NCBI RefSeq assembly: GCF_002113885.1
Contig: NW_018406397.1
Span: 2,795,716 to 2,859,715, forward strand
Direction of reading: 5' to 3'
From: Mizuhopecten yessoensis
Taxonomy: Eukaryota
Length of the DNA stretch: 64,000 bases
In this document: positions 1 through 64,000 of the stretch, piece after piece
Position numbering within the stretch: position 1 is the stretch's first letter
How the letters are laid out: each line of letters opens with the position of its first letter
The notes under the pieces: model-generated
What the model was told of the DNA's origin: nothing
Database searches by the model: none
What the model saw: the letters and a program-made list of their open reading frames with translations, nothing else
Position numbers and translations under genes: made by a program

Positions 1-70
1 ACCTTATGTATCTAACTTGATCACTTTAGTGTATATATCTATTGACAAAAATAACCCTTCCATGACTTAC

Positions 71-3000
71 TCCAGCATTGGTTCGTAGGCCAGCGTCTTT
101 GGGATCATGAGGTGTTTCTTGAGCGCTGCCACAATCTGTGCCTACAAACAGACATCCATTACATCTCAGTTCATCATTGATCCATATTGTATCACTCAAC
201 ATGTTTTTGTAAGAAAACTGCATTGATTTTATAAATAACAGAGTACCTGTTTATCACAAACAAAGAACAATTGAATCTCATTCATCCAGTAACCTTCATT
301 CACAGATCAAATGGCTAGATGGTGAGACAGAATTACCAGATATTTTTTAACAAAAAAAACCCACATTGCTGTATAACTACAGAGCAGAAATCATAACAGG
401 GTTACCAAGAAGTCACAGACCTACCCTGGAATCAAACCGTGAGTCTGGTAAGAGGGACAACAACTTTCTGTACTGGAAACCTACTATAAATAACTATAAG
501 TATGTCACCAAAAACCACTGTCATCACATTTGGACAACATGCTTTGTAGTGGTGTCCAGATTTAAACAGCATCTTTGCATGTATCAGATAGACAGGTTGA
601 CAATCATTTATATAACAGAGCTGACAGCAGTGGAAATATAACCATTCCTATAGTCAGAATAAAATCTGTGTATCTGTGTGTATAATGTCTAAGTACCCAT
701 TCTCACCGTGATTTTACAAATTTATTTTTTTACTTTTTACCAAGCTGTAGCCTCTCCATTGCTAGTGTGCTGACATACCTCGTTATGGACCAGCTGAGTG
801 AAAGACTGGACCTGCTCACTGATCTCCTTTCTGAATTCAACTGAAACAAAACATCAATCGAAACTTTTATGATTCATGTGCTTAGAATTGTTTTTTTAGC
901 CAATTTTCAACATCCAGTAACACTATGAAAGTAGTTCAATTCAGAAGCTGCTGCCACATTTCTAATATTACATTGGTTTAGTAACATTACTTAACAACAA
1001 CAAGATATATCTATTTACATTCACATACGTCATAGATAACAATTGATGATGTTATGGGTTGAAATTTCAATTCTGTTCACCAAGTTATTTTGTTGCCATT
1101 TAACTTTCATCTTTTTTTTTAAGTAATAAGGGCAAGTTTATCCACACAGTGAACACTAAAACACAACATATATATACTGTATAGTGGCATTACCGGCACA
1201 TGTGGATGGCAAAATAAATGCTGGATGATTTATGGATTTTTTTGGCGAATGTTTGACTGGGCAAATGTTGGTAGATATACAGTCATCAAAAAACAAAATG
1301 TATTAAATTGATAAAAGTTGTACTAATGCTTCGAATTATTCATGATATAAATATAAACTTTATTTATCTTACAACAATCATGAAACCATTTTTTTCAACT
1401 TATATTTATCACTCTTGTTGGCCCGGATGTTAGCGTGTGGGGGATCTCATTGTGGGAGGAAACCGAAGTACCCGGAGAAAACCTAGTCATGTAGTTGAGT
1501 AGGTGACCATTTCGTGTACGATCAGGGAATTAAAGCCGGGGCCGCCTTGGTGAAAGGCAAGTGCACTATATCCACTGCACCACCTGACCACCCAATTATT
1601 CATATGCATGGATGCAGTCCTTTCAGGAAGAAATAAAAAATAAACAATATTGTACTTTATTTTACATACTGAAGTGAGCTGTCTGGTTGAGCTCGAGCCA
1701 TTTCTCCAATGCTTCCCCAAAGTAGGTAGAGTGTTCCTGTAAAAATAGATTGATTTATCATCATAAAACACAGACTGATCAATTAAAATACTACGGGATC
1801 ATGCTTTCTATATGTCAATTGCTAATTGTTGAACTCATTGTTCAACTAGATTAAGGAAAAGCAATTAGAAGTACGTGTAAAATCTTATCAGCATTAACAA
1901 GAGGAATATTCCCTCTTTTCAGGAAACTTTTAAAACTTACAAATTATATCCGTGTCAACAAGTAAAGCATATTAAGTTATATTTGAAAGGTTTACATATT
2001 TTCTTTCTTCATCAAACGCTTATAACAAACAAGCAAGTTAGCTTTATGGTTGACTTTGCATATTATAGTTGAAAAAAATTGTCCTTTACAACAAAAATAT
2101 TGTCAATTTTCTCTGATTTGGAGCAATACCTTATATCTCCTGATGATCAGACTTACATGACAAACGGTATGTGCTATTATAATTACTAACGTATATATGT
2201 AGCACTGTGTACATAACAAGGTGTGCTACATTGTGAACTTACCCCCGGTGTATCATCATGATGTCTTATCTTATGGATTACATCAATATTGATATCAGAA
2301 ATCCGTTCAGAAAATGTTTGGAACTGAAAAGAATAAAAGAATTCATTGATATTAAATTTATCAGAGGAAGGAGGATGAGGGTGTCTGTGTATCGGTTTGA
2401 AAGATTGCTTTGGAATATTTTTAGAAAATGAATTAATAGCAAGGATAGGTCATGTATACTTCATGTGCTATGTAAATAATTTTAAAGAAAAAAACATCAA
2501 TCAAAAAGAAATAAAACATGGACAGTATTATGAAGATAAATACAGATGGAACAATGTGTTATACAAAATCATTTAAAGGGTTAAATTTAAATGTATTCCC
2601 ATGCTCTAGGGATAGTTCATACGTGGCTATATTCACGGTCTTGCTTTTTAAAAAGTAATCTAATAGTATGTATACATTCTTTTTAATGAGACACATCGTT
2701 TGTTTTCCCTACTTGTTGTTCAATCCCATTTGGAAAAATAAATAAGGTGGTCAGGAAATTGTTCAGCTAATTAATTAATGTCAATCATGTTTAAAACGTC
2801 TAATATTGGTTTTTACTGTTACTGTAAATGTAATATATTAAAACCGACACACACAGCTGATTGCGAGGTGTTTTGTTAGTACGTGTATGTAACATAAGGA
2901 GAAAAGACCCTTGTTTAAATCACAAAAGGGTATTCACACAGGGTCGAGAAAACGATAACATGATGCTTATGCAGTGCCACATAACTATACTATGTACATA

Positions 3001-3251
3001 TTTGATTATTAAACACACATTTTCAGACCTTGAACCTGAGATGAAAACACATATCTCAAAAATGTATGCGGTAATGTAATTAGAGAATTGTCATTTAGTA
3101 AACACATACACGTGACAGGTTCTACTGGAGATTTCTGAAATCATATATAGGAGCCAAGATAAACCAACCAATATTTACAAATTTAAAATATCGTAAAAAT
3201 GTAACTTACTCTGAACGTATTCTCAGATCTATGGTACGAAGATTTCCCCAT
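71..3251 (-). CDS. UTP20: Small subunit processome component 20 homolog, 5' part; coding exons 3251-3210, 2323-2243, 1736-1670, 840-779, 141-71; continues beyond the window start
   Basis: Manual splicing at GT-AG sites with consistent phases gives MGKSSYHRSENTFR/FQTFSERISDINIDVIHKIRHHDDTPG/EHSTYFGEALEKWLELNQTAHF/IEFRKEISEQVQSFTQLVHNE/AQIVAALKKHLMIPKTLAYEPML. This matches the UTP20 N-terminus as I recall it (human ..ENTYRFLTFAERLGNVNIDIIH..YFFEGLLKWRELNLTEHF..SFNQLVYH..). Confidence 0.93.
1420..1593 (-). mobile_element. tRNA-derived SINE with V-domain-like body, in a UTP20 intron
   Basis: Reverse strand has a tRNA-like head followed by GGTTTTCTCCGGGTACTTCGGTTTCCTCCCAC; related copies lie at 33255 and 62815. 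Confidence 0.7.
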
Positions 3252-3464
3252 TTTGCGTTGATTATTTGTCAAACTCTCCAAAACTCAATCAATCGCATGT
3301 GGTACCATGGGCGCAGCCATCTTTGAATGAATCAAACATCTGCATGACACAGATGTCAAGCATTATATTGACGTCGAATAATCGTGTGTGGGTGGTGAAG
3401 TAAGGAGCTGTCAGATGTGAAGAGAAAGTAAGCAACAGCTGGAACATCATGTCTTATTCAAATG
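3252..3464. promoter_or_regulatory. Bidirectional promoter region between UTP20 (-) and the AP4B1-like gene (+), including a probable non-coding first exon on + ending at 3464
   Basis: UTP20 ATG at 3251; plus-strand donor AATG|GTAAGA at 3464/3465; YY1-like GCAGCCATCTT at about 3313-3323; CRE-like TGACGTCG at about 3369. Confidence 0.6.
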
Positions 3465-3996
3465 GTAAGACTAGTCCCGTCTTTTGTCACTTACTCAAAT
3501 TACAGAACAAACCGTTTTTGAAGTTCACCACATTGCTAAGAAACTCATGACCACCAACAAAAAAATGACCATTAGCATCATCATCTGCCCTGCCTTACAA
3601 TCTAGATATACAATAATATTTATTTAACGTCACATACCATAGACTTACAAACATTAGCTCAGTAGAGCTATTTCTGCCACACATCTTATGTCATATTTAT
3701 GCAAATGCACATTAGTGTTTTAGATATTTATAATTATAAAATTGTATTTAGTTAATTATTGGTTAATTGTAAATGGTGAAAATTCAATTTTGTGATGCAT
3801 GCGTTGTATTGTGAATCAATCACGGATTCAGTGATTGGATAAAGCACACTAAGGCTACTTTCATGTTTTTGCCAATCTGACACTTTCCATGAGTCGTGAC
3901 TGTATATGCATACATCTGAATCATGATGAAATAAAGGTCAACTGACTGATTACATATTTGAGATACAAACCCTAGTGCAGGCTAATTATCTACCAG

Positions 3997-4395
3997 TGTG
4001 GCAGACTTTAATTGTACATAGAATGTTACAGTCGCCTTCTAGCTTCGAGCTAGAGGGAATTTCCCTTTAGCTCAGTGGTAGATCGTCTGACTAGGAACCT
4101 AGGGATCGCGGGTTTGATCCCTGGTAGAAACACACTTTTCTCTTTCCTCATATAAATGGTGTCAGTGGACCTCCCTGTGGTTACAGGGAGTTAAAACCTG
4201 GGTTGTGGTGTCAAGGGTGAACACATTTAAAAAGGGGGGTGAGTAGTATGGCAGATTTTAGTAGGATTACCACCGCAAGGCTGGCTTCGAGCTAGAGTGA
4301 ATTTCCCTTTAGCTCAGTGGTAGAGCATCTGACTAGGAACCTAGGGATCGCAGGTTCAATTCCTGTAAAAGCATACTATTCTCTTTGCTGTTACA
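3997..4395 (+). mobile_element. Full-length TRIM (non-autonomous LTR element) with tRNA-like sequence in both LTRs; family A, Helenus-type
   Basis: LTR1 3997-4154 (TGTGGCAG..), AA spacer, PBS TGGTGTCAGTGG at 4157 (tRNA-Leu-like), purine tract about 4229-4246, LTR2 4247-4395 (..CTGTTACA). LTR2 has an A box TAGCTCAGTGG (4310-4320) and a B box GGTTCAATTCC (4353-4363). Flanks are CCAG/CCAA. Confidence 0.85.
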
Positions 4396-4555
4396 CCAAC
4401 AGCACATTGACACCTTTGCACATGTATATGATGAGTGTTTGTCTGGGTCCATGTACATGTATTACTGTTATGATGATTTTTTTTTCTTTTTAATGGATGT
4501 CCAGCTAAAGATTTTTAAAGTTTCAAATATATATACATGCCACCCTGGTAAAATA

Positions 4556-4604
4556 CTAGCAGCTTCCTACTGACTTGGCTAGGGAGAATTTCTCTTTAGC
4601 TCAT
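4556..4604 (+). mobile_element. Truncated family A LTR fragment
   Basis: GCTAGGGAGAATTTCTCTTTAGCTCA matches the LTR segment leading into the A box. Confidence 0.55.
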
Positions 4605-5379
4605 TATGAGGCATTGAAAAAATAATGACCTCTATTACATACACTTGCGTGTAGCATTTGTATAGGTTTGAAAGGGGTAGTATTTATGTAATAGCATCAA
4701 GATTTAACATCACTTCGATGTGCAAATATGAAACAGAATACATGTACTCAAGTTGTGTATTTAATGTTATAAAAAATGTCAGATATTGTACATGTGCAGG
4801 TAAGGAATAGCATTGCGACTTGCTCAATGTAGCATTTTTCATGGGAGTTATTTCCCTTTGAACCTAAATATTTGAGTATTTGAGGTTAGTTGAACTCTAG
4901 TATATCAGTAACATACTGTACAGGGTACACAGTGTCTTAATTGACATGGGTGGCGCAGGGGGTAACACACTCACCTTTCACCAAGGCGATTATAGTTTGA
5001 TTCTCTGATTGGACACGAAAATGTATGGGGTCACCTGCCCAAACCCACAACCCACAGTGGTTAATAAAAGTTTGAATAAGCACACAATTGTGGTAAAATA
5101 AAATGAAGTTGATATAATTGTCATGTACCCATGCACCATCTGTACATTGCACAAAGCGTTATTTCTTGCTAAGTGGTAGAGCTCCTACAAGGAGGGCATG
5201 GTTTCTTTACAATATGTCTTTTTATAACAGACTGGTGCCACTAACCAGCCTTTGTTTCAATACCTTTATGTGTTTGGTAAGGTAATATCTGAGCCTGGAT
5301 TGTAACAGTGTTGTCACGGGGACAAAGGCTTGTCATGTGTAATGGATGCATATTGTACATAGTTCCAAAGTCACCTTAA

Positions 5380-5491
5380 CTTGCTTCAGCCAGGGGGAAT
5401 TTCTCTTTAGCTCAGAGCATCAGACTAGAAAGTCTGAGGTCACTGGTTTGATCCCCAGCAGTAGCACGTACGTATCACAGTGTGTGTTACA
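5380..5491 (+). mobile_element. Diverged tRNA-containing LTR related to family A
   Basis: GGAATTTCTCTTTAGCTCAGAGCATCAGACTAGAAAGTCTGAGGTCACTGGTTTGATCCCC, ending in GTTACA. Confidence 0.6.
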
Positions 5492-5802
5492 TCCTACCAC
5501 AATAATGTTAACATTAAGACCTCCGAACCAAAACCCACAAAACAATGTAATTGTAACATTACCTGTATATCCCTGAACTGCCTGGATCCAGTACAAGTTT
5601 CTTCATAAGTTTGTGCACAGACGCTGAGTGTTCAAATCTAATATGGCTTCCCTAATACAGCCAATCATTGTGTTTCTGTTTGCAGGGGCAATTAATAACA
5701 TGACAATGAGCTTGTGTATTGTCTTGTGAAAGGAAACATATCATTTTTTGTATGAAGAAGTGACAAATTAGTAACTTGTATGACTCAAATTATAAATATA
5801 TC

Positions 5803-5959
5803 TGTGGCAGATTTTAAGTGTACTAAGGATTACTGTCGCCTTCTAGCTTCACGCTAGAGGAACTTTCCCTTTAGCTCAGTGGTAAAGCATTCGGCTAGGA
5901 AGTCTAGGATTGCAGGTTCCAACCCTGGTGGAAAGCACACTACTCTCTTTCCTGTTACA
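5803..5959 (+). mobile_element. Solo LTR of TRIM family A with a 4-bp TSD (TATC)
   Basis: TGTGGCAG...CCTGTTACA, 157 bp, with A and B boxes inside; TATC at 5799-5802 and 5960-5963. Confidence 0.88.
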
Positions 5960-6159
5960 TATCATTGAACTATAGATAGTTATAGTTATTTTGATAATAG
6001 GTAAGTGAAATATTGTATAGAAGCTTTTGACTACATGTAGGTCTGGTAAAAGGTTGCACAAACCTGTCTTGTTGTCTGGGATTGAAGTCTTAAAAATACG
6101 AGGAAGAATGCAGCAGGTCTGGCCTGTGTCCTTCTTTGATAACATGCAGGTAGTGCATT

Positions 6160-6330
6160 TCGTCAGATTCTGTTTCAATTTCAGAAGTTTCAAATCAAAT
6201 CCTAGTCAGGCCTATTGCATTTGTGTCTGAAACCAAATCTTGTTGTGATTCATAAGGCGATACCCAAACCTGGGTTGTAAATAGTGAAGTGTATAAAAAG
6301 ATTTGAAAAAGAGATCAGTTGTAGGTGACC
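6160..6330 (+). mobile_element. Degraded copy of TRIM family B (LTR end, PBS remnant, internal region)
   Basis: AAGGCGATACCCAAACCTGGGTTGTAAATAGTGA aligns with AAGGGGATACACAAACTTGGGTTGTCAATAGTGA in the 63-kb element. Confidence 0.6.
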
Positions 6331-6581
6331 TCCACTCAGATGTGACTAAGTCGCTCACTTAGTTAGACCACTACAAATAAAAGGCCAGGCTATGTTAAAA
6401 TGATCTGTTCTCTCTGTTAAGGCTTTCTAAATGTAATCAAAATAATAAAAATATTTTCAAATGTAATTATTAAATTAAAATATTTTCAAATGTAATTAAA
6501 ATGTATCTATTGTATTACAGATGATGGATGATGGCCTAAGTAAGCCCTGAATGACACGGGGGTACATCGTCCAAGTCACAG

Positions 6582-9249
6582 ATGGAAAGTATTCCTGTTG
6601 TAGACCTGACGTCACTAAGATCCAGCCTCTCCACTCTCACACTACAAAGTGATGTCCACTCCTGCAGAACAGTGCTAGCCAAGGTCAGTATCTGTCACAG
6701 AGATATCTTGTTAACTTGGTGCACAGTGAATTCTTTTATCCCTATGTAACTTTAGTAAACTCTACCATGCATTGATCTGGTTGAGTCCATTATGGTCTAC
6801 AGTGGTGAAAGGGTTAAATGAAAATTTCCAACCATGTTTGAAATTGGACATTCTTTATATCATGTTATCCTGTTGGTGTGTTATAAGGCCAAATTTTAAA
6901 AAAAACTTGTGTTTCCACTAACTCTCCCTACCATAGATTTGTGTGCCTAATCTGAAGTTGTTATAGTCCTCTAGTGATACCACTTTTAGAACTCCTGCTC
7001 TATATAAGCAGAGTAAAAGTATTTTCTAAAATAGAAATAATTGCCTGCCTATAGCTACCTGCCCTAATTTTTCTGAGGATGACAGCTGAAACTCAAGTTG
7101 TTGTTTTTTTGCCTAATACAATTATTATGTTGCTATACAGGTGACCTATCACACACATACATTATTAATTTTGTATATGATTATATTTTCTTAATTCTTT
7201 AAATCCATTCATTTAAACAAAATTGAATGTAATAGCTTGCTTACTTTGTGATATAAATATTCATCATTTCATCAAACAAATTTATAATGTTAAAAACAAA
7301 GAAATAATAAATCAAGTTGCAGTGATAGAACACTCTGTTCTTGTTCCCATTTTATTCATCCATCAATTTATATTCATGAAAATTTGGTCAAGGAACATTT
7401 AAAAATACAGTGAAACTTTAAAGCTGTGAAACTTTCTGACAGTATGGTTAACATTCCTTGACCAAATTGTGTAGGTGTTTTGTTTAACGTTACTCAATAT
7501 ATTACATTAAAAACAGTTTTTTCACATTCACAGGTGTTAAGAATTTGTGAATCATATTCAGAGCATGAAAGTCGTAAAATTAAAATCCCACAAAAAAATA
7601 CTGGACAATACCAGTAAGTTCTACAAAACTCATGAAGAATATAATTCAAACAAACAGCTACGAATAAAAAGGAAAGCAAATAAAAACCACTGAAGAACAT
7701 CACAATGTAATTAATCATTAATGTTGGCATCTTTCAGGTTCTTGCTGCGAAAACAAATGGCATGGATTTGACGGACATGATTCCAAAGATCTTGAAGCTT
7801 TTAGCTCATCCAGACCTCATAGCAAAGAAGGTTGTGTATTCTATTTTAACAGAATATGCACATCAACAGCCTGACATTGCTTTGCTGGCAATCAACACGC
7901 TAACACAGGAATGCTCGAACGGCAACCCAATGGTCCGCGGCTTGGCTTTAAAAACGGTTTGTTCACTCAATCATGACAACTTTTTCGAGTATGGTCAGAC
8001 TGCCGTCGATTCAGCCTTGAAGGACAGTAGTGCTTTTGTGAGGCGGGTCGCAGTGAACTGCTGCGGAAAGCTTCATCACAGATCCCCGAACGTCTGCCAG
8101 GAAAGTGGACTGACAGATAAACTCTACCAGATCATACGTGACCCGGACCCTATTGTAGCTGTCAATGCTGTCATGACCTTAGAGGAAATTTTGAGAGATG
8201 AAGGAGGACTTGTGGTGAATAAAAACATCTCCCATTATCTGCTGAACAAGCTAGAGAGCCTGACTCCGTGGGGACAGATATACATAATGAACGTCTTAGT
8301 CAGATACACGCCCAAGTCAGAGGACGAAACTTTTGATATTCTGAATGTTTTGGATAAATATTTAACCCACAACAGTTGTAGTGTGTCTCTAGCTTGTTTG
8401 AAATTATTTAGTCACCTTACCAAAAATCTCCCTCATTTAAGAGAAGAAGTATTAAAGAGAAGTCTTACTGGAATCTGTTCCGTTTTAACATCAGGGAATC
8501 ACGAACTTGTATATTGTGTCATTGAAGTTTTGGAAGAGTTTTTGAAGGAGGCAGGTGGTGTCATATCATGTCAATATAAAAATATATTCTGTAAGTACAA
8601 AGAGCCTGTCTATCTGAAACAGAAGAAAATTGACATGTTACCGTCGCTTGTTACGGAAGATAACGGAAGTGAGATTTTAGACGAACTCTGCCTGTATACA
8701 ACCGATTCCTCCAAGTCTGTATCACTTAGTGCTATCACTGCCATGGGAACAGTGACCATGGTTCAACCCTCCGCCATCAAATACTGCTTCACCAAATTCA
8801 AGCATCTGATTGAGACAGATGTGGCGTACATTTTATCCAACACACTCCAAGTCTTACAGCGTATAGACATGCGCCACATGGAGGAATTCACTGACCTTGT
8901 CAACCTGATCACCACCAAAATTGACCTGCTCCAAGACGACGCTGGTAGATGTGCCTTCCTGGCAATACTTGGCCGGTACGGAGACAAAATTACAGATAGT
9001 CCGTATGTCCTGGAAGATTTCCTGGAAATGTTTGATGAAGACAACATTATGAGTCCCCTTGTACAGCTATACGTGTTGACAACTGCTGTACAGATGTTTT
9101 ACCATCACCCCGGAGTTTGTCAGGGAATGCTCGGCGAGGTCCTGGAGACGTGTGCTGCCTCCTCGAACAAAACTGTACATGACCAGGCCGTATTATACTA
9201 TACACTGATGGCTACTGATGTTAACGCAGCCAAAGAAATCCTCATGTGA
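6582..9249 (+). CDS. AP4B1: AP-4 complex subunit beta-1-like adaptin, trunk only; exons 6582-6683 and 7738-9249; 537 aa
   Basis: Motifs ALLAINTL, NPMVRGLAL, VRRVAV, RDPDPIV, EGGLVVNK, FDILNVLD, PYVLEDF and CQGMLG are colinear with AP4B1. The upstream exon MESIPVVDL..VLAK joins in phase 0 (AAG|GTCAGT .. TTTCAG|GTT). Orthologue versus paralogue is not resolved. Confidence 0.85.
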
Positions 9250-9761
9250 TCCTCCAATACTGCTACACTGACAACCTGTACTACCTACAATAAAACTTTG
9301 AGTGTGATGTCCAATATATTGTGATCAACAGCTGCCAAAAATCAAATTTTATTATGATGCTTTTACATAGGTCACCTGATGACAACCGACAACTGCCACA
9401 GATCAAATTCTCATCAGCCACAATGAATGTCTGATGTCATTCCCTAACAAACAGGAAGTGATTTCATTGGCTAAACAAGGTTCACCTTGACCGCCCTGAC
9501 ACATGACCTTACGACTCCCTGTTCAGATATTGTATTACCGAACGGTAATCATAATTACCTATACCCTGAGTACATACTGTACATTAACACTTAGCTACCT
9601 CCTGTCTAGTGGTAAAATCTAAGTTGTATCACCAAAACAATGCCTTGTAGAAGTTTGATATCTCTAGCTGTGTATAACAAAGGGCATGATTAAAGGGAAA
9701 ACTACATGTATCTCTGTTTAATATTATTTTATTAATAACAATATTAATTTTACAACCTATA

Positions 9762-9977
9762 TACTGTATGCTGGGAAATTTTCGGTGCCATTTAATTTTC
9801 ACCTTTTTCACCCTTCTTAATGAAGGCAAATTTCTCATCAGTAACAGAGAATAATTGTAAACACCATGATATAAATAGTAATTAAATTTGAAGGGCAAAA
9901 TTAATATTGGGTGAAAATCGATTTTACCATTGAAGCTCGAAAATTTGACACGACAAAAAATTCTCCATATATACAGT
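9762..9977. mobile_element. MITE with TACTGTA..TACAGT ends; related copy at 53615-53816
   Basis: Imperfect terminal inverted repeats ACTGTATGCTGGGAAATTTT / AAAATTCTCCATATATACAGT. Confidence 0.5.
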
Positions 9978-10285
9978 TCACTAAACTTGGTGATAGATCG
10001 TAAAGTAACCGTTCTTCAAATGTGGTGACAGTCGCAAATTTGGAGTTACACAACTATTTCAACGACCGTTTGGTATATTTTCGTCAAACATGATCGCTAA
10101 AATGTATCAAATGTGGTCGTTTAACATAATTTTTGGGCAAGTATTGGACGGTCGCTGGTCGTGTTAGACAGATGGTCGCTTAATACAGTTAAATTACATA
10201 GTAAAAACGGTCGGGAGGAATGAAAAGTGGTCGCATAAAACAGATGGTCGTTTAATAGATGGTTGCTTGAGCAAATTCGACTGTA
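9975..10285. mobile_element. Tc1/mariner-type non-autonomous element; related left end at 14054-14180
   Basis: Right end GCTTGAGCAAATTCGACTGTA with repeated AGATGGTCGC subterminal motifs. Confidence 0.5.
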
Positions 10286-10914
10286 CTGTAATTATTATAC
10301 ATCTTGCAGCTAGTTATAACATGAGCTAGAAACAAGTGGTAAAATAAATAAGGGATCAGACATACATATTGTTTTTTTATAAGATTTTAAAATCCACTTT
10401 GTACACCTTCAATATTTGTGACCTCGTTGATTGTATTATGTATGTACCTTCAATGGTTGTTATCTGTTAAAGTAAATAAGGCTGTTTTGTAGAAAATGGG
10501 ATTAATTCATATTGAGAATCAATATGATCCCTGTATTAAGTTTTTAGTGTTATAGATGGATTTCATATGATTTCCAGTCTCGTTAAGCATTATTGACAGG
10601 TTTCTAGCTGTAATGCATCAAAAATGTTATGTAACATACAAACTGTTTGATTATATGAAGCTTGAGTTTTGATATACCTCAAAATCTTATCCCAACAGCA
10701 ACTAACAACTAACAAGCAAAATTGCATTACTGCTTCACATTTTATAAGCATATTAAGATGGGTTTGCTTTAAATCAAGGGTTTTCAGGTTTTAAACTTGT
10801 CCAGATGTGTACAGTCAGTATACATATCCACAACTGTATCTATTAAATTTCTGTTAATCAAATGAGTGTAAATACATGTATATGACAGGTGAATATTTAA
10901 ATCTTACTCTTTAC

Positions 10915-12490
10915 AGTTAAATATTATATGCTACAATGTACTTAACACAATATACCTGGGATCTATGTTAGAGTTAAGGTTATATGCTACCTAACACATT
11001 ATCCCTGGGATCTATGTTAGAGTTAAGGTTATATGCTAACTAACACATTATTCCTGGGATCTATGTAAGAGTTAAGGTTATATTCTACCTAACACATTAT
11101 TCCTGGGATCTATGTAAGAGTTAAGGTTATATGCTACCTAACATATTATACATGGGATCAGTGTTAGATTTAAAGTTATATGCTACCTTACACATTATAC
11201 CTGGGATCAGTGTTAGAGTAAAGGTTATATGCTACCTAACACATTATTCCTGGGATCAGTGTTAGAGTTAAGGTTATATGCTACCTAACACATTATACCT
11301 GGGATCTATGTTAGAGTTAAGGTTATATGCTACGTAACATATTATAAATGGGATCAATGTTAGAGTTATAAAGTTATTTGCTACCTAACACATTATACCT
11401 GGGATCAGTGTTAGAGTTAAGGTTATATGCTACCTAACACATTATACCTGGGATCTATGTAAGAGTTGAGGTTATATGCTACCTAACACATTATACCTGG
11501 GAGCTATGTAAGAGTTAAGGTTATATGCTACCTAACACATTATCCCTGGGATCTATGTTAGAGTTAAGGTTATATGCTACGTAACATATTATACATGGGA
11601 TCAATGTTAGAGTTAAAGTTATATGCTACCTAACACATTATACCTGGGATCTATGTTAAGGTGATATGCTACCTAACACATTATACCTGGGATCTATGTA
11701 AGAGTTAAGGTTATATGCTACCTAACACATTATCCCTGGGATCTATGTTAAGGTGATATGCTACCTAACACATTATACCTGGGATCTATGTTAGAGTTAA
11801 GGTTATATGCTACGTAACATATTATACATGGGATCAATGGTAGAGTTAAAGTTATTTGCTACCTTACACATTATACCTGGGATCTATGTTAGAGTTAAGG
11901 TTATATGCTACCTAACATATTATACATGGGATCAGTGTTAGAGTTAAGGTTATATGCTACCTAACACATTGTACCTGGGATCTATGTTAGAGTTAAGGGT
12001 ATATGCTACCTAACACATTATACAGGGGATCTATGTTATAGTTAGGGTTATATGCTACCTAACACATTATTCCTGGGATCTGTGTTATAGTTAAGGTTAT
12101 ATGCTACCTAACACATTATACCTGTTTTTTGTGTTAGAGTTAAGGTTACATGCTATCTAACGCATTATACTTGTGATTTATATGTTAGAGTTAAGGTTAT
12201 ATGCTACCCAGCACATTAAACCTCGGATCTATGTTAGAGTTAAGGTTATGTGCTATCTAATGCATTATACCTGTGATTTATGTTAGAGTTAAGGTTATAT
12301 GCTATCTAACATATTAAACCTGTGATCTTTGTTAAAGTTAAGGTTGTATGCTTCCATATTCATGATACTTAGGATTCATGCTAGAGTTAAGGTTACATGT
12401 TACCTTAATTTGAATTGCTGTTCAAGATGCTACCTTACCCATTAAACCAGATATTTCCACTTGAGTTAAGGGCATATGCTACCTTACATA
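10915..12490. repeat. Tandem satellite, 49-bp unit, about 30 copies
   Basis: Unit GGGATCTATGTTAGAGTTAAGGTTATATGCTACCTAACACATTATACCT (GGG at 10958, 11007, ...); degenerates towards the right end. Confidence 0.95.
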
Positions 12491-13090
12491 TTTTACATAT
12501 GATTTCTGTTTGGGTTATTTCCCTTATACTGTTTTCTTATAATTTGGTTTTATATTTAAGTATTACCTATATATGCATGAATTCTAGTGTACCTTTTATA
12601 TGTGTTTTCTTTGAAATCATCAATTCCAGATTTCGTTCATAATTTATACTTTTAAAGGTTGAGCCACTGTGAAACTCTTTTGAAATATACATAACGTAAA
12701 CTTTGTGGTAACATATATCCTTAAACTAATAAATCATTTGATGCTGGATGTTTTGTAGTTTTCTTTATTAGGGTAAAGATTAAACTTACGTAATCATCGA
12801 TCTAGTCCCTTGAATCAGCCACTCTTTGGCTCTGTAAGACTACTGTGTGGTAATTAATGTAGAATATCAGACACACTCACTTACCATTAAAGATTATACA
12901 AGCCTCAAAATGAAAAAAATGAAAAATAATCTCCTTTTATGACTAATAGAATGAAAAAAGTTCATGTGGTTGAGAATCAAAATAACCACCAACAATTCTA
13001 TAATTTGGCATTTTGTTCAAGGAACGTGACACTTATCTTACTGGAATAAATTGATTGATTCAATCATTGCTTTCACATTAAAATGACCTT

Positions 13091-13329
13091 GGCCTGTATT
13101 CATGAAACCATGTTCATGGTCAAACTCAGATTCTGTACTCCAACCCATGCTCCTGTGATAAATAAATAAATAAAATCACATGTTGTCAATAATATGGAGG
13201 AAATTTGATGATACTTCAAGCCTGAAACCGTTTTCAATGTTTACACTCTACTTTTTGATGGTGATTTCTATTTTAAGGGAGTTATAAGTAGTTAGCTTGA
13301 GCATGACAATGGTTTCATGAATACTGGCC
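13091..13329. mobile_element. PIF/Harbinger-like MITE
   Basis: TIRs GGCCTGTATTCATGAAACCA / TGGTTTCATGAATACTGGCC; same family at 57019 and 62079. Confidence 0.75.
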
Positions 13330-16300
13330 ATAATCCACCCCTTGCCAGAACCTTGGCAATATTCTACTGAGAAAAAAGTTTCATAATTAATTCTTTTTTA
13401 AAAATACACCATATAAATACATATTTTTCACATGTTTCCAAAGGAATCTCTATTTTCACCCTCACTTTGAATTTGATTTGGAGTATTTCAACCATACCCA
13501 TTTCTTGGAGCCCCTAATCCCATGGTATTTTTTTCATGAAACATTTGCATTAGATTTTTGCATGGAATATGAGGAGACATTATTGCACATTAAGAGAAAA
13601 TCAAGAATTCTTGGGTATCCAAAATTCCTTGACATCCATCCTTTGCATGAATTTATTAATATATGGAGTGAACATATTTATACTGTATTTTCGCCACTAA
13701 TGGCCAACCATGAACGGAACTATAATACGTTGGACTTTATACTATTACCAAACGTCCACCTTCAGGGCCATTGCTATATACGGACTGTGAGATGTCGATT
13801 TGTGCCACGCCTCTTTGTTGATTCAAAAGACACTTCATGTACATATTGCAAAGCTGGGCCTGGTAAATGGGTCAGAATTCGCCTAGGGAATTCAACCGGC
13901 ATAACGCAATAATTAAAAATTGAAAGATAATAAATATATATGCAATAAATCTTACGAGAAGTCGGATAACGGACAAATAACGGACCAATAATCTTTCGTT
14001 GTTCTTATAGAACAAAAATCATTACACAAAATCACTATTTTGTTTTAAAAAATTATAGTCAAACCTGCTTTAGCGGCCACCTGTTATAAACGATCGCCTG
14101 ATGTTAACGGTCGAAACGACGAAAATCACTATATAAGCGGTCACCAGTCTAACGCGGCCAGCAGCCGACAGCCTTTGGTCTCATTTAGAAATGGACGGTA
14201 GGAACTGTAGACACACAAGACTTTCATCATAATTCGATTAAAAAGAGCGATTCTTGAATTATGTAACGACCAGTAGCGTGATATTTTTTATAAGATATCC
14301 AGTGTTCATTTGACCAAAATGGCAGTCACAAGTATACGGAAATGAGGCCGATGGAATACATTATCTTAAGTGTATTCAAAACACTAGAGGATTGTATATT
14401 TTAACCATGATTACTCAGAATGTTTAACACGCTATCCAATATCTAGATCCTGCAATTAATAATTGTCTCATGAGAATGTAGTGAATATGTATTCTTGTGG
14501 GGGATTAATCAAGTATGATCATCCCCCGTTAGACTGTTATTACTAGCATTGTATAATTGGATTCTAGGGCGCTGGTGTCCTTTTTGTTTACATTTTAAGT
14601 CCCGTCATTTAGCCTTTGAACCCCCACAGATTTAAAGCTACTACCTATATGTATATAGATCATCCACGTGCGTAAATTTAAAATCTGCATATTAAACATT
14701 AGGACTACCTACCTACGGGTTAGAATTACTTAACACAGATTTGTGTTTTTGAAGAAATCCTTATCATATTAAAAACAAAAAAATCCAATCATTCGAAATT
14801 CTTCTGATCTAAATAATTTTCAAGTATAATTTTTTTCTTTGCACACGATCCTTTTTAATAAACAAAACTTTTTCGGTAAGAGGTTAACTATGTTGTGCTG
14901 TCTTTTTCCTGTGAATTTGCTTATAATTTATGTAAACTAGTTTTATAAACAAGTTGGCACAGCTCTCCAAGTCAAGGCCGTCTGGCGAACGTTGCCCTGA
15001 TTGTTTCTTTATATCCGAAGTTGATGTCAGATCATGGCACTAAAACTCCCAAAGTTTGTTTAACGATTGTCTTTAACTACTTACTATCAAACTTATGTAA
15101 TGGACCCCCGTTATGGCGATTACTTAATTAATATTCAATCGAATTAAATACGTCATACCTACTTTTCAATCAGACCACGCTCGGCCTTTTCCGTGGAATG
15201 GCATGCGACGGAAACGTGCGAAGTGATCTGATTGACATTGAAATGCAGTCGTAATGATACGGACATGCGAATGCACATCGTCACGCTTTCGTTCTTCCGC
15301 TATTCTGTAGCATTATGAATTCAAACAGCGGGAAAGAAAGCAGAACAGATAAAAACAAGTCTATCAATTTACAGATGTGTTCACATTGTTCTAGCTTCAC
15401 GTGTTTCTTTAACTCTGTTCATTTTATTGTTCATCTACATTGCGTTCAAGTGTAGATAGTAATGCTTTGTTGTTCATTAACGTTACGTTAAATTAAATTT
15501 TGGGTTTTCTTTCTCTGGTCCGTGAAATTCTACTATATATGTTTTGATATTTTTGTCTGATTTGTTTTCGACTTAACCTTTACTTTTCGAGTTTTTTTGA
15601 CGAGTTTGATTTCAAGATCACTTTTTTAACCCGTGGAAATTCATTTGCCTGAATCCACAAGCACTATTTAGACAAAACGTGTACCGAGATACCACAGAGT
15701 CTTGTCCTAGCAAAGAATCGTGCAACTTACAAAACTGATCATTGTGGAGCAAATGTACTTCCGATCTTTTCCAGATATTCTTGAATCTTACTAGTAAACA
15801 GTAGATACAATTTCACTTTTCCGCAGAAATGTGATTCGACCGGGGTAATCTTTGCAAATCGAAATCAACACCTCTTCCGTGTGACGTCGAAAATAATCAA
15901 TGTGAATACCATTTGTGGAATGTAGTGTAATGGAAATAAACGATTTGTTTGATTCTTATTGGCCCATCCACACGGAAATATCTTTTCTTTTAGAGTAAAA
16001 GTCACTTTGTGTGTTCACCTGTGTCCAAATTGTAAAAAAAAATCTGAACAGCTGGACGCGTTTTGAAACGTCAAATGTATGCGCGATATGAAAGAAACGG
16101 TGTGCTTTGTACCTCCACGGTCAAGGTCGGAACAAGGAGGCCAATATGTTACCATGGCAATCCTCGTAACTACTGAATATTAATCGATTACACTTCAGGT
16201 TGACAAGACGGCGAGACACGTCGTATCCACAGGTCTGTATACCTCCAATGTTAGGTCATAACATGGGGTCAAAGGTGAACATATTGTACTCCGGTTCATA

Positions 16301-17394
16301 ACTTCTAACTTACGTACGGTTTTTTAAAAGAACTGAATAATTATGGTGTTCATATAGTACAAACACAGAGCAGTATTACTATAAATAAATAATGTAACAA
16401 TATACCAAAAAACGCCAGAACGCAGAGGTCAAGGTCACACATAGGGATCAAATGTCAAACCATTGCAAGCCTTTGTCCGTACTGTATTTCTTGGCTCATA
16501 CAACTTTGTAGGTATGTATCAGGGCGGATTCAGGATTTCATTACTTTTTTGAAATTCTGGTTTGATACATTGGACTTGTATGTGAGAAACGTTTGACCTC
16601 TAGGTATGATACACTTACAGGTCTGGTATTTTTGACCTCAATGTAAGTACTTTATATCATCATCTAGGTATCGGACATTTAGCATATAACAGTAGTATAC
16701 ACGTTATGCCAGATTTTTCATCTTGAATATAGTTCCATCTAGATTCTGTACAAGCAGTATTGCAGATTTGACCTCTACACTCTGTACGCTCTAATATACA
16801 GTGTACCTGTAAGATAGGTACACCGAATCCAGGGTCATAAGCCAACTATAATAACCAAACACACGGGTTTATATCGCCCAAAACGCAAACATGTTGTTTG
16901 AAGCGATCAGATCCTATGTAAATAGGTTTACCACGCCACCAGAGACGAGAATTAAACATACTTTGTCAATACACCGGTGCTAGAGCGGATGTATAAAGAA
17001 TTAAACTATTGTTACACGGTCACTAATCCTTGTGTATTATAAAACCTTCACAGTTATTGTACACAGAATATGTGTTAATGGTGTACTTTTCGTTTTTATA
17101 TTATATTAGTGTGATTTGTAAGTGCTATTTTTATCAATGAAGTTGACTTTTACTATAATGTCGGATTTTGGACTATATTGTACGTTACTTAGGATTTGTG
17201 AATAGAAGGCTTTTACATTCATGCACTAAGACACTGAATTAAATGTCTCTATCGAACACGAAAATTTACAATGATTACTCTAATCTACGTAGCGATACAA
17301 ACATACACCGCCTCCAGTAAATGTATTCGTGCTTTCTTCAAAACAAATACTCGATGAATATTGTCGATCACATGTGAAATTCGGCCTGGTTTGT

Positions 17395-17563
17395 CAGTGA
17401 GATAGCACTCTAAAGTCGGCATCGTGCTATCACAAGGAGGCAAATACACCAACATACCATGCCCTCTACACACATACACACATGCACACACACACAACAA
17501 ACACGGAGGTACGTCCTTAAATGACAGCTGTTAGGACGTTAAACCCCGTACAACCAACCAACC
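17395..17563 (+). mobile_element. 3' part of a Meta-domain-like SINE
   Basis: AAAGTCGGCATC..CACAAGGAGGCAA..CCTTAAATGACAGCTGTTAGGACGTTAAA plus (CAAC)n tail, shared with copies at 47.9, 48.5 and 60.0 kb. Confidence 0.65.
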
Positions 17564-18686
17564 AGACATACACAATTGAACCAGTAAAAAAACTAGACAC
17601 TCCAATTGATTAAATCTTTTTATTAACGATGACGAACACGATACCCTAATTCAAAAAATAGAGGCTAATGCATTCACCATTCAGCTTGTCTAAATATAAC
17701 ATTGGCGTTATATAAGGCCTTGCGCAAGTTTTGGGTAGCTGTCCAGAGCCACTCCACTTGGGTAACCGATTACAATGGATCTGTCGTGCGTTAACCTTCG
17801 ACACCTATAAATCAACGCATTACTGTTTTAAAATCTCCGACGAGGTGGAGTATGGGTAAATATAAAAAAAAGATTACACAGGTTCACAGTGTCACGTATA
17901 ATTACTCATTTGTTTGTTCGGCATCTGTCAACAACTTAGAGCTAATCTTATTGCGTCTGACCGAATAAAAGAGGGGCTTGTACAGGTGTCACGTGATCGG
18001 TTTCCATTATAATGAAAGTCCTTTTTCAATACTTGAACGTTTGGCTCCGATATATTATAAACAGTTATTATAAGCCTACTGTAAATGTATTATCAACTTG
18101 CTGAGGTGGTCACTGTCCTGTAATAATCCAATAAGGGTCGCTTGTGTCACAACACGTAGTCGAGGTCAAAATCTAATTCGTGGAAAGTTCCTCAAAGATA
18201 GTGTCTTTATAAAACAATGTTCAGCTCAGAGATGCATATATAACTGTAGTTATGATATAGGTCTCTGTTCACACTTTACGAAAGTACAGAATCTCATCAA
18301 ATTGTATATTGGCGTTTCTTTTCAAAGGGACATCATGTGTATAAAGTACATGTGTATAAGTACATTTGTTCTTGTTTCCCAATTAACACAACCAAATGCC
18401 TTTTGTTATTGTACTTGTTAATTGACGTGACTAAAATATGGTTCTTTCCCGAACAATTCAAGTGGGCAAACTGGACATTTGGAACGGACTATGAATATGG
18501 GGATAGCAAGATAACATAAGTGGAAGTCATCAATCTTTATTTCCCCGATATGGAGATAAATTGTAGATAAACATATAATGTAATTGAAGCACATGATTTA
18601 TATATATACACATTTACAATAACAGTAGACACTGAGGAAAACAATTTCCTTGGTCCAGTTCAGTGAATATAAATCTCAGGTGAACA

Positions 18687-18940
18687 TGCACACACGCACG
18701 CACACACACACACACGGATCATCACACACGCGCACATACTTCCTTGCACATACACGCACACACACACACCAACCATCAGACTTACGCACGCACACATCAT
18801 CACACACACGATCACGAACACCTCCTCACACACGCACGCACTCACCCTCACACACGTAAGCACACATACTTTACAAACGCACGCATACATCCTCGCACAC
18901 ACTCGAACGCACCCTTCCTCACACACGCACGCACGCACAT
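18687..18940. repeat. Imperfect (CA)n/(CACG)n microsatellite
   Basis: Seen directly in the sequence. Confidence 0.9.
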
Positions 18941-19165
18941 ATCACAGTTAGCGCTACCACCAATATTCAGCTAGTATTTACACATACTAATTAATCAATA
19001 ATTAGTGATAGGATAATAGCCAAATAGACTTTCTCAGACCATACGATTCCGAATGATCATCATATGTCATCACAGTTCAATATACATGTATGTTATATTA
19101 CTTTATATATTATTGGTAAGAAAACACAATTGTGGTTCAGCAAATAGATGAGTAGCAGTGCCTGT

Positions 19166-20660
19166 TCAGTTATTGCTATAATCGATGTGCATAGCTTCCC
19201 TGATGAAGGCTGCACACTTAAGTCTGAAATCGTCTCTGGTGGGGTGGTCTGGCAAATCTGGGACTAGGGACTCTGCACCAAAAAGTGCACACAGGAAGTC
19301 CTCGTCTTCCGTGTCATTTAGATAACTATAAACCTGTGGTCTATACTCGTTCATAGCATTAGTTAAGAGGCGGTTTATCAGTGGCCTGGTTGAATGACAC
19401 GACACACATATATGGCGGGTCGTGGCTTGGACGTCTATCTGACAACAGGTACATCGTCGGATTTGATGCGAAGTAAGACAGGTCAACCCATTACACAGGA
19501 AGTACACTTGTCTAATGTGCTTCGTACATTTGCAAGCAGCCCACAGAACATAGGGATGGTACGTCGAATGAATTCGTCTAAATCTAATAAAGTCATCATT
19601 GTTGGATAGCCTCGTTTTTAAGGCAATATTTTCAAAACGGCTAATGGCTCTCTTTACGACACGTTTCCACTCACCTTTTTCCTGGAATTTGAACTCTCGC
19701 TGGTACTTATCGAGATAGGATCTTCGGTTGTATTTGTGAAGTATTGCAACTATATCCGGGATGAAACCACGTTGTTGTGTTGTATTTCCGTCTTCCTCGC
19801 CAACAATGTAGCTATATAGACGGACGAAGAACATTCTTTTTATTTTACAATGTATCTACAATCTAGGTGAATCAGTTGTGCTAGGAAGATGAGTTTCCGT
19901 TGGCCTATTCGCTGGATCCCCAATATGCTTTCTGCGATGTCTGACCGTGTCCCTTTCCTTAAGTTTAGGATAAGTTTGGCAACTTAATGCTGGAACGTAT
20001 TTAAATTACGGATGTCAGTCTGGTTGATTTGCGACCAATGTTCGCATCCGAAGAGAATTGATGGAATGACGACTTTCCTGTATAGATTAACTTTCACTAA
20101 AGCATTCATGGAAGTCGAGTTTGCATTCATTCCAAGAACAGCATGGATGACTCTTCTTCCTTTTTCACATGCTTTAGCAACCCGTTCGCCATTGTTCATG
20201 CTATTGGAAACTGGGACGCCGAGATGTAGATATGATAATGCAATTTGAATAGGATTGGTTACTATTGACCAGGAAAACGAAGGTTCCCTTGGAATGAATC
20301 TGCCTATCATGATAATAGAGCATTTGGAACTATTGAATCTATACTGCCATGTCGTGCTGTAGGTTTGACATATATTTAACATATTTTGTAGCGAGGCTGG
20401 TGTTATAGCAATTAAGGCAACATCATCAGAGAGAGAGTAGGATTACCTGCCGGTATAGACACGGTTCTAGTTCCTTGGTTGCTCTTTTCTAGGGTGCAAA
20501 GTAGGCTGTCAAACAGTTGACAACACCCCACCTTGTCGAACTCCGGATTTAACAGTGAACCATTCTGACGTCATACCATCATACGTCACCGCAGTCAACA
20601 CGTCATTATAGGAATTGGATATAGTTCTGTATAGCTGACCCTCAAGCCCAATACAACACA
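19166..20660 (-). mobile_element. 5'-truncated, frameshifted non-LTR retrotransposon (reverse transcriptase and C-terminal region)
   Basis: Reverse-strand fragments SEWFTVKSGVRQGGVLST, SDDVALIA (YADD box region), FNSSKC, YLHLGV, LYRKVVIPSILFGCEHW and a CxxC..H..xC motif, spread over several frames. Confidence 0.88.
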
Positions 20661-21135
20661 TATATAAAACAATATATGGCTCTTCACGTGATGTCCCTTT
20701 AACTAGACGAAGTTTACAACATATCTGTGCTACGACCTCCAAATGGTGTCCGAACCATTGTCAAATCAAATCAACACGATGTTTAGTTGTCTCTTAGGAT
20801 TTCACGCCTAATGAACTCTCACAATAATCAACAACATTTTACGGCTGTTCCTTTTTATAAAGGAAAGGGGTTTTATCGGATGTGATAAAGAGAAGAAGAA
20901 TAATGATACCAAATGTTAACTTATACCGGTTTTAAACACGCGAGGATTTCTTTAACATAAAGAACATCCTAAATAATTACAAATGTAACGAAGTCCAACT
21001 TTCTTTTATTTGTGTCAACAAAACCTACGTACTCGTCAATAAAACGTCTCTTTGGTGTTAAATAGAGAACATATTACGTTTTAATTCTCCTCTTTTGTGT
21101 TCTTGATAATAACATTGTCTACAGCGCAATGAAAA

Positions 21136-24100
21136 TGGGACGTCGTAGGTTTGTGTGTACAGTGGGACGTCGTTAGTCTGGACACTTTGGTTTGTGTATA
21201 CATAAGGACGTCGTTAGACTGGACACTTTGGTTTGTGTATACAGTAGGTCGTCGTTAGACCGGACACTTTGGTTTGTGTATACAGTGGGACGTCGTTAGA
21301 CAGGACAATTTGGTTAATGTATATAGTAGGACGTCGTTAGACTGGACACTTTGGTTTGTGTATACATTAGGACGTCGTTAGACTGGACACTTTGGTTTGT
21401 GTATACAGTGGATCGTCGTTAGACAGGGCACTTTGGTTTCTGTATCCAGTGGGATTTCGTTAGACTGGACACTTTCGTTTATGTATACAGTGGGACGTCG
21501 TTAGACTGGACATTTTGGTTTATGTAAACAGTAGGATGTCTTAAGACTGGACACTTTGGTTTGTGTATACAGTGGGACGTCGTTAGACTGTACACTTCGA
21601 TTTGTGTATACAGTGGGACGTCGTTAGACAGGACACTTTGGTTTGTGTATACAGTGGATCGTCGTTAGACAGGACACTTTGGTTTATGTAAACAGTGGGA
21701 CGTCGTTAGACTGTACACTTCGATTTGTGTATACAGTGGGACGTCGTTAGACTGGACACTTTGGTTTATGTAAACAGTGGGACGTCGTTAGACTGGACAC
21801 TTTCGTTTATGTATACAGTAGGACGTCGTTAGACTGGACACTTTGGTTTATGTAAACAGTAGGATGTCTTAAGACTGGACACTTTGGTTTGTGTATATAT
21901 TGGGACGTCGTTAGTACGGACACTTTGGTTTGTGTATACATTAGGACGTCGTTAGACTGGACACTTTTGTTTGTGTATACAGTGGGACGTCTTTAGACTG
22001 GACACTTTTGTTTGTGTATATAGTGGGACGTCGTTAGACAGGACACTTTGGTTTGTGTATAGGACACTTTGGTTTGTGTATACAATGGGACGTCGTTAGA
22101 CTGGACACTTTGGTTTGTGTATACATTTGGACGGCGTTAGACAGGACACTTTGGTTTGTGTATACCGTGGGACGTCGTTAGACAGGACACTTTGGTTTGT
22201 GGATACAGTGGGACGTCGTTATACTGGACACTTTGGTTTGTGTATACAGGACTGGACACTTTGGTTTGTGTATACAGTAGGTCGTTTGTGTATACAGTGG
22301 GACGTCTTTAGACTGGACACTTTGGTTTGTGTAAACAGTAGGACGTCGTAAGACAAGACACTTTGGTTTGTGTATACATAAGGACGTCGTTAGACTGGAC
22401 ACTTTTGTTTGTGTATACAGTGGGACGTCGTCAGACAGGACACTTTGGTTTGTGTATACCGTGGGACGTCGTTAGACTGGACATTTTGGTTTATGTAAAC
22501 AGAAGGTCGTCGTTAGCCAGGACACTTTGGTTTGTGTATACAGTAGGTCGTTTGTGTATACAGTGGGACGTCTTTAGACTGGACACTTTGGTTTATGTAT
22601 ACAGTGGGATTTCGTTAGACTGTACACTTCGGTTTGTGTATACAGTGTGACGTCGTTAGACTGGGCACTTTGGATTGTGTATACAGTGGGACGTCGTTCG
22701 ACTGGACACTTTGGTTTGTGTATATATTGGGACGTCGTTAGTACGGACACTTTGGTTTGTGTATACATTAGGACGTCGTTAGACTGGACACTTTCGTTTA
22801 TGTATACAGTAGGACGTCGTTCGACTGGACACTTTGGTTTATGTATACAGTGGGATTTCGTTAGACTGTACACTTCGGTTTGTGTATCAGTGGGACGTCG
22901 TTAGACAGGAAACTTTGGTTTGTGTATAAAGTGGGACGTCGTTAGACAGGACACTTTGGTTTATGTAAACAGACGGTCGTCGTTAGACAGGACACTTTGG
23001 TTTGTGGATACAGTGGGACGTCGTTATACTGGACACTTTGGTTTGTGTATACAGTAGGTCGTTTGTGTATACAGTGGGACGTCTTTAGACTGGACACTTT
23101 TGTTTGTGTATACAGTGGTACGTCGTTATACAGTGGGATGTCGTTAGACTGGGACGTCGTTAGACTGGGCACTTTGATTTATGTATACAGTGGGACGTCG
23201 TTGGACTGGACACTTTGGTTTATGTAAACAGAAGGTCGTCGTTAGACAGGACACTTTGGTTTATGTATACAGTGGGATTTCGTTAGACTGTACACTTCGG
23301 TTTGTGTATACAGTGTGACGTCGTTAGACTGGGCACTTTGATTTATGTATACAGTGGGACGTCGTTATACTGGACACTTTGTTTTGTGTAAACAGTAGGA
23401 CGTCGTAAGACAAGGCACTTTGGTTTGTGTATACAGTAGGACGTCGTTAGACTGAACACTTTTGTTTGTGTATACAGTGGGACGTCGTTCGACTGGACAC
23501 TTTGGTTTGTGTATACATTGGGACATCGTTAGACTGGACACTTTGGTTTGTGTATACATTGGGACGTCGTTAGTACGGACACTTTGGTTTATGTATACAG
23601 TGGGATGTCGTTAGACTGTACACTTCGGTTTGTGTATACAGTGGGACGTCGTTAGACTGGGCACTTTGGTTTGTGTATACAGTGAGACGTCGTTAGACTG
23701 GGCACTTTGGTTTGTGTATATAGTGGGACGTCTTTAGACTGGACACTTTGGTTTGTGTATACAGTGGGATGTCGTAAGACAGGACATTTTTGTTTGTGTA
23801 TACAGTGGGACGTCGTCAGACAGGACACTTTGGTTTGTGTATACAGTGGGACGTCGTTAGACTGGACACTTTGGTTTGTGTATAGAGTGGGATGTCGTAA
23901 GACTGGCCACTTTGGTTTGTGTATACAGTAGGATGTTGTTAGACTGGACACTTTCGTTTATGTATACAGTGGGACGTCGTTAGACTGGTCACTTTGGTTT
24001 GTGTATAGAGTGGGATGTCGTAAGGCTGGCCACTTTGGTTTGTGTATACAGTGGGACGTCGTTAGACTGGACACTTTTGTTTGTGTATATAGTGGGACGA

Positions 24101-26058
24101 CTTTAGACAGGACACTTTGGTTTGTGTATACAGTGGGACGTCGTTAGACTGGACACTTTGGTTTGTGTATACAGTGGGATGTCGTAAGACTGGGCACTTT
24201 GGTTTGTGTATACAGTAAGATGTCGTTAGACTGGACACTTTCGTTTATGTATACAGTGGGACGTCGTTAGACTGGACACTTTGGTTTATGTAAACAGTAG
24301 GATGTCGTAAGACTGGACACTTTGGTTTGTGTATACAGTGGGACGTCGTTAGACTGGACACTTTGGTTTTTGTATACAGTGGGACATCGTTAGACAGGAC
24401 ACTTTGGTTTGTGTATACAGTGGGACGTTGTTATACTGGACACTTTGGTTTGTGTATACAGTGGAACGTCGTGAGACTAGACACTTTGGTTTGTGTAAAC
24501 AGTAGGACGTCGTAAGACAAGACACTTTGGTTTGTGTATACAGTGGGACGTCGTTAGACTGGACACTTTGGTTTGTGTATACAGTGGGACGGCGTTAGAC
24601 AGGACACTTTGGTTTGTGTATACAGTGGGACGTCGTTAGACTGGGCACTTTGGTTTTGTTTATACAGTGGGATGTCGTTAGACAGTACACTTTGGTTTGT
24701 GTATACAGTGGGACGTCGTTAGACTGGGCACTTTGTTTTCTGTATACAGTGGGACGTCGTTACACTGGTCACTTTGGTTTGTGTATACAGGGGGACGTCG
24801 TTAGACTGGGCCCTTTGGTTTTGTTTATACAGTGGGATGTCGTTAGACTGGACACTTTGGTTTGTGTAAACAGTAGGACGTCGTTAGACAAGACACTTTG
24901 TTTGTGTATACAGTGGGACGTCGTTAGACTGGACACTTTGGTTTGTGAATACAGTGGGACGTCGTTAGTACGGACACTTTGGGTTATGTATACAGTGGGA
25001 TGTCGTTAGACAGGACACTTTTGTTTGTGTATACAGGGGGACGTCGTTAGACAGGACACTTTGGCTTGTGTAAACAGTAGGACGCCGTTAGACAAGACAC
25101 TTTGTTTGTGTATACATTGGGACGTCGTTAGACTGGACATTTTGGTTTATGTAAACAGTAGGACGTCGTTAGACTGGACACTTTGGTTTATGTAAACAGT
25201 AGGATGTCGTAAGACTGGACACTTTTGTTTGTCTATACAGTGGGACGTCGTTATACTGGACACTTTGGTTTGTGTATACAGTGGGACGTCGTTAGACAGG
25301 ACTCTTTGGTTTGTGTATACAGGGGGACGTCGTTAGACTGGCCACTTTGGTTTGTGTAAACAGTAGGACGTCGTAAGACTGGACACTTTTGTTTGTCTAT
25401 ACAGTGGGACGTCGTTAGACTGGACACTTTGGTTTGTGTATACAGTGAGCGTCGTTATACTGGACACTTTGGTTTGTGTATACAGTAGGACGTCGTTTGA
25501 CTGAACACTTTTGTTTGTGTATACAGTGGTACGTCGTTAGACAGGACACTTTGGTTTGTGTAAACAGTAGGACGTCGTTAGACAGGACACTTTTGTTTAT
25601 GTATACAGTGGGACGTCGTTATACAGGACACTTTGGTTTGTGTATGCAGTGGGACGTCGTTAGTACGGACACTTTGGTGTATGTAAACAGTAGGTCGTTG
25701 TTAGACAGGACACTTTGGTTTATGTAAACAGAAGGTCGTCGTTAGACAGGACACTTTGGTTTATGTAAACAGTAGGTCGTTGTTGAACAGGACACTTTGG
25801 TTTATGTAAACAGAAGGTCGTCGTTAGACAGGACACTTTGGTTTAGGTAAACAGTAGGTCGTCGTTAGACTGGGCACTGTATACAGTGGGATGTCGTTAG
25901 ACTGGACACTTTGACTGGACACTTTGGTTTGTGTATACAGAAGGTCGTCGTTAGACAGGACACTTTGGTTTGTGTAAACAGTAGGACGTCGTTAGTACGG
26001 ACACTTTGGTTTATGTAAACAGTAGGACGTCGTTTGTCCGGACAGTTTGGTTTATGTG
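21136..26058. repeat. Tandem satellite, 41-bp unit, about 120 copies
   Basis: Unit GGGACGTCGTTAGACTGGACACTTTGGTTTGTGTATACAGT, head-to-tail with no spacers. Confidence 0.97.
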
Positions 26059-26809
26059 TAATTCCGTTACTCTCTATACTCCCCGTAAATACGTTTACAG
26101 CGTGTTTAAACATTACAAACAGGTGTGAAATTGTTTGTTTGTGCACTAGAAGATAAATGTTTATCATCTTCTAATGATAACGGTCCTATAATAATTGAAA
26201 CATACAAATAGATATTTTGGTCAAATAATGTTTGTTTTTTTACATCCTGCACCTAAACCCAACGTAACTCAGTTTTATTACACAACCCATATGACAATGA
26301 CAATCTATGAACAATGGAACATTGTCGATTTACCCCCGAACACTGATAGTCATACATTCTCATGCCGTAACGTGTTTAAATTGACGAGACCCAAATCAAA
26401 TATTTAAAGAGGATATTTGTTTAATAATTAAAATAAACCCAGATCAAGTGGCTTAATCGCTAGGCTTGACTAGTATATGGTAAACAGGACTCCGTTGTTA
26501 CAAGCTTTAAGTAAAAACCCTCATCCAATACACATTGGCAGTAAACTAGAGGGATTATAGTCAATATACACATCGGCCCGCATTTGAAAGGAGGTTTCCC
26601 AGGGTACGGGATACGAAAGCCTGGACTGATCATATTTTCCTTAAAAAAAATACGAGTTTTGTTGGAAAATGTAAAAAGCTACTGACCCAGAGAAAGGACA
26701 AGCTGTTTCTATTATACAGGTAAGTAACATATCATTTAAACTTTTTTTTTAAATATTACAATGGACTTAAACGGTTCCTTTTGTCCGATAGATACGTAGG
26801 ACAGGGAAC

Positions 26810-27045
26810 AAAATGAAAAAACATTTAATAATTTCTAAAATACAATTAGGACAGTTTTTCTCCGGGTTTGACCGACTTGTTGAATGTTGCCAACGAGTTA
26901 CTTCGTAATAAGTAATATGAGATTTAGGGTAAATATGGAAAAATATTTAAGAATTTCCAAAATACAATAAGGACATTTTTCTCCGGGTTCGACCGACTTG
27001 TTGGATGTTGTTAACGAGTTACAACGTAATAAGTAATACGATATT
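26810..27045. repeat. Local direct duplication of about 120 bp
   Basis: TTTAATAATTTCTAAAATACAAT..CTCCGGGTT..GACCGACTTGTT..CGTAATAAGTAATA occurs twice. Confidence 0.8.
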
Positions 27046-28785
27046 TGTTATACAGCGGGGTTATATTGACAGAAATGTATTACCTTAGTTTAAATGTATC
27101 GGTAGCGTCTGATTTAAAAAAGGGATATGTAAAAAGGGGACACACGATTCAAACGTGTCCATAAATTAAATAAATTGACTGCATGAATTGCCCCAAAATG
27201 TGCATAAAGTCTCAAGACATGTATTTGAACACTATATAAGTTGCGAAAAGACGAAAAGGACACCCGTTTTATTCTGTACGGATCTGCAAGAGGAAAGAAA
27301 ACGCGTTCCTGGTTTTAAGAGACAGGTACGTGTAGGTTCTTTCATGCTGTATGCTACCTCCCATTGATACTGGTGTAATACGGTTTATTCAGACGATGTT
27401 AATTAAAAACATATGTAAGGAAAACAACTCTAACAGAAATTTCGCGTTAAATTTAGAACTATTTAACAGCATATTTGTAGTGTGCTTGGATTTCGTGTTA
27501 AGTTCTTTCCGGAGATCGTCAACGTTTTTTACAAATTAAATAGCTTGTTCTTTATATGCTAAGGTATCGAGGGAGAAAAGAACTGTTCTTTGAATAAAAT
27601 AAATCACGTAATCCGTTCGTAAACCTTTCTCCACTCAAGCGTCTATCTTCTAAAGTAGCAAGCTTCGACTGAACTTATAGCACTTATTGTATCCGATATT
27701 TTTAAATCCTGAGAGCAGCTTTGTAAATGTTCTTTACAAGAATAATACGTAATCTAGGCAATTATAACTGTAAATGTATCTACTTTACCTATTTACACAA
27801 GCTTACTCACAATAATCAAAGACAGAAGATAAATACGATCGTCGGAGCACGCGTACAGGACTGGGATTCTTACTGATATAATGTCTGTGTTATTTTTTAC
27901 GGAAATGTTCTAAAGTAACACAGATCCGATTATGAATGCGAAACTACCAGGGGTCATTCCATCAAATACCCACTTGGTAATAAACTAGTCGTCCTAAATA
28001 AAATTTGTTCTTAAAACTAAATTAAGGTAGGGAGCCATAGCCTTCTGTGATGTATCTCCAACAAAGAAGAGTTCCAGTTTCCTTGCTCATTTACTATAAC
28101 AAAGGGGTATATATTCATTATATTTTTTTCTCACAAACATATGTCCGCTTCGAGGATTCGAACTCCATGCTCGTCGATAAATGTGCTACATTTGATTATA
28201 TTTGTTTTGTTACTAGCCGTTTGTTAACACTTGTCAGGAACATAACTGGGGATAATTTAAAACTGTTCTTACGCCCTAAAAAGGCCCGCAACTCAAATTT
28301 ATCCTGGTATGAATATGTAGGGAATAACTTGTATTCAACAGAAAACATGTTAACTTTTATAAATGCCTGTTTATCTTTATTTTTTTCACTCCATTACGAC
28401 TCGGCGATTAGAGCAGAAAGATGAAACACAATGAAAGTCACTTGAAAGCTTCGTTTACCATCTCAAAAACCGAGGAAACAGAACTCAATGTATTTTAGTC
28501 ACTACATGGCAGATTAAGATGTTGAAATATGCTTGAAAGGAGAACTAAAAGCAAATTATCGAGTTACGGACGAATTATCTCCCTTCCATCCGCACCGAAA
28601 TTATACCGGTTAATCGGTGCGATTACTTTTGTCATAGAAAAGGAATCTAATAATCTAAATTCGTATATGAACCGTCCAAATTTGTGTTTGATATTTATCA
28701 AATCAACAACTTAACTTTTGGTACGTAATGTCTGTACTTTCAACTCTTATATCATTTCAACTCATTCATAGAACGTCTCAACTCA

Positions 28786-28932
28786 GACACCGCGGTGACC
28801 AAGTGGTTAAGACGTCTGACACTCTGCTACCACTAGCCCTCCACCACTGGGTCGCTGGTTCGAAACCTACTTGGGGCAGTCGCTAGGAAATGGCCGTTGG
28901 TCGGTGGTTTTTCTCCGGGGACTCCGGCTTTC
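28786..28932 (+). mobile_element. tRNA-derived SINE (V-like body), 3'-truncated
   Basis: A box TGACCAAGTGG, B box GGTTCGAAACC, then GGTTTTTCTCCGGGGACTCCGGCTTTC; homologous to 55133. Confidence 0.75.
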
Positions 28933-29617
28933 AATACTTGTAGCATCGTAACTCTTATATGAAAAAAATCGAATTCATCTGCTGTTATTCATTAATTTTG
29001 AATTGCAGCGTCGTTGCTATGTCGTTAAAATTTCCCCTCAACTTTTGATATTCAAAACAAGACGGCTTATGTTACTACCACTCTTATATCGATAAACGTG
29101 ATAATATAAAAACATTGACACAGTCCGATGTAAAATAGGCTGGAGAACTCTGAGGCGGAAAACCGTTATAGAAGTGGCTAAAGGGACATGGATTACCCGC
29201 TTAGTCGAGGTATACTTAAATGTAGGTGAATAAGGAGTAAAACATGCTACATGTACTCTTAATGTAATAATTTAATTTGTAGATCAGAATTTGGCATTTT
29301 TCTATACGCCAATGCATGATAAGTATATTACCTGATTGGACGATTATGGGTGATTTATGACGGTCTTTAGGTATGGTAATACTACTTACACACCTTTATT
29401 TCTTCATTATACTGGGGGTTTTAGGTAGTGTGAACGATAATTTACCCATTAAGTTTCTGGGATATTTATTTTTCATTATATGTTTATGAAACATATAACT
29501 CGTCAGGTATTTTTGAACGCTATTTGTTGGTTTTTAATAAAAGGGCGATAACCACATAATTTACAACAGACTAGGAACTGCTATTTCCACTTAGAGCATT
29601 TTTTTAAAGCATTTTTT

Positions 29618-29775
29618 TCAGGTTGGTAGGTAAGGATTATGAAAAGTTTCATGTAACACAACCAAAAAGTATCTATGTGTGACGTTTCGATGACTAGTGC
29701 TAGATCGCTGTGGTCGTCGAAACGTCACATATAAACACTTTTTGCATGAATATTTTTATAATCCACTTAGACCAA
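29618..29775. mobile_element. Inverted pair of Penelope-like terminal repeat fragments
   Basis: Arms GGATTATGAAAA..TGTGACGTTTCGATGAC / GTCGTCGAAACGTCACAT..TTTTTATAATCC; the left arm is homologous to 52612-52692. Confidence 0.5.
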
Positions 29776-31224
29776 ATTTGCATATTTCACTTACTTGTGT
29801 CGGTATCGTCAATCTTTCCATGTGTTGACCTTCTACAAATAAGTTTATATAGCATGGCAAAATTATAAATAGTCATAACCCCCAGCCACAGGCCCAGCCC
29901 CACCCCGCATCTAGAAATAACATAAAACAGTTTCCAGTAAATACAATAAAAGCAAAACACGTGTAAATTTCACAATTGTCGTTTACTACGTCTCAAAAAG
30001 AACGGATTTTTCAAGAAGGATTTTCTCAAACGGAACAAATCATGAACTTTCACGGTTTTTTTTCTCGAAAAATAATCACATTCTATATACATAAAAAAAC
30101 ACAACTGCCATATCTTCTATCGGCTGTCTCTAAGACACAACTTCTAAACGCGATTTCAGCAGTGTGTAATTGACCTTCATGGGGGTAGTTAATCGCAAAA
30201 TACCTTATCAATGCGTAATAAACTAGATTACGACAAAAATAATCCCAGGGTTAGTATAATACGTAAAGGATAATCCAAACCGAGGAATATTACATTAGGA
30301 ATGTTTATCATGAACCTGTAGCACTTACCCATGGTGATATGGTATACATTAGATAGCGGCTTTCATGTTGAGTTTCCGAGAAGAAAGGTGTCTAAGATTT
30401 ATAGAATACATCCCTGATGTGAGGTATGGATAAGGTTATTCAAACCCAAGAAATAAAATATTGAGCAGGAGACCCGAGGCTTTGCGGAGGGTCCTTTTTT
30501 CTCAATATTTTGCCCCGAGGGTTTGAATAGATTTTATTAGTCTCTAGTTTAAAATAATTACAATTTAATCTCGAAATAAAATTGAGTTAATTCAAATATA
30601 ATATTTGTCCAATATCATATTTTCCAGGTTCACCACACATATTTGGCGTGTGTTTGTGATATCTGAGGATACACAATGTCAGAATTAACGGTAAGTACAC
30701 AACTATCATTGACGTCACAATTTCAGAATTAACGGTAAGTACACAACTATCAATGACGTCACTGTCAAAGTTTACGGTTCGCTATAGGTTAACAACACAG
30801 TTGATAAGGTGACACGACTGTTGTAGTTCCGTTACATATTATAATTTGGTTATGCTATGTTAGAAAAATATATTTTTTAATGAGGCACAAACCATTGGTA
30901 TTACTAACAACCAGTATTTTATATGCTAAATCTTTCATTTCGTGACGTATAAATAGTGAAACGGCCCCAAAAAAACAACACATCTAGCTGTTTTTACTGA
31001 CAAAAGAAGTTTCACATTTGTCATACTGTTTCGTTTGTAGGGTGTTTCTCAATCTGATATTTTTATAAGACCACACGTATGAATCCTAGTAAGGTTTTGT
31101 GTGTTGACGAGTATTAAAGAATGCAATAATAACACTTATCCCACAGACAACGTATACGACTTAATATTATCAACGTTAAACCCAACCTTTTATCTATTTG
31201 ATATAGATGTTTGTATATTTACAG

Positions 31225-31791
31225 ATAACTGATGATGGGTCATCAGAAAGCAAGCGACGGGCCTCAAAAGAGATTGTATCCAAATGTACGGCTGCCAACC
31301 CTAATCGCCGGAAGTCGACATTCTTTAAGCTTGCCCAGAGTTCACAACAAGGAATCCACGTAAGGCGCATGACCAGGGCACTATTAGGACAGACCCTAGA
31401 TACACCGGATGAACAACAAGAATCCAAGCCAAAAGTTCGCTTAGAAAACACATACAAAATGAAACCTGATGAAGGCTTCTTTTCCTTCAGAGTTCGTAAG
31501 GAGATCACGACATTGTTACAAGAACACCTTGACAACGTCACCTATGACCCCGTCGTGTGCTCTAGATTATGCTGTGAACTTTCGGTGGCCATTAAGAACA
31601 AAGTAAAGAGTATGAACTTTCCGCGACATAAAATTATCTGTAATGTGTGCATTGGTCAGCAAACAGAACATGGCGTTCAGATCGCCAGTAGGTGTCTCTG
31701 GGACGCCACCACCGACAGTCACGCATGCGTGACGTACAAAAACAATTCTCTGGTGGCGATAGGGTTAGTACATGGCATCTTCTTTGAGTGA
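31225..31791 (+). CDS. Tctex1-domain dynein light chain (DYNLT/TCTEX1D family), last coding exon; upstream exon(s) uncertain, one candidate is 30676-30690 (MSELT)
   Basis: ENTYKMKP, L..HL.NVTYDP, IKNKVKSMNFPRHKIICNVCIGQ, ASRCLWDATTD and LVHGIFFE* are typical of Tctex-1 domains. Acceptor TTTACAG ends at 31224; AATAAA at 32301. Confidence 0.88.
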   Translation: MTDDGSSESKRRASKEIVSKCTAANPNRRKSTFFKLAQSSQQGIHVRRMTRALLGQTLDTPDEQQESKPKVRLENTYKMKPDEGFFSFRVRKEITTLLQEHLDNVTYDPVVCSRLCCELSVAIKNKVKSMNFPRHKIICNVCIGQQTEHGVQIASRCLWDATTDSHACVTYKNNSLVAIGLVHGIFFE

Positions 31792-33254
31792 CGTTCAAAC
31801 ATTTCATGGAACAATATTTTGGTAGATTTTAACGGACTTTTGATTTTAAAAAGTGCTGTATTAACATTTTCATGAAAGTGTAGTACAATGGAGGATGATT
31901 GTTATTATTTTCAGAAACCGAAAGAGTGGTTTTGCTGTATGCGAGACACATTATTGAATATTGTTCCACTTTCCATTTGAATCATATTCAAAGATATTTT
32001 CGCTTTTGTATTCCTATGGAATTTGCTTATTTATTTGCCATGAACTCAACATGGAAGTGTACTGATTATATGACAATTTCAAATATTACGGTCAACCGCC
32101 TTTAAACTGAAGTAAACTTAAAGACAGTGAACGACGATGTTTCTATTCGCTCAGAAGGGGTCATTATTGTAACATTTGTATCTCAGATGAGAAAATAAGA
32201 TAGTCGCGAGCATTTTGATCCTGGCGAGTTGCGATGACCGTGATACAAAAGAAGCTTTACTTCTCCCTGCTTTACCGAAATATTGTTGATTTGAGATTTG
32301 AATAAAACAATCATTAACCAAAAATGGTCAATTTATTATGAAGACATCATTATAAACCAGAACTAGCTCCCTTCAATACGAATATCGACTGAAGGTAATG
32401 CTTGCCAGAGGGGCTGTATAAAACCCAACACAACCCTTTTTAGTAATATCACAAATAACAATCTCGATATTTCATTTTATCAAAAAAATGAAGGTTTGCT
32501 AAGAAATAATATTTGAGGTCAGTGGATAACATGGTTTGTTTTTGACCTTGACTTTTGCTTGTATGTTTCTGGTAAGGGAGATCATTTTAAATTTGAACAC
32601 AATCGACCAATGTTAACTCACACAAATCTACGGAGAGCAAAGTTCTGTTTATAGCAGCATTGACCTTAGATGTTTGAACCCGAAAAGCGACCCCCCCCCT
32701 CCTCCTCCTCCTCCACAGTAAGACCCCCTGTGTGCTAATATCCGGGGCAAAAAAGTTTTAAATATGAGTTGAAGTAACTTGTTTTATAATCGTTGTAAAA
32801 CGTTAATACGGAAAAGCGGGCGGACGAAAGGATGTTACTAAACAATCCATTTGGATCTCAAATAGGGGTGGTCGGGGGGGGGGGGGTAACAGCGTTAACG
32901 TTTCCACATTGTCTTATTATCCAATTAAATGACTTGTGTTAGTCTGATCAGACAATGTTACTGGACGACAGAGACAAAACATATTTGTTATATTTCTGAC
33001 ATCATTTGCAAAGATTAGTTTGTTTTAAATAAAATCCTGACTAACAGTATACAGTGTAATTATACGTCTAATGCGACATAAGAGAAAAAGAATAATTAAA
33101 TCAATTGAATCTCATCTTTGAAGTAGGAATTTATTTTTTAGTCTGCTAATTCTTCACCTTAGGGAGCCGTGTACCACTGCCAATACCATAACACTGTAAT
33201 GAGTTATACAATTCTATCGGTCATTTTGTGAAGTGCACAGAGAGACTTAATAAA

Positions 33255-33392
33255 TTGGAGGAAACCGGAGTACCCGGAGAAAACCGATATGGTTGTGCAG
33301 GTGGCGCAATATCATTCCACGTCCGATAAGGGATTCCATCTTCGGTCGTCTTGGTGAAAGGCGAGGGCACAAACCACTGGGCAACACGAACA
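33255..33392 (-). mobile_element. tRNA-derived SINE (V-like body)
   Basis: GGAGGAAACCGGAGTACCCGGAGAAAACC..GGTGAAAGGCGAG on the plus strand. Confidence 0.7.
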
Positions 33393-33509
33393 CACTTATC
33401 CTTTATTAACTCAATACAGTGTTGATGCTTTTTATTAATTATGGTCAAACAGCACACATAGTCAAATCAACAAAATAAACCTGATATTTTACAGCGTCGC
33501 TGACAACAT

Positions 33510-35838
33510 ATGTTACATCGCTTACAAATCTAACACTACACCATACAATATACCTTACAAAACGTACTTCACTTAATTACAACATCGCTTACAAAACGTA
33601 CTACACACAGTAACAACATCGCTTTCAAAACGTACTTCACACAGTAACAACATCGCTTACAAAACGTACTTCTCACTGTAACAATATCGCTTACAAAACG
33701 TACTTCACACAGTTTCAACATCGCTTACAAAACGTACTTCAAATAGTTACAACATCGCTTGCAAAACGTACTTCAAATAGTTACAACATCGCTTACAAAA
33801 CGTACTTCACACAGTTACAACATCGCTTACAAAACGTACTTCACACAGTTACAACTTCGCTTACAAAACGTACTTCAAACAGTTATAACATCACTTACAA
33901 AACGTACTTCAAACAGTTACAACATCGCTAACAAAACGTACTTCACAAAGTTACAACATCGCTTACAAAACGTACTTCAAACAGTTATAACATCACCTAC
34001 AAAACGTACTTCAAACAGTTACAACGTCACTTACAAAACGTACTTCACACAGTTACAACATCACTTACAAAACGTACTTCACACAATTAAAAAAAAAATC
34101 GCTTACAAAACGTACTTCACACAGTTACAACATCGCTTACAAAACGTACTTCACACAGTTACAACATCGCTTACAAAACGTACTTCACTCAGTTACAACA
34201 TCACTTACAAAACGTACTTCACACAATTAAAAAAATCGCTTACAAAACGTACTTCACACAGTTACAACGTCACTTACAAAACGTACTTCACTCAGTTACA
34301 ACATCGCTTACAAAACATAATTCACACAATTAAAAAAAATCGCTTGCAAAACGTACTTCACACAGTTACAACATCGCTTATAAAACATACTTCACACAGT
34401 TACAACATCACTCACAAAATGTACTTCACAATGTTACAACATCGCTCACAAAACGTACTTCTCATTGTTACAACAAAGCTTACAAAACGTACTTCACACA
34501 GTTACAACATCGCTTACAAAACATACTTCACACAATTAAAAAAATCGCTTACAAAACGTACTTCACTCAGTTACAACGTCACTTACAAAACGTACTTCAC
34601 TCAGTTACAACATCGCTTACAAAACATACTTCACACAATTAAAAAAAATCGCTTGCAAAACGTACTTCACACAGTTACAACATCGCTTACAAAACATACT
34701 TCACAAAGTTACAACATCGCTCACAAAACGTACTTCTCATTGTTACAACAAAGCTTACAAAACGTACTTCACAAAGTTACAACTTCGCTCACAAAACGTA
34801 CTTCTCATTGTTACAACATCGCTTACAAAACATACTTCACACAGTTACAACATCGCTTACAAAACGTACTTCACACAGTAACAACATCGCTCACAAAACG
34901 TACTTCTCATTGTTACAACAAAGCTTACAAAACGTACTTCACACAGTTACAACATCACTCACAAAATGTACTTCACAATGTTACAACATCGCTCACAAAA
35001 CGTACTTCTCATTGTTACAACATCACTTACAAAACGTACTTCACTCAGTTAAAACATCGCTTACAAAACATACTTCACACAATTAAAAAAATGCTTACAA
35101 AACGTACTTCACACAGCTAAAACAAAGCTTACAAAACGTACTTCACACAGTTACAACAAAGCTTACAAAACGTACTTCACACAGTTACAACATCGCTTAC
35201 AAAACATACTTCACTCAGTTACAACATCACTTACAAAACGTACTTCACAAAGTTACAACATCGCTTATAAAACGTACTTCACACAGTTACAACATCGTTT
35301 ACTAAACATACTCCGCACAATTACAACTTCGCTTACAAACGTACTTCACATAATTACAACATCGCTTACAAAACATACCTCACACAATAAAAACGTACTT
35401 CACATTGCTTTTAAAACTTACTTCACACAATTACAAATCGCTTACAAAACGTACTTCACACAGTTACAACAAAGCTTACAAAACGCATTTCACACAGATA
35501 GAACATCGCTTACAAAACGTTCTTCACAAAATTACAATATCGCTCACAAAACGTACTTCACACAGTTACAACATCGTTTACAAAACGTACGTCACACAAT
35601 TACAACATCGCTTACAAAACGTACTTCACACAATAAAAACGTACTTCACATTGCTTTTAAAACTTACTTCACACAATTACACATCGCTTACAAAACGTAC
35701 TTCACACAATTACAACAAAGCTTACACAACGCATTTCACACAATTACAACATCGCTTACAAAACGTACTTCACACAAATACAACAAAGCTTACAAAACGT
35801 ACTTCACACAATTACAACAACGCTTACAAAACGTACTT
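33510..35838. repeat. Tandem satellite, 34-bp unit, about 65 copies
   Basis: Unit TTACAACATCGCTTACAAAACGTACTTCACACAG (33781, 33815, ...). Confidence 0.96.
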
Positions 35839-37145
35839 TATAATTCATATGATATGGAAATATACATGGATGTGTAAATATTCAAAACGAATGAGTTTAA
35901 TGACATCATTCTTTGATATTTTCTACTTAGATTTAGCCGCCCAAACAGAAAAATATTTAAACTTTTCTTGTTAATATTTCTTTGCCTCCTGCATAAGAAT
36001 AATATATAGCATAAACTAAATTTCTGTCATTTTGTGACATACATTGTATTGTACCTACCATCATCATTATTTCTAACAGAGATTGGTAGAAAAAAAAGTG
36101 TAGGGGAGATAACTCTATCGACCCTGCTCATTATACAAATTGTTTTCCCAGTTTGCCGGAGTTGGGTGCATTCTCCTCGTTGTCGTAACGGACATCATAA
36201 TCTCCTAGAAGTATTTGTCATTTCCTAAAGAGTAACACGCTTGACCACGCGAGTAAAAACACTGTTTAATTCAGTCCACGTGCATCACTGCGAAATATCT
36301 TAATAAAATTGAATACCCTTATAGTTGATATAACCAAACACGTCTAAAAACCATAGTAGTCTAAATTACGAGACTCTTGGAAAATGATGGAATAAAAATG
36401 CAGTAACAGTTTCATATTTTCTTAAAACAAAATGTGTATAAAAGGTGATGCTTCATGTAATTGAAATGTAATTGAATCACAAAAATCTTATAATACTTCA
36501 AAAGTACTTATAAAATAGAGTACAATTCCCTGTTTAAGGTTAAATAATAATTAATACACTTTTTCATACCTGTAAAATAAACACTGACTTAATGCATCAC
36601 CTTCTTCTTTAGTTTAAACATTTTTTATTGCTATAAAGCAAAAGGATTGATGGTAAGTTTCGAGACCATTATAAGCGCCCTTTCCTTACGAATTCAATTA
36701 AGCATATATATACATCATAAGATGGCTTACTACACATATTTATAAACAATGTATTTCATAATGATTCAATGAGGAAAACGAGAGGAAGAAGGCGATCGGG
36801 AGAAGCAAATGAATAATTATGCTCACATACAAACATACATGTATACATACATATGTATGTCNATACTTATAGTCATTTAGCTCATAGTAAAATGTATTTG
36901 AGGCCATGTGTCCTTTCCAGCACCGACAGCACCTTCCTTTTTTTGGTACATGTTTTTGTACTAACAGTGTACGTATATATCAGTATCATACGGTATTTTG
37001 GTTTGATGTTCAAATGTCATTTTATTTCGAATCGTATTATTGCATGAAACTATTTAAACAAATATCAGAACAGAAATCAAGCAGTGAATTTATTTAGAAT
37101 ATATAACCTATATAAGTAAGGTTTTGAAATATGATACTGAACTCA

Positions 37146-37452
37146 GACCGCGGTGGCCAAGTTGTTCAGGCGTCTGACATTCTGCTTCCACGAGCCATCC
37201 ACAACTGGGTGTGAAAAATACCTCAGAAATAATACATACAATTTGTAAATTCGAGAAGAACCCAATTATTATAAATAGCTTCGTTTATTTGTAATAGTGT
37301 TGTGAGTGTGTGTAATGTTGTGAAATGGTATTTTGCACTTTTGTTACTTGTAGCTGATGAACTTGAACTTTGGTCGCGGGTTCGAGGCCTACGTGGGGCA
37401 GTCGTCCTCCACCTGTCACCATAGCTGTTAATAGGACGTAAAAACAAACAGG
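37146..37452 (+). mobile_element. SINE of the 55133 family, split by an insert of about 160 bp
   Basis: Head at 37146-37210; resumes at about 37371 with GGTCGCGGGTTCGAGGCC and the tail AGCTGTTAATAGGACGTAAAAACAAAC. Confidence 0.65.
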
Positions 37453-37614
37453 CCGGAATTTTCCAGCCAAGGCCGGTCGGTACCATGACGACCCAATGCG
37501 TTAATCTGGTTAAAACCGGATCTCCATTAGCTACTATATGTTTGTCCCAGTCGCTATTGTGTTAAATGATGATCTAGTTGAAAGATTGAACGTTATGTAA
37601 ACATGAACAAAACT

Positions 37615-38185
37615 AATTAACCTGCATTGTCGCCTTAATTACGTGTGTTCTAGGTATTGACATAAACACAAAAATGTCATATTTGTTGTTATTTTTGAGT
37701 AATTCTGATCTTTCACCCATTGTTGTGAACTTGATGTCGTTTCGTCTATTACATATCACACATAACTGTCATTTATCATGACGATATCCGTGGTATTTCA
37801 AATGATAAAGCTATGGACATTTATAATGATTTTATGAATTTGAGTTATCAAAATTTCGAGAAGAACCTAATTATTATAAATAGCTTGGTTGCACTCTCAA
37901 AACATATGGTACTGTTTCTATATGTGTTAACCTGCATTGTCGCCTTAATTACGTGTGTTCTATGTATTGACATAAACACAAGTATGTCATATTTGTTGTT
38001 ATTTTTGAGGGATTCTGAACTTTCACACGCTGTTGTGAATTCACAGTAACTGTAGGAATGGCAGGCAAGGGGAACTTGATGTCGTTTTGTCTATTACATA
38101 TCACACATACCTGTCATTTATCATGACGAAATACATGGTATTTCTAATGATAAAGCTATGGACATATGAATTTGAGTTATCAAAC
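37615..38185. repeat. Local direct duplication of about 240 bp
   Basis: TTAACCTGCATTGTCGCCTTAATTACGTGTG..GATAAAGCTATGGACAT..GAATTTGAGTTATCAAA starts at about 37617 and about 37927. Confidence 0.85.
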
Positions 38186-38487
38186 GAGAACTGTGTTAAA
38201 TCACGGACTAGGAGTCTAAGTCCGTGGTTAAATAAAGTACAAAAACTCTGGCAGCTTTCCTTAAACGTTGTAATAATTTGATATATCGCTGATTACTGTA
38301 TATTGAAATGTATGCATTATATAATATAATATATCTGTGTGGCATATACTATATAGCTTTCTCTCTCGTAGTGCCCTTTAAATAACTCAATTATAGCAGG
38401 GACAGTATATTACGTCCCTGATTTCAGTCTCTCGTAACTCTCTTAACTCGTAATGTGTTATGTATACTTTATTGTATATGTGCACAC

Positions 38488-38581
38488 CAGTGGCGGATCC
38501 AGAGACTTATCTGGGGTGTTTTCAAATTTCCTGGGGGGGGGGGTTCCTGAAGCCCCAAAAAAACCTCTGGATCCGCCACTG
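38488..38581. mobile_element. 94-bp MITE with 17-bp TIRs and a 5-bp TSD (CACAC)
   Basis: CAGTGGCGGATCCAGAG / CTCTGGATCCGCCACTG, flanked by CACAC on both sides. Confidence 0.8.
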
Positions 38582-39056
38582 CACACTGTTGTGAATTCAC
38601 AGCTACATCATACATGGCAGGCCAGGGGAACACGATGTCGGTTTCTTCTGTTGACTTGTACAATCACACTACCTGTCTCTCATTGCGAGGTTAAGGATGC
38701 GGTTGATAAATATAACCAGACATGAATAAAACACGACTGTTTCACGTGGGTAAATTCCAAGCCTGGCGAACCAATGAAAACCGATATTGATCTGCACGGG
38801 GCAATTTGATTGGTCAATTTGTTGGAAGTCTGTAGAAGCGCCGGTATACATTAGTATTGATCCCCACTCGAGTAATTATACAGCAAGCCAAGCTAGTCAC
38901 TCGAGAGTGTAGAAGCGCTGGAGCTGTTGTTAATAAACATCAGAGTATATCGAGGCCATTTTCTATATAATCCATATAGCTGTACTATAAACGCGTTAAC
39001 GCTTAACGAAAACGATTCATTGATTTTAAAAGAATTTCATTTTGAAGAAAGAAACC

Positions 39057-42000
39057 ATGGACATTGTCGACATCATAGCACCGGTCCCATCAGTTTTGGA
39101 TGTAGATTCTGACGGAAGCTTCTCGAAGCGGCTATCCCTGTACGCTACACTGCGCACGGAAGACCTGGAAACCCTTCTTAGGACCAGACAGGCCCTTGGA
39201 TCCGGAATAACCAATTGTATTCATGCCGCCAAAAGGAACCGCCTGTCTCTGCAGGACCTGCTCTTAGAAGGGCAAGATAGGGCACCATTTTGTCCAGACG
39301 AAGTACCTTTTGAGGAAGAATCGTCATCGTCAGAAGATTTGACCTCTGGCCAGAGTTTGATCCTGAGAGGGGAAGATGTCCATGATGTTCCAGTCCAGTA
39401 CACAATACAGGGTATATACCCTCACGAGTTCCCAGTCAAAGGTAGGCTCTCTCTCATATGGGGTCGCCATGTTTGGGGGTTATGTTAGCGTTGTTCCATT
39501 GTACTCTACGTATTTAGTGCGGTCACCATAGGATAAGTCCGACTTGTAGACAAATCACCAGTGTTTAGTGACACTGACTGGAATGTTAAATACGTCACCG
39601 AATATCTGGAGTAGCAACTTAATACTTAAGGGGCCCATTCATAGGTGAAATCAATGGCCGCCGCCGGTATGGTTATAAAAGCACGTTTATCACAAACATG
39701 TTCTTTTCAATTTAACATACTTGTTTAATTTGGGTAGTATTACCCCTATTTAGCATAAATAAAACTATATGAATTGGCGTCCATTGACCACCAGTTTTGG
39801 TCCCACCAGCGACGTTTATGTTCCACCAAGCAATGACGACATGACGAGAATGGAAGTTAAACTATAGGCCATGTTGATGGAAGTGGTGAACGGAAATGAG
39901 AGTTACACGCGTCATATGTTGTATACTGAGCTTACGAGCTACAGTTGTGTACCAGTAAACAGCACACGTGTAATAACTCCTACTTCGTTTGCTGAAATGA
40001 GAACGCCAAGTTATTTAAAACGTGTCGTTAACGTAAATCTTTTATCTAGTATAAAAAGGGTTAGTTTGTACCTTGACGAACTCTAGTCAAGGGTATTTTT
40101 TTGTCAAACCCATTTCGAAAATAACGGGGTGCGTTAATGACCCGTGAAGCTAAAAAGTGTTCGAGCGAGCGGGCCTGTAGATGGCTGATTATTGTAATAC
40201 CAACCGTTCACCGCTTTCTATCTCGTAACGTACAATTTACATATTTGACAAATGATCACCTAACGTTAGCTGTGACCACTGAAACGCAACACTGGACAGG
40301 ATCATCTGTGTATGAGTCTCTATAATGTGTCAACAGCTAGAATACTTTATACCCTCATTTTATTTTCACTATTTTATTCGAAGCGCCTCAAAAGATTATA
40401 CATGTTATAAATATGTGTTTTAAATATTTTATGTATTTCTATTTATCAAATTAGCCTTTATTATTCATGATTGGGATAGATTTTCACATCCTCGTCGTAT
40501 TTACATGATCTTGTGTATTAACCAACACGGCATAAGGATCTCTTTGATGTTAGAAACACATCTTTGGTAAAATGTACCAGGTGTGATACTGTATGATCTT
40601 TGAATATTTTATGTAGAAACCATCATTTTATTATGCCATAATGACTAAAAGTTCATGCGACTAATATGTTTTTTCTTATATGATGCTGACGGTTTTCAAA
40701 AATTGACTCGAGACCCTAGTACCCATCTTCGCTAGCCAAGTGTTCGTTATACGAAGCAAACACTTGGCTAGCGAAGATGCACGTACAATTGACGAGGACT
40801 TGTACAAGTCTAAGATGCTACTCCAATATTCACCGACGATGACGTATTGCACATAGGTTTGACAAGTATGATTAATCAGAAATCAGATAAGCCTCATACA
40901 GTGACGTATTGCCCTGCTTTGCCATGTGTTCTTGACAATATTTTTACTTTCAGTTTTTGAGAAGTTCTAAGTCTACACAACCGCAGCCCAGTGATGGGAC
41001 GATGTCCGTATAACATGAACTTGCTCATATAATTGGGAGTAGTAAGTTGTTCTCCTCTGCGGAGGGACATCCTACCACGCAAGTTCATTCATCAAATACA
41101 CTGTAAATATTGTATACATCAATACACTGTAAATATTGTATACATCAATACACTGTAAATACTGTATACCTGTACCATTTTTTTTCATTTGTCAACTTCA
41201 CATTGCCTTCATAATGTACCTGAAGCCATTTAATTTGTTTTGAAACTTTAAGTGTAAGAAGGTATATAATTCACGTTTATTTTTGTATAATACGTTAAAC
41301 ACCTTAACTGGAGATATTAAAATCGTACAAGATTTGAAAAATGAAACAAGTATGTACGAATATCTAAATACCAATCAGATACGGAAGCACATCAGTAGCA
41401 TCAAAATAATCGATTTACTTCAACTTCAAAGTTACTTAAATAACAAACAAACAAACAAAATCTATTGATATAAAAATTGGCAGATCACATTTTTAAAACT
41501 CTGCATTGAAAAACTCTAAAACTAAATAAATGCAATCGTATTCATTTTGGGTTTCTCCGTTGTAGGTTTCTATGTGGATCGACGGATCTGCCCTGGCTTC
41601 CGGTACCAAGTACGTTACGTCAGCAGGAAGGATGACGTGTTTGAAGGTAGAGGGCGTTACCTGACTTCAGTCGGCATGGGGTACGGAAAACGCTTGACAT
41701 TCAAGGGAGACAAACTCAACGTCAACGACTGTTTCTTTTGGTCAGACAACGACGAAGGTGGCTACGCATTCAGCCACGATGTTCTGGAAAAGGGCGAGAA
41801 ATTTGTTCTTTACGATTCAAACTCTCAACCAATTGGTGACGTCATTGTAGAATCAGCCACGGAATGTCCACAGATCGAGGAATCCATGGAAATCACAAAT
41901 ACGCATGTGAAGAAAACAGTTCGTGTTCGATTTGCATGCGTAATCAATTATCATACCCGTTTCCATGGTAACTTGGTAGAAGTGAACAACCAAGATATCG

Positions 42001-42119
42001 AGATCGTAGAAGGCCTTGCTGACGTCATCAAACAACGGCGCGAGCGTCAGGCACATGTGCAGTGTATCAAAGACGTCCATCTAATGCGCGCTGGTGCTTG
42101 CACTCTGTGGAAGGATTGA
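39057..42119 (+). CDS. Uncharacterised 312-aa protein; exons 39057-39441 and 41566-42119
   Basis: Kozak-like ACCATGG; donor AAAG|GTAGGC and acceptor TTGTAG|GT join two GC-richer ORFs in phase 1 (939 nt). CCAAT/ATTGG at about 38771 and 38809 upstream. Confidence 0.85.
40724..40779. repeat. Perfect 21-bp inverted repeat (mini-MITE or hairpin) in an intron
   Basis: CATCTTCGCTAGCCAAGTGTT / AACACTTGGCTAGCGAAGATG. Confidence 0.85.
41094..41169. repeat. 26-bp tandem repeat, 3 copies
   Basis: AATACACTGTAAATATTGTATACATC repeated. Confidence 0.85.
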
Positions 42120-42720
42120 GACTGGCCACAATAAAGCTAGGATGAAAATCCCACTGTTAGTGATCTCGTGGTCAGTACGTAAGTCGGACGTAACTTCTCC
42201 TCCATACTAACTGATACATGTGTGATGAGGTCGGACTTCATGTTCAGGCACGAGTGGTGACGTGCATTATACACACGAACAATGCTATGTACGCCATTGT
42301 GATAACAGGACCGTGAATCTCTGTATTGGACGTGTACTGTGTATAGAACTATTATGTTAACATAACAATATGTATGTGCTGCAGGTGCCCGTTGTTTGTT
42401 TATTTACTATACACGTATATGTGTATGAGCATTTGGTGTTGGTGCATTCTTGTTTTCAAGAAAGATGGAAGAAGTATTGCAAATGTTATTGATTGAAAAA
42501 TAAATATATGAATAAAAATTCGTGCTTTCTAGTTGTTTATATGGTAAACACACCAAAAATATTAGCCAGAGTTTCCTCTGGCCCGACACCAGATTTTGAC
42601 AGATAGATGTCTGGTATCGGGACCAGATGAAAGTCGGACTACAAAAGTATGTACGTGTAAAGATCGACACGTATCGCATATGTGATGATAGTAATGAGTA
42701 ATGAGTAATTTTATTCAGAA

Positions 42721-42872
42721 CTATCCAGCCACCACTAATCCCGTTGTTCCACTATCCAGCCACCACTAATCCCGTTGTGCCACTATCCAGTCACCACTAA
42801 TCCCGTTGTGCCACTATCCAGCAACCACTAATCCCGTTGTACCACTATCGAGCCACCACTAATCCCTTTGTT
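42721..42872. repeat. 31-bp minisatellite, 5 copies
   Basis: CACTATCCAGCCACCACTAATCCCGTTGTGC repeated. Confidence 0.92.
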
Positions 42873-43204
42873 AAGATATTTCTCCATAGAAGGTAGTACT
42901 TGACACTATAGTATAAACGGACTTTTCAAAGCATAAGAGAAATTAACAATGCATTCTTTCATTTAGTGGAATTTGAAAGCAAAAAATCATGAAATTATTG
43001 CAAAATAAGTAATACATGACTGTGGTTTATCTTGTCTTTTGACGAGAAAGGAATGCGTTGACCTTAGCGCTGGAAGAATAAACAGTATTTAATATATGAT
43101 ATGGACGACATAGCGTAGCAAAGTGTCAATATTAACACACCTTGCATCCTTACATAATGACTTCTGTCGCCCGGGTAAAGTACTTGCACAAATATCCGGT
43201 AGCT

Positions 43205-43392
43205 ATTCCGTCTTTGCGTATTGCAGAGTTATCTTCTCTTGGGTGCAGGGATTGATTGTTACGTCACTTGTTTGTGACAGTAACGTCATCAATTTTTGAG
43301 AAAATGACGTCATTTTCACGCACAAACCAATGACGTAACAATCAAAACCTGCTCCCAAGAGAAGATAACTCTGCAATACGCAAAGACGGAAT
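43205..43392. mobile_element. Foldback (palindromic) MITE
   Basis: ATTCCGTCTTTGCGTATTGCAGAGTTATCTTCTCTTGGG.. / ..CCCAAGAGAAGATAACTCTGCAATACGCAAAGACGGAAT; arms of about 70 bp. Confidence 0.85.
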
Positions 43393-43519
43393 TATTTATA
43401 ATCAAATTGAAATTCAATCATGGGTTAGATCGATTTTAGGTAAAAAATACCAGCCCCAATGATGATAATATACGAGAAGGGCGGAAAGATCTCGATGACG
43501 GAAAATCGAAAAGTCTCCC

Positions 43520-44350
43520 ACCAGTAATGCTTTCTTGCTGAAATCGTCCTATTAGATAAGGAAGAGATGTCAAGACAAAGATTTTAACAAAGGGCAATAA
43601 CTCCTTAAAAAGGGTCGAATTAAAAAAAATGATAGCCCGATGAACGACATTGGGGTAAATTACCATATCTGTACACTTTCAGTGAAATTGGCCCAGTGGT
43701 TTAGGAGGCAGACAAAGGTTTCTTTCAACAAAGGGCCATAACTTTTAAAAAGGCCGGAATGAAAAAGTACTTCTTGGATGCACAACGTCAGGGGGCAGTT
43801 ACCATATCTGTAAACTTTCATTGAAATTGGTCCAGTAGCTTAGGAGAAGTTGGCAGGACATGTATTTTTCAGCAAAGGGCATAACTCCATAAGAAAGGGT
43901 TGGAAAAAATACCTGGATGCACATCTTCATGTGGTAGTTATCATATCTGAAAACTTCCATTGAAATTGGCTGCATAGTGTTGGAGGAGTTGTCTTTCAAC
44001 AAAGGGCCATTACTCAGAAAAAAGGAACAGATTGAAAAAATAAAACCTGGATGCACACTATATTAGGTGGTAGTTATCATATCGGAAAACTTTCATTGAA
44101 ATTGGTCCAGTACTTTTGGAGAAGTTGTGCAGGCAAGCATTTTTCAACAAAGGGCAATATCTCCGTAAAAAAAGGTCAGAATGAAAAAATATTACCTGGA
44201 TACACAACTTCAGGTGGAAGTTATCATATCAGGAAAGTTTCGTTGAAATCGATCGTTAACTTTAGAAGGAGTTGTCCGGACAAAAAGTTTCAGGATTTTT
44301 TCAACAAAGGGCCAAAACATCGTAAACAAGAAAAAGCAGCAAAGCTGCAG
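43520..44350 (-). mobile_element. Helentron-associated (HINE/DINE-1-like) element with ~120-140-bp internal repeats; continues at 47250-47348
   Basis: Repeats of CATATCTG..AACTTTCATTGAAATTGGTCCAGT..GGAGTTGTC..AAAGGGCCATAACT; the last unit and a (GACA)n tract are at 47250-47348. Confidence 0.7.
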
Positions 44351-44357
44351 GACCCCA

Positions 44358-45500
44358 TTTTCTAGCTCACCTGCAGGACCAAGGTGAGCTTATGCCATAC
44401 CGTGGCGTTCGTCGTGACTCGTCCATCCGTCGTCCGTCCGTCAACAAATTCTTCAAACAACTTCTTCCACTGATTGGAATTTAACTAAATTTGACTGGAA
44501 GCATCACTAGGTGGTGGGGATTCAAAATTGTACAAATGGTAGGGTTAATCCACCAGGGGGCTGAGGGTGGGCCAAAAGGGACAATTTGGCTATATTGCTA
44601 TAAACGACTTCTTCTGTAGAACTGATATCAATCATTTTTGGTCAGTAGCATACAAATGGTGGGGCTGACCCCCCATGGGGCTGAGGGGCGGGGCCAAGAA
44701 GGGTTATTTGGCTATATTGCTTTAAGCGACTTCTTCTCTACAACTAAAAGATGAACATCAACCATATTTGACTGGAAGCATCCCTAGGTAGTGGGGATTC
44801 AAAATTGTACAAATTGTGGGGCTGACCCCCCCAGGGGGCTGAGGGGCGGGCCAAAAAGGGTTATTTGGCTATATTGCTTTAGGCGACTTCTCCTCTGGAA
44901 CTATGGGATGGATATCATTGAACCATATTTTACTGGAAGCATCCCTATGTAATTGGGATTCAAAATTGTACAAATGGTGGGGCTGACCCCCCCAGGGGGC
45001 TGAGGGGCGGGGCCCCCCCAGGGGGCTGAGGGGCGGGGCCTAAAAGGGTTATTTGGCTATATTGCTTGAAGCGGCTTCTTCTCTACAACTAAAAGATTGG
45101 GAGGCAGGGATTCTGACCTGAAGCATCCCTATGTAATGGGGATTCAAAATTGTACAAATGGTGGGGCTGACTCCCAAGGGGGCTGAGGGGCGGGGGCAAT
45201 TTGGCTAAATTGCTATAATGACTTCTTCTGGAGAACTATGCACTGGATATCAATCATATTTGGTTGGAAGCATTCATGGGAGGCAGGGATTCAAATTGTA
45301 CAAGCAGTGGGGCTGACCCCCTTGGCTAAAGGGTGGGGCCAGAAATAGTTTATTGCTTGGAAATGGTCGAGATCCCCACCCTTTAACCATATATACAATT
45401 GCTGAGAATGAAGAGAAGAATGCACGTATGTTTCCAGGATTGCCCAGGGGTTTGGCCCCACCCTTAGAGACATAGTCCCTGGGCCATAACTTTAAAACGA
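44358..45500 (+). mobile_element. Helentron-associated (HINE) element with ~160-bp tandem core repeats
   Basis: Starts TTTTCTAGCTCACCT..AGGTGAGCT (subterminal inverted repeat), then (GTCC)n, then repeats of GATTCAAAATTGTACAAATGGTGGGGCTGACCCC..GGGGCGGGGCC. Confidence 0.8.
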
Positions 45501-45719
45501 TTGAGATCCCCATCCCATAACTACGTATACAAATGCTGGGCATAAAGCGACAAATACAGTAATGAAATTAGAAATGATTCCAGAGTCTGCTCCAACCTTG
45601 GAGACTTAACCTTTACGTTTTACCAGCTTTGTGATACCCATTTGGCGGTAAATCTCAGCTGAATTCAAACTTAAGATTTGAGCTTGAGATTTGAGAAAAT
45701 GTTTTTGATAGTTGTGATA

Positions 45720-46045
45720 GGCGAAAATTGAATAATTATATAAAATGAAAAACAATTTAACCCCCAGTTATTTATCGGCCCTTTTGCCAATCACAGTGGG
45801 TAACATAAATGATTACAATATTCCTTCTTTCAGACTCTCCTCAAGCAACTCTTCTTTTTTGCCATCGAGTTTACGTCTTTGGAATTCGTTAGACAATACA
45901 ATAAGAACATTGCCATCTTTAAATACTTTTAAATCTGCTATATCCAATGGTGCAAATTCGTCTCCACCATCTTATTATAATTTTGGCGAACGCAATTTAA
46001 ATATACTACATACTAAACTCAGGCATCAGTACAGCTCTTTGAAAA
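45720..46045 (+). mobile_element. Decayed LINE ORF2 C-terminal fragment (CR1/L2-group-like)
   Basis: KMKNNLTPSYL..SFLPSSLRLWNSL..SLNTFKSAI..GERNLNILHTKLR resembles LINE ORF2 tails. Confidence 0.7.
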
Positions 46046-47864
46046 ATCGTTTTGGAAAAAAAGTGACAATCCAAGAGATATTTTTGAAACGAGGACGTTT
46101 CATTTTTGAAGCCGGAGGGATTTATCATAAAGAATTTTATGATAATAGTGCTATTTATGAACATTAATTTAACATTTCATCTCATTCATTATTTTGGATT
46201 TCCTCTTACAAACTTTCGCCATTTAATTTCGTTTAGTAACAATTTCATGCCTAAAAGCTATTTAATTACATTTGTACCACTTAAGAAAACCTCTATGTGT
46301 GAATATAGCTGCTTTGATTCATTGTCGTCAGATTAACTCAAGCACTATTGGTGTCCATCATATACCATTATGATACGTAATGAAATTAACTGGTCTTACC
46401 AAGTATGACACTAAAGTCTCGGAAAAAGGACAGGCTAATTGCCTTACCTGTTCGGGTACTCACCAGTCAGAATAGAGAGATAAGTGACAGCTGTCAATCA
46501 AATTAACTTAATTGAGTTAATTGTCAATGTATCACTGTCCTGCATGTTTTGGTGATCAGTTAAGAGCTGGGCATCGGACTGTACGGGTGTGTTTTTGGAT
46601 ACCCCAGAAATCACCCACCGACCTAGAGAAAGTTATTTTAATAAATTTATATTTGGACTACAATTCAACATCTTGGAATTCAACTTTCGAACTACACATT
46701 ACAACGAAGAGAAATTATCGTTGTGATATAAATATCAATATGTGCTGTATTGGAGGAAAAGGCGTTGATAAGTTGATAGAACTTGTGCCTAATCCTCTGC
46801 TCAAATTTGGGGCAATAAATATGTTTAAATCAATTGTGATACCGAAGTCTGGTAAGATTTCCAGACCAAAATGATATTAATAGTGTATTTATATAAAAAC
46901 AATAATGTGTGCTGCATAGGTGGACACACAATCACCTATTCTGCCGTCGCTTCATCTAAACTTGCAACTGAAAATGTACGCAGAGAATTGAATGATCTCT
47001 TCACATTTGAAGATAAAATATTTCGTATATCTTCACTGCATTATGATATGTTTTTATCAAATGGAGAATTCATAATATTTCACTAGTAAACTGTTATAAT
47101 TACATAGGGTTTACTATCATATTTTTGAAGATAGTATGCGGCCTTAATTTCCCAGAAGGCTTTCACGCACGGAGAAGCACCGGACGTGGACAAAGTATTC
47201 ACAGATCAAACCCAATATTGGGTTTGAAAAAAGGTTCAGAATAAAAGTAATACCTTAATGCACAACTTCAGGTGGTAGCTATCATATCTGGAAAGTTTCC
47301 TTGAAATTGGTCCATTACTTTAGAAGGAGTTGTCCAGACAGACAGACTAGCTGTAAAATTCTCACGTCCTGTGGTTTCCACCACAGGGACCTGATAATTT
47401 GTTACAGATCTATTTGGTGTTAACACTAAGGTGTTCAGAGTAATTTTACATGTTTTAGGGTTTGAGATCGACTTTCGGAAACCCCTAAAGGCTGTAAAAT
47501 TACTCGGAACACCTTAGTTTAGGTCCAAATAGAGCTACGTTGATTGAAAAAACGCCCGAACGTTCTGGCGATCGTGTATAGTTTGGTTTATGTATGTAAT
47601 TATAAATAAAAAGAATGATTTTGTTTAAACATGTAGTACTTCCATGGACCAGCAGCCTTCTGGCCGTAGACGAACACGCCTGTTAAAAGATGTACATGCG
47701 CGCGCTATAATCATGTACAGTGTACATGAAACGGGAAACACAACCTGTTTTACCATAAGAATTATTTGTTTCATTTATGAAATATCGCCCAATAGACTAT
47801 TTATTTTGACCTGGTTGAAAATATTTGTTTGTCCATTTTAAAACACGAACGGATATCAAAAATT

Positions 47865-48364
47865 GGTTTGGTTTGGTTTAGTATTGTTTGACGTCCTATC
47901 AACAGCTATGGTCATTTAAGGATGGCCTCCCCTGTGTGCAAGATGCATGCCTGTAGTGTATGCGTGTGTGTTTTAGGAGGCTGCGATATGTTCGTGTTTG
48001 TCTCCTTGTGATAGCCGTGTGGAACTGATGCCGACTTTATAGTGGACACCCAGCAGGACACCCCACCCGGTCACATTATACTGACAACGGGTGAACCAGT
48101 CTACAGTGTTGAAAAGGTTAAGCAGGAGTAGATACTACCATTTTTACAGACTCTGGTATGTCTCGGCCAGGGGACAGAACCCAAAGCCTTCCTCACAGGG
48201 GCGAACGCTCAACTGAAGGCCAAAAGTGAGGCATTGTCAAGGGAGACATTAGGAAGAAAAAGGTTGTTTACAAAGAAGTGAAAAGCTAAGATCCCAAATT
48301 TAGTCGCCTGTTACGATCATGCAATGGGGCAGCAGGTACAATTCTTACGCCCTACCTGCAGGGA
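47865..48364 (-). mobile_element. Meta-domain-like SINE with a 5' extension
   Basis: CCCACCCGGTCACATTATACTGACAACGGGTGAACCAGT core, (TTTGG)n tail, tRNA-like segment at about 48160-48230. Confidence 0.75.
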
Positions 48365-48479
48365 CGAGATGTCAAAGAGCAACAATTCGTACGCTTAAAG
48401 ATATGATTTTTTTTCTTTCTTGGAAACTCTTTTTTTCGCATATAGCTAGCATTCTCTTGTTTTTAATTTCATATGTGCG

Positions 48480-49029
48480 AATCGCGTGTGTGTATGCAGG
48501 AGACAGGGTATGTTGGTGTTCTTGCCTCCTTGAGGTAGCGCGGATCTGATGCCGACTTTATAGTACTATCTCACTGAAATGCCATGCCGAAGGCACCCAG
48601 CACAGCATTCCGCCCGGACGCATTATACTGACAACGGGTGAACCAGTTGTTGCCATTCCCCTAAATGCTGGACGTTAAGCAGGGAATAACAACCACCATT
48701 TTAAGGACTTTGGTATGTCCCGGCCTGGGGACAGAGCCCATTGCCATCCTCACCTGGACGAATGCTCAACATTAAAGCCAAAAGTGAGGTGTTGCCAAGC
48801 CTGGCGCTAGGAAATAAAAGGTAGTTAGCTTAGAAGAAGAAAGAAAGATACAGATCCAAAATATTACAATGGGTGCAGCAGATATATTTTGGTCGCTTTT
48901 GTGTCCCCAAATAGGGGACACCAAAGCAAATCCCCAATTCTGCAGGGGGTCCTGCATTAGTCACCTCCTACGATACATGCAGTGGGTAACAGCAGGTTAT
49001 TCTTTTCCCGATCCCCCACCTGCAGGGGT
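48480..49029 (-). mobile_element. Second Meta-domain-like SINE copy
   Basis: Colinear with 47865-48364. Confidence 0.75.
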
Positions 49030-49889
49030 GCGCCACAGGGATATGAGAATTCGGGTGTGGCATTTTTATCTAGTTTATACCGTCATTGGTGTGGTGTTTC
49101 TATGATCTAAACCCCTAAAACGTCCAATAAAACTCTAAACAATTCCATTTTGGTCCAAATATACCTAGCTCAACTGTCACAAATTCTCAGGTCCCTGTTG
49201 ATCAGGCTTGAAAAAACTGAATCGACCTCATTCGTTTTCTCGGTAGTCTCCCGCGTTAAAACTCCTGTGTACTTTTCCGTGCTAACAAGATGTCAGAGAC
49301 GTTATATACTACCACGGAATTAGATCAGTTATCTAAGTCCGTGACTATGGCTTTGTATGCCTCTGTAATGTATAAGGTGGGGTAAAACATGGTACATTAT
49401 TTATAGCATGACGCTTACAAGATGAAACGGTCAATTTTAGTCACAGACAGGTAAGATAATAAATGTTTAGGTAGATTGTATGATGTCAATATTAAGGGTA
49501 ACACTAGAGATATACTTCTCGGATCATCTGTCAGCTTTTTACTGTCTAAAGGCGTAAAAAACGATATATAATTTGCCATCCAATGCAATTTCTCATTAAG
49601 TAATTTTCATGTCTATATTGCAAGGTGTTTTTTTCTTGTTTGAATTTAAGATCTTCGTCTCATTACATACACACGTACACGTGGGTCTATTATGTAAAAA
49701 AAAATATGGAAAAGTACATACATCCACTACACATCCCTGGTACAATGCTTTTAAAACAGAAACAGTTAATTACAGGCAGCCAAAGTTATATTTTGATACG
49801 TCACTGGGGCAACAGTTGAATATGTTGACCAATTTTTTCCACAGGTAAATGAAATGCACACATGTACCATTAATAAATGAAACTGTAAC

Positions 49890-50078
49890 AACCAGCCAAT
49901 GAAACGACAAGCCCGCGATACACGCTCGGTTCACGTGGCCGCGGTAGCAAATAACCTTCACCGGCATCGTTTGTAGATTTGTAAGGCCGGGAAACAGACA
50001 ATTATAAAATCAGTCTGTACCGGTGTAGCGTGGTGTACCAAGATCCCCTACATGCTCTACGGCAACTTGGATCCACAC
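49890..50078 (+). promoter_or_regulatory. Probable promoter and non-coding first exon (about 50010-50078) of the glutamate synthase gene
   Basis: CpG-enriched; CCAAT at about 49896, CACGTG at about 49932, Inr-like TCAGTC at 50010, donor CAC|GTGAGT at 50078/50079; matching acceptor CCTCCATTGCAG ends at 53169. Confidence 0.55.
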
Positions 50079-52667
50079 GTGAGTGTTTTAGTCGTTTTTG
50101 AAAAAATATACCCATACTTTACATGCACACATGTGTGTCGATCGCATGAAATGAAGCGGAACATGCAATCACGATGTCGGATGTAAACATTGCATTCGTT
50201 TATTCTTAGCCCGTTATTTGCAGTTGTAACATCAACTGGTGTGGGTTAATGGTGTATACTATGTGAAACTGTGTAGACTTGTGATACATTTTGTTTATAT
50301 TATACATATTTATGTGTGCATGTGTGTGTATGTGTGTGTAAATATAGTCACGGTCATGTATATATGTACACACGTGTTTCAGATGCTGATCAGAGAGAGC
50401 AGTAAAAGGGACATAACTCTGTTGTAACAGGCTATTTTTTTCACTAGTATAGAGACAGTAACACAAATAATTGATGTTGTAGCTGTTTCTCACTATTTTA
50501 ACCTCACAAAAACCGATAATTATAAAATGTTGATTGGCAAGAAAAGTTGAAGGACCTACGGCCTAGTTCATGTAGATATGTGGTCAAAGAATAGATGTTG
50601 CTAAGTGAAAATGTTTCAAATTGTCTATAACGGACTAGTGGAAATTGATAAACACATATTGAATATTTCTATTATCACAGCTTACAACTTTATTGTAATT
50701 ACAAATGTGCACAATTGAAAGGAACATTAACTTTATTAAAAAAAATGGTTACACACAAGTGGCAACAAATAGTTATGGTAATTTGTTGACTGTGTATATA
50801 AATATGCTTATACCAGGGGTATTTTAATTTTTGGCAAGTACTTATGGTAGTTTCCATTTCGTGGGCTTTATGAAACTTGCCAGATATTGGCTGAAATAAA
50901 AAAAAATCTTTTAAAAGAAAATTTCATTTAAAATGAAAACACTTTTACGATCCTGTATTTATGTAATGTATTGATTAAATATAATCAGAAAGCAACATGT
51001 ACATTTGGTGTTGTTTAGTATATTAGAAACAGCGATTTTTTACACATGATTATTTCCTAATACCACAGCAAGGCAGACAAAATCTAATTTTTTTTTACTA
51101 AATAAATATGTTAAGGGCACAATGCTATAAGTTGAAGTGTTGATAACTCTCCTATCCATATAAGAGGAGGAGGGGATGTCATACCTCTCAGCTGTGTAAA
51201 CAGGAAATAGACATGGGTTCAGGTAGAGGTCATTTCAAAATATCAAATCTATCTAGGAAAAAATTGCATGACATCTGAACAGGCTGGGGGGCATGTAGGG
51301 TGAAAAACCAGTGTTGAACTCCATGTAATGAATTTCACTAGCATATTTCATCTATATTTGTTATCGTATGAGGAAATTTTGACTCTTCTCATTCAGTGAA
51401 ACAATGGAAGCTGTACAGGAACACAAGCATTGCAAGCACTCGTTTTACTCCTAGTTGTTAGGGTAAATAACTTTTAGGGGAGATAACTAACACAACTAAA
51501 ATGTGTAGGGTAGCATACATCCTTAATTGACACAAAGATGAAGAGTTCATCGTGGTGATTTTTATGGAGTTAAGAAACGGATCTAGATTTATGTTAGTAA
51601 TTCTCTCTTCCTGTCTGAGAAGGACACCGGTCCTTCACAGGATCATTTTTCAGAATGCTGGTACTGCCAGGTAGCTATTTATACTGCTTGGTAGACGGGA
51701 ACAATTTGTGATAGGTGTCTCATTGAAAGGCCATCCAAGAATCCTAGCCATCCTCTCTACTAATTAATTACAAGCTTTTGCCAAAGCTGAGGTGTATATA
51801 AAAAAATTCTGTGATTCACTAAAATTCCTAAAAAGATGATTGAGACTTTAATCGATTAATTTATAATGATATCATATTTCAATAATTAAAACCTATGAAT
51901 TAAAAATAGACTTAATTGATTTTCTTTATGCGTTAACAGGTGTTACAACTTGACATTTAGACTTGTTTGTCGCTCTTTACGAATGTTGTCTATGTTCATC
52001 TGGCAGATCTCCATCTGTAAGAGATGTACACAACCTGTAACAGTAGCTAGGAGGAGTGTGCACCTAATTGTGTTACTAACACCAGTGATAATTGTTATGA
52101 TATGCCATGTTATTGTATAGCTCTGTATAATCCTATACATCTTGTCTGTGTAGACTGTAGGCGATATCTATGTATGCAGACAGGTCATAGATATGGGGTT
52201 GTACGTGCTGTCAGATCGATAGGCTGTGTGTACCTGAGGGATTTCACATCGACATTTGTACATAGAGGCATGTATTATCAGAAACATGAAGATCAATTCT
52301 ATGTATTTTGGAATCAAGAATGTTTTTCCTTTATATTGGCAGCATTTTTCATTAGAGTTGATTTTAGAAGTAATTTATCTAGAAATTATATCTGTTTTTG
52401 ACAGAAAAATAATCTTTTTTTTTTTGAGTGTTTTTTTGTTCAATGGGGGAGATTATATTCACTTCAAAGTTAATTTTGCTTCTATTGAGGAAAATTTGAA
52501 CTATATGTTATAATTATTTGTAAACAAAAATTGCAGTTGATTATAATCCAAAGGGCACTTTGATGGTCATATAAAATAGAGAATGTTCAGGAGCTATTTC
52601 TAAACATTTTCTTCAGGTTGGTAAGTATGGATTATGCAAAGTTCTTTTAACACAACTAATAAAATTT

Positions 52668-52726
52668 TCAATGTGAAGTTTCGATGACTAGTACAATATG
52701 TACACTGTCATATTCATCAGACAAAT
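52668..52726 (-). ncRNA. Degenerate minimal type I hammerhead ribozyme motif in a Penelope-like repeat
   Basis: Reverse strand reads TGT-CTGATGA-[ATGAC..GTACA-TAT-TGTAC..GTCAT]-CGAAAC-TTC-ACA; the sister copy at 29.7 kb has CGAAACGTCACA. Confidence 0.45.
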
Positions 52727-53468
52727 GACCAATGAAGCGTATGCACACAAAGGTTTTAAAATGTGAACGAGATGTCTATAAAATCGATGTCGATTTCGGC
52801 TACGCTGGAAACGTATGTACAATATAGTTGTTATATATGTACCGAAATGACTTCAGGAGCTAGACTAGATTTTTTTTTTTTTTTTTTTTACAAGGATGTA
52901 GTTTGATTACAGTTTAACTATATTTTTTTATCTTGAAATCCCTACATTACAGCCTAGGTTTGTCATCACTTTGATGTTGGTGTATTGGTACCTAAAAGCT
53001 GTACAAAACATCTTCTGTGTATGTGGGAAGAAACGAGAGTAGAAAGTGTGAGATGTAATTTTAACATAGCACCTGTTACAGTCCTGTATTACCAGTTGTT
53101 TCCAATTTAAGCATGGCATACATACTGTAATTATCTCTTTCTAATGTATGTTGTTTTCCTCCATTGCAGATCAATACGGCAGTAAACGGTATTATATCTG
53201 TCGACATTGGGTCTGGATACCAATAATACCAAAGAGAAGCAGCAATTTTGTTTGATTTGGCACCAGAGATAATCTGATACAACCTTAAAAAGCTTAAACA
53301 TATCGTGACGGTAAACTGAAGATAAACAACAGATCAAATAAAACAGTGCAGATTCACAGAACAACACACTCTCTAGATCTGAAGAGGCTTCATTGGCCTG
53401 TACAATCGAACACATTCAGAACAACGCCTAGTCCGACGAGGCTGACCTAGATTTACACAGGGCTAGGG

Positions 53469-56400
53469 ATGCCTTGTGTGGAGGGTCGTGTTCCTGGAAT
53501 TCCAGAGAAATGTGGACTCTACGATCCTACTCTCGAAAGTGACGCCTGTGGTGTCGGATTTGTTGTCAGCATCGATGGCGTCCGATCACATAAGGTAGTT
53601 ATATGCAAATGTGAACTGTATACCGGGAACCTTTCGTACAGTCAAATATCTACCCTTCACTGGTAAAATTCATGATTTTGTGATTGTAAATTTTGCCCTT
53701 CATATATAATTACTATATAGAGTGGGCTGTGAATGAATATTCACTCTCATGATAAATCCGCCCTTATTGCGGACGGCGAAAAGGGAACTGTGGCGAAAAT
53801 TTCCTTGTATACAGTAATTTTCACAGGAAAATGATGAAGTATAGCTATACAATATAATTTTATAAGAAATAATGTGTTATAAATGATTACGGGGGGGGGG
53901 GGGGGGGGGGGGTATTATGCCTAAGCTTTATAACAGCTTGTCTGATTGGATGATACTGGTCACATGACCAGGCAACAAAAGATCATTTTGCCGTCCACAT
54001 ACCCTCAAGTTTCTCCGATCTTAATTCCATTTTTTGGAGCCTGTCTAGAAAAACAACAAAAGCCACCACAATTGACAATTACTGCCCTTTCCAAGGTTAA
54101 TCATGTTTCAATTCGCCCTCATGAAACTTGATTAACCTCTGAGAAACAAAGAATTGTGTAAGGGCAATCAATGTATAATGTTACCTGCTCATACACGCTA
54201 GGTATCTCTCATTATATATATAATTACTTAAATGGAAGATATATTGTTAGTTAAGGAAAATTGTATTAACTATAAATCATGATAAGCAAGATAACTGACT
54301 AGGTTCATCAGGCAATGAACACATACTGTCATGTATTTATTAGGGTTGTCAAACAAGACAGATTTTAGTAACCGGTTACTAGAAAAATCTTCTGACCGAA
54401 TAACTGATTAATCGGTCAGTTTGGTAATCAAATGTTCTATTCAAAACGTATTTACACTGAATTTATATTAACTAGCATGAAATTATACTGATGTATTTCA
54501 AGCTTTCAACACCTAAACGCAGGAAATACATACATGTAACCTCATGATCAGTCGGTTTATGGACTACTTCATTCAGAAAAAAGTGGGATCTAATTTATTT
54601 CTACTCGAACTGGTATGCCATTATATTGTTCTAGAGAAACACAATTTGATCGACAAACCAATTAATTATTGATTGCATCCCTTTTAATGTTTCGCTGAAT
54701 TCAGTCAAGCATGCAGTCTTGAAATAATGCAAGTTCTGTAACCTTGAAAAATTGGCAATCCACAACTTTGAATTCTTGCTTCCTGTGAAGACTTTTTATG
54801 GTATCATCAACCTTTATATAACTTTTCAGTTGAGTACAAAAACGACACCAACAAGTCAGTCTGAATATTACAAAAAATCTGATTTTGATCTTATTGATGA
54901 ATAATTTGTAGGTCTAAGCCTGGTTAACATTGGGCTCCCCATAGGGTTCATGTCTGATTATTCGGTTATTGATTTTGGTAAGTGGTTCACAGTCTTCTGA
55001 CCGAGTCATCTGTTTACCGGATAACCGTTGATAGTTGTTTCGGTCATGCAAAAGTACTACTGTCAGCAGTTTAAGTTTCGAACAATGGATGAACCCAGTT
55101 GTTCAGTTCATCTGTAAGCTCTTGTAGACAAAGGGGCCGTGGTGGCCAAGTGGTTAAGGCGTTTGACATTCCGCTACCACTAGCCCTCCACCACTGGGTT
55201 ACAGGTTTGAGTCCTACGTAGGACAGTCGCCAGGTACTGGCCATAGGCTGTTGGTTTTTCTCCAGGAACTCCGGCTTTCTTCCACCACTAAAATCTGGCA
55301 CATCCTAATTAAATGACCACAGCTGTTAATAGGACGTAAAACACAAACAAACCTTTCCAAATTGTAGACAGAACTGTGCTATTGAAGCAGTCAAAACATT
55401 AGTCATGTTACAAGGAAAAATATTCCATTAATTTAAATTAAGGTCACATACCAGATTGTAAAAAAGGATGAAAAACTATTTAAATACATATTCATTTAAA
55501 AATGCAAATATTTTTCTGTTGAATAATTTATCAGATGAAAGTGCTGAAAATTGTCCTCATTTATCAATGAAATGGAAAGGGCTGCAGATTAGACATATCA
55601 TTTACATACACCATACATAGATTTAAAAGGCATGCATTGCCAAATGTCTGAATCATCTGAACAATATAGAGCTACTTTGTACACATGCAGTATTTGTTTC
55701 AATAAGGTGTGGCACATATATACCTCTCCCCCTACCCTTCCCTTTCAACACCCTCTAAGTTTTAAAGCAAGACTTAAGGTTAAATAAGGGGAAATTTCAC
55801 CTTGAAAAACATGTTGTTTACAAACAAATATGTAAATAACTTTGGCCTATTTAAGAAAAAAAAATCCATGTGTTCGCCCTCGAGCTCAACCCCTTGATCC
55901 ACCCCACAAGAATGTGGCACATGAGTCCCGACTCCACGGTCCATATATATATGTATTATATAGATTTAAAAGGGTACTGGATCACTTGAACCTCCTCATA
56001 GACTTAGTGTTAATTTATCTTCATCTTCCTCCCCTTTTGAAAACCCTTAGATGACTACAGGAATTCAAGTACCTCGACTCTCTAAATATAGTATAGTGAA
56101 GAGAGACTGTGTTGATACACAACATTAGGTTTAGAATGGTTTAGAAGTACATCAAGCAATGTCTAAACACAGAAATAATCTATAATGCTGTGTTGATATG
56201 AAATCAATAAGGCCTTCTGGAGGACTGGCTTTTGGGACGGAATTGTGGCAAAATGTTGGTGCTTTTTATACAGTTCTATTTTAACAAATTGCATTCGAGA
56301 CAATTGATTTGGGAATATTTGACGTCAGCAACATGGGATGTGGTTCTGGGATTGGCTGTGAACTAGAGAGCTCTCAGAATTGCTGATGGAGACGTAGTGT

Positions 56401-59103
56401 GCTAGAGTCGTGCTTGTGTGTGTGTAGGTGTTTACCAATATAGTCTGAAGTTGATTCTGTGGCTGTCCCCAGGGGTATATGAATGTTCCCTTTCTTGGTA
56501 TACTACTGGTATCTACAATCAATGACCTATTGCATGTAGAAAGCATTTAAGTTTCATTACATGTATAAACAATGGGTTGTGACAGTTAAAATCAATTTGC
56601 CTCACTAGACACAGACTCATTGTTTAGACTATATGCTGTATAGAAGTATGGTTTGGTAACTTAATGTTCTATATTGATTTCTCTGTAGTATTTCCTTAAA
56701 ATACTATTATTAATAATGTATATACAATGTACGTATTTACAATGAATGAACGATAAAAATAGATTTTTATATACTGTAATTGAGTGTAAATGTGCAGATT
56801 TTAGTGGTATTTTAATTTTAAGGATTTTCGGGCTTAAAATGTTAGACTTAATTATGATTGTGAGAGTTGAAGTTTCCCATTGCATATACTGTGACTGCAG
56901 TATATTTCAAGAGAAATTGAAATTGCCGAGAGTTTGGATTCAGTTCCTGGTCAAGTCAAAATTAAAGTTATTCTTCTCTGACAGGTCATAAACTATGTAT
57001 AAAAAATAGCAATACCTGGGTCTGAATTCATGAAAACATTCTCATACTTAAAGCTGACAGTGCACATCAAAAACTTTCAATTGAGATTAAAAAAAAAAAA
57101 TCAAACTTTGTTTTTCTGGTTTTGAGATCTTCCCCATATCTTCCGACTATTGTTTCTAAGGAAGTGCTGACATTTTAGTTTTGTCCTTACTTGGTAACGA
57201 GTATGGGTTCTGCTTGGTACAAAAAAGTGCATTACCTGTTCAACCGGTTATCATTCTACAACTGAACGTCTTGCGATTCAATGCACCCCGCACCCTGATC
57301 GGCAACCAATATCAAAAATCAAACACACTCGCACCTTAAACTTTGAAACACTGCCAAGCTGGTTGTTACTTATGGCACATTCTCCAAAATTATGTATCCA
57401 AAATAAAAGGTTTATTACTGAACATGCTTCAATTCTATAAATCCCATATATAACATCGGTCTTTCTTGTGCATAAAACTGCTCTAACACATTGTGCATTA
57501 GATATTTTAATTGGTCGTATTTTAATGCAATTTCATTTTTCTTAGATAAATGATATTTTTTATGTGTTCTTTTTCGATTTTATTCAACTGGTCTGATACA
57601 AAATGTCGGTAAAAAATTGTGCGTGGAAGTGTTCTATATATATAGTATAGAGTGTCACCTTGTGCACATATTGAAGAAATGATAACCGGTTTGACGGGAA
57701 ATACGCTTTTTATACCCAGCATGACCCATACTCGTTACCAAGCAACAAGGACAAACTAAAATGTAGAAGGATGAGATGGGGAAGATCTCTAAACCAGAAA
57801 AACATCAACTGGTTTTTTAAAATCTCAATTGAAAGCTTTTTAACTTGCACTGACAGCTTTAAGAAAGAATTCTGAGCTCAAGCCAACTTTCTTGTAACTG
57901 GCTTAAATCATGTAGCATGATAAAAAAGTCGGGTGAAAACACTCAAAATAATATTCAGCTCAGCCTCTATGCCATCATAATTATTCCAAATCATTGAAAA
58001 AACCCCATTTAATTATTAATCTATCACAGGTTCAAGAAAGTTTATTTGAGCACAAAACTTAGTTTGAGCATGAGAAAGGTTTCATGAATATGGGCCTAGG
58101 GCTGCAGTAGCTGAGTGGTTATAGTTATAAGACACCTGCCCATCTACGATAACTAGCTCTCCACCACTGGGTCACCATGGGGCAGGTTCATATTACCATG
58201 CTTCACAATACCATTCGACACTGGGTTCAAGGCCTACATATAGGGTAGTTGCCAATCACTGGCCACAGGTCCATGGTTTTTCTCCGGGGACTCTGGTTTT
58301 CCTGCTCCACCAAGACTTGGCTCGTCCTTAAATGACCACAGCTATTAATAGGACGTTATAATAAGCACAAACAAACCAAACCAATAACAACATCAGAAAT
58401 TTAAACTGTACATTGTAAAGGTAAAAGAGAGGATGGGCCCAATAGGGGAAAGATAGCAAATTATTCTTTAAAATCCCTCTTCTTCTGTAGGAATGAAAGG
58501 ATTTGGTCCATATTTGATGTGGAGCATCCATTGGGGAAAGGGAACCAATTTTGTATAAATGGTGGGTCTGGCCCCCTGGGGCTGAGGGGCGGGGCCCAAT
58601 AGGGGAAACATAGCAAATTATTCTTTAGTCTGGAGCATCCTTGGGCCAAGGGGACGTAATTTTGTATAAGCAGTGGGTGTGGTCTCCCAGGGGACAGAAG
58701 GGCGGGGCCCTATAGGAGAAATAGAGGTAAAACCTTTAAAATCCTTCTTCGACCATCTGGATTAAGGGATTTTATCCTTATTTAGTCTGGAGCATCCTTG
58801 GACCAAGGAGTTTCAATTTTGTATAATTGGTGGGTATGACCCCCCTAGGGGCATAGGGGTTGGGCTCTGTTTGAAGTTTATTCTCCCTATATCTCAAGTA
58901 TTGGCTGTGTCTTTCTGAAATTTCATATGTACTTACAGCACTGGTATACTGTAGTATATCATTGTTTTGCAGGTTTTGCGAGATGCACAGATCATGTTGC
59001 AGCGGATGGAGCACCGCGGGGCATGTGGGTGCGACAATGACACGGGGGACGGGGCGGGAGTCCTTACTGGCATTCCGCACAAACTCTACCACAAGATCCT
59101 CAG
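53469..59103 (+). CDS. Glutamate synthase (GOGAT, eukaryotic GLT1 type), first two coding exons 53469-53594 and 58973-59103; continues beyond the window
   Basis: [27 protein letters not shown]|[36 protein letters not shown] is the class II glutamine amidotransferase N-terminus of glutamate synthase. GT-AG junction in phase 0; in-frame TAG upstream at 53448. Confidence 0.95.
54341..55035. mobile_element. Possible hAT-like MITE remnant
   Basis: TAGGGTTGTC start; AACCGGTTA and CCGAATAA subterminal motifs recur inverted at about 54960-55030; right TIR is incomplete. Confidence 0.35.
55133..55353 (+). mobile_element. Full-length tRNA-derived SINE (V-like body)
   Basis: GGGGCCGTGGTGGCCAAGTGG (A box), GGTTTGAGTCC (B box), GGTTTTTCTCCAGGAACTCCGGCTTTC, tail TAATAGGACGTAAAACACAAACAAACC. 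Confidence 0.85.
57019..58096. mobile_element. Harbinger-like MITE interrupted by the element at 57052-57858
   Basis: Ends GGTCTGAATTCATGAAA / TTTCATGAATATGGGCC; the two halves rejoin into a copy colinear with 62079-62342. Confidence 0.75.
57052..57858. mobile_element. Non-autonomous DNA transposon with ~150-bp TIRs and TTAA TSD (Kolobok-like AG..CT termini)
   Basis: TTAA-AGCTGACAGTGCA..CTTGGTAACGAGTATGGGT / ACCCATACTCGTTACCAAG..TGCACTGACAGCT-TTAA. Confidence 0.82.
58099..58384 (+). mobile_element. SINE of the 55133 family
   Basis: Colinear head, body and (CAAAC)n tail, with a small internal insert. Confidence 0.75.
58420..58900 (+). mobile_element. HINE core-repeat fragment
   Basis: GGAGCATCC..AATTTTGTATAAATGGTGGG..GGGGCGGGGCCC units related to 44358-45500. 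Confidence 0.65.
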
Positions 59104-59289
59104 GTAATACCGCCTTCTTACACACACACACTTTTAATCACCCCTTTTTTTATCGGAGATTTATGTTTTTGTGTTGATTCAGAAATAAGTGTGAAGATGA
59201 AGGATGTATCACCTATCTGGTATTAAATTGTCTTAGATAAACTTACTCAGGCTAGTTTCAACAATGAGTACACTGAGAATTACCTTAAA

Positions 59290-59820
59290 GACCGCTGTTT
59301 ATAATGCACACTTGTCTATAATGATCACCTGTCTATAAAGTCCCTTATTTATAATGATCACCTGTCTATAAAGTCCCTTGTTATAAAGATCACCTGTCTG
59401 TAAAGCCCTAATCTATAAAGATCACCATCTATAAAGCTCACCTGTCTATAAAGTCCCTTGTCTATGAAGATCACCTGTCTATAAAGCCCCAATCTATAAA
59501 TATCATCTGTCTGTAAAGCCCCAATTTATAAAGATCACCTGTCTATAAAGCCCCTAATCTATAATGTGCAACTGTCTATAAAACCCCATGTCTATAAAGA
59601 CTACCTGTCTACAAAGATCACATGTCTATAAAGCCCCATGTCTATAAAGATCCCATGTCTACAAAACCCACTGTCTATAAAGATCACCTGTCTACAAAAC
59701 CCACTGTCTATAAAGACCACCTGTCTACAATGGACACCTGTGTATAAAGACATGTTAAGAACTACTGTCAATTAAGATTGTGTAGAATGACCACCTGTCT
59801 ATAAAGACACCTGTCTATAT
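59290..59820. repeat. Degenerate ~17-bp tandem repeat
   Basis: CACCTGTCTATAAAG(AT) units. Confidence 0.85.
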
Positions 59821-60044
59821 ACAAACAAGAATTGATGTACTGCCTTTGATCAGTTAAAGAACATCAAAGAGATTTACCATTGGCTGGTGGAAATTATTAG
59901 GTCATATTTTGTAGTATGACAAGAATGTATAACTATGAAAATATCTAATGTATGGAAATTAGTTGAAGTCTATGTAACAATGTTTTCACTTAATCATTGC
60001 AATATTGTCCAGTCACTGTCACCTCCCTTTCTTGTTTAACATTC

Positions 60045-60405
60045 GTCCAGGGGAAGAAGGCAATGGGTTCTGTCCCTAGGCCGGGACATACATATACCAT
60101 AATCCGTAGAAATGTAGTTGTTATTCCCTGCTTAACGTTTATTGTTTAAGGTAATTAATGTCAACAACTGGTTCACCCGTTGTCAGTATGATGGCCGGTC
60201 AGAATAGCGTACTGGGTGCCTTCAGCATGGTATTTCATTGAGGTAGCACTCTTAACGTCGGCATCACATCCATGATATTAAAGGAGGCAAATACATTATC
60301 ATACCCTGCCTCCAGCAGCCATAGACACAACAAACATGGAGGCATGTACTTAAATGACCTTAGCTGTTGATACAACATTAAACCCTCTAAAACGTAACTA
60401 AACCA
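60045..60405 (+). mobile_element. Meta-domain-like SINE
   Basis: ACTGGTTCACCCGTTGTCAGTAT core; reverse complement of the 48.5-kb copy. Confidence 0.7.
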
Positions 60406-62078
60406 GTCAGTGCTTTTCTTGGTGGATATAATTATATAACCAGTAATACTGTACAGAAAACCGGACCTCAGACACCATCTAGAAAAAGCTGACATGGTAG
60501 CTATGATACTGTCGTCAACTTTTATATCGGTCACGACCTGGTTTTTAATGGGGTTATCTGCATATTTAGGTTCAAGTTGAGGTTATCTGAGTAACGGAAT
60601 GTACAAACATTGATTCACAAATCGGTGATATGTGTGCATGTTATCAATAAATATTTTGCCAACCAAATTTTTGCCCACTGGCTTTTTGAATTTTAAAATT
60701 CACCATAGGTAGGTGAATCAACTGATGTACATGCATGTCTTTTTTTGTCCCATGTTGAGTTTCCCTTTTGTTCAAGGGGCTAAATGGGAAAAATAAAACG
60801 GAGCATATTTCCAGTTAGATAAAAGATAAACAATGACATTATCGTTATCATGTCTGTCTATACCTGCTGAAAAGATGCTAGGTCAATTATCTGTTTGATA
60901 AAAGGTGATCTAACCTTATCCAATCAATGTCCTATTTCATAATCATAATAATACTCATACAGGGTCATTATATAGGTCAGTGTTTGTCATTTTGACTTAT
61001 ACATTGTACATGTACATCTATCGGACTTAATTGAACCGCAGTACTATACATTCAGTGATACTAAAGGTCATTTTCTATGGCCTACACAAATCAAATGTGG
61101 AGTAAGATTATAACACCCACGACTGAAATACTGAAAATATTTCTACAAAATCATTATTTGTTCGATTTATTATTGTTGGGTTGTTATGATTGCAGTGCAT
61201 TTCATAAATGTTCTATGTGAATGAAAATATAGCAAAAATTGGATGGTTTTGAACAAAACTGTGCCTGTCCTTCCATACTTTATTTTCTTGAAGTTGACTT
61301 TGCACTGTCAAGTCACTGTCTCTAAAATAGAATGGGGAATGGGGGTTAATAATACATTGCATTGCCCTTTTTGAACAACCCGTGTTTATTTGGATGGTAA
61401 ATAGTTTTAGGTAAATATCCTACATGAAAAATGACACTAGGATTCTAAAATCCTAAATGTCTACCTGTCAAGGTCAAGGTCACCGATCATGATACTACAA
61501 TAAAACAGAGTGATACACTGTCAAAACTACATTTTACGGCCCTTTCTGACTGTTCATTTTGGTTGTACCTGGTGGATATATTAACGCCATATTACCCGGA
61601 GTCTCAAATCCAAGATAGCCACCATGCGTTACTTCTAAGACCTCGATCACACATTCAGGACTTTTACTGCCGTCCTTGATAGGACCATTCCCGATTAAAA
61701 TTTGTCAACAGTCTGATCAAGATCCTGTGATTCGTGACGGGATATTCACAAATTTGTAAAAACATTTATTTAACCATAACAACAATCAGATATTGTTCAG
61801 GAAGCGTCCCTATTCAGCAGTTTCAAGTTGAATTTGTCCCAATTCTCACGTTCTTACTCAGAATCCGATCCGGTTTGTTATCTTCCACATGGAAAAAAAC
61901 GATCGAACCTGTCCCGACAACATCCAGATTCTTCCGAATGCGATCCGACAGGGATCAGACAGTGACCAGACAGTGAACCGACGCTGATGGAAGACATCTG
62001 GACTCAATCAGCAGGAAATGGCAATGAAAAATTTCTCCAAATCATACCTGTTCATCACAACAGCATCCCGATCCACAG

Positions 62079-62342
62079 GGACTGTATTCATGAAACTGTT
62101 CTCATGCTCAAGCATGGATTCTGTGCTCAAACCTACTTTCTTGTAACTCGCTTAAATCATGTCAAACGGTCAAAAAGTCAAATGTAAACATTGAAAACAG
62201 TTGTCGGCTTGTAGTCTCTTCAATGTTTTTCTAAATCATTGAAAAAATAAGATTTGTTTATGAATTTATAAGTAGAACAAGAAATTCGGCTTGAGCACAA
62301 ATTCCATACTTGAGCATGAGAACGGTATCATGAATACGGGCC
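62079..62342. mobile_element. Harbinger-like MITE with a 3-bp TSD (CAG)
   Basis: CAG-GGACTGTATTCATGAAACTGTTCTCATGCTCAAG / CTTGAGCATGAGAACGGTATCATGAATACGGGCC-CAG. Confidence 0.82.
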
Positions 62343-62814
62343 CAGAAAACACAGGACAATGTCACGATTTTGATCCGATACAGCAGAATCTGTCACATTT
62401 AGTCACGATTGTAATCCCACTAGATAAAATCGGCTGAGTTTTCAGAATTTTACGGGATGCACCTTACTGTCAGGAGTGCTTGACCGACCTCTCTGGACCT
62501 TTCCCGATCCGTAGGACTCTGTTACGTACGTATACGACTGCGTTCAGACACTGATAGGACATTCAAGACCATTGAGGATAGTATTCCAACTTTCTCACTT
62601 TTATTGTCGTTGCACTGTCTAATCTCAAATGGGAGCCATAATCGGCGCTGCATTATTGGCTGAGATATATACTTATATTTATGAATCACACTTGTTGGCC
62701 CAAATGTTAATGTAGGAGGTTTTAACTCATTCACCTCTACATAATTTATTGAACTGGACTTGCCTAGTCTTTGATTTGGTAAGGTTCAAATGTGATTTTA
62801 GGGGTAAATTGATT

Positions 62815-62958
62815 AATGTGGGATAAAACCAGAGTACCCAGAGAAAACCCACATGGTTAGGCAGGTGACCCTATACCTTTTCACATCCAATCAGGGAATT
62901 AAACTATGACCATCTAGGTTAAAGGCGAGTGCACTATCCAATGTCCCACCTGACCACC
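62815..62958 (-). mobile_element. tRNA-derived SINE (V-like body)
   Basis: Homologous to 1420-1593. Confidence 0.65.
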
Positions 62959-63096
62959 ATACTTTGAGGTAAATGGTATTCAGTGCAGTGAACAAGAACA
63001 TATCCCATCCCATGAAACAAGTTGGCTGCTATGGCTTGTGATTGGCCGAGATCTTTCAGGTTATTACTACTGTTAAGGCTAACACAATGTCATGTG

Positions 63097-63630
63097 TGTA
63101 ATAGGAGTGGAAAAAGGCACGACGTTCTACCAATTGGAGCTACCTGGTTGCTGACTAAATTCCTCCCCCGGTTTTCTAAGTCTTTGTCCCTGAAGCTCTC
63201 ACTATTGACAACCCAAGTTTGTGTATCCCCTTGCCAAGTATTCACCCAGTACTTGTAACAAGGCTTGGTCACAGGCACCAAATGTAATAGGAGTGGAAAA
63301 ATGCATGGCCAGACTGGGGTTTGAAACTGGGACCTTCTGAACTTTAGTTGGACACTCTACCAATCGAGCTACCTTGTTGCCGACTTCATTCCTCCCCCAG
63401 TTTTCAAAGTCTTTGTCCCTGAAGATCTCACTATTGACAACCCAAGTTTGTGTATCCCCTTGCCAAGTATTCACCCAGTACTTGTAACAAGGGTTGGTCA
63501 CAAGAACCAAATGTAATAGGAGTGGAAAAATGCATGGCCAGACCGGGATTGGAGCCCGAGCCCCTCCAAACTATAGACAGACGCTCTACCAATTGAGCTC
63601 CAACGATTGACCCAGTCCAGTTCTGTTTCA
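63097..63630 (-). mobile_element. Tandem-array TRIM (LTR-internal-LTR-internal-LTR) with tRNA-like LTRs; family B
   Basis: On the minus strand each LTR ends CCTATTACA (63512, 63283, 63097). The first two are followed by TT, a PBS TGGTGCCTGTGACC (tRNA-His-like), a ~120-bp internal region and the purine tract GGGGGAGGAA. LTRs contain AGCTC(G/A)ATTGGTAGAG. Period is 229 bp. Confidence 0.82.
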
Positions 63631-64000
63631 CACGTAGAACATCTAGAAGAAAACTGAAATGGCAAAGAGAATATTGTCAGATTTTTAGCTTACATATTCT
63701 ATGTAAAGTCTTTGTCTCTAATCAAGAGGCAATTTTGTTTTCAAATTTTAAATTCAGGGAGAATTTGCTGCCTATTCTGCCAATCGATAAACCCTAAAGT
63801 GTATGTAATTGCCATAGCAGGGTCATGAGTCATCAAAATGTTTCAACCTTAATCCCTATAAGCATGTTAAGCTGTATGTTATAAAGGTATGAGTTTTGTG
63901 ACAACGCCAGATGGGAGGATCAGGTACAGGTACATTGCTGTACAAAGCTGTAGGTCTACTGTAACAGTTGTTTGTTATAGGGAGAACACAAGTCAGTGAC

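What the first reader, a model, noticed from the sequence alone, without database searches (positions are those of the whole stretch)
63097..63630. Tandem three-LTR TRIM with tRNA-like LTRs and a tRNA-His-like primer site (family B)
Seen: LTR-I-LTR-I-LTR on the minus strand with near-identical internal regions but unequal LTRs. The 5' LTR has a different 5' end and the 3' LTR has lost the middle of the tRNA-like part; no TSD is evident. The PBS matches the complement of the tRNA-His 3' end (TGGTGCCGTGAC) with one extra base. Known: tandem arrays occur in Cassandra and other TRIMs. Inference: Pol III read-through or recombination between related families builds multimers, a possible route from TRIM to tRNA-containing satellite.
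Basis: partly seen in the sequence, partly recalled or inferred. Interest (0 to 1): 0.7.

Follow-up and report, generated by a model that had tools for sequence, protein, structure and literature searches.

The report
Locally duplicated tRNA-bearing mini retrotransposon
This is an old, decayed copy of a tiny gene-less jumping element of the published Helenus type, with a tRNA look-alike in its end repeats, whose doubled form likely arose by uneven DNA crossover at this spot long after it landed; its relatives in the same genome carry binding sites matching three different tRNA primers behind one shared end repeat.

Summary
Real, and a known kind. Window 63097-63630 (minus) is LTR-I-LTR-I-LTR of a Helenus TRIM (Kojima 2024): tRNA-like LTR close to the scallop family Helenus-2_PeMa, His-type primer site, 4-bp TSDs in dispersed copies (10 of 27 exact, 0.5 expected). 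The two internal regions share 9 rare substitutions (maximum 4 in 1225 unrelated pairs), and a diagnostic 31-mer occurs nowhere else. In other arrays the middle LTR is last-LTR-like at its 5' end and first-LTR-like at its 3' end (17/7 versus 2/16 sites). That points to unequal crossover at the locus, not Pol III read-through or recombination between families. Arrays are rare and short (at most five LTRs found). Side result of more interest: the same LTR carries His-, Arg(ACG)- and Lys-type primer sites; His and Arg share one internal body; six loci show a Helenus LTR followed by a perfect 16-20 nt tRNA-His copy, one running into Gypsy RT. The scan noted Helenus before in other genomes (145 notes), none on look-alike DNA.

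The parts
63512..63630 (-). LTR1 (5' LTR), TG...CA, normal family 5' end, private 9-nt deletion, B box with two core substitutions, T5 run in its last 32 nt
63543..63599 (-). tRNA-like segment of LTR1 (A box to T arm); Rfam tRNA 22.1 bits, E 0.067, below the gathering score; a young relative of the LTR scores 47 bits
63389..63511 (-). Internal region I1 (123 nt), non-coding
63495..63509 (-). Primer-binding site 1, His type with family-wide extra T plus two private substitutions
63389..63398 (-). Polypurine tract 1
63283..63388 (-). LTR2 (middle): carries the 22-nt 5' deletion of LTR3; last 32 nt identical to LTR1; B box altered
63160..63282 (-). Internal region I2 (123 nt), 117/123 identical to I1, 9 shared rare substitutions
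63266..63280 (-). Primer-binding site 2: pairs 14 nt with the 3' end of this genome's tRNA-His(GTG) plus CCA, one bulged T
63160..63169 (-). Polypurine tract 2
63097..63159 (-). LTR3 (3' LTR): 22-nt 5' deletion and 44-nt deletion removing the B box
63631..63634 (-). 5' flank CGTG; 3' flank (63096-63093) reads CACA, then TG: no exact TSD, possibly a decayed one
   Evidence: decayed reading is inference

Best explanation
It is an old, decayed copy of a His-primed Helenus TRIM whose internal region and one LTR were likely duplicated in place by unequal DNA crossover between its own two LTRs, long after insertion. Steps. (1) Shown: gene-less LTR-PBS-I-PPT-LTR anatomy, tRNA-like LTR, dispersed family with 4-bp TSDs. 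(2) Inferred, following Kojima 2024: the family was copied from an RNA likely made by Pol III from the tRNA-like A/B boxes, primed by tRNA-His and integrated by a Gypsy partner's RT and integrase. (3) Inferred: one ordinary two-LTR copy inserted here and aged; its internal region gained about 9 private substitutions and its 3' LTR lost 22 nt. (4) Inferred: the 3' LTR of one chromatid or homologue paired with the 5' LTR of the other and crossed over in the last third of the LTR (or an excised one-LTR circle recombined back into the same locus), giving a middle LTR with the 5' part of LTR3 and the 3' end of LTR1. (5) Shown as sequence, timing inferred: 6 later I1/I2 differences and a 44-nt deletion in LTR3. 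With all three B boxes damaged or lost and the first primer site mutated, the array is likely dead.
For: I1/I2 95% identical but at most 85% to any of 55 other internal regions; 9 shared rare substitutions against mean 0.36, maximum 4 in 1225 unrelated pairs. A diagnostic 31-mer at up to 3 mismatches occurs only twice in the genome, both in this array, so no source subfamily exists in the assembly. LTR2 and LTR3 share the 22-nt deletion that LTR1 lacks; reverse transcription copies U3 of the 3' LTR to the 5' LTR (established mechanism; PMC10886601 introduction), so an integrated multimer would have it in LTR1 too. LTR1/LTR2 differ at 21 sites up to position 96 and at none in the last 32 nt; both informative sites there follow LTR1. 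Same polarity elsewhere: first middle LTR of 4 arrays (L050, L031, L202, L204) matches the last LTR at 17 of 24 sites in positions 1-50 and the first LTR at 16 of 18 sites from position 90 (Fisher p 1.4e-4); with the window and L208, whose deletions blur the alignment, 33/44 and 20/22. TSD with at most 1 mismatch at 5 of 7 arrays (L050, L202, L204, L206, L208). Family TSD: 10 of 27 exact, 21 of 27 within 1 mismatch, shuffled 0.5 and 3.6; 0 of 27 at 3, 5 or 6 bp. Median LTR-LTR identity in 17 single copies 0.805: the His-type family is old.
Against: LTR2 and LTR3 are only 85% alike over 61 shared positions, less than I1/I2 (95%) and equal to LTR1/LTR3 (85% over 53); the window's own polarity rests on one deletion, 32 identical bases and 2 sites. 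Deletions of 23-26 nt with other breakpoints recur in this part of the LTR (L022, L026, L029), so the spot is deletion-prone. No TSD confirms that both ends belong to one insertion. Sites within an array are not independent, so the p values overstate; in L031 the 5' part leans the other way (3 versus 4) and in L204 it is tied. L031 starts with a 9-nt PPT remnant, not at an LTR end. No one-unit allele of this locus was seen in the two DNA runs laid. A lost or unassembled source element cannot be excluded.
Confidence: 0.8

Rival explanations
1. The multimer was made during reverse transcription (template switch between two copies of one source RNA, or a read-through multimeric RNA) and integrated as one piece.
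For: Proposed for Cassandra and Triticeae elements (PMC7215508, PMC4079214; passages). It would also give I1 close to I2. Every Pol III genomic RNA must read through the T run in the 5' LTR (62 of 73 LTRs have T4 or longer in the last 32 nt), so read-through is plausible in this family. Template jumps do occur here: L176, L180, L188, L190.
Against: Predicts identical terminal LTRs at insertion and no polarity; LTR1 lacks the U3 deletion of LTR2/LTR3 and polarity is strong. No source copy with the private variants. Read-through of a single copy runs into flanking DNA, not into another unit, so it cannot start an array (inference).
Confidence: 0.1
2. Two neighbouring, independently inserted copies (possibly of related subfamilies) recombined between the 3' LTR of one and the 5' LTR of the other, deleting the DNA between them; hence no TSD.
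For: No TSD in the window; the model of Yin et al. for TSD-less three-LTR Cassandra (PMC4079214); neighbouring copies exist (L033, L034, L147).
Against: Predicts unrelated internal regions (about 81%, few shared rare sites) and the opposite polarity (middle LTR first-like at its 5' end). Observed 95%, 9 shared rare sites, and 5'-last/3'-first polarity.
Confidence: 0.05
3. Non-homologous local tandem duplication (replication slippage or microhomology repair) of a 229-nt stretch that only happens to start and end inside LTRs.
For: The genome does make off-phase tandem repeats from pieces of this element: a 39-nt unit from flank plus LTR start (L010) and a unit of about 55 nt from LTR end plus PBS (L036).
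Against: The unit is exactly I plus one LTR, in LTR register, as in six other arrays; the outcome is that of exchange in the LTR homology. It cannot be told from slippage using the same homology.
Confidence: 0.04
4. Assembly artefact.
For: Fragmented assembly (82,659 contigs).
Against: Units differ by 12%; contigs of runs X1 and X8 cover both junctions with 0 differences.
Confidence: 0.01

Closest known systems
Helenus (TRIMp3), Kojima 2024, PMC10886601; nearest LTR: Helenus-2_PeMa-LTR and Helenus-1_ArIr-LTR (scallops). Seen: main text parts 1-5 of 6, supplement parts 5, 6, 7, 10 of 11, three term searches of the supplement.
   Same: Short gene-less LTR element, tRNA-like A/B-box segment in the LTR, PBS and PPT, 4-bp TSD, TGT...ACA ends. 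Two window motifs of 13 and 16 nt each occur once in the supplement, both in Helenus-2_PeMa-LTR; by eye about 85% identity between that LTR and natural copies here. His priming, with one-base bulges in 7 bivalve families, is in Fig. S2C. Tandem arrays are mentioned for LTR-11_DR.
   Different: Helenus-2_PeMa and -1_ArIr have a Lys-type site and an internal region of about 90 nt; this element has a 123-nt His-type region resembling Helenus-2C_CGi-I and Helenus-4_PeMa-I by eye, with the bulge at a third position. No bivalve family that I read in the supplement has this LTR plus this internal region, and none has an Arg(ACG) site ('tggcgagc' 0 hits; Fig. S2C). Repbase itself could not be searched.
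Tandemly arrayed TRIMs (TA-TRIM; Gao et al. 2016, PMC4717578) and Cassandra arrays (Yin et al. 2014, PMC4079214; Kalendar et al. 2020, PMC7215508). Seen: passages.
   Same: L3I2 is the commonest array form (63 of 93 in maize; 13% of intact pear Cassandra); unequal crossover, inter-element recombination and template switching are the proposed routes.
   Different: Those are plant elements with 5-bp TSDs and, for Cassandra, a 5S promoter; arrays here are rarer (1 junction per 59 internal regions by matched patterns).
biv-TRIM (Satovic et al. 2019, PMC6934838). Seen: passages.
   Same: Bivalve TRIM forming LTR(n)-I(n-1) arrays, up to 58 repeats: the TRIM-to-long-array route is already on record in bivalves.
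   Different: biv-TRIM has no identifiable PBS and no tRNA-like LTR was reported in the passages read; I did not compare sequences.
Ty1/Ty3 plus-strand strong-stop DNA (review PMC5371799; PMC7472051). Seen: passages.
   Same: In Ty1 and Ty3 the PBS is inherited from the element, not from the tRNA, and tRNA-copying strong-stop DNA is a dead-end product. This explains a fixed bulge (T in 59 of 59 sites) and the rare LTR-plus-tRNA-copy insertions seen here.
   Different: Shown in yeast; here it is only read from fossil sequence.

Membership tests
Helenus (TRIMp3) | Non-coding LTR element under about 1 kb with two direct LTRs | tested here: met
   Single unit about 128+123+128 nt; 54 of 57 chains with an internal region are single-I
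Helenus (TRIMp3) | tRNA-derived segment with A and B boxes inside the LTR | tested here: met
   Rfam tRNA 22.1 bits (E 0.067) in LTR1, 47 bits (E 3.9e-9) in a young relative's LTR; A box exact in 29 of 70 and B box GTTCRANYC in 44 of 70 family LTRs; boxes damaged in the window copy
Helenus (TRIMp3) | PBS complementary to a tRNA 3' end just behind the 5' LTR | tested here: met
   14-nt pairing with own tRNA-His(GTG), one bulge
Helenus (TRIMp3) | PPT just before the 3' LTR | tested here: met
Helenus (TRIMp3) | 4-bp TSD in animals | tested here: met
   Family: 10 of 27 exact, 21 of 27 within one mismatch. This copy: no exact TSD. Arg-type copies: 0 of 6 exact, 3 of 6 within one mismatch
Helenus (TRIMp3) | tRNA-like part is not a functional tRNA | tested here: met
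   ARAGORN finds no tRNA in the window; folding z-scores -0.22 and 0.48 against -2.35 for the real tRNA-His
Helenus (TRIMp3) | Transcription by RNA polymerase III | not testable with these tools
   Untested in the founding paper too; no raw RNA reads were offered
Helenus (TRIMp3) | Mobilisation by a Gypsy partner using the same primer | tested here: inconclusive
   His-primed Gypsy-like elements exist (L175/L197 with capsid-like ORF, Pfam E 9e-4, below cut-off; L199 young internally deleted element with TSD, same PPT end and TGT...ACA); a Helenus-type LTR runs through an 18-nt tRNA-His copy into RT and integrase pieces at L198, but that LTR is of the other family. No intact partner found
TA-TRIM | Three or more LTRs alternating with internal regions, ends at LTR termini | tested here: met
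Cassandra / Ajax | 5S rRNA-derived segment in the LTR | tested here: not met
   Rfam scan of 62900-63800 at E up to 10 gives only tRNA
Satellite DNA | Long homogeneous array of many units | tested here: not met
   Two units here; longest relative found L5I4; long arrays may be collapsed in this assembly

The most novel reading that the evidence does not exclude
One Helenus LTR is a primer-switching chassis caught in the act: in this genome it is joined to His-, Arg(ACG)- and Lys-type primer sites, the His and Arg forms sharing one internal body, and rare fossils show the tRNA primer's last 16-20 bases copied into DNA and rejoined to Helenus or Gypsy sequence. Such strong-stop jumps after mis-priming would be the missing mechanism by which these parasites change primer tRNA and helper, and the recurrent one-base bulge in His sites, at three different positions in three families, would be a selected feature (for example escape from 3' tRNA fragments).
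Probability: 0.4. Interest if true: 0.6.

Novelty: new member of a known kind. Interest (0 to 1): 0.36.

Why it matters
The array itself is ordinary: a new, dead member of a kind described in 2024, in an arrangement common among TRIMs. Two by-products have some value. First, the polarity of the middle LTR separates the three published models of TRIM tandemisation and here favours duplication in place, which argues against RNA multimers as the engine. Second, Kojima 2024 leaves open how Helenus changes its primer tRNA; this genome holds one LTR with three primer sites and fossils of primer copying, which makes that question testable on existing sequence.

Tried and rejected
Other subfamily for the 5' LTR: rejected, it is the normal form. 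A non-His tRNA that would pair without the bulge: patterns for such a 3' end gave no ARAGORN tRNA (8 hits, 5 scanned, 0 tRNA, 27 hits, 12 loci scanned, all tRNAs found were Arg). One search had the spacing of a His tRNA with one extra base, not of a normal tRNA; one search was swamped by 2027 hits of an unrelated repeat. Arg-primed autonomous partner: no perfect 16-nt Arg site among 43 matches; shorter sites were not searched. Intact His-primed Gypsy: L197 and L198 are decayed, no second LTR found in about 9 kb; L199/L200 lack RT. Expression: no RNA holder listed on record; contigs of two runs guessed to be RNA were laid and say nothing on transcription, start, end or multimers. One search crashed half way and was redone. 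Paper searches: Helenus+TRIM+tRNA+LTR 5 papers, TRIMp3 one relevant paper, primer-switch terms, strong-stop terms; none of the listed titles or abstracts treats Helenus arrays or primer switching beyond the founding paper, and I did not open the other three hits. A numerical alignment to the published Helenus sequences was left out; that comparison is by eye and by motif search only. Supplement parts 1-4, 8, 9 and 11 were only term-searched.

Full report
Observation. The minus strand of 63097-63630 reads LTR1 (119 nt), I1 (123), LTR2 (106), I2 (123), LTR3 (63); period 229 nt at 88%. Each LTR ends in the same ...TTACA, each I starts with a primer site and ends in a purine tract. ARAGORN finds no tRNA in the window; Rfam gives a weak tRNA match in LTR1 (22.1 bits, E 0.067). 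Contigs of DNA runs X1 and X8, from two studies, cover both junctions without a difference, so the array is genomic.

Identity. A paper search gave Kojima 2024 (text read): Helenus are TRIMs with tRNA-like LTRs, 51 families in pteriomorph bivalves, 4-bp TSDs in animals, primers Lys, His, Ile, Pro, Glu or Ser in bivalves, Gypsy partners inferred, tandem arrays noted in zebrafish LTR-11_DR. In its supplement two window motifs fall in Helenus-2_PeMa-LTR only, and by eye that LTR and Helenus-1_ArIr-LTR are about 85% like natural copies here. Those two families have a Lys site and a shorter internal region, so the His-type combination is not among the bivalve consensus sequences that I read.

The family in the genome. 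The unit gave 1231 candidates, 40 scored, 54 matches, best outside the window 84-88% over short parts and 70-78% over the whole gapped unit. Of 61 loci, 6 duplicates were dropped; 57 chains held an internal region: 54 single, 2 double (one is the window), 1 triple. Among 27 copies with both TG and CA ends, 10 have an exact 4-bp TSD and 21 are within one mismatch (shuffled means 0.5 and 3.6; none at 3, 5 or 6 bp). The two LTRs of 17 single copies are a median 80.5% alike: the His-type family is old. Matched exact patterns found 59 internal regions (PBS...PPT) against 1 tandem junction (PPT...PBS); 0 of 24 Arg-type chains were arrays. A looser junction pattern gave 10 hits in 7 arrays, 3 His-type and 4 Lys-type, the longest L5I4 at 97-100% identity.

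How the array arose. Aligned with 63 other LTRs, LTR1 has the normal 5' end and a private 9-nt gap; LTR2 and LTR3 share a gap of about 22 nt after the PPT; LTR3 has a further 44-nt gap. I1 and I2 share 9 substitutions seen in at most 15% of 50 other internal regions; unrelated pairs share 0.36 on average and at most 4 of 1225 pairs. A 31-mer holding several of these occurs only at I1 and I2, even at 3 mismatches. So the units descend from one already aged copy. Three published routes make different predictions (PMC4079214, PMC7215508; passages; the predictions are my inference). Recombination between two neighbours: unrelated I regions, middle LTR first-like at its 5' end. Integration of a multimeric cDNA: terminal LTRs identical, no polarity. 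Unequal exchange between the element's own LTRs: related I regions, TSD kept, middle LTR last-like at 5' and first-like at 3'. In the window LTR2 has LTR3's deletion and is identical to LTR1 over the last 32 nt. In four other arrays with clean alignments the first middle LTR follows the last LTR at 17 of 24 sites in positions 1-50 and the first LTR at 16 of 18 sites from position 90 (p 1.4e-4); all six arrays give 33 of 44 and 20 of 22, but the window and L208 have alignment noise around deletions; L206 and L211 were left out as incomplete. Five of seven arrays with readable ends keep a TSD within one mismatch (L202 and L206 exact; L050, L204, L208 one mismatch); the window and L031 do not. 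Against: LTR2/LTR3 are only 85% alike over 61 nt, L031's 5' part leans the other way, sites are not independent, and L031 begins with a PPT remnant. Nine shared against about three private changes per unit puts the duplication late in the copy's life (inference).

Is it active? Unlikely. B boxes: two core changes in LTR1, one in LTR2, deleted in LTR3; first primer site mutated. RNA could not be tested. One puzzle for the whole kind: 62 of 73 LTRs have a run of four or more T between the tRNA-like part and the PBS, which would stop Pol III before the primer site unless it leaks (established Pol III termination rule; leak untested).

Primer sites. Fourteen loci end like tRNA-His; the 8 scanned are tRNA-His(GTG). 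Their 3' end plus CCA pairs 14 nt with the family site with one bulged T, and T stands there in 59 of 59 matches. Kojima's Fig. S2C shows one-base bulges in seven bivalve His sites at two other positions. A fixed bulge fits Ty1/Ty3-type inheritance, in which the PBS is copied from the element and not from the tRNA (PMC5371799, PMC7472051; passages). About 27 of the 100 listed LTR-I junctions (of 200; counted by eye) carry a different site. I predicted the matching tRNA end; it occurs 18 times, and the 7 such loci scanned are tRNA-Arg(ACG), pairing 14 of 14. There are 115 Arg-type junctions at up to one mismatch, with the same LTR and the same internal body: identity beyond the PBS is 0.795 between Arg and the main His type, 0.797 within Arg. 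The same LTR (up to 93% to His-type LTRs) also flanks an 88-nt Lys-type region like Helenus-2_PeMa-I, in young arrays (Lys by Fig. S2C, not checked against own tRNA genes). No Arg(ACG) site is in the Helenus supplement.

Primer copies and partner. A search for perfect 16-nt His or Arg sites gave 43 matches, 30 fetched, 21 perfect His, with match lengths peaking at 18-19 nt. Six follow a Helenus-type LTR whose regular site is bulged, then jump: into host DNA (L170, this family), to the end of the internal region (L180, L190), to the LTR end (L182), into an inverted LTR of this family (L188), or into Gypsy RT and integrase pieces (L176/L198; Pfam RVT_1 E 3.8e-14, Integrase_H2C2 E 5.2e-18). L180 and L182 have 4-bp TSDs by eye. 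These read as integrated plus-strand strong-stop DNAs (inference); they include the non-encoded CCA and so support priming by mature tRNA-His. A young His-primed, internally deleted element with a protease-like piece, 98% identical LTRs, a 4-bp TSD and the same PPT end (L199) shows that a compatible Gypsy-like lineage was recently active. No intact partner was found.

Verdict. Observation confirmed; interpretation partly supported. New member of a known kind (Helenus, tandemly arrayed). Best mechanism for the array: unequal exchange in place (0.8). Interest 0.36, carried mostly by the primer-switch side result.

Noticed in passing
G000, (loci L137-L166, L202-L211): The same LTR carries His-type, Arg(ACG)-type and Lys-type primer sites; His and Arg types share the internal body; the Lys type has young copies and arrays.
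   Followed up: partly
L170, L176/L198, L180, L182, L188, L190: Helenus-type LTR followed by a perfect 16-20 nt copy of the tRNA-His 3' end, then a jump; L198 continues into Gypsy RT and integrase pieces, L188 into an inverted LTR of another Helenus family.
   Followed up: partly
window 3997-4395 (+), 5800-5959 (+), 5352-5490 (+), 4549-4640 (+): Other Helenus copies in the window: a full LTR-I-LTR and solo LTRs resembling Helenus-2_MiYe, and an internally deleted solo LTR resembling Helenus-1_MiYe (by eye against the supplement).
   Followed up: partly
window 5233-5330 and 6254-6287 (+): Decayed fragments of this family's internal region.
   Followed up: no
L010:1871-2329 and L036:1635-2765: Minisatellites made from pieces of this element: about 12 copies of a 39-nt unit (flank plus LTR start) and at least 10 copies of a unit of about 55 nt (LTR end plus PBS start); neither includes the tRNA-like part.
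   Followed up: partly
L199 (G000:C5485), L200 (C262), L201 (C2254): His-primed LTR element of about 3.2 kb with 630-nt LTRs 98% identical, 4-bp TSD and only a protease-like remnant inside: a young non-autonomous Gypsy-like derivative.
   Followed up: partly
G000, (L072-L101): 2027 matches to a B-box-like motif ending like tRNA-His but one base short; not tRNA genes by ARAGORN (4 scanned); probably a high-copy tRNA-derived SINE.
   Followed up: no
window 10939-12405, 21148-26057, 33554-35838: Long satellites or minisatellites of 49, 41 and 34 nt units (30, about 120 and 66 copies).
   Followed up: no
window 62078-62144 and 62277-62343: 67-nt inverted repeat, 85% complementary, 132 nt apart: MITE-like.
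   Followed up: no
L031 (G000:C5570:78790): The four-LTR array begins with a 9-nt PPT remnant before its first LTR and has no TSD: probably a longer array that lost its 5' end.
   Followed up: partly
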